This document shows positions 1 to 64,000 of a stretch of DNA of 64,000 nt, in pieces. The number at the start of each line of letters is the position of its first letter. Position 1 is the first letter of the stretch. The stretch comes from a phage, in sequence record PX880102.1; one strand, given 5' to 3'. The position numbers were made by a program, and so were the translations under genes. The notes under the pieces were generated by a model. It did not search any database. It worked only from the letters and a program-made list of their open reading frames with translations, and had not been told where the DNA came from.

Positions 1-311
1 CGAGGAACAGCAGCCATCAGATAATTAAAATGGGCTTCATCGCTTAAACCTGATCCAATTAAATTCATAGCATATACAGCTGGCATGCATTCAGGAAATT
101 GTGATAATGCATTCTCAACCATGTATTTTGAATAATCTTTTTGAGCAATAGAGCATTTAGTTTTATTATTAATAGCTCCAATTATTTCAAAAAATTCATT
201 TTCAGCTTTTTCCTTAAAAGAATCAGCAGCAGATTGGACAGCTGTCCAATCTTTTGAATACCAAGCGACTTGATGCTCGTTTAATTGAATATCATCTTCA
301 AATAAGCTCAT
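1..311 (-). CDS. 62: clamp-loader small subunit gp62, 5' portion (gene runs off window start)
   Basis: Minus-strand ATG at 311 translates [26 protein letters not shown]..., recalled T4 gp62 N-terminus; lies 2 nt after gene 44 stop. Confidence 0.8.
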
Positions 312-312
312 A

Positions 313-1272
313 TCACTTCCACTGCATTTCGCATGCTAATTGAATGAAAAGATATGCTAAATGTAATTCCGTATTAGCCGCAATTCCGTGATACTGGTTA
401 TTTTCACCAACAATTTCATACATACGAATAATACTTTGCGGAGTTACGCGTGTATAGATTTCTTCGGCAAGTTTACCTACGAACCACGAATAATCAGCTG
501 CATATTTTGGCGCTAAAGCTCTAAGCTGTTTAACATCTTTATTTTTGAGAGATTCAAGAACATCATCAATAGCACCACGATCGTTAGTAACCAGTGATAA
601 AATACCAGCATCCAAAACACCTTTAGATGAATAACTATCGAGCTCACCAATAGTTTTACGAAAATCAGGAAAATTCTTTTTAACCAAAGCTGCTACAACT
701 TTCATATCAGCTATAGCAATTCCTTCATGCTTGCAGATTTCAGTCAATCGACGAATCATCTGCTTCATCATTTCAATTTTATCTTCATCGGTCGGTTGAC
801 CGAATGTAATAACTCGGCAGCGTGACTGAAGCGGTTTAATAATACCATCAATATTGTTAGCAGTAATAATAATACTACAGTTTGAACTATAAGCTTCCAT
901 AAAGGAACGAAGATGTCGCTGAGACTCTGCTAACCCTGAGCGGTCAAATTCATCAATAACAATTACTTTTTGACGACCATCAAATGAAGCTGCACTAGCA
1001 AAATTAGTCAAAGGACCGCGAACGAAATCAATTTTACAGTCTGATCCATTCACAAACATCATATCAGCATTTACATCATGACACAATGCTTTTGCTACAG
1101 TTGTTTTACCTGTTCCTGGAGAAGGAGAATGAAGAATAATATGTGGAATTTTACCTTTACTTGTAATAGATTTAAAGGTTTCTTTATCAAAGGCGGGAAG
1201 AATACATTCATCGATAGTAGATGGACGATATTTCTGTTCAAGAATGTGTTCTTTTTCATTTACAGTAATCAT
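313..1272 (-). CDS. 44: clamp-loader large subunit gp44 (AAA+ ATPase)
   Basis: 319 aa from ATG at 1272 (track start is upstream TTG); Walker A GTGKTT; RBS GAGGAA; matches recalled T4 gp44. Confidence 0.93.
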
Positions 1273-1302
1273 AATTTCCTCATTCAAGTTTTAGTGTAAA
1301 TT

Positions 1303-1320
1303 TAAGGGCCGAAGCCCTTT
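1303..1320 (-). promoter_or_regulatory. intercistronic RNA stem-loop (UUCG tetraloop on transcript) between genes 45 and 44
   Basis: AAGGGC-CGAA-GCCCTT palindrome; no U-run follows, so more likely a stabilising/processing hairpin than a terminator. Confidence 0.45.
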
Positions 1321-1321
1321 A

Positions 1322-2008
1322 TTAAAAATCGTGGGTAGAATCAGCTTCAAGAGCTACTACATAATTCGCGTGTTCACCTTCAAATTTAGCAGCACCCTGT
1401 TTACCTTTTGCCCAAAGCAGAAGTTTGTAATTTCCTGGTTGCATTTTCATATTTGCCATATTGATAATGAAATTAAATGTATTTTCACCATCATAATCAC
1501 CAAGAGTCAAAGAATATTTAACGCGGGTCAAAGCAGAATCTTCTACTTTATTAAAACCGTTAATTACGATTTTACCTTCTTTTACTGTGATAGCAATTGT
1601 ATCAATCTGCAGACCGCGAGATACACGCAACAGCTGCTGAAGGTCTTCAGCTTTAATTTCAGTAACAACAGATGCTACCGGGAATGGAATTGGTTTATTA
1701 GGAGCAACTACTGTGCTCGGATCGGCTGCTGGCCAAAAAATTGTTGAACGAGCATCAGCAATTTTAATATTTCCATCTTCTGACTGGGAAATTTCTGCAT
1801 CGTCATTAACTAGAGACAGAATACCGAGAAAACCGTTCAAATCGTAAATTGCTACATCAAAATCAATAGTGTCAGAAATATTTGCTTCCGCATAAGTTGT
1901 ACCATTAACTGCGCGAGTCATAATAAATTGACCAGATTTAAGCATAATGCCAGAGTTAATAGTAGCGAAATTTTTAAGCAGAGCAGTAGTATCTTTAGAC
2001 AGTTTCAT
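1322..2008 (-). CDS. 45: sliding clamp gp45
   Basis: 228 aa, ATG start, RBS GAAGGAAA; sequence matches recalled T4 gp45. Confidence 0.93.
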   Translation of the reverse strand: MKLSKDTTALLKNFATINSGIMLKSGQFIMTRAVNGTTYAEANISDTIDFDVAIYDLNGFLGILSLVNDDAEISQSEDGNIKIADARSTIFWPAADPSTVVAPNKPIPFPVASVVTEIKAEDLQQLLRVSRGLQIDTIAITVKEGKIVINGFNKVEDSALTRVKYSLTLGDYDGENTFNFIINMANMKMQPGNYKLLLWAKGKQGAAKFEGEHANYVVALEADSTHDF

Positions 2009-2035
2009 GTAATTTCCTTCAATTCAAATGAGATT

Positions 2036-2062
2036 TAATTTTATAACTAATTTAATAAAGCA
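2036..2062 (-). promoter_or_regulatory. MotA-dependent middle promoter upstream of gene 45
   Basis: MotA box TGCTTTA, 12-nt spacer, -10 TAAAAT on minus strand. Confidence 0.5.
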
Positions 2063-2063
2063 A

Positions 2064-2453
2064 TTAACGATTAAAATCGGCAGCAATTGTTTCCGCAACA
2101 ATTTGAGCAGCAACAATTAGACGTTCATCTGCATTGCCACAATAATCGTCTTCAAGGCGTTCACCACATGAAGTCATAATAAATTTAGCACCAGCATTTA
2201 AAGATTCTGTCGTATGTTTGCGCATTAGTTCAATCCATTTATTACTTACTTCACGATCGATAGCTTCATAATACGCATGACGAGCAGGTGCAGATTTAAT
2301 TTTGTTCTGAATAACTTCCATCGCGTTATCAGAAAGAGACAAAACCCATGCTCGACGAATTTTATTTTGGTTTTGTGGATTTGATTCAGAACGCACGTGT
2401 TTTGGCTGAATATCTTTTACATCAACAGTATAATTCACAGTAATTTTAGTCAT
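2064..2453 (-). CDS. rpbA: RNA polymerase-binding protein RpbA
   Basis: 129 aa, ATG start; position and length as T4 rpbA. Confidence 0.8.
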
Positions 2454-2462
2454 AATACACCT

Positions 2463-2651
2463 TTAGTCATAATAATCAGTAACAGTCCAAGCTTCATTTC
2501 TGTTGGACATTATTTTCGTATATTCTGCTTTAAATGCATTCTTAAGCATAGATTCAGTAACTATATGCTCTTCATTAGAAAAATTATTTCTCAGAATATA
2601 TCGTTTTATTTCAGGAATAGTTAATAGATGCTGTCCAGTTGAATATTCCAT
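2463..2651 (-). CDS. hypothetical protein (45.2-like)
   Basis: 62 aa ORF, ATG with GGAGGAAAAAC RBS. Confidence 0.7.
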   Translation of the reverse strand: MEYSTGQHLLTIPEIKRYILRNNFSNEEHIVTESMLKNAFKAEYTKIMSNRNEAWTVTDYYD

Positions 2652-2706
2652 GTTTTTCCTCCATAGAGATTATACTCTAATAAATTAAAGCATAATCTCT
2701 TATAAA

Positions 2707-4389
2707 TTAAACCATTACAGTAAATCGACCAACTTTCTTCATTTGAAGATGCTGACCATATTCTTGTGGGTCATGGTCTTTATGCGAAATTATAAAAACA
2801 TTAGTATTTTTCATTGAATTTATAATATTAGCTACACCTTTAATACCTTCGGAATCAAATGACCCATCAAACACTTCATCAAGAATTAATGTACTAATAC
2901 TAACACCAGATACGATAGAAGCAATATCACGCCAAGTAAATAAAAGAGCAATATCGATTCGTGCTTTTTCACCTTCACTAAATGAAGCATAACTAAAATC
3001 TTCACGACCGCGGGATTTAATTGTCTCATTAAATTCTTCATCTAATGTAAACACATAATCCGCTTCCATTATTTTAAGATAATGGTTAATCTGCTTATTA
3101 AATAATGGAATGTACTTTTTAATAATAGCACCTTTAATACCAGAATCTTTGAGCATATCAGTCAAAATTCCTCTGTGGTATTTTTCCATTACTAAATTAG
3201 TTTTTGTCTTAACAATTTTATCAAGTTCTTCTTGAAGCAGTGCTATTTCATCAGCATGGTCAATAAACTCAGATGATGCTTTTTCTATAGCTGCTTTAAC
3301 TTTTTTAGCTTTATCTACCGTCGTGATTAGAGATTGCTTTTTATTGCGAATATCATTTGCCAACGACTGTTGGGTTTTAATATTATCTCGGTATTCATCA
3401 ACAAGAACTTTTAAATTATCACGATGTGTTGAAAGCTGTTCAAACGAATGCGTACATTCAGAAACTTTATCTTTAATTTTAGAAACAACTTTATCACCGG
3501 AACTTAATTGTGACAAACAGGTTGGACATAATCCACCTTCGTGATACATATTAATGACTTTATTATACGAGTCAATTTTTGATTTAATTAAAAATGCTTC
3601 TTGACCGATTTTATTAAATGCATCAGTCGGGTCTTCATCCAAAACAATATTAACTAATCTTTCATTAGCTTCTTCTATTTCCGATTTTAGCGTTCTAGCT
3701 TCTTTTGCCAAATCATCATACATATTCTGTAGACGAGTAAGGTTATCACCAGTTAATTTTTTCTGGCGTTCAACGTTATCATTATATATTTTAATTTGTT
3801 GGATAATACTATCTTTTTTAACATCAAGCACTTGGTTTTGTGAATTTAATTCACGTATTAGTGCTTTATTAAGCTTATCCATTTCAGCTAATGTTCCTAC
3901 CTCGAGCAGGTCTTCCACAAGCTTTCTTCGTGCAGGGGTCGACAAACCCATGAAAGGGGTATACCCTGCTGTACCAAGGACAACAATCTGCTTGAAACTG
4001 GCATATGACATTCCGATAAGCTGTTCAAATTCTGCTTGGAAATCTTTACTGCTGGCAGATTCATTAAGACGTGTACCGTTAACGGTGATTTCGAAAACGT
4101 TTGGTTTTTGTCCTCTTTTGATATAGTACTTTTTCTCATCATATTCCATCCACAGTTCAACTAAAAGTTCTTTCTTATTTGTGCTGTTTATTAATTGACC
4201 TTTCTTTACATCACGAAATGGCTTGCCAAAAAGCCCAAATGTGATGGCTTCTAACATAGTAGACTTACCACCGCCATTTCGTCCAGTAATAAGAGTTTTT
4301 TGAACCTTATCTAATTGAATGTCAATAGGATTTCCACCTACTGACATTATATTTTGATACCTAACTCGGTTTAATTTAAAATTCTTCAC
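2707..4389 (-). CDS. 46: recombination endonuclease subunit gp46 (SbcC/Rad50-like ATPase)
   Basis: 560 aa; Walker A GRNGGGKST; long coiled coil; GTG start overlapping upstream stop (GTGA). Confidence 0.9.
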   Translation of the reverse strand: MKNFKLNRVRYQNIMSVGGNPIDIQLDKVQKTLITGRNGGGKSTMLEAITFGLFGKPFRDVKKGQLINSTNKKELLVELWMEYDEKKYYIKRGQKPNVFEITVNGTRLNESASSKDFQAEFEQLIGMSYASFKQIVVLGTAGYTPFMGLSTPARRKLVEDLLEVGTLAEMDKLNKALIRELNSQNQVLDVKKDSIIQQIKIYNDNVERQKKLTGDNLTRLQNMYDDLAKEARTLKSEIEEANERLVNIVLDEDPTDAFNKIGQEAFLIKSKIDSYNKVINMYHEGGLCPTCLSQLSSGDKVVSKIKDKVSECTHSFEQLSTHRDNLKVLVDEYRDNIKTQQSLANDIRNKKQSLITTVDKAKKVKAAIEKASSEFIDHADEIALLQEELDKIVKTKTNLVMEKYHRGILTDMLKDSGIKGAIIKKYIPLFNKQINHYLKIMEADYVFTLDEEFNETIKSRGREDFSYASFSEGEKARIDIALLFTWRDIASIVSGVSISTLILDEVFDGSFDSEGIKGVANIINSMKNTNVFIISHKDHDPQEYGQHLQMKKVGRFTVMV

Positions 4390-4601
4390 AAAAGATTCCT
4401 TTTAATGTATCTTTTAGACCATTCTATCATATCATCATAATCTAAAAAGTATTCATCAAATTCAGCCATGCAAACAACGCCTTGTGCTGTTTTTGATGTA
4501 ATATAAATTATTCCAACATATCTAGAATCTTCTTCGGTGTAATCAATATTTGCTATGAATTCATCGTTAATGTCAAATGTCGAAAACTTCACAGTATGCA
4601 T
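4386..4601 (-). CDS. hypothetical protein (46.1-like)
   Basis: Track ORF begins at ATT; in-frame ATG at 4601 with AAGG RBS gives 71 aa; start uncertain. Confidence 0.5.
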   Translation of the reverse strand: MHTVKFSTFDINDEFIANIDYTEEDSRYVGIIYITSKTAQGVVCMAEFDEYFLDYDDMIEWSKRYIKRNLL

Positions 4602-4836
4602 CCTTAATACAAGATACAGCCATATCTTGTAATGATTTAGGTGTATCATTATCTAAAATGTTGAAGTTAAAAGATACAGCCCAGTCAGTGCAGACCGTAA
4701 CCTTTTTAATACAATTATCTTCAACCTCTAGCGGTTCAAACCAATATTCAATAATTTCTTTATGCCCAATATCATCTTTTACTTCGCATTCAAAATGCTG
4801 ACTCATCATAACATTTTTAAATTCATCAAAAGTCAT
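4573..4836 (-). CDS. hypothetical protein (46.2-like)
   Basis: 87 aa; ATG overlaps gene 47 stop (ATGA). Confidence 0.6.
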   Translation of the reverse strand: MTFDEFKNVMMSQHFECEVKDDIGHKEIIEYWFEPLEVEDNCIKKVTVCTDWAVSFNFNILDNDTPKSLQDMAVSCIKDAYCEVFDI

Positions 4837-5852
4837 TGTGTTGCCTCTACATATAACTGATTTGCATATTGAATAAGTGCTTCACGGTCAGAATCAGTGA
4901 TGTCTGGAATTGCATTAATGTATTCTTCCATCAACGTCTGAAGCGATTGAACTTCAACTTCTTCACTGTCATCTGACTCGACAGAGTTATCAATCTTTGA
5001 CACAACTCGTAATGAATGCACAACTTTTTCTAGTTCAGATTCGAACTTCGTCAGATTTTTGTCTACTTCAGTTACTATAACACGTACTGATAGATTTGTA
5101 AAATCTTTATAGTCAATTTTTCCTTTAAATGGATAATGAATTCTACGATGCCAGGTAGTATTATTTGGAATAAATTCCATTCGTTCTGTTTCTGTATCAA
5201 ACATCCAGAACCCACGAGGGTCATTCTCGTCACCTGCAGTTAGTGTCCATGGTGTCCCAATATATCTGACGTTTGCAGCCTCAGAAATAGTATGGAAGTG
5301 ACCAGACCACACTTCTTTATAAGTCTTAAGGAAATCAGGTTCAAGACCGTGAGATTTCATTCCTTTATAAAAATAAAATCCATTCAGTTCCCAGTGACCA
5401 ACACAAAAAGAAGCAGATGAAGTTTTGATGTGCTCAAGAATTTCACCAGTATTTTCTTCGCACATCCAAGGAATTAAATCAATTAAACATCCGTCAAAAT
5501 CTACTGTAGTAGGCTTATCATATACTTTAACATTAGGATATTTAGCCAAAAGCTCAGTAGAGGCATTTGGAGTTAAAGTATTTTTAAAATGCATATCATG
5601 GTTTCCTACAACAGTATGTAGGGTAATACCAGCATCATCAAGCATTTGAACTATTTCACGAGCAAACTCCATAGTTTTATGCGTAATTGCTTTTCGCACA
5701 TCAAAAATATCGCCGTATTGAATCCAGGTAGTAATTCCATTTTTCTTAGAATATTCTATCGCTTGCTTAATTCCATCCAACTGAATGGATTGAACCCATT
5801 CATCATCGGCTTTAACGCCTAAATGCCAATCACCTAAATTTAAAATTTTCAT
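4833..5852 (-). CDS. 47: recombination endonuclease subunit gp47 (SbcD/Mre11-like phosphoesterase)
   Basis: 339 aa; metallophosphoesterase motifs (GDWH, GNHD); ATG start. Confidence 0.93.
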   Translation of the reverse strand: MKILNLGDWHLGVKADDEWVQSIQLDGIKQAIEYSKKNGITTWIQYGDIFDVRKAITHKTMEFAREIVQMLDDAGITLHTVVGNHDMHFKNTLTPNASTELLAKYPNVKVYDKPTTVDFDGCLIDLIPWMCEENTGEILEHIKTSSASFCVGHWELNGFYFYKGMKSHGLEPDFLKTYKEVWSGHFHTISEAANVRYIGTPWTLTAGDENDPRGFWMFDTETERMEFIPNNTTWHRRIHYPFKGKIDYKDFTNLSVRVIVTEVDKNLTKFESELEKVVHSLRVVSKIDNSVESDDSEEVEVQSLQTLMEEYINAIPDITDSDREALIQYANQLYVEATQ

Positions 5853-5989
5853 ATATCAAAAACCGTCATTGAAATGCAAAATAAAATTATTGAAATAAAT
5901 CCATCTGGAGTGCTAAAGAACCCAATCCAACATGCTCTAGTGAATAGATAAAATGCGAGAAAAAGTATCACATATCCAAGAAATATCAT
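5849..5989 (-). CDS. small hydrophobic peptide (46 aa), below ORF-track threshold
   Basis: Own translation MIFLGYVILFLAFYLFTRACWIGFFSTPDGFISIILFCISMTVFDI; stop overlaps gene 47 ATG (ATGA). Confidence 0.45.
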   Translation of the reverse strand: MIFLGYVILFLAFYLFTRACWIGFFSTPDGFISIILFCISMTVFDI

Positions 5990-6012
5990 TATATCAAACT
6001 CCGTATAAAGCT

Positions 6013-6030
6013 AAAGGGCCGAAGCCCTTT
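6013..6030 (-). terminator. UUCG-tetraloop hairpin at the a-gt stop codon
   Basis: AAAGGGC-CGAA-GCCCTTT palindrome overlapping TAA of a-gt. Confidence 0.5.
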
Positions 6031-7231
6031 ATTTTGTAATAATGTCAAACTGTTCTTTAAAGCAGAAGCTTGAATCTTGATGCTGATACAAAAATTCATA
6101 TGCTTTTTCTCGCTCACGGTCATAAAGAGCTCGGTCAGATGACAGTTCTTTAATACGTTCAAATGTTGATTCCATGTCATTTTCATCAAACCAAATGATA
6201 CCGCTATCATGCGAGGTCAAAGGAGTATTATCAACACGGAATTTTAAATTTTCGCCAGTAGATTTCCAAAATACCGGAATTGTTCCACATGCACCAAGCT
6301 CGAGATGAGTATATTCTAAAGAGCGCTGTAGATATTTTTTATCCAACTTACTCAGCTGATAACCAAAACCGGATTTACTCATACGTTCAAGCATTTCGCT
6401 ATTTACATAACGGTCAAGAATTTGCGTTGGCAAATTAGGAGCAATTTTAATTTGGTCTACTTGATGAAGACGATAATACTCGTATGGAATTCCTTTTTCA
6501 TTAATAGGAATGAACGCTGGAGAACGTTCCAGACCTTCCATAATAGTACTTAGCCCAACAGGTTTAAGATGTTTTTCGTGAAAATCAAACATCTGATAAA
6601 AACCTTTCCATGTAGTCGTACGACCAATCCAACGGTTGACATTCATGTTAATTTCAGAAACATCTTTCCAGTAGGTTGATCGAACCTTCGCAATATCCAT
6701 AGGAGGCTGAAAGTTGTATACAGTCGGTGCTTCTTCAATATCATCAAACAGAGAAACTGTTTCTGGATACCATTCTTTCATCAGAACTTTATTAAAATCG
6801 CCATTATCAGAATGACTAAAAATAACATCAGCTCGACGAACAGTTTCTTCTAATCCCAAATTTCGGCGCAAAGAAAGAGAAGAATGGTCATGTTGATAAA
6901 CTACAACACGAACCGAAGGTTTAATGTTATCAATAATTTTTTTATAGTTATTAATAGTGTCTTCTTCAACTGAAGTAGCAGGAACTGAATTGATAATTAG
7001 AATATCACAATCATTTACCAGCTTAAGTGTTTTATCGTATTCTTTTGCCAATAAAACCGGAATTGAAAATGATTTATAATCATGCGCACAGTTACGAGTA
7101 AATGATTTATCTTTAGCATAAACCAAAGTTACTTCATGACCATTTTTAATAAACCAATCACGTTGCTCAAGAGAAAATTTAGTTACACCACAACCTTCAA
7201 GACCTCGAGCCATAAAAATACATACTTTCAT
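6029..7231 (-). CDS. a-gt: DNA alpha-glucosyltransferase
   Basis: 400 aa; N-terminus CIFMARGLEGCGVTKFSLEQRDWF as recalled for T4 a-gt. Confidence 0.9.
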   Translation of the reverse strand: MKVCIFMARGLEGCGVTKFSLEQRDWFIKNGHEVTLVYAKDKSFTRNCAHDYKSFSIPVLLAKEYDKTLKLVNDCDILIINSVPATSVEEDTINNYKKIIDNIKPSVRVVVYQHDHSSLSLRRNLGLEETVRRADVIFSHSDNGDFNKVLMKEWYPETVSLFDDIEEAPTVYNFQPPMDIAKVRSTYWKDVSEINMNVNRWIGRTTTWKGFYQMFDFHEKHLKPVGLSTIMEGLERSPAFIPINEKGIPYEYYRLHQVDQIKIAPNLPTQILDRYVNSEMLERMSKSGFGYQLSKLDKKYLQRSLEYTHLELGACGTIPVFWKSTGENLKFRVDNTPLTSHDSGIIWFDENDMESTFERIKELSSDRALYDREREKAYEFLYQHQDSSFCFKEQFDIITK

Positions 7232-7255
7232 TTAATATCCTCATTGTTTTGGTTT

Positions 7256-7279
7256 ATTTTACCAAAAATTTATAAAGCA
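7256..7279 (-). promoter_or_regulatory. MotA-dependent middle promoter upstream of a-gt
   Basis: TGCTTTA box, 11-nt spacer, TAAAAT on minus strand. Confidence 0.45.
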
Positions 7280-7283
7280 ATAT

Positions 7284-7299
7284 AGGAGCCGAAGCTCCT
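7284..7299 (-). terminator. UUCG-tetraloop hairpin
   Basis: GGAGC-CGAA-GCTCC overlapping stop of the 57-aa ORF. Confidence 0.45.
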
Positions 7300-7471
7300 A
7301 TCCGCATAATACGCCATACAGAGGCTCATTAGAACTTTTAAATTTTATGCGCTTATATTTTATAGTTCCTTCTGCTTTAGCTTTATCATGAGACTCTTTA
7401 AAGAGTCTCATCATTTCCTCTTTAGAGGAACGAATTTTATTATAATCTATTTCAGAAGTCTGGGTGTTCAT
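7298..7471 (-). CDS. small basic protein (57 aa), below ORF-track threshold
   Basis: Own translation MNTQTSEIDYNKIRSSKEEMMRLFKESHDKAKAEG...; weak RBS; ends in hairpin. Confidence 0.4.
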   Translation of the reverse strand: MNTQTSEIDYNKIRSSKEEMMRLFKESHDKAKAEGTIKYKRIKFKSSNEPLYGVLCG

Positions 7472-7474
7472 CTT

Positions 7475-7678
7475 TCATAACTGCCACCATTTTTTAACTT
7501 GATAAGAATCAACCCACACTTTCATATTAGGGTCTGCTCTTACAATAGGAGGATTAACTTCTTTAATTGAACTATCATGGTATTCTTTTTCAGAAATTTT
7601 CACACAAAGATGACCATTCAAAGATTCAGTAAATCCTGCATTAATTTTAAGACGCTTGAATTTTACGTGTGTAAGCAT
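7475..7678 (-). CDS. hypothetical protein
   Basis: Track start is TTG; ATG at 7678 gives 67 aa. Confidence 0.5.
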   Translation of the reverse strand: MLTHVKFKRLKINAGFTESLNGHLCVKISEKEYHDSSIKEVNPPIVRADPNMKVWVDSYQVKKWWQL

Positions 7679-7964
7679 CAATCATATCCTCAATCTGCGA
7701 TCTAGTAGTCTTCCAAAGAATACTGATGAGTTCATCGTTATATGGCTGTTTTAGAATATCCCGACTTTTCTTGATAGCATATTCGTATTGAGCAAAATTA
7801 TTATTTTCAGCTGCAATCTGAGCGTGCTTATAAAGACGATTCAGTTCGCGTTTGTTTTTAGACAATAACTTATTTGCTTTTCTTTCTGCTTCAAGACGGT
7901 TCTTTTCTTCAATAGAAGAAATAAGCTTTTCCACTTCATCATTAATTTCGGGTTTATCAGTCAT
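7647..7964 (-). CDS. hypothetical coiled-coil protein
   Basis: 105 aa, ATG start. Confidence 0.6.
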   Translation of the reverse strand: MTDKPEINDEVEKLISSIEEKNRLEAERKANKLLSKNKRELNRLYKHAQIAAENNNFAQYEYAIKKSRDILKQPYNDELISILWKTTRSQIEDMIDAYTRKIQAS

Positions 7965-7965
7965 A

Positions 7966-8184
7966 TTATTTCTCTAATATAAAATAAAAATCATCATCTG
8001 TTAAATGATACCGATAGTTTAATTCTACACCATTAGATTTAAAAGCGGTATCATACGGATTTTCTGGATCAATATCAATGTCAAGAGCTAAAACTTCCCT
8101 GAGATACATTTTAAGTAAATAGGGAATAGCTTCAACTTCAGGTATTTCTTCCAAGAATCCGGAGAGGTTAATCGTTAGCCTCAT
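7966..8184 (-). CDS. hypothetical protein
   Basis: 72 aa, ATG start, 17-nt overlap with gene 55. Confidence 0.55.
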
Positions 8185-8725
8185 ATAAAAAATCCAAACT
8201 AGGAGAATCGTCTACAACACTTTTCTTTTCAGCCCCCGGTGTTCTATAGGTTGATTCTTCGTAATGCGTCATTTTATCGTAGATGTCTTGAATAAAAGTT
8301 TCATCTACTAACGCAACCATATCGTCGTCACGACTGTCATAGACATTGTGAACGAAGTAACTATATTTCTTTGCAACTTCCTTACGTTCTTTTTTAATAC
8401 GTTGGACGAATGCATTAAAACAAGCTTGAGTTATATACGCATGTGGGTTTTTATATTTCGTTTCATCAAAATTATGAAGCCCCTTAATAGAAGCTTCTAT
8501 ACCATCTGCAATCATTTCTTGTTTCCAAGACTGGGTGTATCCTGAAAAGTTGAAACGTTTAGATAAGCCTTCTGCAATAAGCATAATGGCTAATCCGATA
8601 GTATCATTTTGACGAACTACTTTATTTGGGTCTTTATTATTTGCTAATTCTGTTTTCCAATCAATAATAGCTTGTAAAAGCTCTTTATTGTTTACGTAAT
8701 TATATTTAGGCTTAGTTTCTGACAT
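8168..8725 (-). CDS. 55: late-transcription sigma factor gp55
   Basis: 185 aa from ATG at 8725 (track start is GTG 6 nt upstream); [23 protein letters not shown] as recalled for T4 gp55. Confidence 0.92.
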
Positions 8726-8757
8726 TTTCACCTCTTAGCTCAATTCATAGATCTATT

Positions 8758-8790
8758 ATATCATAATATTTGAAGATCTATCTTAAAGCA
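8758..8790 (-). promoter_or_regulatory. candidate MotA-dependent middle promoter upstream of gene 55
   Basis: TGCTTTA box followed by A/T-rich -10 candidates (TATTAT / GATATAAT). Confidence 0.4.
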
Positions 8791-8803
8791 TAGAGGATAT
8801 CAG

Positions 8804-9073
8804 TTATCTAAGTAAGCAGTATGCTTGGAACACTTTCTCCATCATCTTTTTAAATTCATGAATATCTATATAATGACTAGTTAAATCAGCATGATATAAA
8901 AAGTCTAAAAACTTTTCATGTGTGCTAACATATTCACTTTCATTTAATTCAGAAACATGACTTTCCCAATATCCAACACCAGTCTTATTTGGGAAAAATG
9001 AAATTTTCATGTATTGGTCAACATAGAAAATGCCATAATTTTCAATAGTAATAGAAATATTAATAAATTTCAT
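8804..9073 (-). CDS. hypothetical protein
   Basis: 89 aa, ATG start. Confidence 0.6.
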   Translation of the reverse strand: MKFINISITIENYGIFYVDQYMKISFFPNKTGVGYWESHVSELNESEYVSTHEKFLDFLYHADLTSHYIDIHEFKKMMEKVFQAYCLLR

Positions 9074-9291
9074 ACATTCATCAACTTAGCCGCTTCAAGA
9101 GCTGCATCTAGTGAATCAAATTGATCAACATATTCAATCAATTCGCCATAATTGGCATATAACCACCATTGGCTAAATTCATACTCAAGGATGAATCCGT
9201 TTCCTTCAATTTGAGTTAAACCAATGCCATTTGTATTTACTTCATATCCGGCAAGACGCAAATCGTTAATAAGAGCTTCGTTCATATTCAT
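9070..9291 (-). CDS. hypothetical protein
   Basis: 73 aa, ATG start, 4-nt overlap with neighbour. Confidence 0.6.
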   Translation of the reverse strand: MNMNEALINDLRLAGYEVNTNGIGLTQIEGNGFILEYEFSQWWLYANYGELIEYVDQFDSLDAALEAAKLMNV

Positions 9292-9614
9292 ACCTTAGCA
9301 ATTTTCAGGTCTGCAAATTTTTTCTTGCGTTGATTTTTCATGCGACGAATAGTTTTATCGGAAATTTCATGCTTTTGATAAGCTTTAGATTCTACACCAA
9401 AAACTTTAACATCAAATTCTGACAAGATATATTGAACCAACAATTCACGGACAGTATTGCGTCCAATCTTCTGATCATTCTGTTTCATCGTCTGATGAAG
9501 CTCTTTTTCCCATTTATCCAAAATTTGAGGAGTTACAATATCGTCTTTTTCTAGCAAAGAAACTACTTTATCATATGCATAAGAATTGATGGCGTTTTTA
9601 ATTTGAATAGTCAT
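9288..9614 (-). CDS. hypothetical protein
   Basis: 108 aa, ATG start. Confidence 0.6.
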   Translation of the reverse strand: MTIQIKNAINSYAYDKVVSLLEKDDIVTPQILDKWEKELHQTMKQNDQKIGRNTVRELLVQYILSEFDVKVFGVESKAYQKHEISDKTIRRMKNQRKKKFADLKIAKV

Positions 9615-9652
9615 ACATTATCCTCAATTACATTAAAATTTTATTATCCAAA

Positions 9653-9670
9653 AAAGGGCCGAAGCCCTTA
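9653..9670 (-). terminator. UUCG-tetraloop hairpin
   Basis: AAGGGC-CGAA-GCCCTT overlapping stop of downstream ORF. Confidence 0.45.
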
Positions 9671-9868
9671 GCTAAACTTTTTGGCACCCTTCCAGCCTTC
9701 GTACATCATTGCGGCTGATATTAATATTGCTCCTGAGCAACTTGAATATTTGTGATTCCAAAACCAGTTTAGAAAAACTTCGTCATCAATACCTTGGGCT
9801 ATCATATTTTCAAAGAACTGACGACGAGCTTCAGCAATTCGTTGCGATAATTTAGATTCAGGATTCAT
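9668..9868 (-). CDS. hypothetical protein
   Basis: 66 aa, ATG start. Confidence 0.55.
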   Translation of the reverse strand: MNPESKLSQRIAEARRQFFENMIAQGIDDEVFLNWFWNHKYSSCSGAILISAAMMYEGWKGAKKFS

Positions 9869-10000
9869 TTAAATTTTCCAGTTACCATTTTCATCAATAA
9901 ATTTAATCCAGTCATTTACTGACCACTTAGTCGTATCGCCTTTTGGAGCAACATTTAAAGTGTATAATCCTTGTTTAAAAAGCATGCGTTTGATATTCAT
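9869..10000 (-). CDS. hypothetical small protein
   Basis: Track start is TTG at 10084; ATG at 10000 with GAGGAAAAT RBS gives 43 aa. Confidence 0.4.
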   Translation of the reverse strand: MNIKRMLFKQGLYTLNVAPKGDTTKWSVNDWIKFIDENGNWKI

Positions 10001-10007
10001 ATTTTCC

Positions 10008-10301
10008 TCAGCTATAACGATAACACTCGTTTGATTTACGCTTAGCAACTCGTTGAGAAGTATTGTAATCAAAATCATCGTCAATGTAAACTGATTTTTT
10101 CAACTTTCTTACTTCACCGCGTAATTGACGATTTAACTCATCTTTAACTTCTGAATCAATGCCTTTCATTCTACGCCATTTATCTGAGCGAAAAATGTTT
10201 TCAACCATATCTTTATGACTTACACCATCAGGAGCTTTACGCTTTCCAAAATAGTCATAATCACGCACTTTTAAGTCTTTACGACGATACGTTTTACCCA
10301 T
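10008..10301 (-). CDS. hypothetical highly basic protein
   Basis: Track start is GTG; ATG at 10301 with AAGGAAA RBS gives 97 aa, Lys/Arg-rich. Confidence 0.5.
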   Translation of the reverse strand: MGKTYRRKDLKVRDYDYFGKRKAPDGVSHKDMVENIFRSDKWRRMKGIDSEVKDELNRQLRGEVRKLKKSVYIDDDFDYNTSQRVAKRKSNECYRYS

Positions 10302-10476
10302 GGAGTTTAATTTCCTTAGCAACTGAACTAAATACAGCACGATCACAAATCATCTGTTTATGTAACTTGAGTATAAGATAATAAACTTCAAAACCGTTTA
10401 CATAAGTAACACGAACAACATTACCATTAATGAGATAATACTGTCCCTTTTTAATTTCTTTATCAACCACAACCAT
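10294..10476 (-). CDS. hypothetical protein
   Basis: 60 aa, ATG with GAGGAA RBS; first gene after early promoter. Confidence 0.55.
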   Translation of the reverse strand: MVVVDKEIKKGQYYLINGNVVRVTYVNGFEVYYLILKLHKQMICDRAVFSSVAKEIKLHG

Positions 10477-10506
10477 ATCAATTCCTCAAAGGCAATTCAT
10501 GTGTTA

Positions 10507-10536
10507 ATAATACCACAGTTTGAGCTCGTTGTAAAC
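10507..10536 (-). promoter_or_regulatory. early (sigma70-type) promoter
   Basis: Minus strand TTTCACAAAGTTGTTTACA-N17-TGGTATTAT. Confidence 0.6.
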
Positions 10537-10617
10537 AACTTTGTGAAAATTATTTTAGGGAATGATAAGAAGGGAACGATAGCTTAGAATGGTAATATAC
10601 AGAATGTAAGAAAGAAA

Positions 10618-10630
10618 GGCCCAGAGGGCC
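10618..10630 (-). terminator. hairpin terminator after nrdH-like gene
   Basis: GGCCC-AGA-GGGCC followed by U-rich tract on transcript. Confidence 0.45.
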
Positions 10631-10634
10631 CGTC

Positions 10635-10958
10635 TTAGTCTTCTATGATATCTCTATCATATCCAAGTGAAATGAGAGTTTCTTTGAATTGTTTAATGTT
10701 CTTTTGTCTAGAATCATTAATGAAAATGACAGGATACCGAATATTAAGAGATGTGAATCCGGCGCGTTTGGCAAGAGATACAATCAATGGGCGATCGTAC
10801 TCAATCTTACCATTATTAGTAAGAACTTTATAGAAAGTAAAAGGAGCATTGAGCTCCTTTAGAAGTTTTGTAACTGATTGACATCCAGGACAACGACCTA
10901 CTTCATCTGGAATTCCATAGACTTCAATCTTATTCTTTAAGTTCGAGTTTTGTTCCAC
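10635..10958 (-). CDS. nrdH: glutaredoxin-like protein (NrdH-like)
   Basis: CPGC redox motif in KIEVYGIPDEVGRCPGCQ; track start is an upstream non-ATG; GTG at 10958 with AAGGAA RBS proposed; start uncertain. Confidence 0.6.
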   Translation of the reverse strand: MEQNSNLKNKIEVYGIPDEVGRCPGCQSVTKLLKELNAPFTFYKVLTNNGKIEYDRPLIVSLAKRAGFTSLNIRYPVIFINDSRQKNIKQFKETLISLGYDRDIIED

Positions 10959-11241
10959 GAGAAATAATTCCTTGATAAGCCCAGTATGGCGGGTTAACAG
11001 AATCCTCACCAGAGTTTTCTTCAGGAAAATAAACCTGGATAACGAAGCCGGATTCATCAAAGGTGAAATAAGTAGTAGGCAATTCACCTAACAAATCGGC
11101 ACGAGCATTAATTTCTTCGAGGTCTTGTTCACGTCCAGCCCAGAAGCTTGGGTTCAGACTACATTCATAGAAATAATAGTCATTACCGAACATATCAAAA
11201 CCATTCCAACTCTCTACTACATACCGCTCAAAACTAATCAT
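10930..11241 (-). CDS. hypothetical protein
   Basis: 103 aa, ATG start. Confidence 0.6.
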   Translation of the reverse strand: MISFERYVVESWNGFDMFGNDYYFYECSLNPSFWAGREQDLEEINARADLLGELPTTYFTFDESGFVIQVYFPEENSGEDSVNPPYWAYQGIISRGTKLELKE

Positions 11242-11243
11242 AA

Positions 11244-11459
11244 TTAAGCCTTTTTATCAAGAACAGCATTCAGCTTGTTAGTAATTTTATCCAGACGCTC
11301 ATTGAACTCACTAGAAGATAAGCCCTTTTCTGGAGAAATTAAACTAATAACGAAAAATACAACAATAAAAGGAATAAGGAAAATAGCTCCAACTGCCATA
11401 AACAGAAAGAATGTTACAGTTGTAAGAAAATCAGCTAAACCTTTACGAAATTTATACAT
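11244..11459 (-). CDS. hypothetical membrane protein
   Basis: 71 aa, ATG start, hydrophobic segment. Confidence 0.6.
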   Translation of the reverse strand: MYKFRKGLADFLTTVTFFLFMAVGAIFLIPFIVVFFVISLISPEKGLSSSEFNERLDKITNKLNAVLDKKA

Positions 11460-11574
11460 ATTTTACCCTTAATTGATTAACCAAGCATTGATAAGCACTA
11501 AACTATATTGCGAATAAAATTCTGGACCAAAATGAAAAATCATATCATTTATAGTATCAATAATGTAATTCAAT

Positions 11575-12045
11575 TTAATCATGTGTCCACACCCCATCGG
11601 TATTTGACCAAAGTCGCTGATTATCTGATCCTCGCCACAGCTTTTTAGTCGGAAGATTTTTTTCATACTTCCCATCAATAATAACATCAACATATTTAAG
11701 CATTTCTAGTTGTTTAATATCTTCAAACTTATATCCTGTCCACAACCAAATGCTTTTATTGGGATAAAGATTTTTTACTGTTTGAACCACAGAGTGAATC
11801 ACGTCTCTGTTATCAGGATAAAGAGGGTCACCCCCAGTTATAGTTAATCCTTCTATATAATCATTATTCAAACATTCAATTAATTGTTCTAGTGTTTCAC
11901 CAGTGAATGGAACACCATTTCTGGCATTCCATGTTGATTTATTATAACACCCTTCACATTTATGCAAACAACCTGTAACGAAAAGAACGACCCTGCAACC
12001 AGGGCCATTCACAAAATCGCAAGGATAAAATCTATCATAATTCAT
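11575..12045 (-). CDS. nrdG: anaerobic ribonucleotide reductase activating protein (radical SAM)
   Basis: 156 aa; CxxxCxxC cluster (GCLHKCEGCYN); ATG start. Confidence 0.9.
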   Translation of the reverse strand: MNYDRFYPCDFVNGPGCRVVLFVTGCLHKCEGCYNKSTWNARNGVPFTGETLEQLIECLNNDYIEGLTITGGDPLYPDNRDVIHSVVQTVKNLYPNKSIWLWTGYKFEDIKQLEMLKYVDVIIDGKYEKNLPTKKLWRGSDNQRLWSNTDGVWTHD

Positions 12046-13859
12046 TGGTGTTTAACCCTATGCATGATTTCTTTATTTTTACCGAGATTAAATCCGCGTT
12101 CGTTCGGATTTCCCAAATAACCGCATGTTCTTCTTATGGTATTCATCTTTTTAGGATCAGTTTCTCCACAAATAGAACAAACAAATCCGTTTTCAGTAGG
12201 AGTCATTTCATGGGTACTTCCGCATGTAAAACATTTATCTACTGGCATATTAACACCAAAATAATCTAAATGTTGTGCAGCATAATCCCACACGGCCTCA
12301 AGACCTTTTAAGTTATTTTTCATATCAGGAAGTTCAACATAAGAAATGTGACCACCTGTCGCAATGAAATGATATGGTGCTTCGCGAGAAATCTTTTCAA
12401 ACGGAGTAATATTTTCTTCTACTGAAACATGGAAACTGTTAGTGTACCAACCTTTATCGGTAACATCCTTTACACTTCCATATTTTTCGGTATCAAGTTT
12501 ACAGAAGCGATAACAAAGGTTTTCAGCAGGAGTAGAATACAAGCTAAAAGCAAACCCAGTTCTTTCAGTCCACTGCTTAAGACGAGCATTCATTTTAGTT
12601 AAAATTTCCTGTCCAATATCACGACCGACAAGAATATTCAATTCGTGAATACCAATGTATCCTAGAGACACTGAACTTCTGCCATTTTTAAATAACTCAA
12701 TTATGTCGTCATCAGGTTTAAGACGAACCCCGAATGCGCCTTCTTGGTAAAGAATAGGAGCAACAGTCGCTTTAACTCCTTTTAAGGAACTAATTCTACA
12801 CATCAAAGCTTCAAAACACAAATCCATTCGTTCATTGAATAATTCAACAAATTTCTGTTCATTGAATTGTGTTCCAATATAAGAATCTAACGCGATGCGA
12901 GGAAGATTCAGTGTTACAACGCCAAGATTATTACGTCCATCAAGAATTTCATTACCAGTCGAATCTTTCCATACGCTCAAGAAACTACGGCAACCCATTG
13001 GAGAAACAGGAATAGATGAGCCGGTGATAACTTTATTGTTCTTAGCTGAAATAATATCAGGATACATTCTTTTGCTTGCACACTCTAAAGCAAGCTGCTT
13101 AATATCATAGTTCGGATCGTCTTTATAAAGATTAACACCTTCTTCAACGAACATAACAAGCTTAGGGAAAATAGGAGTTATCCCATCACGACCAAGACCT
13201 TTAATACGATTTTTCAGAATTGCTTTCTGAATCATTCGTTCAGTCCAGTCAGTTCCTGTACCAAATGTAATTGTTACAAAAGGTGTTTGTCCGTTTGAGC
13301 TAAAGAGAGTATTTACTTCATATTCATAAGCTTGGAATGCATCGTATACATCTTTTTCTGTTTTAGATTGAGCATAATTCAACGCATCAGCGATTTGCCA
13401 TTTTTCTGCATCCTCAATATGTTTTGCATAGGTGCGTTTAACATAAGGAGAAAGTACTTTATCTACATTAGCAAAAGTCGTTCCGCCGTATTGATGGGAA
13501 GCAACCTGTGCAGTAATTTGTGCCATAATTGCAGTAGCAACACCGATTGATTTAGGAGTTTCAATCTGTGCATTACCAAGCTTAAATCCGTTCTCAAGCA
13601 TTCCTTTTAAATCTACTAAACAACAATTAGTAAATGGAAGAGCAGGGGAATAATCAATATCGTGGAAATGAATAATTCCGCTTTCATGCGCTTTCATAAT
13701 AAAAGACGGGACCATATTTTTGGCAATGTGTTTAGACACAATACCAGCCATAAGGTCCCGTTGAGTTGGAAAAACACGAGAATCTTTATTAGCATTCTCG
13801 TTTAAAAGGTCTTTATTAGTTTTATGAATCAATCCTTCAATTTCTTTTTCAATTGTCAT
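12042..13859 (-). CDS. nrdD: anaerobic ribonucleoside-triphosphate reductase
   Basis: 605 aa uninterrupted ORF; C-terminal glycyl-radical motif RRTCGYLG and Cys-rich zinc ribbon; 4-nt overlap with nrdG. Confidence 0.92.
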   Translation of the reverse strand: MTIEKEIEGLIHKTNKDLLNENANKDSRVFPTQRDLMAGIVSKHIAKNMVPSFIMKAHESGIIHFHDIDYSPALPFTNCCLVDLKGMLENGFKLGNAQIETPKSIGVATAIMAQITAQVASHQYGGTTFANVDKVLSPYVKRTYAKHIEDAEKWQIADALNYAQSKTEKDVYDAFQAYEYEVNTLFSSNGQTPFVTITFGTGTDWTERMIQKAILKNRIKGLGRDGITPIFPKLVMFVEEGVNLYKDDPNYDIKQLALECASKRMYPDIISAKNNKVITGSSIPVSPMGCRSFLSVWKDSTGNEILDGRNNLGVVTLNLPRIALDSYIGTQFNEQKFVELFNERMDLCFEALMCRISSLKGVKATVAPILYQEGAFGVRLKPDDDIIELFKNGRSSVSLGYIGIHELNILVGRDIGQEILTKMNARLKQWTERTGFAFSLYSTPAENLCYRFCKLDTEKYGSVKDVTDKGWYTNSFHVSVEENITPFEKISREAPYHFIATGGHISYVELPDMKNNLKGLEAVWDYAAQHLDYFGVNMPVDKCFTCGSTHEMTPTENGFVCSICGETDPKKMNTIRRTCGYLGNPNERGFNLGKNKEIMHRVKHQ

Positions 13860-14329
13860 TTTAAACTCTTTCTAAGCTGCTTCTTAAATGAAGCTATTAG
13901 TTGTGTTTTAGTGTCAGATTCATTATATTCAAATCCTCTTTGAAGCATCTCGGCCATCATTTCCTCTTTTCCTAAACGAGAAAATTCCTTTGATTTATCT
14001 CCAACAAAGTTAGGGTGAATATTATTTTGGGTGTAATCGGATTTTAAATAAGTAAGTAAATTTTCTAACCATTCAAGATAATCAACACCTTGTCCCTTTA
14101 AGCCAGAACGATTAAATTTATGCTTCATTTGACCTTCTGCGGCATTGCAGAGATTACAAAGCAATCCACGTACCTTTCCTGCTTTTGGTCCATTTAATTC
14201 ATGGTCATGGTCAAGGTGATTAGCTTGAACATCAGGATTTAGTTCTCGTTGGCAAATTAAGCATTTACCGTTTTGTGCATCATAAAATTTCTGTTTTTCT
14301 TCTTTATATAATTTGCCAGTCAATAACAT
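13856..14329 (-). CDS. 49: endonuclease VII (Holliday junction resolvase)
   Basis: 157 aa; Cys/His-rich N-terminus; ATG start. Confidence 0.9.
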   Translation of the reverse strand: MLLTGKLYKEEKQKFYDAQNGKCLICQRELNPDVQANHLDHDHELNGPKAGKVRGLLCNLCNAAEGQMKHKFNRSGLKGQGVDYLEWLENLLTYLKSDYTQNNIHPNFVGDKSKEFSRLGKEEMMAEMLQRGFEYNESDTKTQLIASFKKQLRKSLK

Positions 14330-14370
14330 AATAAACCCTTACCTTAAATAGATAAGGGTATTTATTATTT

Positions 14371-14856
14371 TCAAGTATTGTAAAACATTTGATGCAATCG
14401 CTTATATTGCCGAATCTTTTGGTCAGAAAAAGAAATTTGAGTTTCAAGCCATTCAATGTACTCTGCGGCAGCTTGCATCAGGTTACCTTCATAGCCATCG
14501 TTATTTTCTTGTGCAGCTAATTTAGCTAATGCGTATGAAATACGTTCACCTTGAAAATCAGCTTTAGGCTTCTGAACAGCTTGATTAGTTCTCTCTACAA
14601 CTTCTTCAATTTCGCCATTTTCTACTGATTCAGTATTCCATAAGCACCAATACGTAATTGGCTTATCGTAGATGTTAATAATCTTTCCATCAGAAAGTTC
14701 AATTTCAATAATTCCAGTATCAGGTTCTATATCATCTTCACATTCTTTTGCAAGTTCACGAACTTTAAAGACAGCACCTGCACTAAGTTCCGGCCAGTAA
14801 TTACATAGCCCTGTATCAGCACGATTAATTCTAAACCACTTATCTACTGTAATCAT
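14371..14856 (-). CDS. pin: PinA, inhibitor of host Lon protease
   Basis: 161 aa from ATG at 14856 with GGAG RBS (track start is TTG at 14874). Confidence 0.8.
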   Translation of the reverse strand: MITVDKWFRINRADTGLCNYWPELSAGAVFKVRELAKECEDDIEPDTGIIEIELSDGKIINIYDKPITYWCLWNTESVENGEIEEVVERTNQAVQKPKADFQGERISYALAKLAAQENNDGYEGNLMQAAAEYIEWLETQISFSDQKIRQYKRLHQMFYNT

Positions 14857-14896
14857 GTCCCATCTCCATATCAATTAAGTCATTTATCGTTGGTTC

Positions 14897-14926
14897 ATTA
14901 TATACTGTTTCTTCATCAGTGTAAAC
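14897..14926 (-). promoter_or_regulatory. early promoter upstream of pin
   Basis: Minus strand GTTTAC-N17-TATATAAT. Confidence 0.55.
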
Positions 14927-14978
14927 CGGTTCTTCCGGCTCTGGCTCTACAGTTTCCCATCTAGCCGCCCACCAGGGT

Positions 14979-15368
14979 TTAACCCCGAAGCTTATTAAGT
15001 TCTTCATAATCAATCCAGGATTCTAATCCTGATGGCAAATCAGATTCAATTTCCCAAAGAAGCTCTTCAATTTTCTGAAGACGATCTAGTTCTTCAGCTG
15101 GAATAGTAACCATTGATGGAGTTCTTGATACACTAATATCGTAAATCATATTTACCCCCAGTTTGACCATGCAATCACCGTATTTCCACTTAGAAATAGA
15201 CTTTTCACCATTAGAATAATAAACTTCGAGTTTAGCACGATTATTTTTAATTTGAATAACCTTGGCTGTCATCAAAGTTCCATACCCATAATAAACTGCA
15301 ACTTCATCACCTACATATACCGCGCTTCCGCGGTAATCATGGATATAATCAGTTCCTTCGAGCATCAT
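14979..15368 (-). CDS. hypothetical protein (49.x-like)
   Basis: 129 aa, ATG overlapping nrdC stop (ATGA). Confidence 0.6.
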   Translation of the reverse strand: MMLEGTDYIHDYRGSAVYVGDEVAVYYGYGTLMTAKVIQIKNNRAKLEVYYSNGEKSISKWKYGDCMVKLGVNMIYDISVSRTPSMVTIPAEELDRLQKIEELLWEIESDLPSGLESWIDYEELNKLRG

Positions 15369-15628
15369 TTAAAGTATTCCCGCAATTGGTCAAATCCACC
15401 AATATGACTTCCATCAGGAGCAAATACTTGAGGCATCGTCAAGCCAATTTGAGTATCACGACCCAGTTTAGTCAGAAGCTCAGCGATTTTCTCATCATCA
15501 AAAACACCTTTTTCCGGCATAATGTTGATAAATTCAAACGGCTGTTTCTTCACAGTCAAAAGACGTTTTGCATTATCGCAGTACACACATTTGTGGATGT
15601 TGCTATCATAACCATATACTTTAAACAT
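15365..15628 (-). CDS. nrdC: thioredoxin/glutaredoxin
   Basis: 87 aa, MFKVYGYDSNIHKCVYCDNAKRLL with CVYC active site, as recalled for T4 NrdC. Confidence 0.92.
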   Translation of the reverse strand: MFKVYGYDSNIHKCVYCDNAKRLLTVKKQPFEFINIMPEKGVFDDEKIAELLTKLGRDTQIGLTMPQVFAPDGSHIGGFDQLREYFK

Positions 15629-15629
15629 A

Positions 15630-15872
15630 TTATTCCTTAATTCCTAGTACTTGTTTAAAAGTCTCGTCGTAATCAAGACTTTGGCCCGTTTGTTCTTTAT
15701 GTTTGTACATAATATCACTTACTTCTGATAGCATATTTTTATATGAACGAGTTAAAGCAGATTTAAGCACGCTGTATCTATCAGGAAATTTACCATGTTC
15801 ATTATAATAAGCTATTGCTAATTCACGGACTGCCTTTTCAGCAGTCTCCATATATTCTTTACGCTTGGTCAT
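15630..15872 (-). CDS. hypothetical protein
   Basis: Track start is TTG at 16007 inside neighbour; ATG at 15872 gives 80 aa. Confidence 0.5.
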
Positions 15873-15873
15873 T

Positions 15874-16263
15874 TTAATCCAAAATATTATTAGGCATTGG
15901 TTGAACACTCGCAAGTTCTTTAAAGAACTCAGTAGAGTCAGGTAATTTAACCATTTCCGGAGCATGCTTGCTAAATTTGTGTTTACAATGACGGCATTTA
16001 TATTCAAGTTCCGGTTTACGCCAATTAATTAATTGAACCTGTTCAGTACCGCATTCAGGACAATTAGGAACGTTTTTAGAAGCCCTTTCGCGACGTTCAA
16101 CCATAGCCATAATAGCATCCCAGGCTGGAGGTTTAAAGTCTAAATCATCACAACCATGAATCTTTCCACGCATTTCCAGATCGTCTTCTTCACCAGCCAT
16201 AATAATTTTAATTAGACTGGAATTACTTGAAGCTGCAATATCTTCTAATAGACGCTTTTTCAT
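15874..16263 (-). CDS. hypothetical zinc-ribbon protein
   Basis: 129 aa, ATG start; CPECG...CRHCKH pair. Confidence 0.6.
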
Positions 16264-17189
16264 TTCAATACCTCAATAGCATTACGTAAACCATTTGCTT
16301 TCGCATTAAGAGCTTTTAACAATTTGGTGTGTTCGGCAATCTGGGCTTCAACTTCAATCAAACGAGCATTGAGATATTCACGTTCTTCGCTCAAGTTATC
16401 AATCTTTTCTACTTTAGGCTCTTTTACAACTGTCTTATATGTATTAGGGTTCTTCAGTTTAATTAGAATACGTGAACTGTATAACATTGAACCATTATCT
16501 TCGATTTCATCATACATTTCTACTACGTCCATGATTTTTAACATCATGCGGAGTTTATAAGACAACGAACGAATAGTTTTGTTGTGCTTATTAATTTCTT
16601 TAGAGTTCATGGTGCCAAGATTACGTGAGTAATAATAAGGAACCTGGATATTAATTAACACTGATGAACCACCTGGCTTGTGTGTTACTTCATCAGCAAT
16701 AACCCAATCCTTAACATGAACTGTATTTGTACGGTCATCACCAGCAGTAAATAGTTTGCGAGCATGCTTAAAAAGCATATTCACTTGGTCATTGAATTGA
16801 CAAGCAAATTTATCAGCAAATTTAGTTTCAGGAATGGTAGATAACCAATCAGCCAAGTGGGTCTTTTTAACATCGTTAACAATAGTAAATTCAACCAAAT
16901 CGGTTATAGATGTTGCAGATTTAATGAAGCTCGGCTTCATTAAGTTTTTAATGTTATCGCGAGCTACAGTAGAAGATAACATACGAGAACGTTTAAACCA
17001 TTCAAGCAAATTGCCTAACGAATGAGAATAAGCGTTTTGAGTATCTTTACAGATATGATTTTCCTGACCAACATATTGAAGGAAATCACGAAGAATATTA
17101 TTGATTACTGCTCTGTGTCCGATTTGATAATTACGGTGTTTAGTAATAAGACTGTCAAAATAATCAATATAATGTTTACGAGTTTTCAT
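16260..17189 (-). CDS. hypothetical protein with C-terminal coiled coil
   Basis: 309 aa, ATG start. Confidence 0.65.
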   Translation of the reverse strand: MKTRKHYIDYFDSLITKHRNYQIGHRAVINNILRDFLQYVGQENHICKDTQNAYSHSLGNLLEWFKRSRMLSSTVARDNIKNLMKPSFIKSATSITDLVEFTIVNDVKKTHLADWLSTIPETKFADKFACQFNDQVNMLFKHARKLFTAGDDRTNTVHVKDWVIADEVTHKPGGSSVLINIQVPYYYSRNLGTMNSKEINKHNKTIRSLSYKLRMMLKIMDVVEMYDEIEDNGSMLYSSRILIKLKNPNTYKTVVKEPKVEKIDNLSEEREYLNARLIEVEAQIAEHTKLLKALNAKANGLRNAIEVLK

Positions 17190-17241
17190 GTTCTTCTCAC
17201 TTGGTTAATGATTTATACTCCGAGCCATCCTTGGCTTTAAA

Positions 17242-18243
17242 TTACTTAATTAACTGTAAAGCTTGTTCAAGACGATCCAGGCGATTAACAGATTCTTCCC
17301 AAATCCTTTTAGCCTGCTCATATTCTTTCTGCGCTTTATTAGAAATTTCTAGAGCTTCTTTATAAGCTTTTTCTAGTGCAATAACTTCTGGACGAATTTC
17401 TATCGGTTCAGGTGAATCGTCAAGACATTCCATTAGTTCCTCAAGGGTAGTTTCTTCTTTAAGAGTATTCACAATTTCATCACATTTTTGCTGGTAAATT
17501 TCTTTATCAGTCGGTGAGTACGCACACTTTACTTCACGAAGACTAATTATAATTTTATATCCTTCCCATTCACACATATTTTTGAAAGGATATGTATGAA
17601 TACTTTTTACAGTTTCCATACAGCCCAAAGCCGTCTCTAATTGATGAGTTATAGTGCTAGCAATTGAGAAAAATTTATTAATGTTCTTTTGATTAGCTGC
17701 TGGTGTAAAAAATCCATAATTCACAAAAATAGCTACTTTATTTTTATCAAGCTCATATTCTTTTACGATAATCATATCAGAAGCCAAAGGATGAATTTGA
17801 CGATAATCGCCATAACATAATTTAGAAGCTGATTTTAGAATTTGTCCTTTGAAAAGTCTGAAATTACTAATCCAACGACGAGTAAAAATATTCTCAGGGT
17901 CTTCTTTAATATTAAGATGATAAGAATTAACATCACCGAACCAATTATATCCTACTACATCTTTAGTTCGTTTAATTTCTTTCCCAAATTTACCAAGAAT
18001 ATCCCTATTAACCAAATATGAAAGAAGACGAGACCCTTTAAAGGTTTTCTTAATGGCATCTTTATCTGTACGACTAGAAATTTCACGAACTTCATGAATA
18101 AATTTGCCGGAAGAAACAATACTTGCATCAGTATTATTGAGCCATTGATTGATAATAGAAAGAACGCTATTTTGGCCAAACATCGGTATAGCTTTATCAT
18201 CAATAACGCTATTGAATGATTTGATATATTCGTTACGAGTCAT
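17242..18243 (-). CDS. hypothetical protein with C-terminal coiled coil
   Basis: Track start lies inside the upstream promoter; ATG at 18243 with GAGGAG RBS gives 333 aa. Confidence 0.65.
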   Translation of the reverse strand: MTRNEYIKSFNSVIDDKAIPMFGQNSVLSIINQWLNNTDASIVSSGKFIHEVREISSRTDKDAIKKTFKGSRLLSYLVNRDILGKFGKEIKRTKDVVGYNWFGDVNSYHLNIKEDPENIFTRRWISNFRLFKGQILKSASKLCYGDYRQIHPLASDMIIVKEYELDKNKVAIFVNYGFFTPAANQKNINKFFSIASTITHQLETALGCMETVKSIHTYPFKNMCEWEGYKIIISLREVKCAYSPTDKEIYQQKCDEIVNTLKEETTLEELMECLDDSPEPIEIRPEVIALEKAYKEALEISNKAQKEYEQAKRIWEESVNRLDRLEQALQLIK

Positions 18244-18271
18244 AATAATCTCCTCAGTAGAAAGTAAAAAC

Positions 18272-18301
18272 ATTATACCACATCCTTGTGGCAAAGTAAA
18301 C
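18272..18301 (-). promoter_or_regulatory. early promoter
   Basis: Minus strand GTTTAC-N17-TGGTATAAT. Confidence 0.6.
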
Positions 18302-19320
18302 TAGTTCAGTGCATTTAGTGCATTGTTCAGTTTAGAACGTTGCTTCGTGAGATTTTTGACTTTTTCTTGAGCTTTTTCTAGCATCTTTTCAGCTTCTAGC
18401 ACTTCATTGGTCGCTTTAACGAGTTCATCATCTACTGCCTTGATAGACTTCTCAATCGCATCCGCGTGCCATTTTTCAACAGGTTTAAGACTCGGATTTT
18501 CAATAGGAAGAAAATTCACTTTATTGAATTTCCATGCATCTTTATTGCCTGAACTATACATCCAAAATTTAGGATCGTTTGATGAGTAATTAGATAAATT
18601 TAAGTTATCTTGCACTTCCTGCTTTTTCTCTTGCGGGACTTCGTCCTTTCTCAAAAAATCGTATTTAAATGAAACGATCATATCAAGTTCATATGTTGTT
18701 GTATGTTCCCAATTTCGCTCAAAACGAGGTAAAATCTTAGAATGAACAGCGGCAACAACATCCATATACTTAAATGCTTCTGTCAACTGCGATTTAAGGC
18801 ATTCGCAAATTGAAAGAGAATTTTTTGTATTAGGTTTAAAGCTAATTCGTGCAGTTCTGTTATTTTCTTTTAATGGTCTTACTTCCATCTGAAGAGTATA
18901 ACCATCAAATTTCAGGTTCTTTAAGTTAATGTCAGAACCTTTTAATCGACTAGCCGTTGACAAAATTTGCTTTAATTGTTTACGGAATAGAGCAATAAAT
19001 CTCCATTCAATACGATAATGATTTGGATTAAAAAATCCAGATGATAAATCGACCTTACTCTGACCAACGCCCTGAACAAATAGAGGATTTTTATAATCAA
19101 TAGTTTTACAGAAATCGGTGAGCTGCTCACGAGCCGTCATTTGTGTAATATACCCCGCTTTACTAAAATGACGTAACCATTCACTGCTATTCATATATTT
19201 AAAGTGAATATCACGATTAACTTTATCAGGATCTAAATTATTTTGGCACAAAAATGTCATAACATCACGAGTATAGCTGGCATTACGAACCATATCTTCA
19301 ATTTGAGAACGAGTTTTCAT
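18301..19320 (-). CDS. hypothetical protein with C-terminal coiled coil
   Basis: 339 aa, ATG start. Confidence 0.65.
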   Translation of the reverse strand: MKTRSQIEDMVRNASYTRDVMTFLCQNNLDPDKVNRDIHFKYMNSSEWLRHFSKAGYITQMTAREQLTDFCKTIDYKNPLFVQGVGQSKVDLSSGFFNPNHYRIEWRFIALFRKQLKQILSTASRLKGSDINLKNLKFDGYTLQMEVRPLKENNRTARISFKPNTKNSLSICECLKSQLTEAFKYMDVVAAVHSKILPRFERNWEHTTTYELDMIVSFKYDFLRKDEVPQEKKQEVQDNLNLSNYSSNDPKFWMYSSGNKDAWKFNKVNFLPIENPSLKPVEKWHADAIEKSIKAVDDELVKATNEVLEAEKMLEKAQEKVKNLTKQRSKLNNALNALN

Positions 19321-19328
19321 GGTGTTCC

Positions 19329-20216
19329 TTAAGATTTAAGTAAATCAACAATTTTAATTAATTTTTCACGTTCAGATTTAGCTTTACTACTCAATCCAGA
19401 TAGTCTGAAAATTTCATCGTCATATTGTTGAATAGAAATATTCAGCTCTTCAATTTGCTTATTAAAATAATCAATTTGCTCAGAATGTTTTTCATTACTG
19501 CGAACTGGTACAGGTTTTGTAGGCAATTTAGTTAAACTGGATTCATCCGGGCGATAAATTAAAATACAACTTGAACCAATCGGGCATTTAACACCAGACA
19601 CATATTCTAATGTTCCGGCTTCTTTTAAAACTTCAAAAGCTAAACAGAGATGATGCCCCATATTAACATAATCTGTAGAGCGAGCTCTGACATAATAATC
19701 ATCTCCGCGAATACTAAATTTAAAGCATTTAAGGTCTTCTGTATTATTGGTCTTAAAAATCATTTGTTTATCTAGACCTTTAGCTAATCGAGCGCCTAAT
19801 GCTAATAATCGTCGTTGATTTTCCCACAAATCTGCGATCATTTGGTCAAATGATAATTTCGGCATTAGTCGACCATAAAGATCATAGCCTTTATTATAAT
19901 TGCGAAGAATTTCACTCGCGTTAATACGAGACAATGCTCCAATTTTATTAAGGGCTTTCATAATGCGATTAGATAAACCCATTCCAGACCCGTTTGTTCG
20001 CTGCAAATGTTTTTCTAATCCAAATCCAATATCAACTTTAAACTTATCTAAAATTTCTGCATGAACATCTCTGTCAATAACATTCAAATCCAAAGTTGGG
20101 TTAAATCTATGAAAAAATTTATCTGGCTCTCCACGACGAAGTACAGTCCATTCATTCATTTTTTTATTAACTAAAGATTTAATTACTGTATTGACATTAT
20201 TAATTACTACTGACAT
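19329..20216 (-). CDS. hypothetical protein with C-terminal coiled coil
   Basis: Track start is GTG at 20252; ATG at 20216 with GAGGAAAAT RBS gives 295 aa. Confidence 0.6.
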   Translation of the reverse strand: MSVVINNVNTVIKSLVNKKMNEWTVLRRGEPDKFFHRFNPTLDLNVIDRDVHAEILDKFKVDIGFGLEKHLQRTNGSGMGLSNRIMKALNKIGALSRINASEILRNYNKGYDLYGRLMPKLSFDQMIADLWENQRRLLALGARLAKGLDKQMIFKTNNTEDLKCFKFSIRGDDYYVRARSTDYVNMGHHLCLAFEVLKEAGTLEYVSGVKCPIGSSCILIYRPDESSLTKLPTKPVPVRSNEKHSEQIDYFNKQIEELNISIQQYDDEIFRLSGLSSKAKSEREKLIKIVDLLKS

Positions 20217-20223
20217 ATTTTCC

Positions 20224-20631
20224 TCACTCAATTTCAATTTTACTAAATACACAGAATATGATGGAAAAGACTATATAAGCACCGCATACAGATTGAACTA
20301 ATACCATTCCAAAGAACCAAACAATATTATCAAACAATGTCTGTTTTACGTCGAAAGGACGTAAACTTACAGTAATATTATCGCCTTTTTCTATTGATGA
20401 ATAGATCTCTGGTGAAATATATTCGCTAAATCTATAACCGTCATTTAGTTCATATACGGCAATAAACGATAAACTAGACCCCTTTCCTTGTGTTCCTGTA
20501 ATGGTATTAACTACAGTAACATCATAATCTTTATAATGCATATAATCATTAATTGCGTAATAACCATATGCAACTACTACACATAAACAACATATCAATA
20601 AATTCAATCTTTTAATTATCAACCGTTTCAT
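20224..20631 (-). CDS. hypothetical membrane protein
   Basis: 135 aa, ATG start, N- and C-terminal hydrophobic segments. Confidence 0.6.
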   Translation of the reverse strand: MKRLIIKRLNLLICCLCVVVAYGYYAINDYMHYKDYDVTVVNTITGTQGKGSSLSFIAVYELNDGYRFSEYISPEIYSSIEKGDNITVSLRPFDVKQTLFDNIVWFFGMVLVQSVCGAYIVFSIIFCVFSKIEIE

Positions 20632-20660
20632 AATAATCTCAATTAAAAGGGCTTAAAACC

Positions 20661-20684
20661 ATTATACCATCCTTGGTATAAAGC
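20661..20684 (-). promoter_or_regulatory. MotA-dependent middle promoter
   Basis: Minus strand GCTTTATAC box, 12-nt spacer, TGGTATAAT. Confidence 0.5.
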
Positions 20685-20686
20685 GG

Positions 20687-21214
20687 TTATGCGAGTACCG
20701 TCTTTAACCGTTCTTCAAACTTCCGAAGAGTATTTTGGCGTTCAGCTCTTTGCTTTTTGTAAGTTTCAATACGCTCTGAAATGAGAGTGTATCGTTCATT
20801 TACTGATTCTTTCATAAAATCAGGAATTTCACGAGAAGCTTTAATCTCGTCAAATTTATCAATAACAGCTTGCTCTTCAGCAATTAAGTTATCATACATC
20901 AAAATATCTTTCTTGATGAACTCAATATCTTCTTGAGTTACACGAGATAACTTAGATGCTTTATCCTTTTTGTACTGTTCGTTAGTATCACGAGACCAGT
21001 GTAATGTACGATTTTTATTCGTATTCTTGTAAATTTCTACAATACCAATCTCATCAATAATAACGATCCAATTCCAACGGGATTTGTAAATTTGTCCTCC
21101 ATCAACCGTGATTTCACCTCCGATTGAGATGTCATTAAAGAACTTGCTTTGTGCTTCAGATTTAAATTTACCATCGTTGTAATTTACCAGGTTGAAAATA
21201 TCTTTAGCGTTCAT
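20687..21214 (-). CDS. hypothetical protein
   Basis: 175 aa, ATG with GGAGGAAC RBS. Confidence 0.65.
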   Translation of the reverse strand: MNAKDIFNLVNYNDGKFKSEAQSKFFNDISIGGEITVDGGQIYKSRWNWIVIIDEIGIVEIYKNTNKNRTLHWSRDTNEQYKKDKASKLSRVTQEDIEFIKKDILMYDNLIAEEQAVIDKFDEIKASREIPDFMKESVNERYTLISERIETYKKQRAERQNTLRKFEERLKTVLA

Positions 21215-21242
21215 TTTGTGTTCCTCCGTAGTTGATAGTTGT

Positions 21243-21272
21243 ATAGTACCACAGAGGAACAGTCTTGTAAAC
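21243..21272 (-). promoter_or_regulatory. early promoter (repeated promoter-leader module, copy 1)
   Basis: GTTTAC-N17-TGGTACTAT followed by conserved leader ACAACTATCAACT. Confidence 0.6.
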
Positions 21273-21274
21273 CA

Positions 21275-21577
21275 CTAAAAGAAACTTCTTTCACAATTTT
21301 TTCCACTGAACCAGGCGCTCACTGCTTTCTTAGTCTCAGGAGCGGTGTTATCCATAAACCATTCAAAGGCAGCCTTTTTATGATTCTGGAGGGCTTCTCG
21401 GGCTTTAATCTGCTCACGGTCTATTAACACTAACATATGAGCCTTTCTTGTCACCATGGGCTTCTTATGATTTTTTGAATACTCCCAATCATTTGTCCAT
21501 CGCATCGTTGTTGCGAATTGAAGTACAGCTTCTTTAATCTTAGTTTCGTAAATTTCACGAGCCTTTGAGTATAACAT
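21275..21577 (-). CDS. hypothetical protein
   Basis: ATG at 21577 preceded by GGAGG (100 aa); upstream in-frame ATG at 21589 possible. Confidence 0.55.
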   Translation of the reverse strand: MLYSKAREIYETKIKEAVLQFATTMRWTNDWEYSKNHKKPMVTRKAHMLVLIDREQIKAREALQNHKKAAFEWFMDNTAPETKKAVSAWFSGKNCERSFF

Positions 21578-21679
21578 CACTACCTCCATTTACCAGTTTA
21601 ATTCTAGTCATCTTTTTAATGGCAGTCCATATAATCTATTTCTGAACTGCCTTTTTTGTCTTAGAAGGCCTCTTATGAA

Positions 21680-22648
21680 TTATTTCAGAAGAGTAACCTC
21701 AGCGATTTCTTCCCAACCGTTTTTGTCGGTCATAATAAAGTCAGCAAGATAAAGAGCAGTACGCAGTGAAACATTGCGTAAACGATTAACATTGACTTTC
21801 ATCCATGATAGTGCTTTATAAGTTTCTTCATCAGAAAGACCGCGCTTTTGCATCATGTCAGTTGAAAGAATAACATCTTCAACCCTGACCATAATTTCTT
21901 CATTAGTGTGAACACCCAAATCCAAATAAACTGAGCGGGACACTAATGCTTGTAAATGTGGAGCAAGTTTAGTACCACGGTCTAATTCGCGGTCAATGTC
22001 AACGTTTGTGATAAAAACAATCGTTCCTTTAAATTCAAACTCACGCTCAATGCCTTTTTCTTCTAAGTAAGAAGACGCAGTGCTCCAGCAGACTTTACGG
22101 GTCTCTCCGGTGTCCAGAGCAGCTTTTAGAAGATTAAGAATGTCCATATCAGAGAAAACATCCACATCATCAATCAAAAGGACAGAATTCTCTTCACGAT
22201 TATTCCAAAGCTGCTCATAAAGACCAATACCAGAGATTTTACCATTAATGCTTTTATATTCAATGTATCCAATATCATTTGCTTTATTCAAAGCTTTATC
22301 TAAAGAATACGTTTTACCAATACCTGCTGCGCCAGAGATAATTAATGAACGAATATTTCCATTAATAATACCATTCGTCATCATTCCCATAACATTAAAT
22401 CTTTTATTAATGCGGGTTTTCATATCTTCATATGATTCTTTAACTTCTTCAACTTTTACACCATCATATGAAATATCTGATTTGTAAACCCAAACACCGC
22501 GACGCTTACCGTCAATTTCAACAAAAACTTTACCATCTCCTTGTGCATCTACCGGAGCATTATCTGGGAACCATTCGCCTAAGAGCTCAAAAGTTCCAGA
22601 GATTTCTTTACCGAAGTAGATACCCTTATTGATAGTTACAGTTTTCAT
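21680..22648 (-). CDS. P-loop AAA-type ATPase
   Basis: Track start is TTG; ATG at 22648 with GGAG RBS gives 322 aa; Walker A GAAGIGKT, Walker B LLIDDVD. Confidence 0.7.
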   Translation of the reverse strand: MKTVTINKGIYFGKEISGTFELLGEWFPDNAPVDAQGDGKVFVEIDGKRRGVWVYKSDISYDGVKVEEVKESYEDMKTRINKRFNVMGMMTNGIINGNIRSLIISGAAGIGKTYSLDKALNKANDIGYIEYKSINGKISGIGLYEQLWNNREENSVLLIDDVDVFSDMDILNLLKAALDTGETRKVCWSTASSYLEEKGIEREFEFKGTIVFITNVDIDRELDRGTKLAPHLQALVSRSVYLDLGVHTNEEIMVRVEDVILSTDMMQKRGLSDEETYKALSWMKVNVNRLRNVSLRTALYLADFIMTDKNGWEEIAEVTLLK

Positions 22649-22682
22649 TTTATTCTCCAAATCCGTATCAGTTGATAGTTGT

Positions 22683-22712
22683 ATAGTACCATAAAGCTTT
22701 ATGCTTGTAAAC
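22683..22712 (-). promoter_or_regulatory. early promoter (repeated promoter-leader module, copy 2)
   Basis: GTTTAC-N17-TGGTACTAT plus same leader as copy 1. Confidence 0.6.
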
Positions 22713-22742
22713 CGTTTTGTGAAAAAATTTTGAAATAAAAAA

Positions 22743-22760
22743 GGGAGCCCGAAGGCTCCC
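22743..22760 (-). terminator. intrinsic terminator (UUCG tetraloop)
   Basis: GGGAGCC-UUCG-GGCUCCC followed by U-run on minus transcript. Confidence 0.6.
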
Positions 22761-22762
22761 TA

Positions 22763-23776
22763 TCATTTATAATAACTTCGGTGGTTTTCAAGATAAACCC
22801 TCTCAAGGAAGTCATCCCAGAAACCCATATCTACTTTTTGCTGCATACCGTTCTTAGAAGCTTCAATGGATGCTGCTTCTACTTGATCGACCACATCTTC
22901 CAAAAACTCTTGAACTGTTTTAAACGGATGTTTACCCAACTTCACGTCGAGAATAAATGGAGCATCTTGAAGTGGATAAATCAAGTCGCCAGTTTTATAA
23001 ATTTCCAATAGTTGAAGTCCACCACGACAAGCATGACTCAAAGCTTTCCAGTCAATGCCCTCATTCGCTTCAGCCTTACGAGCACGTTCGCCGTATTCAG
23101 CATCAAGTTTATTCAAAGATTGCTTAAGCTCAATAAGAGAAAGCGTTGTCTGATATTTACGACCCAACACTGTGTAAAACGTCTGTGGGCCTGTTTTCTC
23201 ATGATTATGAAATACCCATTCACAGAATTCGTTCTCTGGAAGACGATGCTTAATATCTTCAATCTTAGTTCGACGTTGCTTAATGGAACCGTCTTCTTGA
23301 TAATCAACCCACTGATCAGGGATTTGATTAACTACTTTCAATACATCACGTAATGCGGCCAAACGAGAACCCTTGACGCCGTATTTAGAAGCTTGCTTGC
23401 GAACATATCCTAAATAGGATTTCATGTTAGTCGTATAAAAACGAGAACGGTTGTCTTGAATAAACTTCCATACATCAGGCAAATCAGATTTAACTACTAG
23501 TTCCGGTGGAGTGTGGAGCATATCCAATGCTACAGTTTCACCATCTGCTGCTAATTTAAAGAAATACTTAAGACTGTATAGTTCATGGTCAATATCATCT
23601 TTAGTGTTTTTAGATGATGTGTTGTTAGTGTTTTTACTCATATGCTCTTTAACATTTCCGATAAGAATATCACGAGCAGGAGGAACAAAGATTTCTTTAA
23701 AATCTACATCAGATTCTGGAGTAGAAGTTCCATAAAGATGACTACCAAAATAGCTTTTCATTACTGTTTTCATCAT
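22763..23776 (-). CDS. predicted nucleotidyltransferase-fold protein
   Basis: 337 aa; N-terminal GSHLYGTSTPESDVDF resembles Pol-beta-type NTase G[SG]...D.D motif. Confidence 0.6.
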   Translation of the reverse strand: MMKTVMKSYFGSHLYGTSTPESDVDFKEIFVPPARDILIGNVKEHMSKNTNNTSSKNTKDDIDHELYSLKYFFKLAADGETVALDMLHTPPELVVKSDLPDVWKFIQDNRSRFYTTNMKSYLGYVRKQASKYGVKGSRLAALRDVLKVVNQIPDQWVDYQEDGSIKQRRTKIEDIKHRLPENEFCEWVFHNHEKTGPQTFYTVLGRKYQTTLSLIELKQSLNKLDAEYGERARKAEANEGIDWKALSHACRGGLQLLEIYKTGDLIYPLQDAPFILDVKLGKHPFKTVQEFLEDVVDQVEAASIEASKNGMQQKVDMGFWDDFLERVYLENHRSYYK

Positions 23777-24234
23777 TCAGCCTTATATTCAATAACAGGA
23801 CATACTTTAGCTTTACGAGCTTTTAAAAATTCGACGATAATCGATTTCTTGGGTTGAATAGGAGGTAAACCTTTATACGCTCTATCAATATTTTCTACGT
23901 GTAAAGCATAATCCTTTTTCCATTTATAATCTTTATATTTTTCATGCAAATGTGCAGGAATAACAAATGAACCGATAATAAGTAAAACAACCAAAAGCGC
24001 AAGTATAAATGCCGATGGAAGAAGAGTCCATAAACTACCGAAAATAAGCCAACGTTGTAGGCTTTCTGCACAAATAATTGTTAGCCCTACAAGTATAGCA
24101 CATCCAAAAATAGAAACGAAAAATGTAGGAATGGCAATAGACCAAAAATATGCGCATAGTGTCTTAGGTCGTTGCCATTCATCGTTAAACAATTTGAATA
24201 ATTTATAATGCCAAGAGTTTTCATTAATAATCAT
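23773..24234 (-). CDS. hypothetical multi-pass membrane protein
   Basis: 153 aa, ATG start, several hydrophobic segments. Confidence 0.6.
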   Translation of the reverse strand: MIINENSWHYKLFKLFNDEWQRPKTLCAYFWSIAIPTFFVSIFGCAILVGLTIICAESLQRWLIFGSLWTLLPSAFILALLVVLLIIGSFVIPAHLHEKYKDYKWKKDYALHVENIDRAYKGLPPIQPKKSIIVEFLKARKAKVCPVIEYKAE

Positions 24235-24236
24235 AA

Positions 24237-24758
24237 TTATCCTTTCATTGAAGGCGTAACAGTTGTTAAATACTTAATCATAGCTTCAGCTTCTGATTTT
24301 GATAATGAAATTTCTCCATTGTTTTGACGAATAGAAATAAAATCCGGATGACGGTCACCACCAGCTTTTAAAACACACATATAAGTATCAACTTCATCTT
24401 CAATATTTGAAATGATTGAAGCAGTTCCACATGAATGCGGTTTTTGATAAATCAATGCAGCTTTTCTTCCGCCATTTGACTGTTCATAAACTTTTAATAC
24501 ATCAAACAAATCACTTCTTTTATCAATAGCTAAAATGTTATTTTCATCTTCAATGTTAAATCCTTCGGATACTTCATAAAGTGTCACCCATAAATCGCCA
24601 ATATCAATAACAGCGTTCACTTTTCCATGACTTTCAAGAGCATGACAAATTTTCTTGATTTCGTCATAACTCATTTTAATAATATCATCTCCTTGACTAA
24701 GAAAGATGTCATTTTTAAATTCAACACGAATTAAACCACTTCCACTTGAAATAAACAT
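24237..24758 (-). CDS. hypothetical protein (paralogue of next gene)
   Basis: 173 aa, ATG start; C-terminus resembles 24765..25322 product. Confidence 0.6.
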   Translation of the reverse strand: MFISSGSGLIRVEFKNDIFLSQGDDIIKMSYDEIKKICHALESHGKVNAVIDIGDLWVTLYEVSEGFNIEDENNILAIDKRSDLFDVLKVYEQSNGGRKAALIYQKPHSCGTASIISNIEDEVDTYMCVLKAGGDRHPDFISIRQNNGEISLSKSEAEAMIKYLTTVTPSMKG

Positions 24759-24764
24759 ATTTCC

Positions 24765-25322
24765 TCACTTTGAAATCATAGTTGGAATGACAGAATCAAG
24801 ATAAGTCTTTAGCGCAATAGCTTCGTCTTTGGTAAATGTGACAATATGCGATCGAAAATCATCAATTTGACGAATAGTTAAGACATCACCATCTTCATAG
24901 CATTTTGATACGTTTAAAACAGTTTCATCATTCTGATTGCAAGCGTTAGTAATAATAGCATTGCAATTTTTAAGCCATTTTAAACTATGTTTTCTTTCAT
25001 TAGAATAATAAAAATATTTAATCTTAGCTATAAAACTATCCCAATGGATAACTGATAAACACATTGACTCACTGTTAATATTAAATCCTGGGCATGAAGA
25101 ATAAAAATGAATTTTGTGCTCATCATTGATGCTTACTATTTTATCAGTATAAGGATATTCAATTTGGGTTAAATGAATGATTTCACTAGGCGTAAAATAT
25201 AGCATATCGTCTTCTTGCGTCAAACGATACATGTTATTTACTTTTTCTATAGCCAATTCGCCAAAAAGCGGACTAACTTCTAATACTAATCGTTTCATAT
25301 TGATTCTCTTCGACTCACTCAC
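24765..25322 (-). CDS. hypothetical protein (paralogue of previous gene)
   Basis: 185 aa with GTG start 9 nt after AGGAG, or ATG at 25298; start uncertain. Confidence 0.55.
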   Translation of the reverse strand: MSESKRINMKRLVLEVSPLFGELAIEKVNNMYRLTQEDDMLYFTPSEIIHLTQIEYPYTDKIVSINDEHKIHFYSSCPGFNINSESMCLSVIHWDSFIAKIKYFYYSNERKHSLKWLKNCNAIITNACNQNDETVLNVSKCYEDGDVLTIRQIDDFRSHIVTFTKDEAIALKTYLDSVIPTMISK

Positions 25323-25324
25323 AA

Positions 25325-25429
25325 TTACATACTCCTTTGAATAATATCAATAATGTTGTTCACCAGATTATAAGTAAACATTGGGTAATTATATTGAATC
25401 ATCACATACACAACAAACAAAACTTTCAT
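25325..25429 (-). CDS. small hydrophobic peptide (34 aa), below ORF-track threshold
   Basis: Own translation MKVLFVVYVMIQYNYPMFTYNLVNNIIDIIQRSM; RBS AAGGAGAAGAGA. Confidence 0.35.
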   Translation of the reverse strand: MKVLFVVYVMIQYNYPMFTYNLVNNIIDIIQRSM

Positions 25430-25457
25430 TCTCTTCTCCTTGGCAGTTGACAAGATT

Positions 25458-25487
25458 ACTATACCATAACCTTGCCAACTTGTAAAC
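25458..25487 (-). promoter_or_regulatory. early promoter
   Basis: Minus strand GTTTAC-N17-TGGTATAGT. Confidence 0.55.
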
Positions 25488-25489
25488 TA

Positions 25490-25663
25490 TTAAATGACGT
25501 TTTCAATAAAATTCTGAAGCTTTGTGTGAGCATCAACCATGATTTTCATTTCTTCCTTTGCGAAAGCTGTACCTCTTTCTCGAGCAGAATATTCATAGTC
25601 AGAAACTGCATTAGCATATTCTTCAATTAGCTTCATTAAAAACATCTGCTTTTCAGTTTTCAT
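25490..25663 (-). CDS. small protein (57 aa), below ORF-track threshold
   Basis: Own translation MKTEKQMFLMKLIEEYANAVSDYEYSARERG...; RBS GGTGGAATA; ATG overlaps upstream stop. Confidence 0.45.
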   Translation of the reverse strand: MKTEKQMFLMKLIEEYANAVSDYEYSARERGTAFAKEEMKIMVDAHTKLQNFIENVI

Positions 25664-25847
25664 TATTCCACCTAATCATTTCAAGGTATTGAACTAACTT
25701 AGCTTTGGATTTATCCAAATCCTTTTTAGCTGCTTCTATACCATCGTATGAGTATCCTTCACAATGCTCAACTGCCAATTGGTATGAATCTATTTCAACA
25801 TCACGTGCTAATTTAATGATTTTTTCAAACTGTTCACGTGTTAGCAT
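25653..25847 (-). CDS. hypothetical protein
   Basis: 64 aa, ATG start. Confidence 0.55.
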   Translation of the reverse strand: MLTREQFEKIIKLARDVEIDSYQLAVEHCEGYSYDGIEAAKKDLDKSKAKLVQYLEMIRWNNEN

Positions 25848-25849
25848 AC

Positions 25850-26053
25850 TTAAACTCTCGTATTATGATCGATAATTTCATCAAGAAACATATCTAAAGC
25901 TTCTAAAGCATTATCCACTTTAGTTTCAAAGTCTTTAATGCCTTTATTCGAAATACCCGATGAATACCAAGCAAAGTCAATCAGCTCTTCATCTGCTTTG
26001 CGAATTGAAGCCACTAATTCCTTGATTTTATCCGCTTGCTCTACACTAATCAT
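25850..26053 (-). CDS. hypothetical protein
   Basis: Track start is GTG; ATG at 26053 with GGTGGAATA RBS gives 67 aa; TAATG coupling. Confidence 0.5.
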   Translation of the reverse strand: MISVEQADKIKELVASIRKADEELIDFAWYSSGISNKGIKDFETKVDNALEALDMFLDEIIDHNTRV

Positions 26054-26241
26054 TATTCCACCACATATGAAAGAGAGAATATTGCACACGCCATATGAGT
26101 TGCAACTTCATCACACATATTATAACGTTTCTTGAGAAGTTCTACAAGTTCTTCACTGGTAACTTCATCCATGTCGACGAAAAAATCACCATTAATGATG
26201 ACGTAGATATTTCCTTCTTGATTAAGTGCTTCAATTTTCAT
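26053..26241 (-). CDS. hypothetical protein
   Basis: ATG at 26241 with GAGGAGAAC RBS gives 62 aa (track start sits inside promoter). Confidence 0.5.
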
Positions 26242-26269
26242 GATGTTCTCCTCTTTATCCGATGGTTGT

Positions 26270-26299
26270 ATAGTATCACAGCTCAAATGGAAAGTAAAC
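26270..26299 (-). promoter_or_regulatory. early promoter
   Basis: Minus strand GTTTAC-N17-TGATACTAT. Confidence 0.55.
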
Positions 26300-26310
26300 C
26301 GGTAAAATGA

Positions 26311-26332
26311 AAAAAGTCTCCCGAAGGAGACT
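26311..26332 (-). terminator. intrinsic terminator (UUCG tetraloop)
   Basis: AGUCUCC-UUCG-GGAGACU followed by UUUUU on minus transcript. Confidence 0.6.
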
Positions 26333-26336
26333 AACG

Positions 26337-26723
26337 TTATTCGAGGGAAAGAAGATATTTACTCTGATAAAACATTCCAGTAATATCATCTATCGTGCTT
26401 TGGATGGCTGGAGGCATTTCTTTATAAATGCTGTTAGATTGGTCTAGTATGCGATCAATCATTTTAATTGTGTTGGTAGGAAGTTTACTGGCATCTGGAA
26501 TAGAAGGCGTGTATTTTCTACCAGAATACCCCAAATATTGCTCGCCAAATTTATCAATCAAATCTGGTAACTCAGAGAAAATAAAATCATATGCCTTGTG
26601 TCTAGCATAACTTTTAGTTTCAAAATGTGCAGAATGAAAATAAGCTTGTGCAGCCATTAATAAACCTAAGTATTCATCTGCCTTTGAAGGTTTTCCACTT
26701 TGTGAAAAGTCGCTGAATTTCAT
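26337..26723 (-). CDS. hypothetical protein (rI-upstream ORF)
   Basis: 128 aa, ATG start. Confidence 0.6.
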
Positions 26724-27013
26724 TCAGTCTCCAATTTAATGTTCATAATTCTAGCGTATGATTGTGCCATCTCCGCGCCTCGTTCTATACATTCAAAATC
26801 AGAAGAGCACGGGTCATTTTTATAGGTCGTTCTCATAAAACTATAGAACTGTTCAGATGATTCTACACTTTTATTTTCAAAAAGCATATAAACGTGTCTA
26901 ATACCAGATTCCATAAATTTATCAAAATGAGGATCGACATTCGCTTCAATCGATGGAGATAAAACAAATGACAATCCTAGCATGGCAAATAGTGCCGTTG
27001 CTTTTAAGGCCAT
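26720..27013 (-). CDS. rI: lysis inhibition regulator rI (periplasmic antiholin)
   Basis: 97 aa; N-terminal signal-anchor MALKATALFAMLGLSFVLSPSIEA; matches recalled T4 RI. Confidence 0.85.
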   Translation of the reverse strand: MALKATALFAMLGLSFVLSPSIEANVDPHFDKFMESGIRHVYMLFENKSVESSEQFYSFMRTTYKNDPCSSDFECIERGAEMAQSYARIMNIKLETE

Positions 27014-27025
27014 AAAGGCCTCCTA

Positions 27026-27238
27026 TCATTTTTGTCCTGTATTTACTTTATGCCGATGCACGGCCTTAACTTTATCAAGGTATTTTTCAAAATTTCGCAA
27101 TCTAGTATAGTCTGCCGGAGATTGGTTGAGTGATACTTCTCGACGCAAAGCTGAAATGATATTTCCAACTTCCCTACGAATTTCATCTAATTGAAGCACA
27201 GTAAGATTGCGAAGTTGCTTTTCAGTTAATTGTAGCAT
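27026..27238 (-). CDS. hypothetical protein (rI.1-like)
   Basis: 70 aa, ATG start. Confidence 0.6.
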
Positions 27239-27280
27239 ATATACCCCTTTAGTTAGATAAACCTATTTATAACTTTTGCA

Positions 27281-27862
27281 CTAACCGAGCTTTTTAGTTA
27301 ATTCATTCCAATGTTTTCTACACAAAGAAACATAAATTTCATCACCAATACAGATTTGATTACCTTCTTTAACTGGTGTTCCATCTTCCATTAATCGAGC
27401 TGTCATAATCGCTTTTTTACCACAATGACAAACTGCCTTTAGTTCAATAAGTTTATCTGCAATCGCTAAAAGTTCTTTAGAACCTTCAAATAATTTTCCA
27501 GCGAAATCAGTCCTTAGCCCATAAGCCATAACAGGAACATTATATGTATCAACAATTCGGCTTAATTGATGCACCTGTTCAGTTTTTAAAAACTGAGCTT
27601 CATCTACAAATACGCAATGAATATCTTTTTGTGCTTCAGCCCATTTATAGAACTCAAAAATATCCATATCATCCGTAATAATATTCGCTTCCTGCTTAAT
27701 TCCAATACGAGAAACGACTTCACAGACAGAATCGCGAGTATCAATAGCAGGCTTAAGAACTAATACACTCATTCCACGTTCTTTATAATTATGTGCAGCA
27801 GTCAAAAGAGAAGCAGATTTTCCAGCATTCATTGCTGCATAAGTAAAAATTAAACTCGCCAT
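27281..27862 (-). CDS. tk: thymidine kinase
   Basis: 193 aa; P-loop MNAGKSASLL and C-terminal zinc knuckle, typical TK1 family. Confidence 0.92.
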   Translation of the reverse strand: MASLIFTYAAMNAGKSASLLTAAHNYKERGMSVLVLKPAIDTRDSVCEVVSRIGIKQEANIITDDMDIFEFYKWAEAQKDIHCVFVDEAQFLKTEQVHQLSRIVDTYNVPVMAYGLRTDFAGKLFEGSKELLAIADKLIELKAVCHCGKKAIMTARLMEDGTPVKEGNQICIGDEIYVSLCRKHWNELTKKLG

Positions 27863-27871
27863 ATCACCTTC

Positions 27872-28057
27872 TTAAAGCGTATTCACATAAGCTATTAATT
27901 CGTTTTCTTTCTTATCAAACCGATCAGCAAATTCTTCTTGCTGTTCGGGAGATAGCGGGCCGTATTCATCATAAAAGGTGTTTGCTTCTGTATGCTCATC
28001 TAGAAGTTCATGGATAAGCTCAAACAATTTATCTTTTTGTTCTTTACTCAGACTCAT
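27872..28057 (-). CDS. hypothetical acidic protein
   Basis: 61 aa, ATG start. Confidence 0.55.
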   Translation of the reverse strand: MSLSKEQKDKLFELIHELLDEHTEANTFYDEYGPLSPEQQEEFADRFDKKENELIAYVNTL

Positions 28058-28227
28058 ATATTAATTTCCAGGAGTTTTAAAATAATTCGCTTTTGCTTAA
28101 ATATTTCCATAGTTAAATGACCAGTATCTTTTTGACCGATTCCAATGGCAAAACCTTTATTGACAGCGAGTTCAATTAAATTATCAAGCTCACGTAACAC
28201 TTCATATTGTAACTCAGAACTATTCAT
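28054..28227 (-). CDS. small protein (56 aa), below ORF-track threshold
   Basis: Own translation MNSSELQYEVLRELDNLIELAVNKGFAIG...; ATGA overlaps at both ends. Confidence 0.45.
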   Translation of the reverse strand: MNSSELQYEVLRELDNLIELAVNKGFAIGIGQKDTGHLTMEIFKQKRIILKLLEINI

Positions 28228-28430
28228 TTTGGTTTACCTTCTTTAACGAAATCAGGATAAGGATAAAATCCTGAATAAAATCCTTCACCTTTATGATTGA
28301 TGCATCCTTTATTAGAACAATAGCACCAATAATCGAAATCACAAGCCATTTCATCATTACATAAAGCAAAAACAACTGGCCATTCACACTTTTCGCAGTG
28401 GGCATTTTTAAGAATACTAGTTTGGCTCAT
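28224..28430 (-). CDS. hypothetical Cys-rich protein
   Basis: Track start is TTG; ATG at 28430 (ATGA coupling) gives 68 aa with CEKCEW...CDFDYWCYC...GC. Confidence 0.5.
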   Translation of the reverse strand: MSQTSILKNAHCEKCEWPVVFALCNDEMACDFDYWCYCSNKGCINHKGEGFYSGFYPYPDFVKEGKPK

Positions 28431-28639
28431 AACCATGTAACCTTTAAGCAATATTCTTCTACATGTTGTTTACGACCTTTCTTATCAATAAAGGTATATT
28501 CAACGAATGTTCCAATATAGTCTTTATCTACATCATGTGGGCTATTAATTGGGCATTTAGTACGGCAAATGCGTTCCCATTGACGAATAATTTCCACTTT
28601 GTTTTTAGGATCAAACGGATGAGGGTAATGTACTTTCAT
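28427..28639 (-). CDS. hypothetical protein
   Basis: 70 aa, ATG start. Confidence 0.55.
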   Translation of the reverse strand: MKVHYPHPFDPKNKVEIIRQWERICRTKCPINSPHDVDKDYIGTFVEYTFIDKKGRKQHVEEYCLKVTWL

Positions 28640-29090
28640 AATCCACCACTATTAAATCAATATCAGGAGTAAACATGTCAATTAATTTAGAAACCTTATC
28701 CCAATCACCACCGGCAATACCGCAACCGATGCGTGGAATGTAAATTACTGGTTTAAACAAAAGGGTTTCTGCCTGTAGATTTAATTCTATCATACAGTTT
28801 ACTAAAGCACCATAATCAAGATTAGGACCCGGTTCGTATTGCGTATACAAATTATAGCACATACTAAATCCTGTAGGATTATGTTTAAAAACAATAGACA
28901 TATCGCCTAATTTATCACGAGAACCGTACTCGGTAGTGGTTTTATCTATTTCTAAAATTTTGGGATAGGCTCTTGCTAATTGACCTGCTACGCCAGAGCC
29001 CATTGTGTGGAAGCAATTGCACCCGTGCGCAATAATATTACCTTGAAGAAATAGGGCGACAATATCGCCCTTGATATATTTTACAATCAT
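28611..29090 (-). CDS. macro-domain-like protein (putative ADP-ribose binding/processing)
   Basis: 159 aa; HGCNCFHTMGSGVAGQL and PRIGCGIAGGDW resemble the two glycine-rich macro-domain motifs; by eye only. Confidence 0.55.
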   Translation of the reverse strand: MIVKYIKGDIVALFLQGNIIAHGCNCFHTMGSGVAGQLARAYPKILEIDKTTTEYGSRDKLGDMSIVFKHNPTGFSMCYNLYTQYEPGPNLDYGALVNCMIELNLQAETLLFKPVIYIPRIGCGIAGGDWDKVSKLIDMFTPDIDLIVVDYESTLPSSV

Positions 29091-29428
29091 CTAGTACTCA
29101 ATCCTCGATTATAAGAATCTACTAAACGGTCAACCATTGAATGACAAGCGGCTTTATCTTTCTCCTCCGCAACTGAACATTCTAAGGTATTCCACTTTTT
29201 AGCATATCGTTTTAACAATGTATCATTTTTGTATCTGCTTGATTTATCTCTTTCTCCGTCTTTATATGCATATATTAATTTCTGCGCAAATTCAGCTTGG
29301 CATGCTTTATTTTTCCCACAATAATCCGCGGCAGTACGGTTTACATACTCTCTAATTTCAGTATATGATGTATCTGCTAACGCAGAAAATGAAATTAATC
29401 CTATACATAAAACCAAAATTTTAGTCAT
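29087..29428 (-). CDS. small secreted/periplasmic protein (cleavable signal peptide)
   Basis: 113 aa; MTKILVLCIGLISFSALA signal peptide; four Cys in mature part. Confidence 0.6.
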   Translation of the reverse strand: MTKILVLCIGLISFSALADTSYTEIREYVNRTAADYCGKNKACQAEFAQKLIYAYKDGERDKSSRYKNDTLLKRYAKKWNTLECSVAEEKDKAACHSMVDRLVDSYNRGLSTR

Positions 29429-29966
29429 TTACTATTTCCAAAAGTTTATTATTTTTAAGGTAATTAGCCTTTTCTAGGACTTCAGAAGCATATTTAGAAC
29501 CTGCTTTAACATTCCATCCCGAATTATAAGAGGATATTGCTTTTCTTATATCGCCCTTATGTATATTTAACCAATAAGAAAGTTCAATGTACGCCCAGGA
29601 AGCTGAATTGGATCGTTTATTCAACATTCTTTTTATTTCAGCATCGGTCATATTATAACCAAGTTCCTTAACTCTTGCTCGCATAGTAGGCAAATAATTT
29701 TGGAACATTCCATAAGCGTGATGCTTTGGTTTAGATTTTAAATTAACTCCGCCAGAGCTTTCTTGCCATAAAATAGCAGCCATTATATGACCTAATCCGC
29801 TCTTGTGGATATTTTTATGTGTTTTATATTTTCCATCCTTAGAAAATTGTTCCCCGAATTGATACGCGTAACGCATGTTATCGAGTTGGACATTACTGAA
29901 AGTATGCTCGGAGCTATGTGCCATCATTGAAATGGCCAATAAACCAGCGAGTAGTGCTTTTCTCAT
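29421..29966 (-). CDS. secreted lytic-transglycosylase-like (SLT domain) protein
   Basis: 181 aa; signal peptide MRKALLAGLLAISMMAHSS; catalytic-type motif ILWQESSGG...AYGMFQ. Confidence 0.6.
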   Translation of the reverse strand: MRKALLAGLLAISMMAHSSEHTFSNVQLDNMRYAYQFGEQFSKDGKYKTHKNIHKSGLGHIMAAILWQESSGGVNLKSKPKHHAYGMFQNYLPTMRARVKELGYNMTDAEIKRMLNKRSNSASWAYIELSYWLNIHKGDIRKAISSYNSGWNVKAGSKYASEVLEKANYLKNNKLLEIVND

Positions 29967-29973
29967 GCTTACC

Positions 29974-30435
29974 TCATTGAGTTTTAATTACTGATTTAGA
30001 AGCCTTTCCTGGTAAACGACGACTGTTGATAATTGCCATCCTACATTGAAGTGACGGGTCTTTGAACTTCGCATTAGGTTTACAAACTGTAAATCCAAGC
30101 CAAAGATTTCCATCTGTGATTTCTAAACGCCCAGGACGATATTCAACCCCATCAATAAAATCCTCGTCAATATCAGGACGCGGAGGCATACTCAGGAATT
30201 CATTAACTTCTAAAACATGGTCTTTTATTTTGTGGAATAATTCAAAAACATATGTCTCATCAATCTCCCGTTGAATTGCACGATCAAGAAGATGCTGAGA
30301 ATATTTTAGATGAAACGATGAGACCCCTGCTGCTTTTGATGCCTCACGAATCTCATTGTTAATTTGACGAAACTCCGACTCAAAGTGACGACGAAGCTTA
30401 TTTCGACGGATAAAAACTTCTGTGTTGATAGTCAT
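29974..30435 (-). CDS. regB: endoribonuclease RegB
   Basis: 153 aa; MTINTEVFIRRNKLRRHFESEFRQINNEIREA as recalled for T4 RegB. Confidence 0.9.
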   Translation of the reverse strand: MTINTEVFIRRNKLRRHFESEFRQINNEIREASKAAGVSSFHLKYSQHLLDRAIQREIDETYVFELFHKIKDHVLEVNEFLSMPPRPDIDEDFIDGVEYRPGRLEITDGNLWLGFTVCKPNAKFKDPSLQCRMAIINSRRLPGKASKSVIKTQ

Positions 30436-30462
30436 GTTATTCTCCTCTTAACTGATAGAAAA

Positions 30463-30492
30463 ATTATACCACAGTCAAGAGGAAAAGTAAAC
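30463..30492 (-). promoter_or_regulatory. early promoter of regB
   Basis: Minus strand GTTTAC-N17-TGGTATAAT. Confidence 0.6.
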
Positions 30493-30494
30493 AA

Positions 30495-30773
30495 TTATTC
30501 TTTAAATCTAATCAATTTATTCATAGACTTCGAAACTTCTGCACGGACCTCATGTAGGTTTTTAAGCTGTTCAAGACGTTGCTCATAGTAAGCAATTTCA
30601 TCTTCTTCAAGACAGTCCTGTGAATCTTCTTTAAGATAACGCGCATAGTCCTGGAAAGCTTTACGGACTACTTCTTGGAAGTCATCAAGACTTTGAATTT
30701 TCTTAGGAGCAACAGATACACGACGAGGGGCAGTATAATACTCATAACCAAACCCTGCGCTTAATTGAGCCAT
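30495..30773 (-). CDS. hypothetical protein (vs.3-like)
   Basis: Track start is GTG; ATG at 30773 (TAATG coupling) gives 92 aa. Confidence 0.55.
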
Positions 30774-31039
30774 TAATATTTTTCCTCTGGTTGGAACACA
30801 GCACGACAAGCCCACATACTGGCTTCTTTGAGTTTCGTTTTAGCAATAGTTAACTGATCGAGGCTTTCAGCATAATTCTTCGCGAATTCACAGTCTTCAC
30901 AATTATCTAGTGCTTCCCAAAATTCATCGTATAAAGCGTCAAAGATAAGTCCTAAACGAACTTCAGCATCTTTGATAGCATTCACTTTACCAATTTTCTC
31001 TTCAGTATGTGGCTTATAACCTTTAATATCTTCAATCAT
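30773..31039 (-). CDS. acb2: anti-CBASS cyclic-oligonucleotide sponge Acb2-like (vs.4-like)
   Basis: ATG at 31039 with GAGGAAG RBS gives 88 aa; position relative to regB as T4 vs.4; identity from position and recollection; start uncertain (track TTG at 31075). Confidence 0.6.
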
Positions 31040-31253
31040 ATTTGACTTCCTCACCAGTACATAAATCATATTCAACTAAACGAATAGGTTCATGAATGCC
31101 ATATCCTTGAACAGAAATTTCTGTCGTAGGATAAATTCCATCAATATCACCCATGGTCCACGCTTCATTAAATTGCTGTTCGCCTGAATTACTAAACCAT
31201 TCGGCGAAAGCATTTAACACATCTTTAGAACCTTCAATAATTATCTTTGCCAT
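31032..31253 (-). CDS. hypothetical acidic protein (vs.5-like)
   Basis: 73 aa, ATG start, TAATG coupling. Confidence 0.6.
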   Translation of the reverse strand: MAKIIIEGSKDVLNAFAEWFSNSGEQQFNEAWTMGDIDGIYPTTEISVQGYGIHEPIRLVEYDLCTGEEVKYD

Positions 31254-31615
31254 TACAAGCTCTCAGTAAAGGTACGAGCGATAACGTCGCGCTGCTGTTC
31301 CGGAGTCAGAGAGTTAAAGCGAACTGCATAACCGGATACACGGATGGTCAGCTGCGGATATTTTTCCGGATGCTTAACTGCATCTTCAAGAGTTTCACGA
31401 CGCAGAACGTTAACGTTCAGGTGTTGACCACCTTCAATTTTAACTGTAGGTTGTTGCTCAATTTCAATTTCACGGGCATGCAAACCGTAGAAAATTTCTG
31501 GGTCTACAAAAGAGTCCTCTTTAAAGGTTTTAGAGACAATAATTCGTGCTTGAATACCATCTTCAAAATAAATAGTACCTTTATGTGTGCCTTCAAGAAT
31601 TTGATATGCTTTCAT
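31253..31615 (-). CDS. autonomous glycyl-radical cofactor (GrcA/YfiD-like, T4 Y06I-type)
   Basis: 120 aa; C-terminal [60 protein letters not shown] with RVSGY glycyl-radical motif, as recalled for E. coli GrcA. Confidence 0.8.
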
Positions 31616-31621
31616 ATAACC

Positions 31622-31951
31622 TCAATTAGAAAATAAATTTATCCAAGACTGTTCTTTAATTAAAAATGGCTCAGAATCATATGCCATTAAACTTTGGGTG
31701 ATTAGTCCTTTAAAAGGTCCATCAATAAATTCCATGGTAAAATATGGAATTTTATTCATTAATCTTGCATTAGGAGCAGTACACAAAACTCTGCATCCTT
31801 TGAATACACCTTTTTGTAATTTGTATTGCTTAGGATAAAATTCGCTCAAGACGTTGTTATTTGCCAAAATTTCAAAATGATTCACCAATTTATTTTTAAT
31901 AGTTTTTGGCGAAAAATAAAGATATTCGAAAAGCTGTGTGTCTGTCATCAT
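31622..31951 (-). CDS. hypothetical protein (vs.7-like)
   Basis: ATG at 31951 (ATGA coupling) gives 109 aa; alternative ATG at 32002. Confidence 0.5.
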   Translation of the reverse strand: MMTDTQLFEYLYFSPKTIKNKLVNHFEILANNNVLSEFYPKQYKLQKGVFKGCRVLCTAPNARLMNKIPYFTMEFIDGPFKGLITQSLMAYDSEPFLIKEQSWINLFSN

Positions 31952-32535
31952 TGCATTCCGATTACGAAAAACTGCGGACGAGTAATACCACCAATGCAAC
32001 ATTTACTATTACAGCAGTGTTGCACAGTTTCAATATGAATATCATAAATTTTATCCATATCAGGAGATTTAACAGGCTCATCGATTATATACAAAATTCG
32101 CGAAAGCGATAAACCTCTGAACTTGCTTCCTTTATTACCGATAAAACTACGGACAGAATCAGTAAATAAGCGGAATCGAATATCATCACTAGAATAACGA
32201 GAAAATTCTTTTTTAATGTGGCCCGCAGAAATTTTAGCGTAAGCTGAAGTATTAGAAAGAACAATAACTGTTCCACCATCATACAGCCAATTAGCAGCAA
32301 AGTTAGTCACAGCAGTTGATTTACCGGATTGACGTCCACCATCTAGTCGAAGTGTGCAATACTGTTTGAGTAAGTCTTCAAATGGTAGGATATAATCGTT
32401 TTTACAAATTTCTTCTACTCTAGCATCAGAATGGTATGTAAAAGCATTCATCAGGGATAGATAAGGACCAGTTAAAAATGTTCTCATTTTATTCTCTCTA
32501 AATTTGGGCCATTCCATGGCGCATGAATTGTCCAT
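31948..32535 (-). CDS. P-loop NTPase-like protein (vs.8-like)
   Basis: Walker A GGRQSGKST; ATG at 32535 (195 aa) or 32487 (179 aa). Confidence 0.6.
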   Translation of the reverse strand: MDNSCAMEWPKFRENKMRTFLTGPYLSLMNAFTYHSDARVEEICKNDYILPFEDLLKQYCTLRLDGGRQSGKSTAVTNFAANWLYDGGTVIVLSNTSAYAKISAGHIKKEFSRYSSDDIRFRLFTDSVRSFIGNKGSKFRGLSLSRILYIIDEPVKSPDMDKIYDIHIETVQHCCNSKCCIGGITRPQFFVIGMQ

Positions 32536-32640
32536 TTCTGTATTTACCCATTACCGCACTTGGGCTCGACCTTATTACAGGTTGGCGGGAATCCCTCATA
32601 GAATCGTGAGGTCCAGCTTGTTCCCATATTTCTTATTTGC

Positions 32641-33114
32641 TTATTTGAATGATTTGACGTACTGAATAGAGCCTTTACTATTCACGAAAGCGATTTTACC
32701 ATTTTTGTTATACATTGTAGCAGTACGCTGATAACCATAAGTTTGTTTACCAGATTGATAACCAACTAATGCAAAATTATCTTCGCCCATTTTATTCTGT
32801 TTGGCGCGGATACGTTCATGACCGTGCGCCATAAGAACCTTAGCATCGCCAGTTGAAATTGATCTACGAGTTTTTTCATCTTCAACTGTATTAACAAAGT
32901 CGTCAAATGAATCAAATTTAGCATGAGATTTATTATACAGTTTTCCATCTACTGCATAATTATATCCCTGTACATCCATCTCAACTTCTGTACCATCATC
33001 CAATACAGCAGTAATTTTTTGACCTTTTTTAAATTTCAAAAGATCAGTAAAAGATTCAGCAATAATTTGAGAATTAATAGCTGCTTCAGTGATAAATTCT
33101 TGATATGTTTTCAT
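32641..33114 (-). CDS. internal-protein-like virion protein with capsid targeting sequence (IP-A)
   Basis: 157 aa; N-terminus MKTYQEFITEA matches T4 IP capsid-targeting sequence MKTYQEFIAEA; ATG start. Confidence 0.7.
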   Translation of the reverse strand: MKTYQEFITEAAINSQIIAESFTDLLKFKKGQKITAVLDDGTEVEMDVQGYNYAVDGKLYNKSHAKFDSFDDFVNTVEDEKTRRSISTGDAKVLMAHGHERIRAKQNKMGEDNFALVGYQSGKQTYGYQRTATMYNKNGKIAFVNSKGSIQYVKSFK

Positions 33115-33123
33115 ATATTTCCT

Positions 33124-33540
33124 TTAAATGTAAATATTTTTGCCGTAGTATTTATACCAGTGTGGCTTCATTAAAATTTTTTCATTGAGTCGTTGTTGAC
33201 TCAATTTAATAGCTGATTTGCATGGGTTATAATCATTTTTCCATTCTGCTGAAATATCGCTGATGTCAGGAACTTCAGTATCTTTTATACTGAACCCACG
33301 TTTTAAGCATTCCGTTATAATGTCTGATTGACGCTTTCGCAAAAATTCTAACTTATCGTAAAAGAACGTAACATGACCAGAACCTAAAATAAACTCGGAA
33401 GATATTTTAAAATCTTTAACCCGTTTACCATTTGCCACATGTTTACGAACTATACCAAAAACACGTGGCAATTCACGGTATTCTGCGATTAAATGTTGAT
33501 CAGCAAGTTCAGATACTAAAGTCAAATTAATACGAGTCAT
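33124..33540 (-). CDS. denV: endonuclease V (pyrimidine-dimer DNA glycosylase)
   Basis: 138 aa; [17 protein letters not shown]...WYKYYGK matches recalled T4 DenV. Confidence 0.92.
33149..33156 (-). promoter_or_regulatory. late promoter box upstream of IP-A
   Basis: Exact TATAAATA on minus strand 35 nt upstream of IP-A ATG, inside denV coding sequence. Confidence 0.5.
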
Positions 33541-33565
33541 TTTATCCCTCCAAGTAATTGTGAAT

Positions 33566-33595
33566 ATACTATCACAATTCTAGGAGAAAGTAAAC
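33566..33595 (-). promoter_or_regulatory. early promoter of denV
   Basis: Minus strand GTTTAC-N17-TGATAGTAT. Confidence 0.55.
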
Positions 33596-33599
33596 AACT

Positions 33600-34130
<531 letters not shown>

Positions 34131-34571
34131 TTAAAAGAGGCTGTTCATTATTCGGTAAAGTGAAGGACCCATCACATATTGCCACTGAGTACGAGGAATA
34201 AGGGCAAAAGCATCCATCTCTGGAATCATAACACCATCTTTATTTTCAAAATAAGACTCGCAATGGCAATTTCTAAACATCTCATGCTCTACTGGAATCG
34301 TATAATAAAATAACTGTAAGTCTTTATTACTAGAATATTTAAATACACCTAGGTCTTCTAGAAGGTCTGGATTATAATTGTTAAAACCAGTCTCTTCTGA
34401 GCATTCTCTTTTTGCAGCTTCCAGTGCATTCAAATCAGAACTTTCTACACGCCCCTTTGGAATATCCCAGCGATGTGCCATCATTCCAGGTTTACGAGAA
34501 CCAGTAACTCGTCCCATAAATAAATCTTTATCTTCTGTCATAAAGATAATACCAGCTGATAATGTTTTCAT
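34131..34571 (-). CDS. nudE: Nudix hydrolase NudE
   Basis: ATG at 34571 with AGGAAA RBS and ATGA coupling (146 aa); Nudix box GRVESSDLNALEAAKRECSEETGF. Confidence 0.85.
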   Translation of the reverse strand: MKTLSAGIIFMTEDKDLFMGRVTGSRKPGMMAHRWDIPKGRVESSDLNALEAAKRECSEETGFNNYNPDLLEDLGVFKYSSNKDLQLFYYTIPVEHEMFRNCHCESYFENKDGVMIPEMDAFALIPRTQWQYVMGPSLYRIMNSLF

Positions 34572-35056
34572 TTTAATTTCCTGCATTCAGTGATAAAATT
34601 ATTTAAATTTTGAGTATATTTCTTTTCATCAAAAATCTTTTGTTGTCTGCGCATCCGCCATGGCATTTCAATGAACATGTACCATATTCCTGATAATATT
34701 GATGCTGTAAAAATATTAACAAGTATGGTTAAAAGAATCCAATCTCCTATTCTGTCCATTGGATTTTTTATAAAAAAGTAAAATACGAATGATGACACAG
34801 GAAGACTAATGATATACCACAGAATCATAATCTTATCTGTGAACCATTCAGCATTCGTTAACTTAGCACGACCATTATGAATACACACGAATTTATCATC
34901 TGTTACCATAGATGGCTTAACTGCTTGATATCCCATTCTAAACTCCCTAATTAATCGTTTCTTTGTATCTTCAGAACAGCCACTCCAGTCAACTCCATCA
35001 ACTGAAATGCCATCGTCCCCATCATCTAAATCATACCAGCGAGTTTTTAAAATCAT
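34568..35056 (-). CDS. small membrane protein, paralogue family member 1 (e.2-like)
   Basis: 162 aa, ATG start; TM segments plus basic tail ending CRKLK. Confidence 0.6.
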   Translation of the reverse strand: MILKTRWYDLDDGDDGISVDGVDWSGCSEDTKKRLIREFRMGYQAVKPSMVTDDKFVCIHNGRAKLTNAEWFTDKIMILWYIISLPVSSFVFYFFIKNPMDRIGDWILLTILVNIFTASILSGIWYMFIEMPWRMRRQQKIFDEKKYTQNLNNFITECRKLK

Positions 35057-35427
35057 TTAATTTTCCTACAATCACTCACAAACTCTTTCATTGATTCATT
35101 TTCAATATAAGACATGTAGTTATTATATTCTTTTAATTGTATTTTGTAATCCTTTTTTCTTTGCCAATTTATTTTAAAATTATCATAATGAAAATATAAA
35201 ATAATACCAAAGAATGAAAATAATGAAATTGCTATAGTATAATGAAGTTCACTCCAAACTTCTATTATATCTACTATACCGCTGACGTTACTGCGGATGT
35301 TTAAAATAAAACAGTCAATTAGCAATCCAATAAGACTACCCGCAAGAGCTGCAAATACTGACACAGCAAGAATTAATAGTGCCTCGGGAAACGAATATTT
35401 GACTTTATTTAGTTTTGGCTTTTGCAT
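35053..35427 (-). CDS. small membrane protein, paralogue family member 2 (e.3-like)
   Basis: 124 aa, ATG start; two TM segments; tail ending CRKIK. Confidence 0.6.
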   Translation of the reverse strand: MQKPKLNKVKYSFPEALLILAVSVFAALAGSLIGLLIDCFILNIRSNVSGIVDIIEVWSELHYTIAISLFSFFGIILYFHYDNFKINWQRKKDYKIQLKEYNNYMSYIENESMKEFVSDCRKIK

Positions 35428-35801
35428 CGTGATTCCTTAACAAATTTCATAATTTCATCAAATTCATACGCAGCAAGTTTAAGCTGATGTTCTTTTTTAA
35501 TCTTTTTGCACCGGGCTTTCCAATCACGTACACGTTTACGATAGTGTCTTCCTTGATACCAGTATCCTACCCAATTCACAGGTACTAATAAAAGCGGAAC
35601 TACCAATGGAAGAATTAGTGTTGCTCCAAATATTACACCAGATTCAATATCAGTCATAACGTCTATAACCATTCCAGCAATTAGCAAAATCACAAATGAT
35701 ACAGCTACCACAGGACCTATTAACACATCAGTAGAAATTAGCTGACGCTTTGGTTCATACTTCACTGGTTTACTTGGAAGGTATAGTGATGGCTTTGACA
35801 T
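35409..35801 (-). CDS. small membrane protein, paralogue family member 3 (e.4-like)
   Basis: Track start is TTG; ATG at 35801 gives 130 aa; tail ending RCKSQN. Confidence 0.55.
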   Translation of the reverse strand: MSKPSLYLPSKPVKYEPKRQLISTDVLIGPVVAVSFVILLIAGMVIDVMTDIESGVIFGATLILPLVVPLLLVPVNWVGYWYQGRHYRKRVRDWKARCKKIKKEHQLKLAAYEFDEIMKFVKESRCKSQN

Positions 35802-36384
35802 ATTCTCTACATTCCTTAACAAATTTTTCTAATAATAAATCGCTTTCAAAATTAGGATTTTCCACGAATTTATCAAAAAGATCATCAACAATAGTTAAGA
35901 TATTCTTTTTACTAAGAATACGTTTATTTTCATATTTTGTTTCAGAATCAACTATAAGAGTAAAGAAATATTTCTTTCCCTGAAATTTTACCGTAGTATC
36001 AATATAGAACAAATTTGACTTTTGTAAATTACGTTTAAACCATGCATCACTTAAACTATAAACGCCAAGATAATCATAATCGTCATTTAAATAACAAACT
36101 GTCCATTCAGGAGAAATGAAATCAGTAAATTCAACATCAAAATCACACGTCAATGAATGAATTGATTCAATACTGTTAATGAGTATTCCAGGACGTATTA
36201 AAGACTTTTTACCTCTAGAAAATCTTCCGGAAAGGCTTTCATCAGTTTCATATGAAGACCCCCAATAGTAATTACGTCCTTCTGCCATGCGTTTAAGAGC
36301 ATTTAGTAATTGGTCTGGAACATCAACCTGTCTTTGGAACTCTTCAAACATTGAATTGAAATCACTTTGCATTTTCATTTTCAT
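35770..36384 (-). CDS. hypothetical protein (e.5-like)
   Basis: 204 aa, ATG start. Confidence 0.6.
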   Translation of the reverse strand: MKMKMQSDFNSMFEEFQRQVDVPDQLLNALKRMAEGRNYYWGSSYETDESLSGRFSRGKKSLIRPGILINSIESIHSLTCDFDVEFTDFISPEWTVCYLNDDYDYLGVYSLSDAWFKRNLQKSNLFYIDTTVKFQGKKYFFTLIVDSETKYENKRILSKKNILTIVDDLFDKFVENPNFESDLLLEKFVKECREYVKAITIPSK

Positions 36385-36403
36385 TCCTATTTACTCCAAG
36401 TAT

Positions 36404-36421
36404 AAGGGGCCGAAGCCCCTT
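36404..36421 (-). terminator. UUCG-tetraloop hairpin
   Basis: AAGGGGC-CGAA-GCCCCTT palindrome between e.6-like and e.5-like genes. Confidence 0.5.
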
Positions 36422-36425
36422 ATCA

Positions 36426-37019
36426 TTATTTCAGAGAATTAATGTATTCCTGAACATCGGCAGAGGTAGTTTCAACCCCAGAAATATTACCGTTAAAGGT
36501 TTCAACTCGAGCAAGGGTATCTTCAATATCAACCTTAGTCAGTGCTGCAATTTCAACTACATCATCGGCAGTACTAATTCCAAGGGCATTTGCTGCACGA
36601 GTTTCACGGATATATTCCAATTTAACCGCAAGTTCTTGACGAGCATCATCTAACTCAACTACTTTCTTGGCGATTTCAATTCGCATTTCAGCATAACCGT
36701 CAGCTTTAGTAGTCAACTGCTCAGCTGTTCGACGATATAGTAAACCGAGTTTAGCATGCATTGTTACATCTTGACCCTCGGAAAGAAGTTTACGAATTTC
36801 ACGCTCTTTTGATTCGGCTTGTCGATTCTTTTCGACAATAAGTTCACGAATACGTTTTTCTTCATTAATAGATTTAACAGAAGCAGTTTTTAGATCTTTA
36901 ATTTTATCAAGCAGTTTTGCTGCTGCAGCAGTATACTGTTCTTCAACAGATAGATTTTTAGCCATAGCAGAACCAAGTTTAGTGCGAATAAATTCAACAA
37001 TTTTCTTCAGTGTGTTCAT
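36426..37019 (-). CDS. hypothetical coiled-coil protein (e.6-like)
   Basis: 197 aa, ATG start; long predicted helices. Confidence 0.6.
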
Positions 37020-37061
37020 AGTATTTCCTTAGGTTGATTAAAAATAAAATCTGTGGAAGAA

Positions 37062-37592
37062 TTATATCATACTATTTAAGAGATGTAAACTATTTTTAAT
37101 TTTACAAATTCGTTCAGCTTCTTCAACGGCGGCGGCGATGATGCTTTTAGCTATAGGAGTACTAATACTAGTAGCTTTTACACTTAACACGATTTCTTTA
37201 TCTTTACTAGGCCAACCCCATGATTTTTCACCATGAGTGCCTTTAATTACAGCAGACACCTCAAGTGAGCATCCACTGTCACATGTTTTTACATTAACAA
37301 CCCAAGGGTCACTTTTCTCAACCGATTTCTCAGCCGGTTTATCCCAGTAAATATTAAGAATACGTGGGACATCAAATTTAGCAGGGCAAATCTTAACTGT
37401 AAGACCTTCGCTTTCTAGCCAATTAATAAGAGGGCGTTCATACATGCGGCGATGTGGGCTTTGGACTCGACAAGCCTTGTGCCCATTGCTTGCGGCTTCA
37501 CTAAGCTGTTCTAATACCTGTTTTTGCATTATTGATAAGATATCATCAAAAGATTTTTCGGAAGTTTCATTCAGTTCGGTATAAAGAGACAT
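37062..37592 (-). CDS. hypothetical protein (e.7-like)
   Basis: Track start is TTG; ATG at 37592 with GAGGAAAA RBS gives 176 aa. Confidence 0.6.
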   Translation of the reverse strand: MSLYTELNETSEKSFDDILSIMQKQVLEQLSEAASNGHKACRVQSPHRRMYERPLINWLESEGLTVKICPAKFDVPRILNIYWDKPAEKSVEKSDPWVVNVKTCDSGCSLEVSAVIKGTHGEKSWGWPSKDKEIVLSVKATSISTPIAKSIIAAAVEEAERICKIKNSLHLLNSMI

Positions 37593-37648
37593 AACGGTTT
37601 TCCTCAAATTGTAGGCTCATAATATCTCAATCATGAGCCTATGTAAAC

Positions 37649-37912
37649 TTATTTCATATTATTGAAATATTCTTCTGCGATTTCGTCGTTATCGTGGTAA
37701 ACTTTAGAAGACAGTTTAACATAACCTTCTGCTGTGAACATGTTAATCACAACCTTTACAGTATACCACTGTCCGTCTTCATTACCCATTACTGCGTAAG
37801 TTTCAAACATCGGATGGTCAGGACCGATAACTTTAATATCATTCACTGTACGACCGAAATCTTCTGAAACGCATTTCATAAAGAAGTTGAACAGTTCGCC
37901 GTAATTATCCAT
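37649..37912 (-). CDS. hypothetical protein (e.8-like)
   Basis: Track ORF begins inside the promoter; ATG at 37912 with GGAGAA RBS gives 87 aa. Confidence 0.55.
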   Translation of the reverse strand: MDNYGELFNFFMKCVSEDFGRTVNDIKVIGPDHPMFETYAVMGNEDGQWYTVKVVINMFTAEGYVKLSSKVYHDNDEIAEEYFNNMK

Positions 37913-37956
37913 TTCATTCTCCAAGTTGTTTTTCTGTATCAGTAGTTGATAGTTGT

Positions 37957-37986
37957 ATAGTACCATGGACGAACAGGGATGTAAAC
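37957..37986 (-). promoter_or_regulatory. early promoter (repeated promoter-leader module, copy 3)
   Basis: GTTTAC-N17-TGGTACTAT with same ACAACTATCAACT leader as 21243 and 22683 copies. Confidence 0.6.
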
Positions 37987-38122
37987 CGTTTTGTGAAAAA
38001 TTTTTTAAAAAGTTTTAGGGAATTCTAGGGCAGGGATGGGCAATTAAAGGATAGGATAATATATTATAAAGGGTAGAAACTAAATGATGCCTAGAGAGGC
38101 CTGGAAAGGCCTAGATACCAAA

Positions 38123-38148
38123 AAGCCCCAACCTTTTGGTCGGGGCTA
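38123..38148 (-). terminator. intrinsic terminator downstream of IP-B
   Basis: AGCCCCGACC-AAAA-GGUUGGGGCU followed by UUUUU on minus transcript. Confidence 0.65.
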
Positions 38149-38154
38149 AGAATG

Positions 38155-38628
38155 TTATTTGATTTGTTTAGCAGACCAAATGCGGTCTTTAATAATTTTT
38201 TGAATGTCTTCAACATACTCAAGAGAGTGAACATGTGGATTATCTTTGAAACTATAAGCACGGGCTAACTTTTGGCCTTCGGTTTTGATTACTAAAAGCT
38301 CTTTAAGGATAGCTTCATATTTAGAGATAATTCCTTTAACGATATTTTTTTCTTGTGCAGCTTTAGGATCTGCTTTAGGAGCAGGTTTACCCGAAGCCTT
38401 TGCAAAAGCAGCGCCAGTAGCAACTAGACTTTTCCAGGCCATACTAACCGCATTTCCCGTAAATCCTTCTGCTTTCATGTCGCGAGCAAATTGGAATCGT
38501 GATTCGTCAGAAGCATCTTTATAGGAATATTTACCCGCTGCAATGGCTGCTTTTGCGACAGCTTGAATTTCGGTGCTAGATGCTTCATTTAACACCGCTT
38601 CATTTAAAAATTGAGTATATGATTTCAT
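38155..38628 (-). CDS. internal-protein-like virion protein with capsid targeting sequence (IP-B)
   Basis: 157 aa; N-terminus MKSYTQFLNEAVLNEA resembles IP capsid-targeting sequence; Ala/Lys-rich; RBS AGGAAA. Confidence 0.65.
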   Translation of the reverse strand: MKSYTQFLNEAVLNEASSTEIQAVAKAAIAAGKYSYKDASDESRFQFARDMKAEGFTGNAVSMAWKSLVATGAAFAKASGKPAPKADPKAAQEKNIVKGIISKYEAILKELLVIKTEGQKLARAYSFKDNPHVHSLEYVEDIQKIIKDRIWSAKQIK

Positions 38629-38668
38629 CTTATTTCCTGTTTTAATTCGTGGATTTAATATACTACTA

Positions 38669-38676
38669 TATTTATA
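38669..38676 (-). promoter_or_regulatory. late promoter box upstream of IP-B
   Basis: Exact TATAAATA on minus strand about 40 nt upstream of IP-B ATG. Confidence 0.55.
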
Positions 38677-38680
38677 CTAA

Positions 38681-38706
38681 AAAGCCCCAACCTTTCGGTC
38701 GGGGCT
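38681..38706 (-). terminator. intrinsic terminator ending the tRNA/stable-RNA transcription unit
   Basis: AGCCCCGACC-GAAA-GGUUGGGGCU followed by UUUUU; near-identical to 38123..38148 hairpin. Confidence 0.65.
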
Positions 38707-39010
38707 AAGCCTTGCGGCAACCTTGTCGGGGTTCCACCTGCTAAGGCAAGTGTTTGTACGAAACGCCGGGATTCGAACCCGGTTATTAAGCAGTTGACGC
38801 TACTCAATATTTTTAAAAGGCCATATCTCGACCATATCCGAACGTTCCGTCAAAAACGCTACTCGGCTTACGGCAAAGATATTTCCTCGAATCGATAATT
38901 CTGTGCGCCGTTTCTGCTGTGATGTAAGAGGGCATCAATAAACGCAAGGATTATTAACGCAATTCCTTACTCAGGGAACATCAGTCCGACAACTTACCGG
39001 TAGCGACCCG
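38707..39010 (-). ncRNA. structured non-coding region after tRNA cluster (possible stable-RNA genes)
   Basis: No credible ORF; tRNA-like T-arm CCGGGTTCGAATCCCGG at about 38764..38781; repeated GAGTAGCGT motifs; position matches T4 species 1/2 RNAs by recollection. Confidence 0.35.
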
Positions 39011-39015
39011 GTTTC

Positions 39016-39366
39016 TTAATATTCTTTTAAAGCATAAATCTGTTTACGGCGTTCACGCCATAAATCAATTGCTTCATACGCGGATTCAACATTTCGAATT
39101 GGACGGCATTTATATAAAGATTTGTGATTTTGATATTGCGTAGATAACGGAATTTTATCTAAAAGGTCTTTACGTTCAAAGTATTCGTAACCATCTAAGC
39201 CAAATGAACGATTTTTGAGAAATTGCCAATGACCAAATTCGTTTTGAATATAAATATAATCCGCGTGTTGATAAAGTAAATTAATTTCACGAAATGAGAT
39301 ATGTTTTTCATATTCATTGAAGTAAAATGTTAAATCATGAACTACTAAATAAACATTACCTTTCAT
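39016..39366 (-). CDS. hypothetical protein encoded inside the tRNA cluster
   Basis: 116 aa, ATG with GAGGA RBS starting 17 nt after tRNA-Arg 3' end. Confidence 0.55.
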   Translation of the reverse strand: MKGNVYLVVHDLTFYFNEYEKHISFREINLLYQHADYIYIQNEFGHWQFLKNRSFGLDGYEYFERKDLLDKIPLSTQYQNHKSLYKCRPIRNVESAYEAIDLWRERRKQIYALKEY

Positions 39367-39382
39367 ATTTTCCTCACTTAAT

Positions 39383-39458
39383 TGGTCGAGGCAGTAGGGA
39401 TCGAACCTACGACCTAGGACTTAGAAGGTCCTTGCTCTTCCTTCTGAGCTATGCCCCG
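39383..39458 (-). tRNA. tRNA-Arg (anticodon UCU)
   Basis: Hand-folded cloverleaf; anticodon loop CUUCUAA; T-loop GGTTCGATC; encoded CCA. Confidence 0.85.
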
Positions 39459-39462
39459 TAAT

Positions 39463-39538
39463 TGGGGTGACCGATGGGAGTCGAACCCATGACTACGAGA
39501 ATCACAATCTCGAGTTCTACCAACTGAACTACGGCCAC
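39463..39538 (-). tRNA. tRNA-His (anticodon GUG)
   Basis: Hand-folded cloverleaf; anticodon loop UUGUGAU; discriminator C; CCA encoded; no G at -1. Confidence 0.75.
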
Positions 39539-39652
39539 ATTAATACCTACTCCAACAATCAAGATGTCTTCACACGAAATTAAGAGAAGAGTGATCAGTT
39601 CAACCCCTATAATCGCGTCAAGTAGATATTATTGTGACAGTTGTCACAAATT

Positions 39653-39727
39653 TGGCGGACGTGATAGGATTCGAACCTATAACCAATCGCTTAACAGGCG
39701 ATCGCTCTGCCATTGAGCTACACATCC
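39653..39727 (-). tRNA. tRNA-Asn (anticodon GUU)
   Basis: Hand-folded cloverleaf; anticodon stem ATCGC/GCGAT, loop CUGUUAA; CCA encoded. Confidence 0.8.
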
Positions 39728-39731
39728 AAAT

Positions 39732-39818
39732 TGGTGGGGAGTGATGGAGTCGAACCACCCGAGTCGCAATGACAATGGATTTACAGTCCACACCGCTACC
39801 TCTACGGGATAACTCCCC
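39732..39818 (-). tRNA. tRNA-Tyr (anticodon GUA), class II
   Basis: 87 nt; anticodon loop CUGUAAA; long variable arm; acceptor GGGGAGT/ACTCCCC; D-arm pairing not fully resolved by hand. Confidence 0.7.
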
Positions 39819-39831
39819 TTAATTCTTAATT

Positions 39832-39906
39832 TGGTGGCCCTGGGTGGAATTGAACCACCATCTGGCGATTATGAGTCGCTTGCTTGAACCTTCCAGCTAC
39901 AGGGCC
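39832..39906 (-). tRNA. tRNA-Ile (anticodon CAU, presumably lysidine-modified) or tRNA-Met
   Basis: Anticodon loop CUCAUAA; T4 tRNA-Ile is known to carry a CAU-derived anticodon; CCA encoded. Confidence 0.75.
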
Positions 39907-39907
39907 T

Positions 39908-39983
39908 TGGTGCTGATTGACGGAATCGAACCGCCGACCTTCTCATTACAAGTGAGTTGCTCTACCTACTGAGCTAAATCAGC
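39908..39983 (-). tRNA. tRNA-Thr (anticodon UGU)
   Basis: Anticodon loop CUUGUAA; T-loop GGTTCGATT; CCA encoded. Confidence 0.85.
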
Positions 39984-39988
39984 AAAAC

Positions 39989-40078
39989 TGGCGGAGGCGA
40001 TAGGATTTGAACCTATGAGTCGCCGGAGCGACTGCCGGTTTTCAAGACCGGTGCATTAAACCACTCTGCCACGCCTCC
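39989..40078 (-). tRNA. tRNA-Ser (anticodon UGA), class II
   Basis: 90 nt; anticodon loop CUUGAAA; long variable arm; 2-nt spacer to tRNA-Pro as in the T4 Pro-Ser dimeric precursor. Confidence 0.85.
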
Positions 40079-40080
40079 AG

Positions 40081-40154
40081 TCTCCATACAAGGATTTGAA
40101 CCTTGGACCTCCTGATCCCAAATCAGGCGCTCTACCAAACTGAGCTACACGGAG
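40081..40154 (-). tRNA. tRNA-Pro (anticodon UGG)
   Basis: Anticodon loop UUUGGGA; CCA not encoded (as recalled for T4 tRNA-Pro). Confidence 0.85.
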
Positions 40155-40164
40155 TAAATTAAAT

Positions 40165-40238
<74 letters not shown>

Positions 40239-40243
40239 AAATT

Positions 40244-40330
40244 TGGTGCGAGAAGTGGGACTCGAACCCACAAGGAAATCATTCCGCAGCATTTTAAGTG
40301 CTGTGCCTTTACCAATTTGACCATTCTCGC
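40244..40330 (-). tRNA. tRNA-Leu (anticodon UAA), class II
   Basis: 87 nt; anticodon loop CUUAAAA; long variable arm; CCA encoded. Confidence 0.85.
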
Positions 40331-40336
40331 GCTATA

Positions 40337-40945
40337 TTATTTATTACGTGAAAAAGACTGTTCTATCAATTCTGGACACTTTCGTTCTATCCATTTTCTA
40401 GCTTTTTGTGGGCTTATACCTATTATTTTAGCAGCTTTACTAACCCATCCAAATTTAGAATAATCGATTTTAACTAATTCTTCGTAAATTTCATCAGTTA
40501 AAATCTTTTCATTAATATTTACCAGTAAATGATATAATTTATTATCATTAGCAATTTTAATGAATCTTTTATAGTTTCCGCCTTTACTTAAACCTAATGA
40601 AGTAATTGCAGATGATATAGTAGCCGAATTTAATAACGCGTTTAAAATTTCTTCATCACTAACATTATAACGCTTTTTATTATTTTTAATATTTTTACCA
40701 GCAAAAGTATCAGTTTGCGAATGGCAGTTTGGACATAATAATCTTAAATTAGATTTAAGATGATTTTTGTTATTTCCATCAATATGGTCTAATTGCAGAA
40801 CAATATGCTTATTTTGCCATTTTGAAATTTTACAAATTGCACACTCATATGGAAAAATATTTTCTTTTATTATTTTGTCTTTCAGCTTTCCTGTACTAAA
40901 ATTTGGATGTTTTCCTTCAAAAATTTCAGCTAATTTAGTATCCAT
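40337..40945 (-). CDS. HNH-family endonuclease (free-standing homing-endonuclease-like)
   Basis: ATG at 40945 gives 202 aa (track start is TTG at 40969); motif HIVLQLDHIDGNNKNHLKSNLRLLCPNCH plus upstream CAIC; stop 6 nt before tRNA-Leu. Confidence 0.8.
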   Translation of the reverse strand: MDTKLAEIFEGKHPNFSTGKLKDKIIKENIFPYECAICKISKWQNKHIVLQLDHIDGNNKNHLKSNLRLLCPNCHSQTDTFAGKNIKNNKKRYNVSDEEILNALLNSATISSAITSLGLSKGGNYKRFIKIANDNKLYHLLVNINEKILTDEIYEELVKIDYSKFGWVSKAAKIIGISPQKARKWIERKCPELIEQSFSRNK

Positions 40946-41055
40946 AATATAATTCCCAATTATTAACAAAGGCTCTTAAGCAAGAACCCTTGATGATAGA
41001 GGGTATTAATCAGTGCGATATGAGTTAATAATAACAAATAATTCTTAAAGCATAT

Positions 41056-41343
41056 TTACCATTTATGATAATACATATTTACGATGCATTCAAGACCCAA
41101 AGGATTCTTGAAAATATCATATTCAAGAGGACCTTTTTCTGTTTCAATAAAGAAATCAAAATTTACTGTATTAAATTTACGGTCTTCCTTTACTAATTTA
41201 ACTTGAGAAGATGAACGGTCAATGTAAACCTTTTCAACTTCAAAATATGTTAAAATGCCATAATCATCAATCAAGGCTTTAGCTGCTTCTTGATCATATT
41301 TATATCCATTTTCAATGGATGATACTTTCGCATAAAGAATCAT
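41056..41343 (-). CDS. hypothetical protein
   Basis: ATG at 41343 gives 95 aa (track start is TTG). Confidence 0.5.
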   Translation of the reverse strand: MILYAKVSSIENGYKYDQEAAKALIDDYGILTYFEVEKVYIDRSSSQVKLVKEDRKFNTVNFDFFIETEKGPLEYDIFKNPLGLECIVNMYYHKW

Positions 41344-41345
41344 TA

Positions 41346-41726
41346 TCAACCTTCATCAACAATAGTGTGCGTATTGGCATTAACTATTTGCCACCAATCA
41401 AAGCGATTAGAACCATACATCGGTTTGTTTTCATTTTCTTTGATAATATCACGGAGTTCATCTTCGGTAGCGGCTTTCGCTATTAAATCAGCATATCCAC
41501 CACGAGGATAATAATTATCACCTGCAAAAAGTAAAAAGTTTGGTTTAATGTTATTGAACTCTTCAAGAGTAATAACTTTTCCTGACGGTTGAACAATCTC
41601 TACATATTTATATCCCAATTTTTGGGCAGCATCTACTGCTTCAAGCAAAGTATCATGAGCCCATCCAATTTGACAGCCTGGCTTTTCAGATGGATTAGCC
41701 TGATAATCCGCATACACTTTATACAT
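41346..41726 (-). CDS. hypothetical protein
   Basis: ATG at 41726 with AGGTGA RBS gives 126 aa (track start is GTG at 41735). Confidence 0.55.
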   Translation of the reverse strand: MYKVYADYQANPSEKPGCQIGWAHDTLLEAVDAAQKLGYKYVEIVQPSGKVITLEEFNNIKPNFLLFAGDNYYPRGGYADLIAKAATEDELRDIIKENENKPMYGSNRFDWWQIVNANTHTIVDEG

Positions 41727-41727
41727 T

Positions 41728-41913
41728 CTATTCACCTTTAGAAATTTTATCCATAACGATAGCGATTAAACCAATTAAAAATGCTACTACAAGTGAAAAC
41801 ACATTTTCTGCTGTAGTCAATAATCCGCATATAAATCCAACAAACATTGAAAAACTAAAAGCAGAAGCAGAAATTGCAATAGCAACATTTCGAATTAATT
41901 CACAACGTTTCAT
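41728..41913 (-). CDS. small membrane protein
   Basis: 61 aa, ATG with GAGGAGAAT RBS; two hydrophobic segments. Confidence 0.6.
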   Translation of the reverse strand: MKRCELIRNVAIAISASAFSFSMFVGFICGLLTTAENVFSLVVAFLIGLIAIVMDKISKGE

Positions 41914-41941
41914 TTTATTCTCCTCGGTAATTGATAGGGTA

Positions 41942-41971
41942 ATAGTATCACAACTAAAACCCTATGTAAAC
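41942..41971 (-). promoter_or_regulatory. early promoter
   Basis: Minus strand TTTCACAAAGTTGTTTACA-N17-TGATACTAT. Confidence 0.6.
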
Positions 41972-41989
41972 AACTTTGTGAAATATTTA

Positions 41990-42277
41990 TTACAAAAGAT
42001 TTTTAGCAATAATCTTGAGATGTGCCGCAGAAATGTGTTTAGCTTTAAACAACGCAGTTTCTTCAGCAGGAGAGATAATGATTGTAGCACCATCCTTTTT
42101 AGCAGACCACCCATCACCTAGGTAAACAGTACCTTTGATTTCTTCGCCATCAACCAAGCTAATCATTGGTTTACCTTCTCGTCCTTTATTTGCTTTAATA
42201 ACTTCAGAAGTAAGAGTAGCTTCAGTAATAGTAGAAACCGGGGTAGTTGTAGAAGTAAACTCTTTGAAAGTTTTCAT
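41990..42277 (-). CDS. ipI: internal protein I (IPI; anti-restriction, virion-packaged)
   Basis: 95 aa (T4 IPI precursor length); N-terminal CTS-like MKTFKEFTS; position beside 57B; RBS AGGAAAA. Confidence 0.8.
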   Translation of the reverse strand: MKTFKEFTSTTTPVSTITEATLTSEVIKANKGREGKPMISLVDGEEIKGTVYLGDGWSAKKDGATIIISPAEETALFKAKHISAAHLKIIAKNLL

Positions 42278-42307
42278 TTTATTTTCCTAATTAATTTTGA
42301 TGAGATA

Positions 42308-42337
42308 ATAGTATCACTACCTCATCAGCATGTAAAC
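42308..42337 (-). promoter_or_regulatory. early promoter of ipI
   Basis: Minus strand TTTCACAAAGTTGTTTACA-N17-TGATACTAT. Confidence 0.6.
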
Positions 42338-42349
42338 AACTTTGTGAAA

Positions 42350-43046
<697 letters not shown>

Positions 43047-43047
<1 letters not shown>

Positions 43048-43772
43048 TATAGTACCTTTAGTGTATTTTTAATTTTAGAAAAAAGTTCTTCAAGAGAACC
43101 ATCGTTTGTAATTACTAAATCGCCATCACGAATTGGCAATCCAGCTTCTGTAATATGAGTATCATTGGATTTTTGACCAGGACGAACTACATGAATTACT
43201 GTAGCACCCATCGCCCTAGCCGCATCCATTTCATGATCTTGACGAGTATCAGGAACGATATAATAATCATAACCTGAGTTAAATTTATCAAGATAATCTA
43301 AAGCAAATAATTTTACCCAATACATGCGGTCGAAGTTATTAACAATCAAATCCGTACCTAGGGCTTGCATCAGACGACGGACTGACCATTGATCTTCAAT
43401 ATTATTTATAACGTCAATAATCTTGTTAAATGCTACGGAATTAACTGATTCTTGTCCTTCGTCATCAAAAACAAACACGCCTTTAATTGGGCTTTTACTA
43501 TTAAGATAGCAAAATGCTTGTTCCATAATCGTGATTACTTCTGATTTAGTCAGATTTAAATTAGTCTCACGATCATAGTCAATTCCTTCAAACTCTTTAC
43601 GAGTTAAGCAAGGATAGTCAGTATTTGCTGCAAATACACCCCATGCATAAGCCAATGCATCTTTAATAGGACCAGCAAGTTGATATTTAACTGCAGAATA
43701 ATTTTCCATGATAAAATCTGCAGTAGTATCTTTTCCACTACGCTTTACACCACTTAAAAAGATTAGTTTCAT
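43047..43772 (-). CDS. 1: deoxynucleoside monophosphate kinase gp1
   Basis: 241 aa; P-loop GVKRSGKDT; TAATG coupling with 57A. Confidence 0.92.
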
Positions 43773-43821
43773 ATGTTTCTCCTCAAATTTAGTTAAGATT
43801 ATAACACATGAAACTGAAGCA

Positions 43822-44352
43822 TTAAACTTCTGCTATAATTTTGCCATCTTTTTCTACTTGAAAATACGTATAAGGAATCGTTGCTGTGCATACTAAGGCT
43901 GGGTCTGAATCTTCCGTGTAGCTAAATTCTACTTCAGAGAGGTCAGAAACCCAAGGCTTATAAAAATTTATTGACATCACAATTTCAGTTTTACTATTAT
44001 CTAAAATGTAAAGCGTAATGTATTCAGGACCTGTTTTTTGGGCAGTATTTTCGCCTGTAAGATAGTTACTAGTTCCTAGCATCCATTCATACATTCCTAT
44101 CCACGACTTAAGCTCTTCATCAACTATAAATCTCACGATGAGTGGATCGTACTCAAATGTAACTCCTGGACGTTGTGCTCTGCCTAGTCCAAACGGCCCA
44201 GTCACGGTATCAGTAACAGGTATTCTAATTCCCGGAATAGGAACTGACTGAGCATTTAAAGTAAAAGCAGATGTAGTATTACTATGTGGTATTGATACTA
44301 CAAAGTTAGTTGTATTTGCTTGGTTAAAAATTTGTTGCAGTGCTTGCGACAT
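43822..44352 (-). CDS. 3: tail completion / tube terminator protein gp3
   Basis: 176 aa, ATG start; length and position as T4 gp3. Confidence 0.88.
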   Translation of the reverse strand: MSQALQQIFNQANTTNFVVSIPHSNTTSAFTLNAQSVPIPGIRIPVTDTVTGPFGLGRAQRPGVTFEYDPLIVRFIVDEELKSWIGMYEWMLGTSNYLTGENTAQKTGPEYITLYILDNSKTEIVMSINFYKPWVSDLSEVEFSYTEDSDPALVCTATIPYTYFQVEKDGKIIAEV

Positions 44353-44458
44353 ATATTCCTCATAATGCTTTATAAATGTTGGTGGTATAATGGGTCTAAG
44401 TCCCTTCCATTCAATTCAAATTAGAACAAACAATAGAAAAGAATGGAAGATAATAGAA

Positions 44459-45283
44459 TTAGATATTTGACCAGACTTTGTTTGCAGAGAAACGTTTTCC
44501 TTTTGAAACGAACTGCTGAAGTGGCATTAACACAACGTTCGCCCAGTCTTTCGGGGCGATTTCAACAAGGCTACCCATAATATTACCGGGTATATATGCC
44601 TTAATCATTTGGTCTGCACCCCTAAATCCTTTCACTTGACTCCAATCAATTTTTAATTTCGTTTTATTAGTAATAGTAGGTGTATTTGAATATTGCTTTA
44701 AAAGCTCTTCTAGAAATTGCTGACGAGCTTTAGGTGGAATATAGTGCAAGTTCAATCCGTACATTAAATTATGTTTACCTAAACCAAGATAAATTATCAA
44801 AGGAAATTTATCCCAGTAAGGAAGAGTTTCCTTGTGTTTAGCATCATAAGCAAAAGCATATATTCGTCCCGGCTGCGGGCGAACAACTTTATGTCCTTTT
44901 ACTTGCTTAATAGTTTCAGCAAACCACTTTCTGGTTTTATTATTAATTGCTGCACCTTCATTACGAATTTTATCACGCAATGTTTGTCTGAATGAATTTA
45001 TCATAAGCAGTTGTCTTTCTTGCTTATTGAGTTTATTCATTGGTTTTGATTCAAGCTTTTGAATCTTTTCAGCCGTTTTAATTCCCGAAGCATATTTTGA
45101 CATTGCCGAAGTAAACGTAGAGTATTTGATTCCTCTTTCTTCAGCAAATTGCTTTCCTGTCATTCCTTTTGCTTTGGCCTTTTTATATTCAAGACCTATC
45201 TGAATCCATTTCTTTTCGTTTAATGATTGCTTAACCTTTGGAACTTGGGGAGTGCTTTCATTAATTATTTGAAAAATAGCCAT
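44459..45283 (-). CDS. 2: DNA end-protector protein gp2
   Basis: 274 aa, ATG start; length and position as T4 gp2. Confidence 0.88.
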
Positions 45284-45735
45284 TATGCCCCCTTAAAGCC
45301 AAGAGCTCGTAATCCATCTTCTGTTAGAATTCTAAATTTTATTCCACGCTTTTCAGCTAAAGCTTGCGCTGCTTTCCATTTGTCAGTATTAACGGAATAT
45401 GTATAAATTTCATTCATAAATCTTTTCTTCGCTGCAGTTGTTAGATGTGCTGGTTTAACTGGCGGTTGTGTTTCTTTTTTAGGTTTTATTTCAATAAAAA
45501 ATTCTTGTCCAGAAGAATCTTTCATCCAAATATCCATGAAGTATCTACGTTTTTTCCCTTCTGCATTACAAAAATAAGGAATTACTGCTGTTTCACTACC
45601 CCATGCAATAATTTCTGGATTTTTATCTAACCATTCAAAAAAGAATTTTTCCCAATTTGATCTATACGTAATTTTTTTAGGGTCACCTCTATATTTTGAT
45701 ATATTTTTAGGAACCCATTTTCCAGAATATGCCAT
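45283..45735 (-). CDS. 4: head completion protein gp4
   Basis: 150 aa, ATG with GGAGAA RBS; TAATG coupling with gene 2. Confidence 0.88.
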
Positions 45736-45746
45736 TGGATTCTCCT

Positions 45747-45754
45747 TATAAATA
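45747..45754 (+). promoter_or_regulatory. late promoter of gene 53
   Basis: Exact TATAAATA on plus strand about 30 nt upstream of gene 53 ATG. Confidence 0.65.
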
Positions 45755-45761
45755 GATAATA

Positions 45762-45769
45762 TATTTATA
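45762..45769 (-). promoter_or_regulatory. late promoter of gene 4 (divergent from gene 53 promoter)
   Basis: Exact TATAAATA on minus strand 27 nt upstream of gene 4 ATG. Confidence 0.65.
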
Positions 45770-45782
45770 AACAGGAGGGCCC

Positions 45783-46373
45783 ATGCTCTTTACATTTTTT
45801 GATCCGATTGAATATGCGGCCAAAACGGTGAATAAAAACGCGCCGACTATTCCTATGACAGATATTTTTAGAAACTATAAAGACTATTTCAAACGTGCTC
45901 TTGCGGGATACCGCTTACGTACTTATTATATTAAAGGTTCACCACGCCCGGAAGAATTAGCAAATGCTATATATGGAAATCCGCAGTTGTATTGGGTTTT
46001 ATTGATGTGTAATGATAATTATGATCCGTATTATGGATGGATTACTTCGCAAGAAGCTGCTTATCAAGCATCTATACAAAAATACAAAAACGTAGGTGGA
46101 GACCAAATAGTATATCACGTGAACGAGAACGGTGAAAAATTTTATAATTTAGTATCATATGATGATAATCCATATGTTTGGTATGACAAAGGCGATAAAG
46201 CTAGAAAATATCCTCAATATGAAGGAGCACTTGCTGCGGTCGATACGTATGAAGCTGCTGTTCTTGAAAATGAAAAACTTCGTCAAATAAAAATAATAGC
46301 AAAATCAGACATCAATTCATTTATGAACGACCTTATACGTATAATGGAGAAATCTTATGGAAATGATAAGTAA
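45783..46373 (+). CDS. 53: baseplate wedge protein gp53
   Basis: 196 aa, ATG with AGGAGGG RBS. Confidence 0.9.
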   Translation: MLFTFFDPIEYAAKTVNKNAPTIPMTDIFRNYKDYFKRALAGYRLRTYYIKGSPRPEELANAIYGNPQLYWVLLMCNDNYDPYYGWITSQEAAYQASIQKYKNVGGDQIVYHVNENGEKFYNLVSYDDNPYVWYDKGDKARKYPQYEGALAAVDTYEAAVLENEKLRQIKIIAKSDINSFMNDLIRIMEKSYGNDK

Positions 46374-48084
46374 TAACCTTAATTGGTTTGTTGGTGTTGT
46401 TGAAGATAGAATGGACCCATTAAAATTAGGTCGTGTTCGTGTTCGTGTAGTTGGTCTGCATCCACCACAAAGAGCACAAGGTGATGTAATGGGTATTCCA
46501 ACTGAAAAATTACCATGGATGTCAGTTATTCAACCTATAACTTCTGCAGCAATGTCTGGAATTGGAGGTTCTGTTACTGGACCGGTAGAAGGAACTAGAG
46601 TTTATGGTCATTTTTTAGACAAATGGAAAACTAACGGAATTGTCCTTGGCACGTATGGTGGAATAGTTCGCGAAAAGCCTAATAGACTTGAAGGATTTTC
46701 TGACCCAACTGGACAGTATCCTAGACGTCTAGGAAATGATACTAACGTATTAAACCAAGGCGGAGAAGTAGGATATGATTCGTCTTCTAATATTATCCAA
46801 GATAGTAATCTAGACACTGCAATAAATCCCGATGATAGACCACTATCAGAAATTCCAACTGATGATAATCCAAATATGTCAATGGCTGAAATGCTTCGCC
46901 GTGATGAAGGATTAAGACTAAAAGTTTATTGGGATACTGAAGGATATCCGACAATTGGCATTGGTCATCTTATCATGAAGCAGCCAGTTCGTGATATGAC
47001 CCAAATTAATAAAGTTTTATCAAAACAGGTTGGTCGTGAAATTACCGGAAATCCGGGTTCTATTACAATGGAAGAAGCAGTAACTTTATTTGAACGTGAT
47101 TTGGCTGATATGCAACGTGACATTAAATCACATTCTAAAGTAGGACCAGTCTGGCAAGCTGTCAACCGTTCTCGTCAAATGGCGTTAGAAAATATGGCAT
47201 TTCAGATGGGTGTTGGCGGTGTAGCTAAATTTAACACAATGTTAACTGCTATGCTAGCCGGAGATTGGGAAAAAGCATATAAAGCCGGTCGTGATTCATT
47301 ATGGTATCAACAAACAAAAGGCCGTGCATCCCGTGTTACCATGATTATTCTTACGGGAAATTTGGAATCATATGGTGTTGAAGTGAAAACACCAGCTAGG
47401 TCTTTATCTGCAATGGCTGCTACTGTAGCTAAATCTTCTGACCCTGCTGATCCTCCTATTCCAAATGACTCGAGAATTTTATTCAAAGAACCAGTTTCTT
47501 CATATAAAGGTGAATATCCTTATGTGCATACAATGGAAACTGAAAGCGGACATATTCAGGAATTTGATGATACCCCTGGGCAAGAACGATACAGATTAGT
47601 TCATCCGACAGGAACTTATGAAGAAGTATCACCGTCAGGAAGAAGAACAAGAAAAACTGTTGATAATTTGTATGATATAACAAATGCTGATGGTAATTTT
47701 TTGGTAGCCGGTGATAAAAAGACTAACGTCGGTGGATCAGAAATTTATTACAACATGGATAATCGTCTTCACCAAATAGATGGAAGCAATACAATATTTG
47801 TACGTGGCGATGAAACTAAGACGGTTGAAGGTAATGGAACTATCCTAGTCAAAGGTAATGTTACTATTGTAGTTGAAGGCAATGCTGACATTACAGTTAA
47901 AGGAGATGCTACCACTTTAGTTGAAGGAAATCAGACTAATACAGTAAATGGAAATCTTTCTTGGAAAGTTGCTGGGACAGTTGATTGGGACGTTGGTGGT
48001 GATTGGACGGAAAAAATGGCATCTATGAGTTCTATTTCATCTGGTCAATACACAATTGATGGATCGAGGATTGACATTGGCTAA
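46357..48084 (+). CDS. 5: baseplate central spike / tail lysozyme gp5
   Basis: 575 aa; MEMISNNLNWFVGVVED; internal lysozyme domain paralogous to e; C-terminal VxGxxxxx beta-helix repeats. Confidence 0.95.
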   Translation: MEMISNNLNWFVGVVEDRMDPLKLGRVRVRVVGLHPPQRAQGDVMGIPTEKLPWMSVIQPITSAAMSGIGGSVTGPVEGTRVYGHFLDKWKTNGIVLGTYGGIVREKPNRLEGFSDPTGQYPRRLGNDTNVLNQGGEVGYDSSSNIIQDSNLDTAINPDDRPLSEIPTDDNPNMSMAEMLRRDEGLRLKVYWDTEGYPTIGIGHLIMKQPVRDMTQINKVLSKQVGREITGNPGSITMEEAVTLFERDLADMQRDIKSHSKVGPVWQAVNRSRQMALENMAFQMGVGGVAKFNTMLTAMLAGDWEKAYKAGRDSLWYQQTKGRASRVTMIILTGNLESYGVEVKTPARSLSAMAATVAKSSDPADPPIPNDSRILFKEPVSSYKGEYPYVHTMETESGHIQEFDDTPGQERYRLVHPTGTYEEVSPSGRRTRKTVDNLYDITNADGNFLVAGDKKTNVGGSEIYYNMDNRLHQIDGSNTIFVRGDETKTVEGNGTILVKGNVTIVVEGNADITVKGDATTLVEGNQTNTVNGNLSWKVAGTVDWDVGGDWTEKMASMSSISSGQYTIDGSRIDIG

Positions 48085-48118
48085 TATACTTCCAATGAGC
48101 GCTGATTTAGGAGAATCC

Positions 48119-48613
48119 ATGGAAGGTTCTTCTATCGACGTCACCTTTACCGCTCAATTAGAAACAGGTGAAACGTTAGTATCTATAAATATAACTAGTT
48201 ACGAAGAAACTCCTGGGGTTTTAGTAGAAGAAAATCGTTTATATGGAACGTATGAATCTGTATTTGGATTTGGAAATGATGCGTTGAAATATCGTTTAGA
48301 TAATGAATTTAAAACTGCTGCTTCATGGGAAGACCTTCCAACTGATTCTAATACTCAGTTATATTTATGGAAAGCTCCTCAAAACCTCCAGAAGACATTC
48401 ACTTACGAAGTAACATTAATATATGACTATCAAGAACAAGGTGAATCTGGAGGTTCTGGCAGTAATTCTAGGTCATCTTCTGACACTACTGAACCAACTA
48501 ATCCTCCAGCTCCAATAAGAAAAACTCTTGTTAAAAATTATACAAAAACTATAGTTGGAAATTGGAGTCGTTGGGCCAATAAATTGAGAAGCTACGTGTA
48601 TGAGAGGCCATAA
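48119..48613 (+). CDS. hypothetical protein gp5.1-like
   Basis: ATG at 48119 with AGGAGAA RBS gives 164 aa (track start is TTG inside gene 5). Confidence 0.6.
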   Translation: MEGSSIDVTFTAQLETGETLVSINITSYEETPGVLVEENRLYGTYESVFGFGNDALKYRLDNEFKTAASWEDLPTDSNTQLYLWKAPQNLQKTFTYEVTLIYDYQEQGESGGSGSNSRSSSDTTEPTNPPAPIRKTLVKNYTKTIVGNWSRWANKLRSYVYERP

Positions 48614-48907
48614 ATGTCAGGATTAAGTTATGATAAGTGTGTTACTGCCGGCCATGAAGCATGGCCTCCAACAGTTGTGAATGCTACACAAAGTAAAGTA
48701 TTCACTGGAGGAATTGCTGTTCTCGTAGCAGGCGATCCAATTACAGAACATACAGAAATTAAAAAGCCATATGAAACACATGGCGGAGTGACACAACCTA
48801 GAACTTCTAAGGTATATGTCACTGGAAAGAAAGCTGTTCAAATGGCTGATTCAATATCATGCGGTGATACAGTGGCTCAGGCATCATCTAAAGTATTCAT
48901 TAAATAG
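48614..48907 (+). CDS. 5.4: PAAR-repeat spike-tip protein gp5.4
   Basis: 97 aa; PAAR-like Cys/His pattern; directly after 5.1. Confidence 0.8.
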
Positions 48908-48915
48908 GATTTAAA

Positions 48916-50898
48916 ATGGCAAATACCCCTGTAAATTATCAATTAACAAGAACAGCAAATGCTATTCCCGAGATATTCGTCGGGGGTACATTTGCTGAAA
49001 TAAAACAAAACCTCATTGAATGGCTTAATGGCCAAAATGAATTTTTGGATTATGATTTTGAAGGCTCAAGATTAAACGTTCTGTGCGACCTTTTGGCTTA
49101 TAATACATTATACATTCAGCAGTTTGGTAATGCTGCCTTGTACGAAAGCTTTATGCGTACTGCTAATTTGCGTAGTTCAGTAGTTCAAGCTGCACAAGAT
49201 AATGGATATTTACCTACTTCAAAATCAGCTGCTCAAACTGAAATTATGCTAACTTGCACAGACGCATTGAATAGAAATTACATTACTATTCCTCGTGGTA
49301 CTCGCTTTTTAGCATATGCAAAAGATACTTCCGTTAATCCTTACAACTTTGTATCTACCGAAGATGTTATTGCTATTCGCGATAAAAATAACCAATATTT
49401 TCCGCGTTTAAAATTAGCCCAGGGACGTATAGTAAGAACTGAAATCATTTACGATAAATTAACACCTATTATCATTTATGACAAAAATATAGATAGAAAC
49501 CAAGTTAAACTATACGTTGATGGAGCAGAATGGATTAACTGGACAAGAAAGTCAATGGTTCATGCTGGTTCTACATCAACAATTTACTACATGCGTGAAA
49601 CTATTGATGGAAATACTGAGTTTTATTTTGGTGAAGGTGAGATTTCTGTTAATGCGGCAGAAGGAGCATTGACTGCTAATTATATTGGAGGTCTTAAGCC
49701 TACCCAGAACTCTACGATTGTTATTGAGTACATCAGTACTAACGGTGCAGATGCGAATGGCGCAGTCGGATTTTCATACGCAGATACATTGACAAATATA
49801 ACTGTCATCAATATTAATGAAAATCCAAACGATGACCCAGATTTTGTTGGGGCGGATGGCGGCGGCGATCCAGAAGATATTGAACGTATTCGCGAATTGG
49901 GTACTATTAAACGCGAAACCCAGCAACGCTGCGTAACTGCGACTGACTATGATACATTCGTTTCAGAGAGATTTGGTTCTATTATTCAAGCAGTTCAGAC
50001 TTTCACTGATTCTACTAAACCTGGTTATGCATTTATTGCTGCTAAACCTAAATCAGGTCTGTATTTAACTACCGTACAGCGCGAAGATATTAAAAATTAT
50101 CTCAAAGACTATAATTTAGCTCCTATTACACCATCAATTATTTCTCCTAATTATCTTTTTATTAAGACTAATTTAAAAGTCACATATGCTTTAAATAAGC
50201 TACAAGAATCTGAGCAGTGGCTCGAAGGTCAAATAATTGATAAAATTGATCGTTATTATACCGAAGATGTAGAAATTTTTAACTCATCTTTCGCTAAATC
50301 TAAGATGTTGACATATGTAGATGATGCAGATCATTCTATCATTGGTTCATCAGCGACAATTCAAATTGTTCGTGAAGTACAAAACTTCTATAAAACACCT
50401 GAAGCAGGTATTAAATACAATAATCAAATAAAAGATCGTTCTATGGAATCTAATACGTTTTCATTTAATTCTGGACGAAAGGTTGTAAATCCTGATACTG
50501 GTTTAGAAGAAGATGTATTATATGACGTTCGCATAGTATCAACAGACCGAGATTCTAAAGGAATTGGTAAAGTTATTATTGGTCCATTTGCTTCTGGCGA
50601 TGTTACAGAAAATGAAAACATTCAGTCATATTCAGGCAACGATTTTAACAAATTAGCAAATTCTGGTGGACGCGACAAATACTATGTTATCGGTGAAATA
50701 AATTATCCAGCTGATGTGATTTATTGGAATATCGCTAAAATTAATTTAACATCTGAAAAATTTGAAGTTCAGACTATTGAATTATATTCTGACCCAACCG
50801 ATGATGTTATCTTTACTCGCGATGGTTCGCTGATTGTATTTGAAAATGACTTACGTCCACAATACTTAACTATCGATTTGGAGCCTATATCACAATGA
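48916..50898 (+). CDS. 6: baseplate wedge protein gp6
   Basis: 660 aa, ATG start. Confidence 0.93.
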   Translation: MANTPVNYQLTRTANAIPEIFVGGTFAEIKQNLIEWLNGQNEFLDYDFEGSRLNVLCDLLAYNTLYIQQFGNAALYESFMRTANLRSSVVQAAQDNGYLPTSKSAAQTEIMLTCTDALNRNYITIPRGTRFLAYAKDTSVNPYNFVSTEDVIAIRDKNNQYFPRLKLAQGRIVRTEIIYDKLTPIIIYDKNIDRNQVKLYVDGAEWINWTRKSMVHAGSTSTIYYMRETIDGNTEFYFGEGEISVNAAEGALTANYIGGLKPTQNSTIVIEYISTNGADANGAVGFSYADTLTNITVININENPNDDPDFVGADGGGDPEDIERIRELGTIKRETQQRCVTATDYDTFVSERFGSIIQAVQTFTDSTKPGYAFIAAKPKSGLYLTTVQREDIKNYLKDYNLAPITPSIISPNYLFIKTNLKVTYALNKLQESEQWLEGQIIDKIDRYYTEDVEIFNSSFAKSKMLTYVDDADHSIIGSSATIQIVREVQNFYKTPEAGIKYNNQIKDRSMESNTFSFNSGRKVVNPDTGLEEDVLYDVRIVSTDRDSKGIGKVIIGPFASGDVTENENIQSYSGNDFNKLANSGGRDKYYVIGEINYPADVIYWNIAKINLTSEKFEVQTIELYSDPTDDVIFTRDGSLIVFENDLRPQYLTIDLEPISQ

Positions 50899-53800
50899 CA
50901 GTAAAAGCACCTTCAGTCACTAGTCTCAGAATTTCCAAGTTATCCGCAAATCAGGTGCAAGTACGCTGGGATGACGTTGGTGCTAATTTCTACTATTTTG
51001 TAGAAATCGCTGAGACAAAAACAGACTCGGGGGAAAATCTCCCGAGTGATCAATACCGTTGGATTAACTTAGGATATACTGCAAATAACAGCTTCTTTTT
51101 TGATGATGCTGACCCATTGACATCATATGTTATTAGAGTAGCTACAGCTGCACAAGATTTTGAGCAGTCTGATTGGATTTATACCGAAGAGTTTGAAACT
51201 TTTGCTACAAATGCTTATACATTTCAAAACATGATTGAAATGCAATTAGCCAATAAATTCATTCAGGAAAAATTTACTCTTAATAATTCTAACTATGTTA
51301 ATTTTAATAATGACACTATAATGGCTGCATTGATGAATGAATCATTTCAATTCAGCCCATCATACGTTGATGTTTCATCAATAAGTAATTTTATTATTGG
51401 TGAAAATGAATATCATGAAATACAAGGTTCTATTCAGCAAGTATGTAAGGATATTAACCGAGTTTATTTGATGGAATCAGAAGGGATTTTATACCTTTTT
51501 GAGCGCTATCAACCTGTAGTTAAAGTATCCAATGATAAAGGACAAACTTGGAAAGCTGTAAAGCTCTTCAATGACCGTGTAGGATATCCTTTATCTAAGA
51601 CAGTATATTACCAATCTGCGAACACAACATACGTTCTAGGATACGACAAGATTTTCTATGGCCGCAAATCGACTGATGTTAGATGGTCAGCTGATGATGT
51701 CAGATTTAGTTCTCAGGATATAACATTCGCTAAACTTGGCGATCAATTACATTTAGGATTTGATGTAGAAATTTTTGCCACTTACGCGACTTTACCAGCG
51801 AATGTATATCGCATTGCAGAAGCTATTACTTGCACCGATGATTACATTTACGTTGTCGCCAGAGACAAAGTTAGATACATAAAAACGAGTAATGCACCTA
51901 TAGATTCTGATCCATTATCTCCAACATATTCGGAAAGGCTTTTTGAACCTGATACTATGACTATAACTGGAAATCCTAAGGCAGTATGCTATAAAATGGA
52001 TTCTATCGGTGATAAAGTTTTTGCTCTTATTATTGGTGAAGTTGAAACATTAAATGCTAATCCTAGAACATCAAAAATAATTGATTCTGCTGATAAAGGA
52101 ATATATGTTTTAAATCATGACACAAAAACATGGAAAAGAGTTTTTGGCAACACTGAAGAAGAAAGAAGACGTATTCAACCAGGGTATGCGAATATGTCAA
52201 CTGACGGTAAATTAGTTTCGCTATCTTCGAGTAATTTTAAATTTTTAAATGATAATATTGTTAATGACCCTGAAACTGCATCAAAATACCAGTTAATCGG
52301 TGCCGTTAAATATGAATTTCCTCGTGAATGGTTAGCTGATAAGCATTATCATATGATGGCATTTATAGCAGATGAAAAATCTGATTGGGAAACTTTTACG
52401 CCTCAGCCAATGAAATACTATGCAGAACCATTCTTTAATTGGTCTAAAAAATCTAACACACGATGTTGGATAAACAACTCTGATAGAGTTGTAGTAGTTT
52501 ATGCTGATTTAAAATACACTAAAGTTATTGAAAATTTTCCAGAAACATCTCCAGACAGATTAGTTCATGAATACTGGGATGACGGCGATTGCACTATAGT
52601 AATGCCAAATGTTAAATTCACTGGATTTAAAAAATATGCATCTGGGATGCTTTTTTATAAAGCCTCCGGTGAAATTATTTCTTACTATGATTTTAATTAT
52701 CGTGTTAGAGATACAGTAGAAATTATTTGGAAGCCAACTGGAGTATTTTTAAAGGCATTTTTACAAAACCAAGAACATGAAACTCCTTGGTCGCCTGAAG
52801 AAGAGCGTGGATTAGCTGACCCTGATTTAAGACCATTAATTGGCACAATGATGCCTGATTCTTATTTGTTGCAGGATTCGAATTTTGAAGCATTTTGCGA
52901 AGCATATATTCAATATCTTTCTGATGGATATGGAACTCAGTATAACAATTTACGAAATTTAATTCGTAACAAATATCCACGAGAAGAGCATGCATGGGAA
53001 TATTTGTGGTCAGAGATATATAAAAGAAACATTTATTTAAATGCTGACAAACGTGATGCTGTCGCAAGATTTTTCGAATCACGCAGCTATGATTTTTATT
53101 CTACTAAAGGAATTGAAGCATCATACAAATTTCTTTTTAAAGTTCTTTATAATGAAGAAGTTGAAATTGAAATCGAATCTGGGGCTGGTACTGAATATGA
53201 TATAATTGTTCAATCTGATTCTTTGACCGAAGACTTAGTAGGACAAACGATTTATACAGCTACAGGAAGATGTAATGTTACTTATATAGAAAGAAGCTAT
53301 TCTAATGGTAAATTGCAATGGACCGTAACTATTCATAATCTTTTGGGAAGATTAATTGCTGGTCAAGAAGTTAAAGCAGAAAGACTTCCTAGTTTTGAAG
53401 GCGAAATTATTCGTGGAGTTAAAGGAAAGGATTTGCTTCAAAATAATATAGACTATATTAATAGAAGTCGATCATATTATGTAATGAAAATTAAATCCAA
53501 TTTGCCTTCTTCCCGCTGGAAATCTGACGTTATTCGTTTTGTTCATCCAGTAGGATTTGGATTTATAGCAATTACCCTTTTAACGATGTTTATTAATGTT
53601 GGTTTAACTCTTAAACATACAGAGACTATAATTAATAAATACAAAAACTACAAATGGGATTCTGGATTGCCTACTGAATATGCTGATAGAGTAGCTAAAT
53701 TGACTCCGACTGGTGAAATTGAGCATGATTCGGTAACAGGCGAAGCAATTTATGAGCCTGGCCCAATGGCTGGTGTAGAATATCCTCTTCCTGATGACTA

Positions 53801-53993
53801 TAATGCTGAAAATAACAATTCAATATTTCAAGGTCAATTGCCGTCTGAACGACGCAAATTAATGAGTCCTCTATTTGACGCATCTGGAACAACATTTGCG
53901 CAATTTAGAGATTTAGTTAATAAACGTCTAAAAGATAATATAGGAAATCCAAGAGACCCTGAAAATCCAACACAGGTTAAAATAGATGAATGA
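50895..53993 (+). CDS. 7: baseplate wedge protein gp7
   Basis: 1032 aa; ATGA overlap with gene 6. Confidence 0.93.
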   Translation: MTVKAPSVTSLRISKLSANQVQVRWDDVGANFYYFVEIAETKTDSGENLPSDQYRWINLGYTANNSFFFDDADPLTSYVIRVATAAQDFEQSDWIYTEEFETFATNAYTFQNMIEMQLANKFIQEKFTLNNSNYVNFNNDTIMAALMNESFQFSPSYVDVSSISNFIIGENEYHEIQGSIQQVCKDINRVYLMESEGILYLFERYQPVVKVSNDKGQTWKAVKLFNDRVGYPLSKTVYYQSANTTYVLGYDKIFYGRKSTDVRWSADDVRFSSQDITFAKLGDQLHLGFDVEIFATYATLPANVYRIAEAITCTDDYIYVVARDKVRYIKTSNAPIDSDPLSPTYSERLFEPDTMTITGNPKAVCYKMDSIGDKVFALIIGEVETLNANPRTSKIIDSADKGIYVLNHDTKTWKRVFGNTEEERRRIQPGYANMSTDGKLVSLSSSNFKFLNDNIVNDPETASKYQLIGAVKYEFPREWLADKHYHMMAFIADEKSDWETFTPQPMKYYAEPFFNWSKKSNTRCWINNSDRVVVVYADLKYTKVIENFPETSPDRLVHEYWDDGDCTIVMPNVKFTGFKKYASGMLFYKASGEIISYYDFNYRVRDTVEIIWKPTGVFLKAFLQNQEHETPWSPEEERGLADPDLRPLIGTMMPDSYLLQDSNFEAFCEAYIQYLSDGYGTQYNNLRNLIRNKYPREEHAWEYLWSEIYKRNIYLNADKRDAVARFFESRSYDFYSTKGIEASYKFLFKVLYNEEVEIEIESGAGTEYDIIVQSDSLTEDLVGQTIYTATGRCNVTYIERSYSNGKLQWTVTIHNLLGRLIAGQEVKAERLPSFEGEIIRGVKGKDLLQNNIDYINRSRSYYVMKIKSNLPSSRWKSDVIRFVHPVGFGFIAITLLTMFINVGLTLKHTETIINKYKNYKWDSGLPTEYADRVAKLTPTGEIEHDSVTGEAIYEPGPMAGVEYPLPDDYNAENNNSIFQGQLPSERRKLMSPLFDASGTTFAQFRDLVNKRLKDNIGNPRDPENPTQVKIDE

Positions 53994-54990
53994 TTCAAGT
54001 GTTATCTATCGTGCGATAGTTACTTCAAAATTTAGAACAGAAAAAATGTTGAATTTTTATAATTCAATTGGAAGTGGTCCGGATAAAAACACTATCTTTA
54101 TCACATTTGGAAGATCAGAACCGTGGTCATCAAATGAAAATGAGGTGGGCTTTGCTCCACCTTATCCAACTGATTCTGTATTAGGTGTAACTGACATGTG
54201 GACTCATATGATGGGAACTGTAAAGGTTCTTCCATCTATGCTTGATGCAGTTATTCCTCGTAGAGATTGGGGAGATACTAGATATCCGGATCCATACACA
54301 TTTAGAATTAACGATATTGTAGTGTGTAACTCAGCTCCTTACAATGCTACTGAATCAGGCGCAGGCTGGTTAGTATATCGCTGTTTAGATGTTCCTGATA
54401 CCGGAACGTGTTCAATAGCATCTTTAACTAATAAGGATGAATGTCTTAAGTTAGGTGGAAAATGGACTCCTTCTGTTAGGTCAATGACTCCTCCTGAAGG
54501 TCGAGGAGACGCTGAAGGAACAATCGAACCCGGCGACGGTTATGTTTGGGAATATCTTTTTGAGATTCCGCCTGATGTATCTATAAATAGATGCACGAAT
54601 GAATATATCGTAGTTCCTTGGCCTGAGGAATTAAAAGAAGACCCGGCTAGATGGGGGTATGAAGATAATCTCACTTGGCAACAAGATGATTTTGGATTAA
54701 TTTACCGTGTTAAGGCAAATACTATCCGTTTTAAAGCATATTTAGATTCAGTTTACTTTCCTGATGCTGCATTACCAGGAAATAAAGGATTTAGACAAAT
54801 ATCAATAATCACCAATCCTCTTGAAGCTAAAGTTCATCCAAATGACCCAAACGTTAAAGCTGAAAAGGATTATTATGATCCGGAAGATTTAATGAGGCAT
54901 TCGGGCGAAATGATTTATATGGAAAATAGGCCACCTATTATCATGGCAATGGATCAAACAGAAGAAATCAATATTCTGTTTACATTTTAA
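53986..54990 (+). CDS. 8: baseplate wedge protein gp8
   Basis: 334 aa; 8-nt overlap with gene 7. Confidence 0.93.
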   Translation: MNDSSVIYRAIVTSKFRTEKMLNFYNSIGSGPDKNTIFITFGRSEPWSSNENEVGFAPPYPTDSVLGVTDMWTHMMGTVKVLPSMLDAVIPRRDWGDTRYPDPYTFRINDIVVCNSAPYNATESGAGWLVYRCLDVPDTGTCSIASLTNKDECLKLGGKWTPSVRSMTPPEGRGDAEGTIEPGDGYVWEYLFEIPPDVSINRCTNEYIVVPWPEELKEDPARWGYEDNLTWQQDDFGLIYRVKANTIRFKAYLDSVYFPDAALPGNKGFRQISIITNPLEAKVHPNDPNVKAEKDYYDPEDLMRHSGEMIYMENRPPIIMAMDQTEEINILFTF

Positions 54991-54995
54991 ATTAA

Positions 54996-55018
54996 GGGAG
55001 CCCATGGGCTCCCTTTTT
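54996..55018 (+). terminator. intrinsic terminator after gene 8
   Basis: GGGAGCC-CAUG-GGCUCCC followed by UUUUU on plus transcript. Confidence 0.65.
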
Positions 55019-55021
55019 CTT

Positions 55022-55029
55022 TATAAATA
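55022..55029 (+). promoter_or_regulatory. late promoter of gene 9
   Basis: Exact TATAAATA on plus strand 25 nt upstream of gene 9 ATG. Confidence 0.65.
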
Positions 55030-55053
55030 CTATAAACTCATAAGGAAACCGCT

Positions 55054-55920
55054 ATGTTCATTCAAGAACCAAAGAAATTGATTGATACCGGCGAAATTGG
55101 TAACGCTTCTACTGGTGATATCTTATTCGACGGTGGTAATAAAATTAATAGTGATTTTAACGCAATTTATAATGCGTTTGGCGATCAGCGTAAAATGGCA
55201 GTAGCAAATGGCACTGGAGCAGATGGCCAAATTATTCATGCTACTGGATATTATCAAAAACACTCTATTGCAGAGTACGCAACTCCAGTAAAAGTTGGCA
55301 CTAGGCATGATATTGATACCTCTACTGTAGGTGTTAAAGTTATCATTGAAAGAGGCGAACTTGGTGACTGCGTTGAATTTATTAACTCAAATGGATCTAT
55401 ATCAGTTACTAATCCTTTAACGATTCAAGCGATTGATTCAATAAAAGGTGTTTCAGGTAATTTAGTAGTAACTAGTCCATATAGTAAAGTAACTTTACGC
55501 TGTATTTCATCTGATAATTCTACGTCTGTTTGGAATTATTCTATTGAAAGTATGTTTGGACAAAAGGAATCACCAGCTGAAGGTACATGGAATATTTCTA
55601 CATCCGGGTCAGTTGATATTCCACTATTTCATCGTACTGAATACAATATGGCTAAATTGCTAGTTACATGCCAATCGGTAGATGGAAGAAAAATTAAAAC
55701 AGCAGAAATAAATATTCTTGTAGATACCGTTAATTCAAAGGTCATTTCTTCTGAATATGCTGTCATGCGGGTCGGCAATGAAACCGAAGAAGATGAAATC
55801 GCTAATATTGCATTTAGTATTAAAGAAAATTATGTAACAGCGACTGTAAGTTCTTCTACTGTTGGCATGAGAGCAGCAGTTAAAGTTATCGCTACGCAGA
55901 AAATCGGGGTGGCTCAATAA
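55054..55920 (+). CDS. 9: baseplate wedge protein gp9 (long-tail-fiber socket)
   Basis: 288 aa, ATG with AAGGAAAC RBS. Confidence 0.92.
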   Translation: MFIQEPKKLIDTGEIGNASTGDILFDGGNKINSDFNAIYNAFGDQRKMAVANGTGADGQIIHATGYYQKHSIAEYATPVKVGTRHDIDTSTVGVKVIIERGELGDCVEFINSNGSISVTNPLTIQAIDSIKGVSGNLVVTSPYSKVTLRCISSDNSTSVWNYSIESMFGQKESPAEGTWNISTSGSVDIPLFHRTEYNMAKLLVTCQSVDGRKIKTAEINILVDTVNSKVISSEYAVMRVGNETEEDEIANIAFSIKENYVTATVSSSTVGMRAAVKVIATQKIGVAQ

Positions 55921-57725
55921 TGAAACAAAATATTAATATCGGTAATGTTGTAGATGATGGTACCGGTGACTACCTGCGTAAAGGTGGTATAAAAATAAAT
56001 GAAAACTTTGATGAACTTTATTATGAGCTTGGTGATGGGAATGTTCCATATTCAGCCGGTGCCTGGAAAACTTATAATGCTTCATCTGGGCAAACACTAA
56101 CGGCAGAATGGGGAAAATCATACGCTATTAATACTTCGTCTGGGAGAGTAACACTACAACTTCCTAAAGGAACTGTTAATGATTACAACAAGGTAATTAG
56201 AGCTAGAGACGTATTCGCTACATGGAACATCAATCCAGTTACGCTAGTAGCTGCTTCTGGCGATACGATTAAAGGGTCGTCATCGTCAGTTGAAATTAAT
56301 ATTCAATTTAGTGATTTAGAGCTCGTTTATTGCGCTCCAGGACGCTGGGAGTATGTCAAAAATAAGCAAATTGATAAAATTATTAGTTCAGATATTAGTA
56401 ATGTAGCTCGCAAAGAATTTTTAGTTGAAGTTCAAGGACAAACTGACTTTTTAGATGTTTTCAATGGAACTAGTTATAATGTCAATAACATCAGAGTAAA
56501 ACATCGTGGTAACGAATTGTATTACGGCGATGTATTTAGCGAAAACAGTGACTTTGGCTCTCCGGGCGAAAATGAAGGCGAATTAGTTCCTCTTGATGGA
56601 TTTAATATTCGATTAAGACAGCCTTGTAATATTGGTGACACTGTTCAAATTGAAACATTTATGGATGGTGTATCACAATGGAGAAGTTCATATACAAGAC
56701 GCCAAATAAAAGTACTGGATTCAAAACTAACATCAAAGACTTCTTTAGAAGGAAGCATTTATGTTACTGATTTATCGGCGATGAAATCAATTCCATTTTC
56801 TGCATTTGGATTAATTCCTGGTGAACCAATTAATCCGAACTCTCTTGAGGTTCGTTTTAATGGAATTTTGCAGCAGCAGGCTGGAACAGCTGGATATCCT
56901 CTGTTTTTGTGTGAAGGCGCTAATTCAGATACGCAAGAAGGATGTATATCTCTTGGTGGCGAATGGAAAGAATCAAACACCGATTATTCTATAGAATATG
57001 AAGACGGAAAACCTATCAGTCTTTTATTTGATAGAAAATTTGAATCCGGTGACATTATCGTTATAACATGGTTCAATAATGATTTAGGAACTCTTTTAGA
57101 AAAAGATGACATCATTGAATTGACTGATGATCGTTATGTTAGTAAAGGATCATCTACTGAAGTTACTGGTGATGTGGCCTTAACAGATTTTGATAAAATC
57201 GGTTGGCCAAATGTTGAAAAAGTTGATTCTTATACTAGAACGTATAATTCAATATCATCTATTTTCGACAGCATTTATCCTGTTGGTTCAATTTATGAAA
57301 ATGCTATAAACCCAAATAATCCGGTGACTTATATGGGATTTGGTTCATGGAAATTATTTGGTAAAGGACAAGTTTTAGTAGGATGGAATGATGATGTTAC
57401 GGATCCAAACTTTGCTTTAAACAATAATGATTTAGATTCTAGCGGAAATCCTTCACATACGGCAGGTGGAACGGTTGGAACAACATCAGTAACGCTTGAA
57501 AACGCAAATCTTCCTGCAACTAAAACCGACGAAAGAGTTTTAATTGAAGACGAAAATGGATCGGTTATTATTGGAGGTTGCCAATATGACCCAGATGAAA
57601 CTGGTCCTATATATACAAAATATCGTGAAGATTACGCAACAACAAACTCTTCACATACTCCTCCTGCTAATATTAGTAATATTCAACCGTCTATTACTGT
57701 ATACCGTTGGATAAGGATTGCATAA
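55920..57725 (+). CDS. 10: baseplate wedge/pin protein gp10
   Basis: 601 aa; TAATG coupling with gene 9. Confidence 0.92.
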
Positions 57726-58384
57726 TGAGTTTACTTAATAATAAAGCGGGAGTTATTTCCCGCTTAGCAGATTTTCTTGGTTTTAGAACTAAGAAAAATG
57801 ATATTTCGGTTATGAATAATCAGCCAGTAGGTGCTGTAACAATTTCACAAATAGCAAAAGGGTTTTATGACCCAAATGTAGAATCTGCTATTAATGATGT
57901 TAGAAATATGGCAGAGCAACAGGTTGGAGCTGTATTAGTTAATATAAGTGGCGTATCTCCTACTGGCGTGCAGCAAACAGACTATTGGTCATTTGAAGGA
58001 ACTGTTACTGATACTTCAGCCAAACCAGGTGACCCAGTTATTGTTAACATGTTTGGTATTCCAGTTAAAGCTACTAATGGAATGACTTCAATCGAATTCA
58101 CGAGTGCCGTTAGAACAGCTCTACAGGAAATGGTTGCAAAATTTATTGCAATTGATTCATTTGAAGACCATCCTACTATAGGAAATAAAATACAAGTTAA
58201 GTATTTAGATAACCAAGAACATATCTTAGAACAATACTCTGATAAAGGAATTACTTTCAAACAGGAAATAATTTCTCCTTCTAAACCTGGGTATGGAACT
58301 TGGCAATTATTAGGTGCGCAAACTGTTACGCTAGATAGTCACACCCAACCTACAGTATTTTATTATTTTGAGAGAATAGCATGA
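57725..58384 (+). CDS. 11: baseplate pin protein gp11 (short-tail-fiber attachment)
   Basis: 219 aa from ATG at 57725 ([20 protein letters not shown]; track start is upstream non-ATG). Confidence 0.92.
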
Positions 58385-59931
58385 GTAACAATACATATCA
58401 GCACGTATCAAATGAATCAAAATACGTTAAATTCGATCCTACTGGATCGAATTTTCCTGACACTGTCACGACAGTGCAGTCTGCATTATCAAAAATAAGT
58501 AATATCGGCGTAAATGGTATTCCTGATGCAACTATGGAAGTTAAAGGAATAGCAATGATTGCGTCAGAGCAAGAGGTTTTAGATGGAACTAATAATTCTA
58601 AAATCGTTACACCCGCTACATTAGCAACAAGATTATTGTATCCAAATGCTACTGAAACTAAATATGGTTTAACGCGCTATTCAACAAATGAAGAAACTTT
58701 AGAAGGCTCAGATAATAATTCGTCGATAACTCCACAAAAATTGAAATACCATACTGACGATGTATTCCAAAACAGGTATTCATCTGAATCATCAAATGGA
58801 GTTATTAAAATATCATCTACACCTGCGGCTTTGGCTGGTGTAGATGATACTACGGCAATGACTCCATTAAAAACCCAAAAACTTGCAATAAAATTAATTT
58901 CACAAATAGCTCCTTCAGAAGACACAGCATCAGAATCTGTTAGAGGTGTAGTTCAGTTATCAACTGTCGCTCAAACTCGTCAAGGAACTCTTCGCGAAGG
59001 ATATGCAATTTCTCCGTATACCTTTATGAATTCTGTTGCAACACAAGAATATAAGGGTGTTATACGTTTAGGAACACAATCGGAAATTAACAGTAATTTA
59101 GGAGATGTTGCAGTAACAGGCGAAACATTAAATGGTCGAGGAGCTACTGGTTCTATGCGCGGTGTAGTAAAATTAACGACGCAAGCCGGTATTGCCCCCG
59201 AAGGTGATGGCTCTGGAGCATTAGCATGGAACGCAGATGTAATTAATACTCGCGGTGGACAAACTATTAACGGTTCTTTAAATTTAGACCATCTTACAGC
59301 AAATGGAATTTGGTCACGCGGCGGTATGTGGAAAAATGGCGATCAACCTGTTGCCACTGAAAGATATGCGTCTGAAAGGGTTCCAGTTGGAACTATTATG
59401 ATGTTTGCGGGTGATTCTGCACCTCCAGGTTGGATTATGTGCCATGGTGGAACCGTGTCAGGAGATCAATATCCTGATTATAGAAACACAGTTGGAACAA
59501 GATTTGGTGGTGATTGGAATAACCCTGGCATTCCTGATATGCGAGGTCTTTTCGTCAGAGGAGCTGGCACAGGAGGTCATATTTTAAATCAACGAGGACA
59601 AGATGGTTATGGAAAGGATAGACTTGGCGTAGGATGTGACGGAATGCATGTTGGCGGTGTTCAAGCACAACAAATGTCATACCATAAACATGCTGGTGGC
59701 TGGGGAGAATACCAAAGACATGAAGCTCCATTTGGCGCGTCCGTTTATCAAGGATATCTTGGAACTAGAAAATATGCCGACTGGGATAACGCTTCATACT
59801 TCACTAATGATGGATTTGAATTAGGTGGACCGAGAGATGCCCTTGGTACACTTAATCGTGAAGGATTAATTGGTTATGAAACTAGACCATGGAATATATC
59901 ATTAAACTATATTATTAAAATTCATTACTAA
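58381..59931 (+). CDS. 12: short tail fiber protein gp12
   Basis: 516 aa; ATGA overlap with gene 11. Confidence 0.92.
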
Positions 59932-59940
59932 GGATTACAA

Positions 59941-61398
59941 ATGATTGAATTAAAAGAGTTACCTTTTGTTGATAGCGTTCCTGGCGAAGGTCAGGAACGT
60001 ATTTCATGGATTAAAAATGGTGAAGAAATATTAGGAGCTAGTACTAAGTATGGAAACGATGGGTCAATGAATAGACCAACTGTTTCCGTGTTTAAAAACG
60101 TCGAGGTTCTCGACGAAAATGTAGGAATTCTTAAAACTGCCATTGAAACATCTCAGGAAGATATTAAAACTATTCAAGGCATTTTAGATGTATCAGGAGA
60201 TATAGAAGCGCTATCACAGATCAGCGTTAATAAAAATGATATATCAAGTTTAAAGACGCTCACAAGTGAACATACTGATATATTAAATGGTACAAATACT
60301 ACGGTTGATAATATTCTTTCTGATATTGGTCCATTTAATTCGCAAGCAAATTCAGTTTATAGAACGATTAGAAATGATTTGTTATGGATTAAAAGGGAAT
60401 TAGGACAATATGCTGGACAAGATATTAATGGTCTTCCTGTTGTAGGAAATACCAGCACGGGAATGAAGCATCGTATTATTAATAATACAGATGCTATAAC
60501 TTCCCAAGGAATACGTCTAAGTGATTTAGAAGAAAAATTTATTGAATCTGATGTAGGTTCGCTTACAATCGAAGTAGGAAATCTTAGACAGGAATTAGGA
60601 CAAAGACCACCTTCATTTAGTGAAAGTATATATTCACGTGTGCATAATTTAGATCAATCTCAAATTAATCTTAGTTCCGAAATTAAATCTATCAAAACTT
60701 CTATTGGATATCCAGGAAATACTTCAATAATCACAGATGTTAACACTAATACACGAGAAATTTCAGCTTTAACTGATGAGCTAAATAAAAGCGGAGGTGT
60801 TAAACAGCGATTAACTGTCATTGAAACATCAATTGGCTCAGATGATATTCCTTCTAGTATTAAAGGTAAAATTAAAGATAATACAACATCTATTGAGTTT
60901 TTAAATGGAATTGTTGGTGAAAACACTTCATCTGGACTACGAGCAAACGTTTCATGGCTAAATCAAATCGTTGGAACTGATTCTAGTGGAGGTCAGCCTT
61001 CTCCTCCTGGGTCTCTTTTAAATAGGGTTTCAACTATTGAAACTTCTGTTAATAGACTTAACAATGATGTTCAAAACTTGCAAGTTGAAATTGGTAATAA
61101 CACTACTGGAATTAAAGGACAGGTTGTAACATTAAATAAATTAGTAAATGGAACAAATCCAAATGGTTCAACGGTAGAAGAGCGTGGATTAACTAATTCA
61201 ATAAAAGCTAATGAAACTAACATTTCTTCTATTAATCAAGAAATGCGTAGTATTAAAAGTAATGTATCTTCATTACAGGCGGATGTTCAGACTTTACAGG
61301 AAGCAGGTTATATTCCTGAAGCTCCAAAAGATGGTCAAGCTTACGTTCGTAAAGACGGCGAATGGGTATTACTTTCTACCTTTTTATCACCAGCATAA
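59941..61398 (+). CDS. wac: fibritin (whisker antigen control, Wac)
   Basis: 485 aa; heptad-repeat coiled coil; C-terminal foldon [27 protein letters not shown]. Confidence 0.95.
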
Positions 61399-61401
61399 CA
61401 T

Positions 61402-61417
61402 GGGGCCGCAAGGCCCC
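61402..61417 (+). promoter_or_regulatory. GNRA-tetraloop RNA hairpin between wac and gene 13
   Basis: GGGGCC-GCAA-GGCCCC; weak U tract, so terminator or stabiliser. Confidence 0.45.
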
Positions 61418-61430
61418 AAAGGATTTTTAA

Positions 61431-63132
<1,702 letters not shown>

Positions 63133-63173
63133 TAAATATTATAAACTAATTAAAGCCCAGATTAGGAGAAATC

Positions 63174-63992
63174 ATGTTTGGTTATTTTTATAATTCGTCT
63201 TTTAGACGATATGCTACCTTGATGGGCGATTTGTTTTCAAATATCCAAATCAAACGTCAGTTAGAATCTGGTGATAAGTTTATACGTGTTCCTATTACGT
63301 ATGCATCAAAGGAACACTTTATGATGAAATTGAATAAATGGACATCGATAAATTCACAAGAAGATGTAGCTAAAGTTGAAACTATTCTACCTCGTATAAA
63401 TTTACATTTAGTTGATTTTAGCTATAATGCTCCATTTAAAACAAACATTTTAAATCAGAATTTACTGCAAAAAGGTGCAACTTCTGTAGTATCGCAGTAT
63501 AATCCATCTCCTATTAAAATGATTTATGAATTGAGTATCTTTACTCGCTACGAAGATGATATGTTTCAAATAGTTGAACAGATTCTTCCATATTTTCAAC
63601 CTCATTTTAATACAACTATGTACGAACAGTTCGGAAATGATATTCCATTTAAAAGGGATATTAAAATTGTACTGATGTCTGCTGCTATAGATGAAGCTAT
63701 AGATGGAGATAATTTATCTCGTCGTAGAATTGAATGGTCACTAACATTTGAAGTAAATGGATGGATGTATCCTCCAGTAGATGATGCAGAAGGATTAATT
63801 CGTACTACTTATACAGATTTTCACGCCAATACAAGAGATTTGCCTGATGGCGAAGGTGTTTTTGAATCTGTCGATAGCGAAGTTGTTCCTCGAGATATTA
63901 ACCCAGAAGACTGGGATGGAACAGTAAAACAAACTTTCACCAGCAATGTAAATAGACCAACACCGCCAGAACCTCCTGGCCCAAGAACATAG
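63174..63992 (+). CDS. 15: tail sheath stabiliser / tail terminator gp15
   Basis: 272 aa, ATG with AGGAGAAATC RBS. Confidence 0.92.
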   Translation: MFGYFYNSSFRRYATLMGDLFSNIQIKRQLESGDKFIRVPITYASKEHFMMKLNKWTSINSQEDVAKVETILPRINLHLVDFSYNAPFKTNILNQNLLQKGATSVVSQYNPSPIKMIYELSIFTRYEDDMFQIVEQILPYFQPHFNTTMYEQFGNDIPFKRDIKIVLMSAAIDEAIDGDNLSRRRIEWSLTFEVNGWMYPPVDDAEGLIRTTYTDFHANTRDLPDGEGVFESVDSEVVPRDINPEDWDGTVKQTFTSNVNRPTPPEPPGPRT

Positions 63993-64000
63993 AGGTTATT

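Follow-up and report, generated by a model that had tools for sequence, protein, structure and literature searches.

A leader-bearing gene between rnaC and e.8 in T4-like phages as a probable new member of the T4 internal-protein class

The internal proteins (IPs) of phage T4 share a short N-terminal leader and little else. Ip1, Ip2, and Ip3 were reported in 2025 to inhibit a distinct GmrSD type IV restriction enzyme each, with no cross-protection between Ip2 and Ip3, and the three proteins have no homology to each other outside the leader (PMC12373910). Even when its leader is missing, IPIII is active in the cytoplasm of infected cells. The first 10 residues of T4 IPIII are enough for packaging into the head, including that of foreign proteins, and within this capsid targeting sequence (CTS) residues 4 and 7 serve targeting and residues 8 and 10 serve processing by gp21 (review PMC9026906). 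That diverse leader-bearing IPs are shuffled as cassettes via repeated regulatory elements is established (Repoila 1994 as summarised in PMC4122927; PMC9026906). In phage RB32, for instance, the GenBank record names Ip4, Ip5, Ip7, and Ip9 and describes Ip7 and Ip9 as ‘flanked by 43 bp direct repeat’. PeSL cassettes and the hyperplastic ipI locus (Arbiol 2010; Comeau 2014, PMC4122927; Repoila 1994) likewise hold accessory genes between repeated terminator/promoter elements, and indels between close relatives fall exactly at the repeated elements. The IP loci known so far adjoin e/denV and 57B. We describe here a cassette of similar build that lies outside the loci for which IP shuffling has been described, in the gap between rnaC and e.8.

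The cassette is part of a 64,000-nucleotide stretch of phage DNA (sequence record PX880102.1; hereafter, the window). It carries a 157-residue putative internal protein gene, which we call gene A (38155..38628, minus strand; RB32ORF133c family, phrog_2280), whose product begins MKSYTQFLNEAVLNEA. Going by sequence, a ribosome-binding site, AGGAAA (38633..38638, minus strand), has its AGGA core 6 nt before the ATG, and an exact T4-type late-promoter box, TATAAATA (38669..38676, minus strand), is found 41 nt upstream of the start codon. Both the open reading frame and the box are present as an initial annotation, made from the letters of the window, had described them. With the terminator that follows the coding sequence, these elements make gene A a self-contained unit of late-promoter box, RBS, ORF, and terminator, and we infer that it is expressed late. 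The window is AT-rich and holds 14 copies of TATAAATA against 11.2 ± 3.3 expected, which is the chance level; we dropped enrichment of the box as stand-alone evidence, and its weight comes from position and conservation. In the window itself, the Ip4 gene has a TATAAATA box at a similar distance. The junction hairpin-UUUUAG-TATAAATA of the window recurs 5′ of the homologue in Klebsiella phage KP1, where the stem sequence differs, and in Yersinia phage fHe-Yen9-01 the box precedes a pair of genes related to this locus.

The surroundings of gene A are those of T4. On the minus strand, the gene order runs from the tRNA cluster through rnaD and rnaC to e.8, e.7, and on to e, as in T4. The stable RNAs rnaC (38757..38895, minus strand; blastn, 98.6% identity to T4 rnaC) and rnaD (38903..39016, minus strand; blastn, 97.4% identity to T4 rnaD) constitute the end of the tRNA cluster (38757..39016) and directly adjoin gene A, the nearest tRNA being ~750 bp from the gene A start with another ORF in between. 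The next gene downstream is e.8 (37649..37912, minus strand), 96.6% identical to T4 e.8. The region as a whole is 96–97% identical to that of the Tequatrovirus phages CrRp10, wV7, and KIT03. An Rfam search of the region returned tRNAs only, with no family for the hairpins, rnaC, or rnaD.

Two nearly identical intrinsic terminators bound the gene, as the initial annotation had noticed. The upstream one (38678..38706, minus strand) has a 10-bp stem, a GAAA loop, and a U-run (AGCCCCGACC-GAAA-GGTTGGGGCT+UUUU at 38706..38683), and the downstream one, which is the terminator of gene A (38119..38147, minus strand), has the same stem with an AAAA loop and a U-run (AGCCCCGACC-AAAA-GGTTGGGGCT+UUUU at 38147..38124). 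Both scored as terminator-like, each with 10 pairs plus the U-run, and their folding energies are −20.3 kcal/mol (z = −3.5) for the upstream and −19.5 kcal/mol (z = −4.1) for the downstream hairpin. The pattern AGCCCCRACC-N4-GGTYGGGGCT matches exactly twice in the 64-kb window, at these two places, against none expected from 100 shuffles. Each hairpin forms the core of one copy of a 36-nt direct repeat: copy 1 (38115..38150) marks the e.8-side boundary of the cassette and copy 2 (38674..38709) the rnaC-side boundary. The copies agree at 34 of 36 positions and are 559 bp apart, and copy 2 extends over the final 3 nt of the late-promoter box. The two copies co-vary by lineage, reading CCCCGACC in Tequatrovirus and CCCCTTCC in phage JK45. 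The GenBank record of RB32 already carries the remark ‘flanked by 34 bp imperfect direct repeat’ for RB32ORF133c, so the flanking repeat is a known annotation detail, and one typical of IP cassettes; the record leaves the IP nature of ORF133c unstated. The arrangement resembles RB32 Ip7 and Ip9 in being a cassette between direct repeats and differs from PeSLs in the nature of the element: the stem-loop of a PeSL pairs with an early promoter, whereas the repeat at gene A is a terminator stem-loop next to a late promoter. Some 140 nt past the downstream hairpin, a sequence scan and the fPS-2 annotation place an early-promoter-like site for e.8.

Comparison with T4 reveals what separates the two states of the site. 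T4 has a single hairpin, downstream of rnaC, to which the upstream terminator of the window is homologous, and no gene in the rnaC–e.8 gap, as the initial annotation had said of T4. In alignment with T4, the left flank and left repeat of the cassette are continuous, and so are the right repeat and right flank; the net difference between T4 and the window is thus exactly one unit of 559 bp, which comprises a copy of the repeat together with the promoter, the RBS, and the ORF. Since T4 carries a single copy at the junction, the hairpins are a duplicated element, which rules out the possibility, raised at the outset, that they are ordinary unrelated terminators. The upstream terminator presumably ends the tRNA/rnaD/rnaC transcription unit and, from its position, would insulate gene A from early transcription.

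The site is polymorphic among T-even phages. It is empty in T4, T2, RB10, PST, ACG-C40, and phage 132; the absence of an IP gene there from T4 and PST bears out that this is not a known IP position. Gene A stands alone in the window, wV7, fPS-2, and RB32. In ESh24, the gap is occupied by gene B alone, a different, leader-bearing gene of 187 aa whose product begins MKTYAEFLTEAAKLPS, and UTI-E2 has A and B in tandem, with the canonical hairpin between them and a variant hairpin after B. Sixty evenly spaced records, drawn from those matching the T4 empty-site sequence, comprised ~9 empty sites, 22 with an additional 559 bp, 1 with gene B alone, and ~11 with a larger or rearranged insert, the remainder being distant phages that match rnaC only. 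In the whole phage collection, gene A was found as DNA in 495 records and as protein in 512, and gene B in 165 records; alleles of gene A with frameshifts occur in some phages. The dispensability and patchy distribution expected of T4-type IPs are thus seen here as empty, A, B, and A+B states. The members of the gene A cluster (216) and the gene B cluster (151) are all labelled ‘hypothetical’ or ‘uncharacterized’ in the sources checked, where the Ip4 of the same genomes is named. These labels are all that speaks for reading the ORF as no real gene, a mere duplicated terminator with spacer DNA, and we give that reading practically no chance. A full-length gene A ORF is kept in about 470 records, it is preceded by a proper RBS and matches PHROG 2280 (listed as of unknown function) with an E-value of 1e-60, and homologues spanning 36–80% identity retain the frame, the leader, and the domain structure. 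Conservation effectively refutes the non-gene reading.

Homologues elsewhere bear on the direction of the event. In JK45, a more divergent E. coli/Shigella phage, a homologue with 73–76% protein identity to gene A is also flanked by two similar hairpins, in a lineage-specific variant. Homologues, that of JK45 included, lie downstream of the tRNA/stable-RNA cluster in Mosigvirus-like, Jiaodavirus (KP1), and Winklervirus phages, the last including Kosakonia phage Kc304. In the Tegunavirus phage fHe-Yen9-01, one TATAAATA stands ahead of two adjacent genes, the leader-bearing, B-like gp154 and, directly after it, the A-like gp153; no tRNA falls within the stretch examined around this homologue. 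Because homologues occupy an equivalent position in several lineages, gene A is probably an old resident of the site, and the empty site of T4 could equally be a deletion between repeats; such a loss is at least as likely as ancestral absence. The insertion by recombination between repeated elements put forward in the initial annotation thus stands in part: a repeated terminator does sit exactly at the indel junction, but the direction may be the wrong one, loss being at least as likely as gain. As part of the best overall explanation, we think it probable that the cassette was gained or lost through homologous recombination between copies of the terminator repeat. Gain and loss at this repeat would make the rnaC–e.8 gap a third polymorphic IP locus, an assignment that we regard as very probable.

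The strongest link to the IP class is the leader. Codons 1–10 of gene A (38599..38628, minus strand) encode a putative CTS, MKSYTQFLNE, that ends in L-x-E and has the residues mapped experimentally in T4 IPIII at all four positions: Y4, F7, L8, and E10. As in T4 IPII, IPIII, and Ip4–Ip9, the CTS is ~10 residues long, with aromatic residues at 4 and 7 and L/I-x-E at 8–10. The pattern M-x-x-[Y/F]-x-x-F-L-x-E is kept in all homologues, across five genera and including those only 36–44% identical in the mature protein; examples are MKFKEFLAE, MLKFNEFLAE, MINFSDFLNE, and MKSFSSFLNE. The likeness of the N-terminus to the T4 CTS, first noticed by eye, is thereby borne out both at the mapped residues and by conservation. 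Comparisons of the gene A family by hhalign with gene B, T4 IPII, and T4 IPIII yielded alignments limited to the N-terminal ~12 residues. In all six frames of the 64-kb window, the strict leader pattern finds only gene A and the known Ip4. We also ran a looser regular expression on regions of ~14 kb from eight genomes and on shorter pieces of another seven. It recovered IPII, IPIII, Ip4, Ip6, Ip7, Ip9, and genes A and B, and beyond these it matched only fHe-Yen9-01 gp154, which is B-like, and a pair of ORFs without names at the ipII/ipIII locus in phage 132.

The gene A leader also has a feature of its own. A tandem 15-nt duplication encodes AVLNE at codons 11–15 (38584..38598, minus strand) and with it a second L-x-E; the direct repeat GCTTCATTTAA is found at 38582–38592 and 38597–38607, and the doubled site reads FLNEA-VLNEA. 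In the hhalign comparison, the duplication of codons 11–15 is an insertion relative to the other leaders, and homologues without it have a single L-x-E site. A doubled L-x-E also occurs in an ORF of the phage 132 IP locus and in fHe-Yen9-01 gp154. The predicted mature protein probably starts at A16, and the product of cleavage at E15 is computed to have 142 aa, 15.5 kDa, and a pI of 9.6.

Could the leader be present and yet not used? Gene A might encode a late cytoplasmic accessory protein that is never packaged, its leader-like N-terminus being vestigial or a by-product of cassette shuffling, and a leader could indeed be carried along passively when IP cassettes recombine via shared regulatory and 5′ sequences (Repoila 1994 as summarised in PMC4122927). 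Three observations make this quite improbable. First, the gene A leader DNA differs from the ipII/ipIII/Ip4 leader at ~10 of 33 nt, so that it is the protein motif that has been preserved, and the DNA was not copied recently from another IP leader. Second, the motif is kept in five genera while the mature protein falls to about 40% identity. Third, the 10-residue T4 leader is sufficient for packaging foreign proteins (PMC9026906). It appears likely that the gene A protein is packaged, processed, and injected. The one virion proteome found for a phage with gene A, that of SH7 (PMC5238451), does not list the product (gp129); the study was shallow, with only 14 proteins identified and not one IP among them.

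Past the leader, gene A has no sequence similarity to IPII or IPIII but resembles them in character. It is small, basic, non-essential, and patchily distributed, with a mature part unrelated to other IPs, and it contains 16.6% Ala and 13.4% Lys at a pI of 9.46, compared with 16.0%, 15.0%, and 9.33 for T4 IPII and 14.0%, 13.5%, and 9.54 for T4 IPIII; composition and pI thus confirm the Ala/Lys-rich likeness seen initially. The differences from IPII and IPIII extend to the locus (between rnaC and e.8, not by e/denV or 57B), the doubled L-x-E, and a two-domain build with an exchangeable C-terminal domain. We ruled out that gene A is the ipI, ipII, or ipIII orthologue, since BLASTP finds nothing and profile comparison aligns the leader only; with no similarity beyond the first ~12 residues, the ipII/ipIII orthology named at the start as the simplest objection is disposed of. 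The profile searches and structure prediction proposed at that stage were run and yielded no known family or fold. Pfam and NCBIfam searches gave no family match for gene A, a PDB sequence-profile search gave nothing meaningful, and we set aside matches to Shikimate_dh_N (E 0.12) and to designer PPR proteins as noise. Exhaustive HMM searches of 5.8 billion and 1.8 billion proteins retrieved 13 clusters and 13 representatives, respectively, from T4-like phages only and with no remote link to a known family.

The family is modular. The N-domain (approximately residues 17–75) is conserved, with an invariant GKYSY...E.R..F..D....GF, and is joined by a Pro/Lys/Ala linker to a C-domain that is swapped for an unrelated one in Klebsiella, Yersinia, and Kosakonia phages. 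The AlphaFold model of gene A has six helices in two domains, at moderate confidence (pLDDT 73.5, pTM 0.40), and Foldseek against PDB and BFVD found no significant neighbour of the model besides the gene A protein itself. Nothing in the sequence points to a mechanism. A conserved N-domain with an exchangeable C-domain suggests a common scaffold with a specificity module.

These same properties invite a physical interpretation, in which gene A is packaged and serves as a basic, Ala/Lys-rich filler for charge neutralisation or DNA organisation in the head, or as an aid to ejection. A pI of 9.5, an IPII/IPIII-like composition, and a predicted all-helical protein with a flexible Pro/Lys/Ala linker and no recognisable enzyme or inhibitor fold would all suit such a role. 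We nonetheless consider it unlikely. The gene is missing from many fully viable relatives, T4, T2, and PST among them, and is frameshifted in some phages; basic IPII and IPIII have themselves proved to be specific GmrSD inhibitors (PMC12373910); and exchange of the C-domain is easier to reconcile with adaptation to particular targets than with neutralising charge in bulk. Nor is the presence of gene A tied to the absence of IPIII, as RB10, T2, and ACG-C40 have neither. Substitution of gene A for IPIII was rejected for lack of anticorrelation among eight genomes. The patchy presence of gene A, its frameshifted alleles, and its exchangeable C-domain are characteristic of accessory genes engaged in an arms race.

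IPI provides a further point of comparison, as the window also encodes a true IPI (41990..42277; PF11634, E 2e-53). Gene A and T4 IPI/IPI* (PF11634), the latter an inhibitor of GmrSD type IV restriction, belong to the same presumed class, leader-bearing and presumably late-made and injected. They differ in that gene A has no PF11634 match and no BLASTP alignment with IPI; the folds are not comparable, gene A being predicted as a helical two-domain protein with no PDB neighbours. Neither in sequence nor in fold does gene A resemble IPI* or any other known inhibitor. The gene A sequence does not appear in the supplements of Silas 2025.

Taken together, gene A is probably a previously unnamed member of the T4 IP class, and the following course of events can be proposed. 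Early in infection, the rnaC terminator just upstream would stop read-through from the tRNA operon, so that gene A would be silent; late in infection, the gene would be transcribed from its own TATAAATA promoter. The first ~10 residues, MKSYTQFLNE, would direct the protein into the scaffolding core of the prohead, where the prohead protease gp21 would cleave after L-x-E, probably at E15, to leave a basic product of ~15.5 kDa. The mature protein would remain in the DNA-filled head and enter the host by injection along with the genome. Its likeliest job, judged by analogy from Ip1, Ip2, and Ip3, would be to counter a host defence directed at incoming DNA; provided that the product is an injected internal protein, we lean towards such an anti-defence role. 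The leading candidate for its target would be modification-dependent GmrSD-type restriction, to which we assign a lower probability again: the family also occurs in phages expected to bear different DNA modifications, so that the GmrSD target is an analogy only.

The gene A family and the rnaC–e.8 locus are new, and the kind of protein and cassette is already known and will not surprise a T4 specialist. None of the databases checked names gene A as an IP, and RB32ORF133c is not mentioned in the literature searched; a mention in older work is possible. More speculatively, and doubtfully when taken as a whole, the rnaC–e.8 gap may be a third IP hotspot with at least two unnamed injected families, A and B, in which the modular A, its N-domain shared among five genera, neutralises a defence other than the targets of Ip1–3, be it a GmrSD of a new subtype or some other first-response system.

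What makes such families worth recognizing is the position of IPs in infection. IPs enter together with the DNA, ahead of all phage gene expression, which makes them the first strike of the phage. Given that each of the three T4 IPs specifically inhibits a different GmrSD type IV restriction enzyme (PMC12373910), any further IP family offers a probe for a host defence variant yet to be identified. Some 500 sequenced T4-like phages, including many candidates for therapy or biocontrol, carry gene A, and gene B is found in 165, both as ‘hypothetical’ proteins. Reading the two as leader-bearing proteins would add a third IP locus and two testable anti-defence candidates, and the combination of leader motif, late box, and terminator repeat provides a simple rule by which further IPs may be found. 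The domain-swapped C-terminus of gene A could, in turn, reveal how specificity evolves in injected inhibitors.

The window phage lacks both ipII and ipIII, and its gene order in this region is e - denV - Ip4, whereas T4 has e - ipIII - ipII - denV. Ip4 (window 32641..33114, minus strand) encodes the IpIV internal head protein (DUF7412), and its late-promoter box, TATAAATA, lies at 33149..33156, within the 3' end of denV. The Ip4 product is 157 aa long, by coincidence the same length as the product of gene A, the putative internal protein (IP) encoded between rnaC and e.8. An IPI orthologue (window 41990..42277, minus strand; Pfam IPI_T4, E 2e-53) adjoins 57B, which is the classical IPI locus. 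With this true IPI, the window phage has at least three proteins bearing an N-terminal leader of the capsid targeting type: IPI, Ip4, and gene A.

The rnaC-e.8 site also holds gene B, alone or adjoining gene A, a second unannotated leader-bearing gene whose product has a pI of 9.4. Gene B, a member of the RB14ORF136 family, encodes 187 aa (MKTYAEFLTEAAKLPS) in both UTI-E2 (stretch L003, own coordinates 484..1047) and ESh24 (stretch L004, 905..1468). It occurs in 165 phage records, in all of which it is labeled hypothetical, and is absent from the window.

The gene A leader contains a 15-nt tandem duplication (GCTTCATTTAA x2; window 38582..38607) that yields FLNEA-VLNEA, placing two L-x-E protease sites in succession, in contrast to the single site in the homologues of JK45 and Klebsiella phages. 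The ipII/ipIII locus of phage 132 (MZ417521; stretch L015) carries two more unnamed leader-bearing ORFs at 824..1084 and 1563..1844, of 86 aa (MKMYQEFIIEADAKG) and 93 aa (MKTYSEFLSESILNEATD); the 93-aa ORF also has the doubled L-x-E.

In the stable-RNA cluster, rnaD and tRNA-Arg are separated by an inserted 116-aa ORF of phrog_3355 (window 39016..39366, minus strand; RB69ORF150c-like, no assigned function). T2, ACG-C40, wV7, and UTI-E2 have this ORF; T4, RB10, and PST lack it. The site is a further indel hotspot within the cluster. Immediately after tRNA-Leu lies an HNH-type endonuclease-like ORF (window 40337..40969, minus strand; 210 aa, motif ...CPNCHSQ...), at the position of tRNA-Gln in T4 and wV7; ARAGORN detected no tRNA-Gln there in the window. 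The arrangement in ACG-C40 is identical, with the ORF annotated as similar to T5 HNH endonuclease. A homing-endonuclease gene may have taken the place of a tRNA gene here.

The 2006 RB32 record (DQ904452) describes ORF133c, which it does not name an IP, as 'flanked by 34 bp imperfect direct repeat', and Ip7+Ip9 as 'flanked by 43 bp direct repeat'; its annotators had therefore noticed repeat-bounded IP cassettes. Both hairpins flanking the JK45 gene A homologue (stretch L006, reverse complement, ~1365-1400 and ~1905-1945) share a form particular to that lineage (CCCCTTCC...GGTYGGGG; two internal mismatches), which suggests homogenization of the copies by gene conversion, or recent duplication within each lineage. 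In Yersinia phage fHe-Yen9-01 (stretch L008, 1222..2337), gp154, which is loosely B-like (189 aa, MLQYNEFLKESLISEA), is followed directly by gp153, the homologue of gene A; a single TATAAATA and a single terminator serve the pair. This order is the reverse of that in UTI-E2, where A precedes B, and the reversal is consistent with cassette shuffling.

Follow-up and report, generated by a model that had tools for sequence, protein, structure and literature searches.

What is made from the roughly 300 nt that lie behind the tRNA genes of a T-even phage, directly ahead of a terminator and with hardly any room for a protein? The locus was noticed in a 64,000 nt stretch of phage DNA (PX880102.1), referred to as the window. 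The original prediction was a single structured RNA, being either the counterpart of RNA species 1 and 2 of phage T4 or a diverged tRNA-like element. Both species are stable small RNAs which have been part of T4 biology since the 1970s. Species 1 RNA is reportedly tRNA-like and cut by RNase III in vitro.

The locus corresponds to rnaD and rnaC of phage T4

BLAST assigns the window to a Tequatrovirus (T4-like) genome. A 421-base section spanning the locus is matched by 805 phage records, mostly from T-even phages of Escherichia and Shigella. The tRNA genes form a T2/RB3-type set (tRNA calls; PMC2330249). We compared the minus strand of 38707-39045 with the T4 reference NC_000866, in which two RNAs are annotated as misc_RNA directly after tRNA-Arg: rnaD ('species 2 RNA', 71053-71171) and rnaC ('species 1 RNA', 70908-71046). 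The region is ~97% identical to this annotated rnaD/rnaC locus, and near-identity begins within the first bases of rnaD and extends up to the terminator. Pairwise alignment of rnaC is ungapped over the full length with 137 of 139 bases being the same. rnaD aligns from T4 position 4 to 118 with two substitutions and one deletion, and its central hairpin belongs to the same cassette type as in T4 (V1, see below). Moreover, the same stretch is annotated as rnaD and rnaC in phage Aplg8 (KT184308), a close relative. Based on the alignment to NC_000866 and the Aplg8 annotation, the locus is identified as the rnaD/rnaC counterpart, and the proposed kinship to species 1 and 2 is thereby borne out.

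The order on the minus strand is ten-tRNA cluster, 116-aa ORF, rnaD, rnaC, trailer and intrinsic terminator (Table 1). The interval is indeed structured but does not form one RNA of about 300 nt. Instead it comprises two RNAs (118 and 139 nt) with a 6-nt spacer and a 50-nt trailer, while the upper 26 nt are part of the ORF. tRNA-Arg and rnaD are a single nucleotide apart in T4, but in the window a 351-bp ORF lies between them. The 3' end of rnaD reads CACAG in contrast to CACCA in T4. T4 rnaC likewise precedes a matching trailer and terminator.

Trailer and terminator together fold with z = -4.56. The trailer is conserved even in phages without rnaC, namely JS98 and its relatives. A terminator had been expected downstream of the locus and was found at 38706-38683. 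Also in line with the original prediction, the interval contains no plausible ORF, as only TTG-start ORFs of 24-50 aa overlap it. For the two flanking ORFs, Pfam gave no match and PHROGs only families of unknown function. Many GenBank records of relatives carry a 'hypothetical protein' CDS across the locus.

Table 1. Coordinates of the rnaD/rnaC locus and its structural elements in the window.
Feature	Position	Strand	Remarks
tRNA cluster	39383..40330	-	ten tRNA genes
116-aa ORF	39016..39366	-	stop codon 39018-39016
TGCTTTA, 'MotA-box-like' motif	39028..39034	-	within 3' end of 116-aa ORF; not counted in element
rnaD (T4 species 2 RNA orthologue)	38902..39019	-	118 nt; T4 alignment, 18-sequence alignment, per-sequence folds
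Spacer GAAUUA between rnaD and rnaC	38896..38901	-	6 nt; AAAUUA in T4
rnaC (T4 species 1 RNA orthologue), tRNA-like	38757..38895	-	139 nt; T4 identity, covariance model, MFE
rnaC acceptor stem, 5' strand CGAUUCG	38888..38894	-	predicted to pair with 38765-38759 CGUUUCG
rnaC long irregular bent arm	38818..38887	-	predicted; ~25 bp, five helical segments; compensatory changes
rnaC 10-bp hairpin	38784..38809	-	predicted; 6-nt loop CGUCAA (38799-38794)
rnaC T-arm CCGGG-UUCGAAU-CCCGG	38766..38782	-	predicted; middle stem pair co-varies (U-A, G-C, A-U, C-G)
rnaC conserved 3' tail UACAA	38754..38758	-	discriminator U then ACA
Structured 3' trailer	38707..38756	-	hairpins CACUUGC-CUUA-GCAGGUG, AACC..GGUU, GCC-GCAA-GGC
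Intrinsic terminator AGCCCCGACC-GAAA-GGUUGGGGCU and U tract	38678..38706	-	closes tRNA-cluster transcription unit

In T4, transcription of the tRNA region reportedly sets out from a middle promoter ahead of the cluster and stops behind the species I gene, the product being a ~1.75-kb precursor (PMC2330249). By RNA-seq, RNAC and RNAD are late RNAs in T4; a Northern assay was done with an RNAC probe, and rnaC is reported as a discrete stable RNA of about 140 nt (PMC9697503). The function of both is stated to be unknown (PMC3014915, PMC9697503). Taken together, we consider it highly probable that the locus represents the orthologues of T4 RNA D and RNA C in this phage, which would be excised and persist as stable RNAs acting in trans. 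The pair is already known from T4. Hence its detection is a correct rediscovery and not a new element.

Predicted fold of rnaC

Homologues of rnaC were gathered from GenBank phages and IMG/VR. Pattern scans of IMG/VR and metagenomes gave only about a dozen useful loci, and gapped pattern matches were mostly due to chance. When 24 sequences were aligned with MAFFT, the fold predicted from the window sequence was 92% paired, compared to ~40% if the partners are slid, and both partners vary in 25 pairs. The covariance model derived from this alignment scores 157.5 bits in the window, where rnaC is a single copy. The model added copies of RB69 (Mosigvirus) and of the Citrobacter phage Moon (Moonvirus) as well as a divergent one of Klebsiella phage 17-11 (Jiaodavirus). 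The enlarged set of 28 sequences (25 distinct ones) covers at least six genera. Here 54 pairs are 89.6% paired and 36 of them show compensatory changes, which was equalled by none of 500 shuffles. The MFE of rnaC also differs clearly from shuffled sequence (z = -4.55). The fold predicted from these comparisons is that of a tRNA mimic with a four-arm junction. With an acceptor stem and a T-arm, the second proposal made for the region, a tRNA-like element, applies as well.

The acceptor stem is formed by both ends of the molecule. Its 7 bp consist of five Watson-Crick pairs and two U.U mismatches. The latter are invariant except for the Jiaodavirus copy, where they are replaced by U-A and A-U so that the stem is fully Watson-Crick (CGGUAUG/CAUACCG). 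Pair 3 alternates between A-U and G-C. Elsewhere in rnaC, AGG/CCU becomes CAC/GUG in the Jiaodavirus copy. An alternative acceptor pairing of an internal CGRAACG with the 3' strand, as drawn by ARAGORN for Karamvirus, was rejected as contradicted by variation: its third pair is A.C in copies outside Tequatrovirus, and the pairing is missing in divergent lineages.

The long arm is capped by a 6-nt loop, UUGACG (38853-38848). Compensatory changes are found in 16 of 20 pairs of its basal helix and in five of six pairs of the apical helix, and MAFFT-based counts agree. An A/U-rich linker leads over to the 10-bp hairpin, in which all ten stem pairs change on both sides. The loops of long arm and hairpin are perfectly complementary, suggestive of a kissing loop or pseudoknot. 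This loop-loop helix is 100% paired in the 25 distinct sequences. Three versions occur: most lineages have UUGACG/CGUCAA, one Klebsiella-phage lineage has UUGGCG/CGCCAA, and Jiaodavirus has UUGCAG/CUGCAA. Since the covariance model did not contain this pairing, the alignment is not biased towards it. The predicted contact could be formed either within one molecule or between two molecules.

The T-arm CCGGGTTCGAATCCCGG is present at 38782-38766 of the minus strand, just as originally recognised. Adjoining the junction is an unpaired conserved GG (38822-38821), which is changed to CG in the CIP9 lineage along with an altered T-loop. This single lineage hints at a contact of GG and T-loop resembling that of D-loop and T-loop. 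At the 3' end, two Klebsiella-phage lineages have the tail UCCAA, in which CCA is encoded; the other copies have U-ACA-A. The annotated 3' end of T4 rnaC is UA.

rnaC lacks a D-arm as well as an anticodon arm or a 7-nt anticodon loop. Within the window ARAGORN calls neither a tRNA nor a tmRNA on rnaC, and the Rfam models for tRNA (RF00005) and tmRNA do not match it. The best match within the tRNA clan is tRNA-Sec with 16.6 bits, the threshold being 47. A search of Rfam had been recommended from the start; neither rnaC nor rnaD matched a family at gathering or permissive thresholds. In relatives, ARAGORN and some submitters call the 3' ~95 nt of rnaC tRNA-Phe or tRNA-Met.

The duplicated motif GAGTAGCGT pointed out in the original prediction exists at 38864-38856 and 38805-38797 of the minus strand. 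We estimate that ~0.2 second copies of a 9-mer are expected by chance in ~340 nt, and the repeat is missing from more distant homologues. For both reasons the GAGTAGCGT repeat by itself is weak evidence.

rnaC in the tRNA clusters of related phages

rnaC was located among or next to tRNA genes in Tequatro-, Mosig-, Karam-, Kanagawa-, Moon- and Jiaodavirus. Such a place, on the tRNA strand, holds for every genus examined apart from one isolated case, Kosakonia phage 305. The exact position varies. In Karamvirus rnaC is located between tRNA-Trp and tRNA-Gly, in Moon between tRNA-Met and tRNA-Gly, in Jiaodavirus directly after tRNA-Pro, and in Kanagawavirus and others after tRNA-Met. Sequence conservation is high for rnaC: of 746 matching phage records, 681 are at least 95% identical to the copy of the window, compared to only 129 of 736 for rnaD.

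Loci of the Dhakavirus type show no rnaC by covariance model and keep rnaD together with the trailer. In Aeromonas phage Aeh1 and Vibrio phage D479, the model gave no rnaC in the tRNA cluster either. Weaker matches in all these loci are ordinary tRNA genes or non-significant. Outside of phages, 185,579 genomes of bacteria and archaea were negative for the rnaC 3' motif, and rnaC had no match in 5,426 E. coli genomes. Elsewhere in the 64-kb window there is no complement of at least 12 nt to rnaC or rnaD, except for the duplicated terminator.

rnaD combines near-invariant modules with an exchangeable hairpin

For rnaD, 18 distinct sequences from Tequatro-, Mosig- and Dhakavirus were compared. 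A 5' module of ~48 nt, including the hairpin ACCGG-GUCGCUA-CCGGU, and a 3' module of ~22 nt, UCACAGCAGAAACGGCGCAC, are near-invariant. The central ~50 nt form a hypervariable hairpin for which four non-homologous cassettes exist, each folding as a long hairpin. The alignment shows that phages exchange this hairpin in the form of non-homologous cassettes.

Pair counts over the 18 sequences reveal compensatory changes in the variable hairpin. The 5' hairpin and a long-range closing stem are compatible with the counts and show only wobble changes, including a C>U of the window itself. Helix 3 of the MFE fold was rejected, as its U-A pair is broken in nine of the 18 sequences. Overall, rnaD is no more stable than shuffled sequence (MFE z = -1.0). 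The conserved modules, for which a fold is predicted, are too invariant in sequence for covariation.

A published adaptation experiment bears on the variable hairpin. In three lines of phage BW-1 adapted to host ECOR34, a fixed SNP arose (164264 T>C) and the RBG, the virulence measure used in that paper, rose from 0.17 to 0.98 on ECOR34; the authors placed the SNP in rnaD without drawing a structural conclusion (PMC12685909). Mapped on GenBank OR125554, it is position 76 of rnaD, A>G on the RNA strand. This mapping assumes that the coordinates of the paper are those of OR125554, with which the stated rnaC-rnaD range agrees. Position 76 belongs to the inner stem of the cassette-3 hairpin (CACAG-UUUUA-CUAUG), the 3' strand of which becomes CUGUG. 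The SNP hence turns a C.A mismatch into a C-G pair, yielding the sequence seen in other phages with cassette 3, and is predicted to stabilise the hairpin by ~5 kcal/mol. This suggests that an intact rnaD hairpin is of importance on some hosts. Alternatively, the SNP could affect how stable the neighbouring mRNA or tRNAs are, or how they are processed.

Putative processing and function

We propose that host enzymes of tRNA maturation would cut rnaD and rnaC out of the long tRNA-cluster transcript. RNase P would generate the 5' end of rnaC and thereby free the 3' end of rnaD, the spacer acting as leader of rnaC. An endonuclease might cut in the A/U-rich stretch at the stop codon of the ORF (39018-39016), giving rise to the 5' end of rnaD. 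The 3' ends would be matured by exonucleases and perhaps by the CCA-adding enzyme, and both RNAs would accumulate as stable molecules acting in trans. We infer the RNase P and CCA-enzyme steps from the tRNA-like shape and from T4 literature of the 1970s.

Without an anticodon loop, rnaC cannot decode. It presents the acceptor/T-arm half of a tRNA and would therefore engage a protein that reads this half. On the whole our leading reading of the function, tentative and in itself less likely than not, pictures rnaC and rnaD as dispensable, host-dependent accessory RNAs acting in trans, with rnaC mimicking a tRNA. rnaC may occupy or divert a protein of host or phage that recognises the acceptor/T-arm half, and rnaD may use its variable hairpin to act on a partner specific to the host.

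Rather unlikely, in our view, is that the locus merely serves as a cis-acting module for 3' processing, stability or termination of the tRNA/ORF transcript and has no function in trans. Both RNAs would then be by-products that shield upstream tRNAs and mRNA from 3' exonucleases and give entry sites to RNase P. The location of the RNAs in Tequatrovirus, at the 3' end of the unit and just before the terminator, fits this idea. So does the direct contact of rnaD and tRNA-Arg in T4, JS98 and RPN187, whereby the 5' end of rnaD would be the tRNA 3' processing site, and phage development does not depend on the tRNA region (PMC2330249). However, rnaC resides in the middle of the cluster in Karam-, Moon- and Jiaodavirus and not at its end. 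Moreover the unpaired UUCGAGGA, GGCC, the AAAAAU linker, both loops and the UACAA tail are invariant across genera, which a block to exonucleases alone would not require. The loop-loop contact kept by covariation argues for a defined three-dimensional shape, and discrete stable RNA species accumulate in T4 (PMC9697503).

Returning to accessory RNAs that act in trans, the pair might be devoted to counter-defence or host range, which we regard as doubtful. rnaC would be a chargeable or CCA-tailed mimic of the tRNA top half, locked in shape by the kissing loop, and would divert a host factor that targets the acceptor ends or the elbow of tRNAs. The swappable hairpin of rnaD would be the determinant of host specificity. 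A hint in this direction comes from the BW-1 reversion, which restores a base pair of this hairpin and along with it growth on ECOR34.

It is improbable that rnaC is a chargeable tRNA-like RNA, i.e. trimmed, CCA-added and aminoacylated, with a role at the ribosome or as amino acid donor similar to tmRNA. The top half of acceptor stem and T-arm with its conserved discriminator U would suit such a role, as would the U-CCA-A tails of the two Klebsiella-phage lineages next to U-ACA-A elsewhere. The GG near the junction lies where the GG of a D-loop would touch the T-loop, and the GG>CG change in CIP9 goes along with a changed T-loop. On the other hand, most copies including that of the window do not encode CCA (ACA), and the annotated T4 3' end stops at UA. 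The ARAGORN search for tmRNA and the tRNA/tmRNA models of Rfam were negative, and rnaC shows neither a tag reading frame nor a recognisable set of synthetase identity elements.

In T4 middle promoters the MotA box (TGCTTtA) lies near -30, ~11-13 bp upstream of a sigma-70 -10 element. A TGCTTTA had been noted just upstream of the locus and is present at 39034-39028, one base off the position given, and it fits the core of a MotA box. That a MotA-dependent middle promoter at this site drives a transcription unit of its own is nevertheless very improbable. The distance to the nearest -10-like hexamer, TATTAA, is 6 nt instead of 11-13, and the box is located inside ORF sequence that is missing from T4, JS98 and RPN187, all of which keep rnaD. 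We rejected the promoter for these reasons. Moreover, the transcript would start within rnaD, downstream of its conserved 5' end, a sigma-70 scan of the locus revealed no promoter-like site, and T4 makes both RNAs although it lacks the TGCTTTA sequence.

Finally, a decayed tRNA pseudogene, which the original prediction had named as the outcome speaking against it, or a set of small-protein genes is hardly conceivable: an isolated T-arm may look like a tRNA remnant, TTG-start ORFs of 44 and 50 aa overlap the locus and CDS annotations of relatives cover it, but the 36 compensatory base pairs and the near-identity of rnaC in 681 of 746 records rule out decay, cassette swaps in rnaD wreck any reading frame, and stable RNAs are made from the locus in T4 (PMC9697503).

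Taken together, covariation backs the predicted tRNA-mimic fold of rnaC, whose loop-loop contact lends itself to designed disruption and restoration. At least six enterobacterial genera of T-even-like phages keep rnaC in their tRNA clusters. The published gain of virulence on a semi-permissive host goes along with the repair of one base pair in the exchangeable hairpin of rnaD. The comparative data on these abundant RNAs suggest direct experiments on the pair. Annotation pipelines mislabel the locus as tRNA-Phe, tRNA-Met or hypothetical proteins, and Rfam is without a family for either RNA. This textbook element of T4 is recognisable from the raw sequence alone, as the original prediction demonstrated.

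Comparison with known systems

The pRNA of phage phi29 resembles rnaC as a stable, phage-encoded RNA of ~120-170 nt with two complementary, co-varying loops. The pRNA loops pair between molecules, resulting in a ring on the packaging motor. Packaging in T4 is not known to require an RNA.

YrlA (Y-RNA-like, RF02553) and other tRNA mimics share with rnaC that a non-coding RNA copies part of the tRNA shape. Such mimics presumably engage tRNA-binding proteins. In YrlA the tRNA-like module is internal and the ends form a Ro-binding stem, whereas the ends of rnaC form the acceptor stem instead. The sole weak YrlA match in the region falls on real tRNAs and not on rnaC.

The tRNA-like domain of tmRNA (SsrA) is closer in that it also mimics the top half by acceptor stem and T-arm, with a long helix leaving the junction. 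tmRNA is processed like a tRNA, which would apply to rnaC by analogy. In contrast to tmRNA, rnaC has no series of pseudoknots, no tag ORF and no G3.U70, and an extra hairpin precedes the T-arm. Unlike tmRNA it is also restricted to phages, judging from the search of the 185,579 genomes for the 3' motif.

Canonical tRNA (RF00005) and rnaC have in common a 7-bp acceptor stem formed by the ends, the T-loop UUCGAAU, a discriminator base, four arms at one junction and a gene among tRNA genes. Unlike tRNA, rnaC measures 139 nt, has neither D-arm nor anticodon loop, contains two U.U mismatches in the acceptor stem and carries ACA in place of CCA.

The closest relatives are rnaC and rnaD of T4 itself. 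Order, strand, trailer, terminator and the place at the end of the tRNA cluster are the same in both phages, and rnaD differs at a handful of positions.

Sequence units around rnaC and rnaD

Dhakavirus-type phages lack rnaC (the species 1 RNA) while rnaD (species 2) and the trailer, the conserved structured stretch that follows rnaC elsewhere, are retained (loci L003:1620-1700, L136, L137, L138 and L141). Because the junction at these rnaC-less loci reads …GCGCACCGAA/CACUUGCC… (slash, junction), the sequences suggest that rnaC is a cassette-like unit between short A-rich repeats. At locus L135 unrelated sequence follows rnaD.

Downstream of rnaC, two near-identical terminators flank a cassette that carries a late-promoter-like motif and a 157-aa ORF. 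T4 exhibits one terminator only, immediately followed by sequence matching ~38123-38060 of the window. Some relatives show a ~520-bp insertion 3' of rnaC, seen as matches in two pieces. Moreover AACCCCGACA in the trailer is a near-copy of the 5' arm of the first terminator (AGCCCCGACC); the trailer copy could pair with the 3' arm of this terminator as an alternative structure.

Features around rnaC, rnaD and the tRNA cluster (window positions unless a locus is given)
Feature	Position	Strand	Remarks
210-aa ORF	40337-40969	minus	HNH-type motif LDHIDGNNKNH...CPNCH
tRNA-His/tRNA-Asn spacer, 114 nt	39539-39652	minus	folds well, z = -3.4
116-aa ORF	39016-39366	minus	PHROG 3355 (function unknown)
AACCCCGACA in trailer	38707-38740	minus	
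Cassette, ~560 bp	38124-38706	minus	missing in T4
First terminator	38706-38683	minus	
Late-promoter-like TATAAATA	38676-38669	minus	within cassette
157-aa ORF	38155-38628	minus	PHROG 2280 (function unknown); within cassette
Second terminator	38147-38124	minus	
rnaC 3' parts labelled as tRNA	L005:1547-1642; L006:647-741; L010:7816-7911		ARAGORN and submitted annotations

Annotation of rnaC and rnaD in relatives

In Karamvirus-type rnaC, ARAGORN and submitted annotations label the ~95 nt at the 3' end as 'tRNA-Phe(gaa)' or 'tRNA-Met', and in many Tequatrovirus records rnaC and rnaD are covered by CDS entries named 'hypothetical protein'. Such labels are probably mis-annotations.

The tRNA cluster and its flanking ORFs

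The 210-aa ORF ends 6 nt before tRNA-Leu and is probably a homing endonuclease, its Pfam HNH score (17.2 bits) lying below the cutoff. In T4 and Aplg8 tRNA-Leu is preceded by tRNA-Gln, whereas the window has no tRNA-Gln there. Within the cluster, the tRNA-His/tRNA-Asn spacer contains the hairpin UUGUGAC-AACU-GUCACAA, and none of the Rfam families scores above threshold on it. The spacer could serve as a processing element or be one more structured RNA of the spacer type.

The 116-aa ORF, without a Pfam match, is inserted exactly at the tRNA-Arg/rnaD boundary, its TAA stop overlapping the T4-equivalent 5' end of rnaD. It is absent from T4, JS98 and RPN187 and present in RB69 (as ORF150c), BW-1 and Pinarejo.

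Follow-up and report, generated by a model that had tools for sequence, protein, structure and literature searches.

Why does an endonuclease gene stand at the head of a tRNA cluster in this phage, how did it come to be there, and what does its presence mean for the tRNA repertoire? T4-like phages are a group famous for homing endonucleases, and current work treats the tRNAs of phages as a means of escaping defences that cleave tRNAs. In the stretch of 64,000 nucleotides analysed here (the window), which belongs to a Tequatrovirus, we consider it quite probable that the gene encodes a free-standing homing endonuclease of the T5 F-TflIV family and has been kept intact by selection, and that it replaced tRNA-Gln, has spread by recombination and homes into genomes lacking it.

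The gene occupies 40337..40945 on the minus strand, running from an ATG at 40945 to a TAA at 40339..40337 and encoding 202 aa plus the stop codon; a mechanical ORF list gives a longer version beginning at a TTG at 40969, and the ATG is the start that agrees with the RefSeq annotation and with the N-termini of homologues. Since the phrog_14736 profile matches the protein end to end (residues 1-202/202, E = 5e-124), this is not a chance ORF. The earlier note had described an HNH motif with an upstream CxxC, and the core is indeed intact: residues 35-75 (40721..40843, minus strand) hold C35xxC38, D53-H54, N66 and C71xxC74-H75, the motif DHIDGNNKNHLKSNLRLLCPNCH corresponding to residues 53-75 and the CxxC to C35/C38, with C35, C38, H54, N66, C71, C74 and H75 invariant among the 30 homologues compared. 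The structure model likewise predicts a beta-beta-alpha-metal (HNH) fold. The protein scores 17.3 bits against Pfam PF01844, under the gathering cut-off of 21.4, which we regard as an issue of sensitivity and no sign of another fold because homologues P0003, P0004, P0006 and P0007 have precomputed matches to this family; a PDB sequence search returned no meaningful match. Towards the C-terminus, a helix-turn-helix (HTH) module at residues ~151-189 (40379..40495, minus strand) is the presumed DNA-recognition domain, based on weak Pfam matches at residues 164-192, on modelled helices at 151-158, 167-175 and 179-189, and on conservation of the motif among homologues as well as T5 F-TflIV; another helical module, HTH-like in character, spans residues ~97-134. 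RefSeq homologues already carry the label 'HNH endonuclease', and an Rfam scan around the ORF found tRNAs only and no intron family. The gene is therefore free-standing, placed between the leader of the tRNA operon and tRNA-Leu and outside any intron or intein.

Downstream lies a cluster of 10 tRNAs in the order Leu, Gly, Pro, Ser, Thr, Met(cat), Tyr, Asn, His and Arg, in which tRNA-Leu(UAA) is promoter-proximal (40244..40330, minus strand; 98.9-100% identical across relatives with and without the HNH gene) and the remaining co-transcribed genes occupy 39383..40238 on the same strand. The Met/Ile(CAU) gene of this cluster is annotated as Ile in T4. As ARAGORN places tRNA-Leu(taa) at 40244..40330 and the ORF ends at 40337, the spacer is 6 nt (40331..40336, minus strand; TATAGC in transcript sense), the distance previously reported, and the junction reads TATA[G/A][C/A] in 9/9 HNH-carrying genomes examined. 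It had also been noted that tRNA-Gln, the first tRNA of T4, could not be found here and had possibly been displaced; the T4 annotation confirms that position, ARAGORN detects no tRNA-Gln in the whole 64 kb, and the displacement can be read from an alignment of the window locus with T4 and phage 4E10 (alignment A1), in which the ORF takes the place of tRNA-Gln precisely from nt 10 to the 3' end. The first 9 nt of the lost tRNA, TGGGAATTA, survive as a remnant at 40950..40958 (minus strand), just 5' of the HNH start codon, and read TGGGAAT[T/C]A in 9/9 HNH-carrying genomes examined; between remnant and ATG stands a 4-nt leader borne by the cassette (TATT, 40946..40949, minus strand; alignment A1 and junction table). 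These junctions show that, in one ancestral Tequatrovirus event, all of tRNA-Gln beyond its first 9 nt gave way to a ~0.6-kb HNH cassette immediately ahead of tRNA-Leu.

From which family did this cassette come? T5 F-TflIV (hegA) also matches phrog_14736 (E = 1.5e-81) and aligns with the window protein at 34.7% identity over 170 aa (E = 1e-21); it is one of F-TflI/II/IV, site-specific endonucleases of HNH type that belong to the tRNA region of T5 (Akulenko et al. 2004, cited in PMC2330249 and PMC5714182). The two proteins share the CxxC...H...N...CPNCH core and a C-terminal HTH, and both genes lie inside a tRNA cluster and are co-oriented with the tRNAs. However, F-TflIV has an extra N-terminal HTH of ~55 aa and is without the middle helical module; its gene follows tRNA-Ile2 by 23 nt, whereas the HNH gene precedes tRNA-Leu; replacement of a tRNA is undocumented for it, unlike for the HNH gene; and the phages belong to different families (T5 to the Demerecviridae, the window to the Straboviridae). 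Within the family, site-specific endonuclease activity has been published only for the T5 enzymes (cited in PMC2330249). The tRNA habit extends well beyond these two cases. When 80 IMG/VR relatives of the protein were compared with 80 Mob-like controls at a limit of 100 nt, 49/80 relatives (61%) were found within that distance of a tRNA, against 2/80 controls (2.5%; p = 4e-17), and 444/501 tRNAs were co-oriented, which strongly indicates that F-TflIV-like endonucleases are specialised for phage tRNA gene clusters. This preference is likely due to the conservation of tRNA genes as targets and to the tolerance of insertions by the spacers of a processed polycistronic precursor.

This placement also bears on the idea that the protein is no DNA homing enzyme at all and acts on another substrate or in another process (DNA packaging, repair, RNA), its proximity to tRNAs being incidental. 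HNH domains do have many roles (PMC5714182), and the top NCBIfam match of the protein is the HNH part of IscB, at merely 26 bits; however, placement in co-oriented tRNA clusters across a whole family is not incidental, an HNH core joined to HTH DNA-binding modules is the architecture of a homing endonuclease, the nearest characterised relative bears the name of a site-specific endonuclease (ref. 18 of PMC2330249), and most relatives dispense with the gene. We find this reading extremely improbable.

T4 itself offers further points of comparison, and here the earlier suggestion of a free-standing endonuclease unlike those of T4 is borne out: the window protein falls in phrog_14736, the T4 Mob proteins in phrog_655 and SegB in phrog_314. 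SegB, like the HNH gene product, is encoded by a free-standing homing-endonuclease gene within the same Tequatrovirus tRNA cluster, where segB too takes the place of tRNA genes, those for Tyr, Asn and His in the window; SegB has been proven to bias inheritance towards the tRNA region of T4, and it cuts within tRNA genes (PMC2330249). However, its catalysis is of the unrelated GIY-YIG type, as the T4 annotation and the earlier note agree, and the HNH protein shows no sequence similarity to it and has no GIY-YIG domain; segB sits on the Arg/Ile side of the cluster, whereas the HNH slot is that of Gln; and the two genes assort independently, all four combinations of presence and absence being found. 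Another SegB-like endonuclease of the RB18/CM8 type (GIY-YIG, with a divergent C-terminus) swaps one-for-one with tRNA-Pro in the same cluster; its C-terminal HTH resembles that of the HNH protein at 50% identity over 24 aa, a weak likeness that is not statistically secure, and both proteins weakly match phrog_16521, although the catalytic domain again differs from ours in being GIY-YIG. MobE is the proven enzyme among the T4 Mob endonucleases. MobA-E are, like the HNH protein, free-standing HNH-class homing endonucleases of His-Me finger group 1 (PMC5714182), but blastp and phmmer gave no significant similarity of the HNH protein to MobB/C/D/E, I-TevIII, MobA or SegB, the best blastp match to a Mob protein being MobE at E = 0.11 and outside the HNH core; and Mob-like genes, unlike the relatives of the HNH protein, almost never lie near tRNAs.

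If the cassette entered once, has it stayed put? Among GenBank phages, 64 records carry the HNH allele against 448 with the tRNA-Gln/Leu junction (~12%, or about one record in eight), the allele spans at least eight ICTV species, and HNH-carrying and HNH-less states interleave on flank trees with five sister pairs of opposite state; KarlGJung (with the gene) and HP3 (without) differ by 12 + 10 mismatches or gaps in 3 kb per side (22 over both flanks, 6 kb together). Universality in the lineage, one of two outcomes named beforehand as fatal to the proposal, is thus refuted, and the allele has been shown to have moved among Tequatrovirus genomes by recombination since the ancestral event. Part of the distribution may nevertheless be old and vertical, because homologues of 58-68% identity occupy the syntenic slot in other T4-like lineages. 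The six IMG/VR loci retrieved with the trna.2 protein included none with the HNH gene. Furthermore, the patchiness could stem from ordinary recombination in either direction, and this leads to the view of the gene as a passive passenger, once mobile and no longer homing, whose scatter reflects only the very high general recombination of co-infecting T4-like phages that also shuffles the tRNA-Gln allele. The flank trees conflict with one another, a sign of rampant recombination in any case; activity is unproven for several T4 Mob genes (PMC2988022); and no co-conversion tract is visible, because the SNPs of tRNA-Leu/Gly and of the 106-nt leader upstream show no grouping by HNH state. However, a non-functional ORF should gain nonsynonymous and frameshift changes, and the variation in the gene consists of 18 synonymous and 2 called nonsynonymous sites, with an in-frame 9-nt duplication as the sole length change; all 64 records are at least 95% identical to the 202-aa query, which is covered in one piece in every match among those listed. 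With pN/pS at 0.021 (neighbouring genes 0.016-0.35) and invariant catalytic residues, purifying selection on the gene is strong, the second fatal outcome, a degenerate remnant, is refuted, and we judge the passenger view very unlikely.

Purifying selection as strong as that on the essential neighbours 57A and 57B raises the converse question of whether the nuclease has been domesticated and benefits its phage without being a selfish driver, whether by cutting competitors (partial exclusion) or by promoting recombination at the tRNA locus and its segmental amplification to counter host defences. At synonymous sites the gene is only a little less diverse (pS 0.050) than its neighbours (0.067-0.21), which gives no sign of a very recent sweep and implies long residence, and other T4-like lineages have retained homologues in this slot. 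SegB amplifies the tRNA-segB locus against Septu (PMC13096335), and CM8, with two homing endonucleases in the cluster, has an adjoining tandem ipI-Ip5-57B duplication. However, carriage in only ~12% of records and the existence of near-identical phages without the gene make a pattern unlike that of a generally beneficial gene, its presence costs one tRNA gene, and the proposal overlaps mechanistically with homing in that both need the same cleavage activity; we therefore hold a benefit of this kind, in place of selfish drive, to be unlikely.

The reading we prefer remains that of a homing endonuclease that is probably active. The earlier note proposed that it may drive preferential inheritance of the tRNA region in mixed infections, and we infer the same from the patchiness and the near-isogenic pairs. 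When an HNH-carrying and an HNH-less phage share a cell, the enzyme would break one or both strands of the HNH-less genome at or near tRNA-Gln, and repair templated by the other genome would insert the cassette and remove tRNA-Gln. As tRNA-Gln is the sole sequence that consistently separates the two alleles, its loss would also give the carrier self-immunity.

Taken alone, the HNH gene is a fairly ordinary element, one more homing endonuclease, and HNH genes in tRNA arrays have had anecdotal mention before (PMC6409571), although our literature search turned up no account of this gene or of the loss of tRNA-Gln to it. What the locus adds is the erasure of a tRNA gene by a selfish gene resolved to the nucleotide, with swaps of the same kind at two further places in this cluster (segB, and the RB18-type SegB-like gene at tRNA-Pro). 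Because near-isogenic pairs with and without the gene exist in nature, including Bas37/KarlGJung in the public BASEL collection, crosses should be easy; and given the interest in phage tRNAs as escapes from defence and the amplification of the tRNA locus by SegB against Septu, the enzyme is a ready test case for selfish nucleases shaping anti-defence tRNA content. One of the defences that target tRNAs, retron Eco2, cleaves tRNA-Gln (PMC12916289).

The exchange is not confined to Gln, since a T4-like phage of Klebsiella has a 68% homologue exactly in place of tRNA-Asn, an independent parallel to the swap described here. The sequence 'GCGAGA...' that follows the Klebsiella homologue was considered as a decayed tRNA-Leu or an intron-bearing tRNA and set aside for want of support: ARAGORN and Rfam were negative and an HNH-less relative has the same sequence. 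It is conceivable, though we lean somewhat against it at present, that the F-TflIV-like HNH-HTH family as a whole consists of dedicated tRNA-gene-recognising homing elements, a second and unrelated counterpart of SegB, spreading through the tRNA clusters of many phage lineages and remodelling repertoires by tRNA-for-endonuclease swaps (Gln here, Asn in the Klebsiella phage). If so, these elements would trade selfish spread against anti-defence capacity, a direct trade-off because phage tRNAs are now regarded as counter-defence genes, and they might seed amplification of the locus as SegB does.

How would such a gene be expressed? The T4 middle-promoter consensus is well established, and reading alignment A1 against it gives a T4 middle-promoter-like site at 41028..41052 (minus strand), with a MotA box TGCTTTA (41052..41046), a 12-nt spacer and a -10 element TATTAT (41033..41028), the columns of which are invariant in T4, 4E10 and slur14; this candidate MotA-type site is already there in HNH-less phages, as a likely promoter of the tRNA cluster. 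Further upstream, a T4 early-promoter-like site (TTTACA-17-TACTAT, 41942..41970, minus strand) precedes trna.4-trna.3-trna.2-HNH-tRNAs, and no terminator-like site was found between the upstream promoters and the tRNA cluster. The HNH gene may thus be carried on the transcript that the tRNA operon already had, started by an early promoter ~1 kb away and by a middle promoter of MotA type ~80 nt away, both upstream, with translation starting from a weak Shine-Dalgarno-like GGGA, 8 nt 5' of the ATG, that the tRNA-Gln remnant now provides. Since segB adjoins the next tRNA, its transcript is cut by tRNA processing (PMC2330249); similarly, RNase P maturation of tRNA-Leu would be expected to cut the HNH mRNA in the TATAGC spacer, 6 nt past the stop codon, and low expression is expected because of this cut, as proposed for segB. 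Finally, a conserved leader hairpin, found in T4 too, is predicted at 40967..40992 (minus strand), and the predicted leader fold (dG -22.7 kcal/mol, z = -2.1; 7/200 shuffles fold as well) is marginal and suggestive of pairing of the Shine-Dalgarno sequence and AUG with upstream sequence.

On the minus strand of the window, the HNH gene runs from an ATG at 40945 to a TAA at 40339..40337 and encodes 202 aa; a mechanical ORF list gives a longer version starting with TTG at 40969, and it is ATG 40945 that agrees with the start in RefSeq relatives and with the N-termini of homologues. The HNH motif and upstream CxxC that the earlier note had read in this ORF are present (residues 53-75, DHIDGNNKNHLKSNLRLLCPNCH; residues 35-38, CAIC), and ARAGORN, with which Rfam is concordant on the window tRNAs, places 10 tRNAs on the same strand (39383-40330), the promoter-proximal member being tRNA-Leu(taa) (40244..40330, minus strand), which is separated from the stop codon by 6 nt just as had been described. 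Also as reported there, the ARAGORN scan of the 64-kb window contains no tRNA-Gln, and the T4 annotation agrees that tRNA-Gln is first in the T4 cluster and that T4 segB encodes a GIY-YIG enzyme. The gene order (dNMP kinase (gene 1), 57A, 57B, ipI, trna.4, trna.3, trna.2, HNH gene, tRNAs, all on the minus strand) is the same as in T4, and the 3.3 kb around the gene are up to 98.2% identical to sequences of the Tequatrovirus (T4-like) phages slur03, slur08 and slur14. The gene is already annotated in public records, with the RefSeq orthologue labeled "HNH endonuclease" and other submitters using "H-N-H endonuclease F-TflIV" or "putative homing endonuclease"; a literature search found no paper on it or on the replacement of tRNA-Gln.

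The slot of the HNH ORF is held by tRNA-Gln in both T4 and 4E10, the latter being 98.3% identical to the window over the matched 81% of a 3.3-kb query. When the window is aligned with T4, 4E10 and slur14, the leader from trna.2 to the site is nearly invariant across all four phages, the window keeps the 5'-most 9 nt of tRNA-Gln (TGGGAATTA) at 40958..40950, and after this remnant come TATT, the 609-nt ORF, TATAG(C) and a tRNA-Leu that is identical in all four. These boundaries indicate that tRNA-Gln was replaced by a cassette from its nt 10 to its 3' end, and the displacement of this tRNA by the endonuclease gene, previously only suspected, is borne out against both T4 and 4E10. The same junctions (upstream TGGGAAT[T/C]A-TATT-ATG, downstream TAA-TATA[G/A][C/A]-GCGAG) occur in 9/9 genomes examined that carry the gene (HNH+), a common architecture that points to a single founding event for the cassette. 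Within Tequatrovirus, two tRNA-Gln(UUG) alleles sharing only 89% identity occupy the equivalent of window 40946-40958 (T4, locus L004 3959-4031; 4E10, locus L002 2832-2904), making three states of the slot with the HNH allele included; all 5/5 anticodon-stem pairs differ in a fully compensatory manner (TAGCA/TGCTA vs CTGGA/TCCAG), as do loop positions 32 and 38. Phage tRNAs that evade anticodon nucleases have been proposed to diverge in the anticodon stem-loop in this way. A further presence/absence polymorphism is seen directly upstream of the site: CM8 (L003 3854-4369), phiD1 (L012 4709-5224) and RB18 (L019 4389-4904) have a 516-nt RB32ORF135c-like ORF between trna.2 and the HNH/tRNA-Gln slot, and the window, T4 and 4E10 lack it.

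Among GenBank/RefSeq phage records, 64 carry the HNH DNA, at one copy per genome and 97.9-99.7% identity, and 448 an intact tRNA-Gln/tRNA-Leu junction, both counts being approximate because duplicate records are included; universal presence in the lineage, which the earlier note had contemplated, is thus not what is seen. The HNH+ genomes span at least eight ICTV species (slur03, cm8, sgallinarium, deeone, pyps2t, hy03, snuabm and pd112) and carry the gene with or without T4-type segB, all four HNH/segB combinations being found. On neighbour-joining trees of five flanking segments, HNH+ and tRNA-Gln genomes are interleaved, with opposite-state sister pairs in slur14/slur13, window/4E10, KarlGJung/HP3, CM8/Aplg8 and pSe_SNUABM_01/an IMG/VR contig; KarlGJung (HNH+) and HP3 (tRNA-Gln) are separated by just 12 mismatches or gaps in the 3-kb flank on one side and 10 in that on the other, so their exchange must be very recent. 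As read from these genome comparisons, the data show that the HNH allele moved by recombination, with the direction not given by these data alone. Two signatures expected of mobility are missing, since no SNPs directly beside the site sort by HNH/tRNA-Gln state and the pS of the gene (0.050) is only moderately lower than that of its neighbours (0.067-0.21).

The gene is also far from the degenerate remnant that the earlier note had allowed for: among eight equal-length alleles, 18 variable sites are synonymous and 2 are called nonsynonymous, both calls coming from phiD1, whose record has N bases at two further sites, and pN/pS averages 0.021, close to the values of 57B (0.016) and 57A (0.030). 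The 202-aa query is covered unbroken and at full length in every match listed, with at least 95% amino-acid identity in 64/64 records and at least 99% in 59/64, and KarlGJung provides the sole length variant seen, a 9-nt duplication that stays in frame. Such synonymous-only variation makes it improbable that the gene is a passive passenger moved around by general recombination. Strong constraint and long residence would fit a beneficial or domesticated nuclease, serving for example in competitor exclusion or in SegB-like amplification of the tRNA locus, for which there is precedent (PMC13096335), but a frequency of ~12% and the existence of HNH-less near-twins do not, and I consider this reading unlikely, if less so than that of a passenger.

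To which family does the enzyme belong? The protein matches phrog_14736 end to end (E = 5e-124), as does T5 F-TflIV (hegA; E = 1.5e-81), whose gene lies 23 nt past tRNA-Ile2 within the T5 tRNA region and whose product is 34.7% identical to the HNH protein over 170 aa (E = 1e-21). In contrast, T4 MobB, MobC, MobD and MobE all fall in phrog_655, T4 SegB and the second endonuclease of CM8 in phrog_314, and no significant similarity was found between the HNH protein and MobB/C/D/E, I-TevIII or MobA remnants, so that the Mob/Seg search once recommended upholds a family different from that of SegB. No relatives of MobB/C/D/E or SegB are encoded within the 64-kb window, although the positions equivalent to T4 mobB, mobC and mobD lie within it (gp49 at 13859-14329), and the HNH gene is the only comparison-panel endonuclease with a relative there. 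A C-terminal HTH segment (IDYSKFGWVSKAAKIIGISPQKAR) is 50% identical over 24 aa to the C-terminus of the RB18/CM8 SegB-like enzyme, and phrog_16521 is matched by both proteins, which hints, on statistically weak similarity, at a common DNA-binding module.

Closer homologues from assemblies occupy the syntenic position in other T4-like phages (gp2, gp3, dNMP kinase, 57A, 57B, trna.x genes, HNH gene, tRNAs), P0002 being 68% and P0003/P0004 58% identical, and 5/6 more distant homologues sampled are inside tRNA clusters, with the stop codon abutting or overlapping the next tRNA in 4/5. In two distant homologues (L030 3594-3603; L031 3549-3558), the tRNA-Lys gene that follows begins inside the ORF and shares its last ~10 nt, so the stop codon would be lost from the mRNA upon tRNA 5' processing, a layout close to that described for segB and tRNA-Arg in T4. 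When 80 IMG/VR loci with relatives of the HNH protein were compared with 80 control loci with T4 Mob-like HNH proteins, a tRNA was found at most 100 nt from the ORF in 49/80 vs 2/80 (Fisher p = 4e-17) and any tRNA within about 3 kb in 69/80 vs 4/80 (p = 7e-28), a control that separates two families and does not fully separate position in the cluster from life in tRNA-rich phages; short distances and co-orientation argue for the former, as the next tRNA overlaps the stop codon or lies at most 20 nt past it in 21/80 relatives and 444/501 tRNAs share the orientation of the gene. The commonest neighbours are tRNA-Leu downstream and tRNA-Gln or tRNA-Leu upstream, from which no specificity can be concluded because tRNA-Leu also outnumbers every other tRNA in those loci. 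The general idea is not new, as the T5 F-Tfl genes had already been placed in the tRNA region (PMC2330249) and a role in diversifying tRNA repertoires has been suggested for HNH genes found in tRNA arrays of mycobacteriophages (PMC6409571); of interest here are the quantified tRNA-cluster specialisation of the family and the natural near-isogenic pairs usable experimentally. The gene probably belongs to a known kind, the free-standing homing endonuclease genes of phage tRNA clusters like SegB and the T5 F-Tfl enzymes, and its architecture, closest characterised relative and family-wide tRNA-cluster habit make a non-homing role very improbable.

Also of interest is the tRNA-for-endonuclease swap at the nucleotide level and its recurrence. 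The flank of the P0002 contig (L024) is 97.5% identical to Klebsiella phage Kpn BM7, in which tRNA-Met, tRNA-Gln and tRNA-Asn are followed by TAAGAAGCGAGACC..., and L024 lacks tRNA-Asn, its HNH gene beginning 14 nt past tRNA-Gln and ending in the same TAAGAAGCGAG, which makes this an independent parallel to the replacement in the window; GenBank phage records encode no protein more than 80% identical to P0002. The RB18/CM8 SegB-like gene takes the exact place of tRNA-Pro of other Tequatrovirus genomes, and T4 segB stands in place of the window's Tyr, Asn and His (Tyr being kept in FJ1), so replacement of tRNAs by endonucleases is recurrent. Klebsiella T4-like phages have a conserved, relatively GC-rich segment of ~400 nt (L024 4604-5009; L196 7281-7723) that separates the tRNA-Asn/HNH slot from the tRNA-Met that follows. 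It is annotated with small hypothetical ORFs and unrecognised by ARAGORN and Rfam, its start, GCGAGACCAA, resembles the tRNA-Leu 5' end, and it may represent either a structured RNA or the remains of decayed tRNAs. The CM8 cluster holds both the HNH gene and the SegB-like gene, and immediately upstream of it (L003 5600-7410) is a tandem ipI-Ip5-57B (partial) repeat; it recalls the amplification of segments that was reported in 2026 to depend on SegB, though an assembly artefact could also account for it.

A T4 early-promoter-like site (TTTACA-17-TACTAT, 41970..41942, minus strand) lies upstream of trna.4 with no terminator-like site downstream of it, and on my own reading of the alignment the conserved leader contains a MotA-box-type middle-promoter match common to T4 (TGCTTTA at 41052..41046, a 12-nt spacer and TATTAT at 41033..41028, minus strand), so the ORF is expected to form the 5' part of the tRNA-precursor transcript. 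Translation would rely on the tRNA-Gln remnant, which contributes a weak SD-like sequence, GGGA, 8 nt ahead of the ATG; in the predicted leader fold (dG -22.7 kcal/mol, z = -2.1) SD and AUG pair with upstream sequence, a marginally supported resemblance to the sequestered ribosome-binding sites known from other endonuclease genes of T4 (PMC2988022). Maturation of tRNA-Leu by RNase P would then cut the mRNA 6 nt past the stop codon, and processing has been proposed as a similar limit on segB expression (PMC2330249). As tRNA-Gln is the only sequence consistently distinguishing the two alleles, the simplest model inferred is that the enzyme would nick or cut in or beside tRNA-Gln of an HNH-less co-infecting genome, the HNH+ genome being spared by deletion of the target, and that repair of the cut genome would copy the cassette in. 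Elsewhere in the cluster, a 114-nt spacer between tRNA-Asn and tRNA-His (window 39539-39652), with no tRNA or Rfam match, is missing jointly with tRNA-His in phiD1 (L012) and IMG/VR contig L007, where tRNA-Arg comes straight after tRNA-Asn, and is another indel polymorphism of the cluster.
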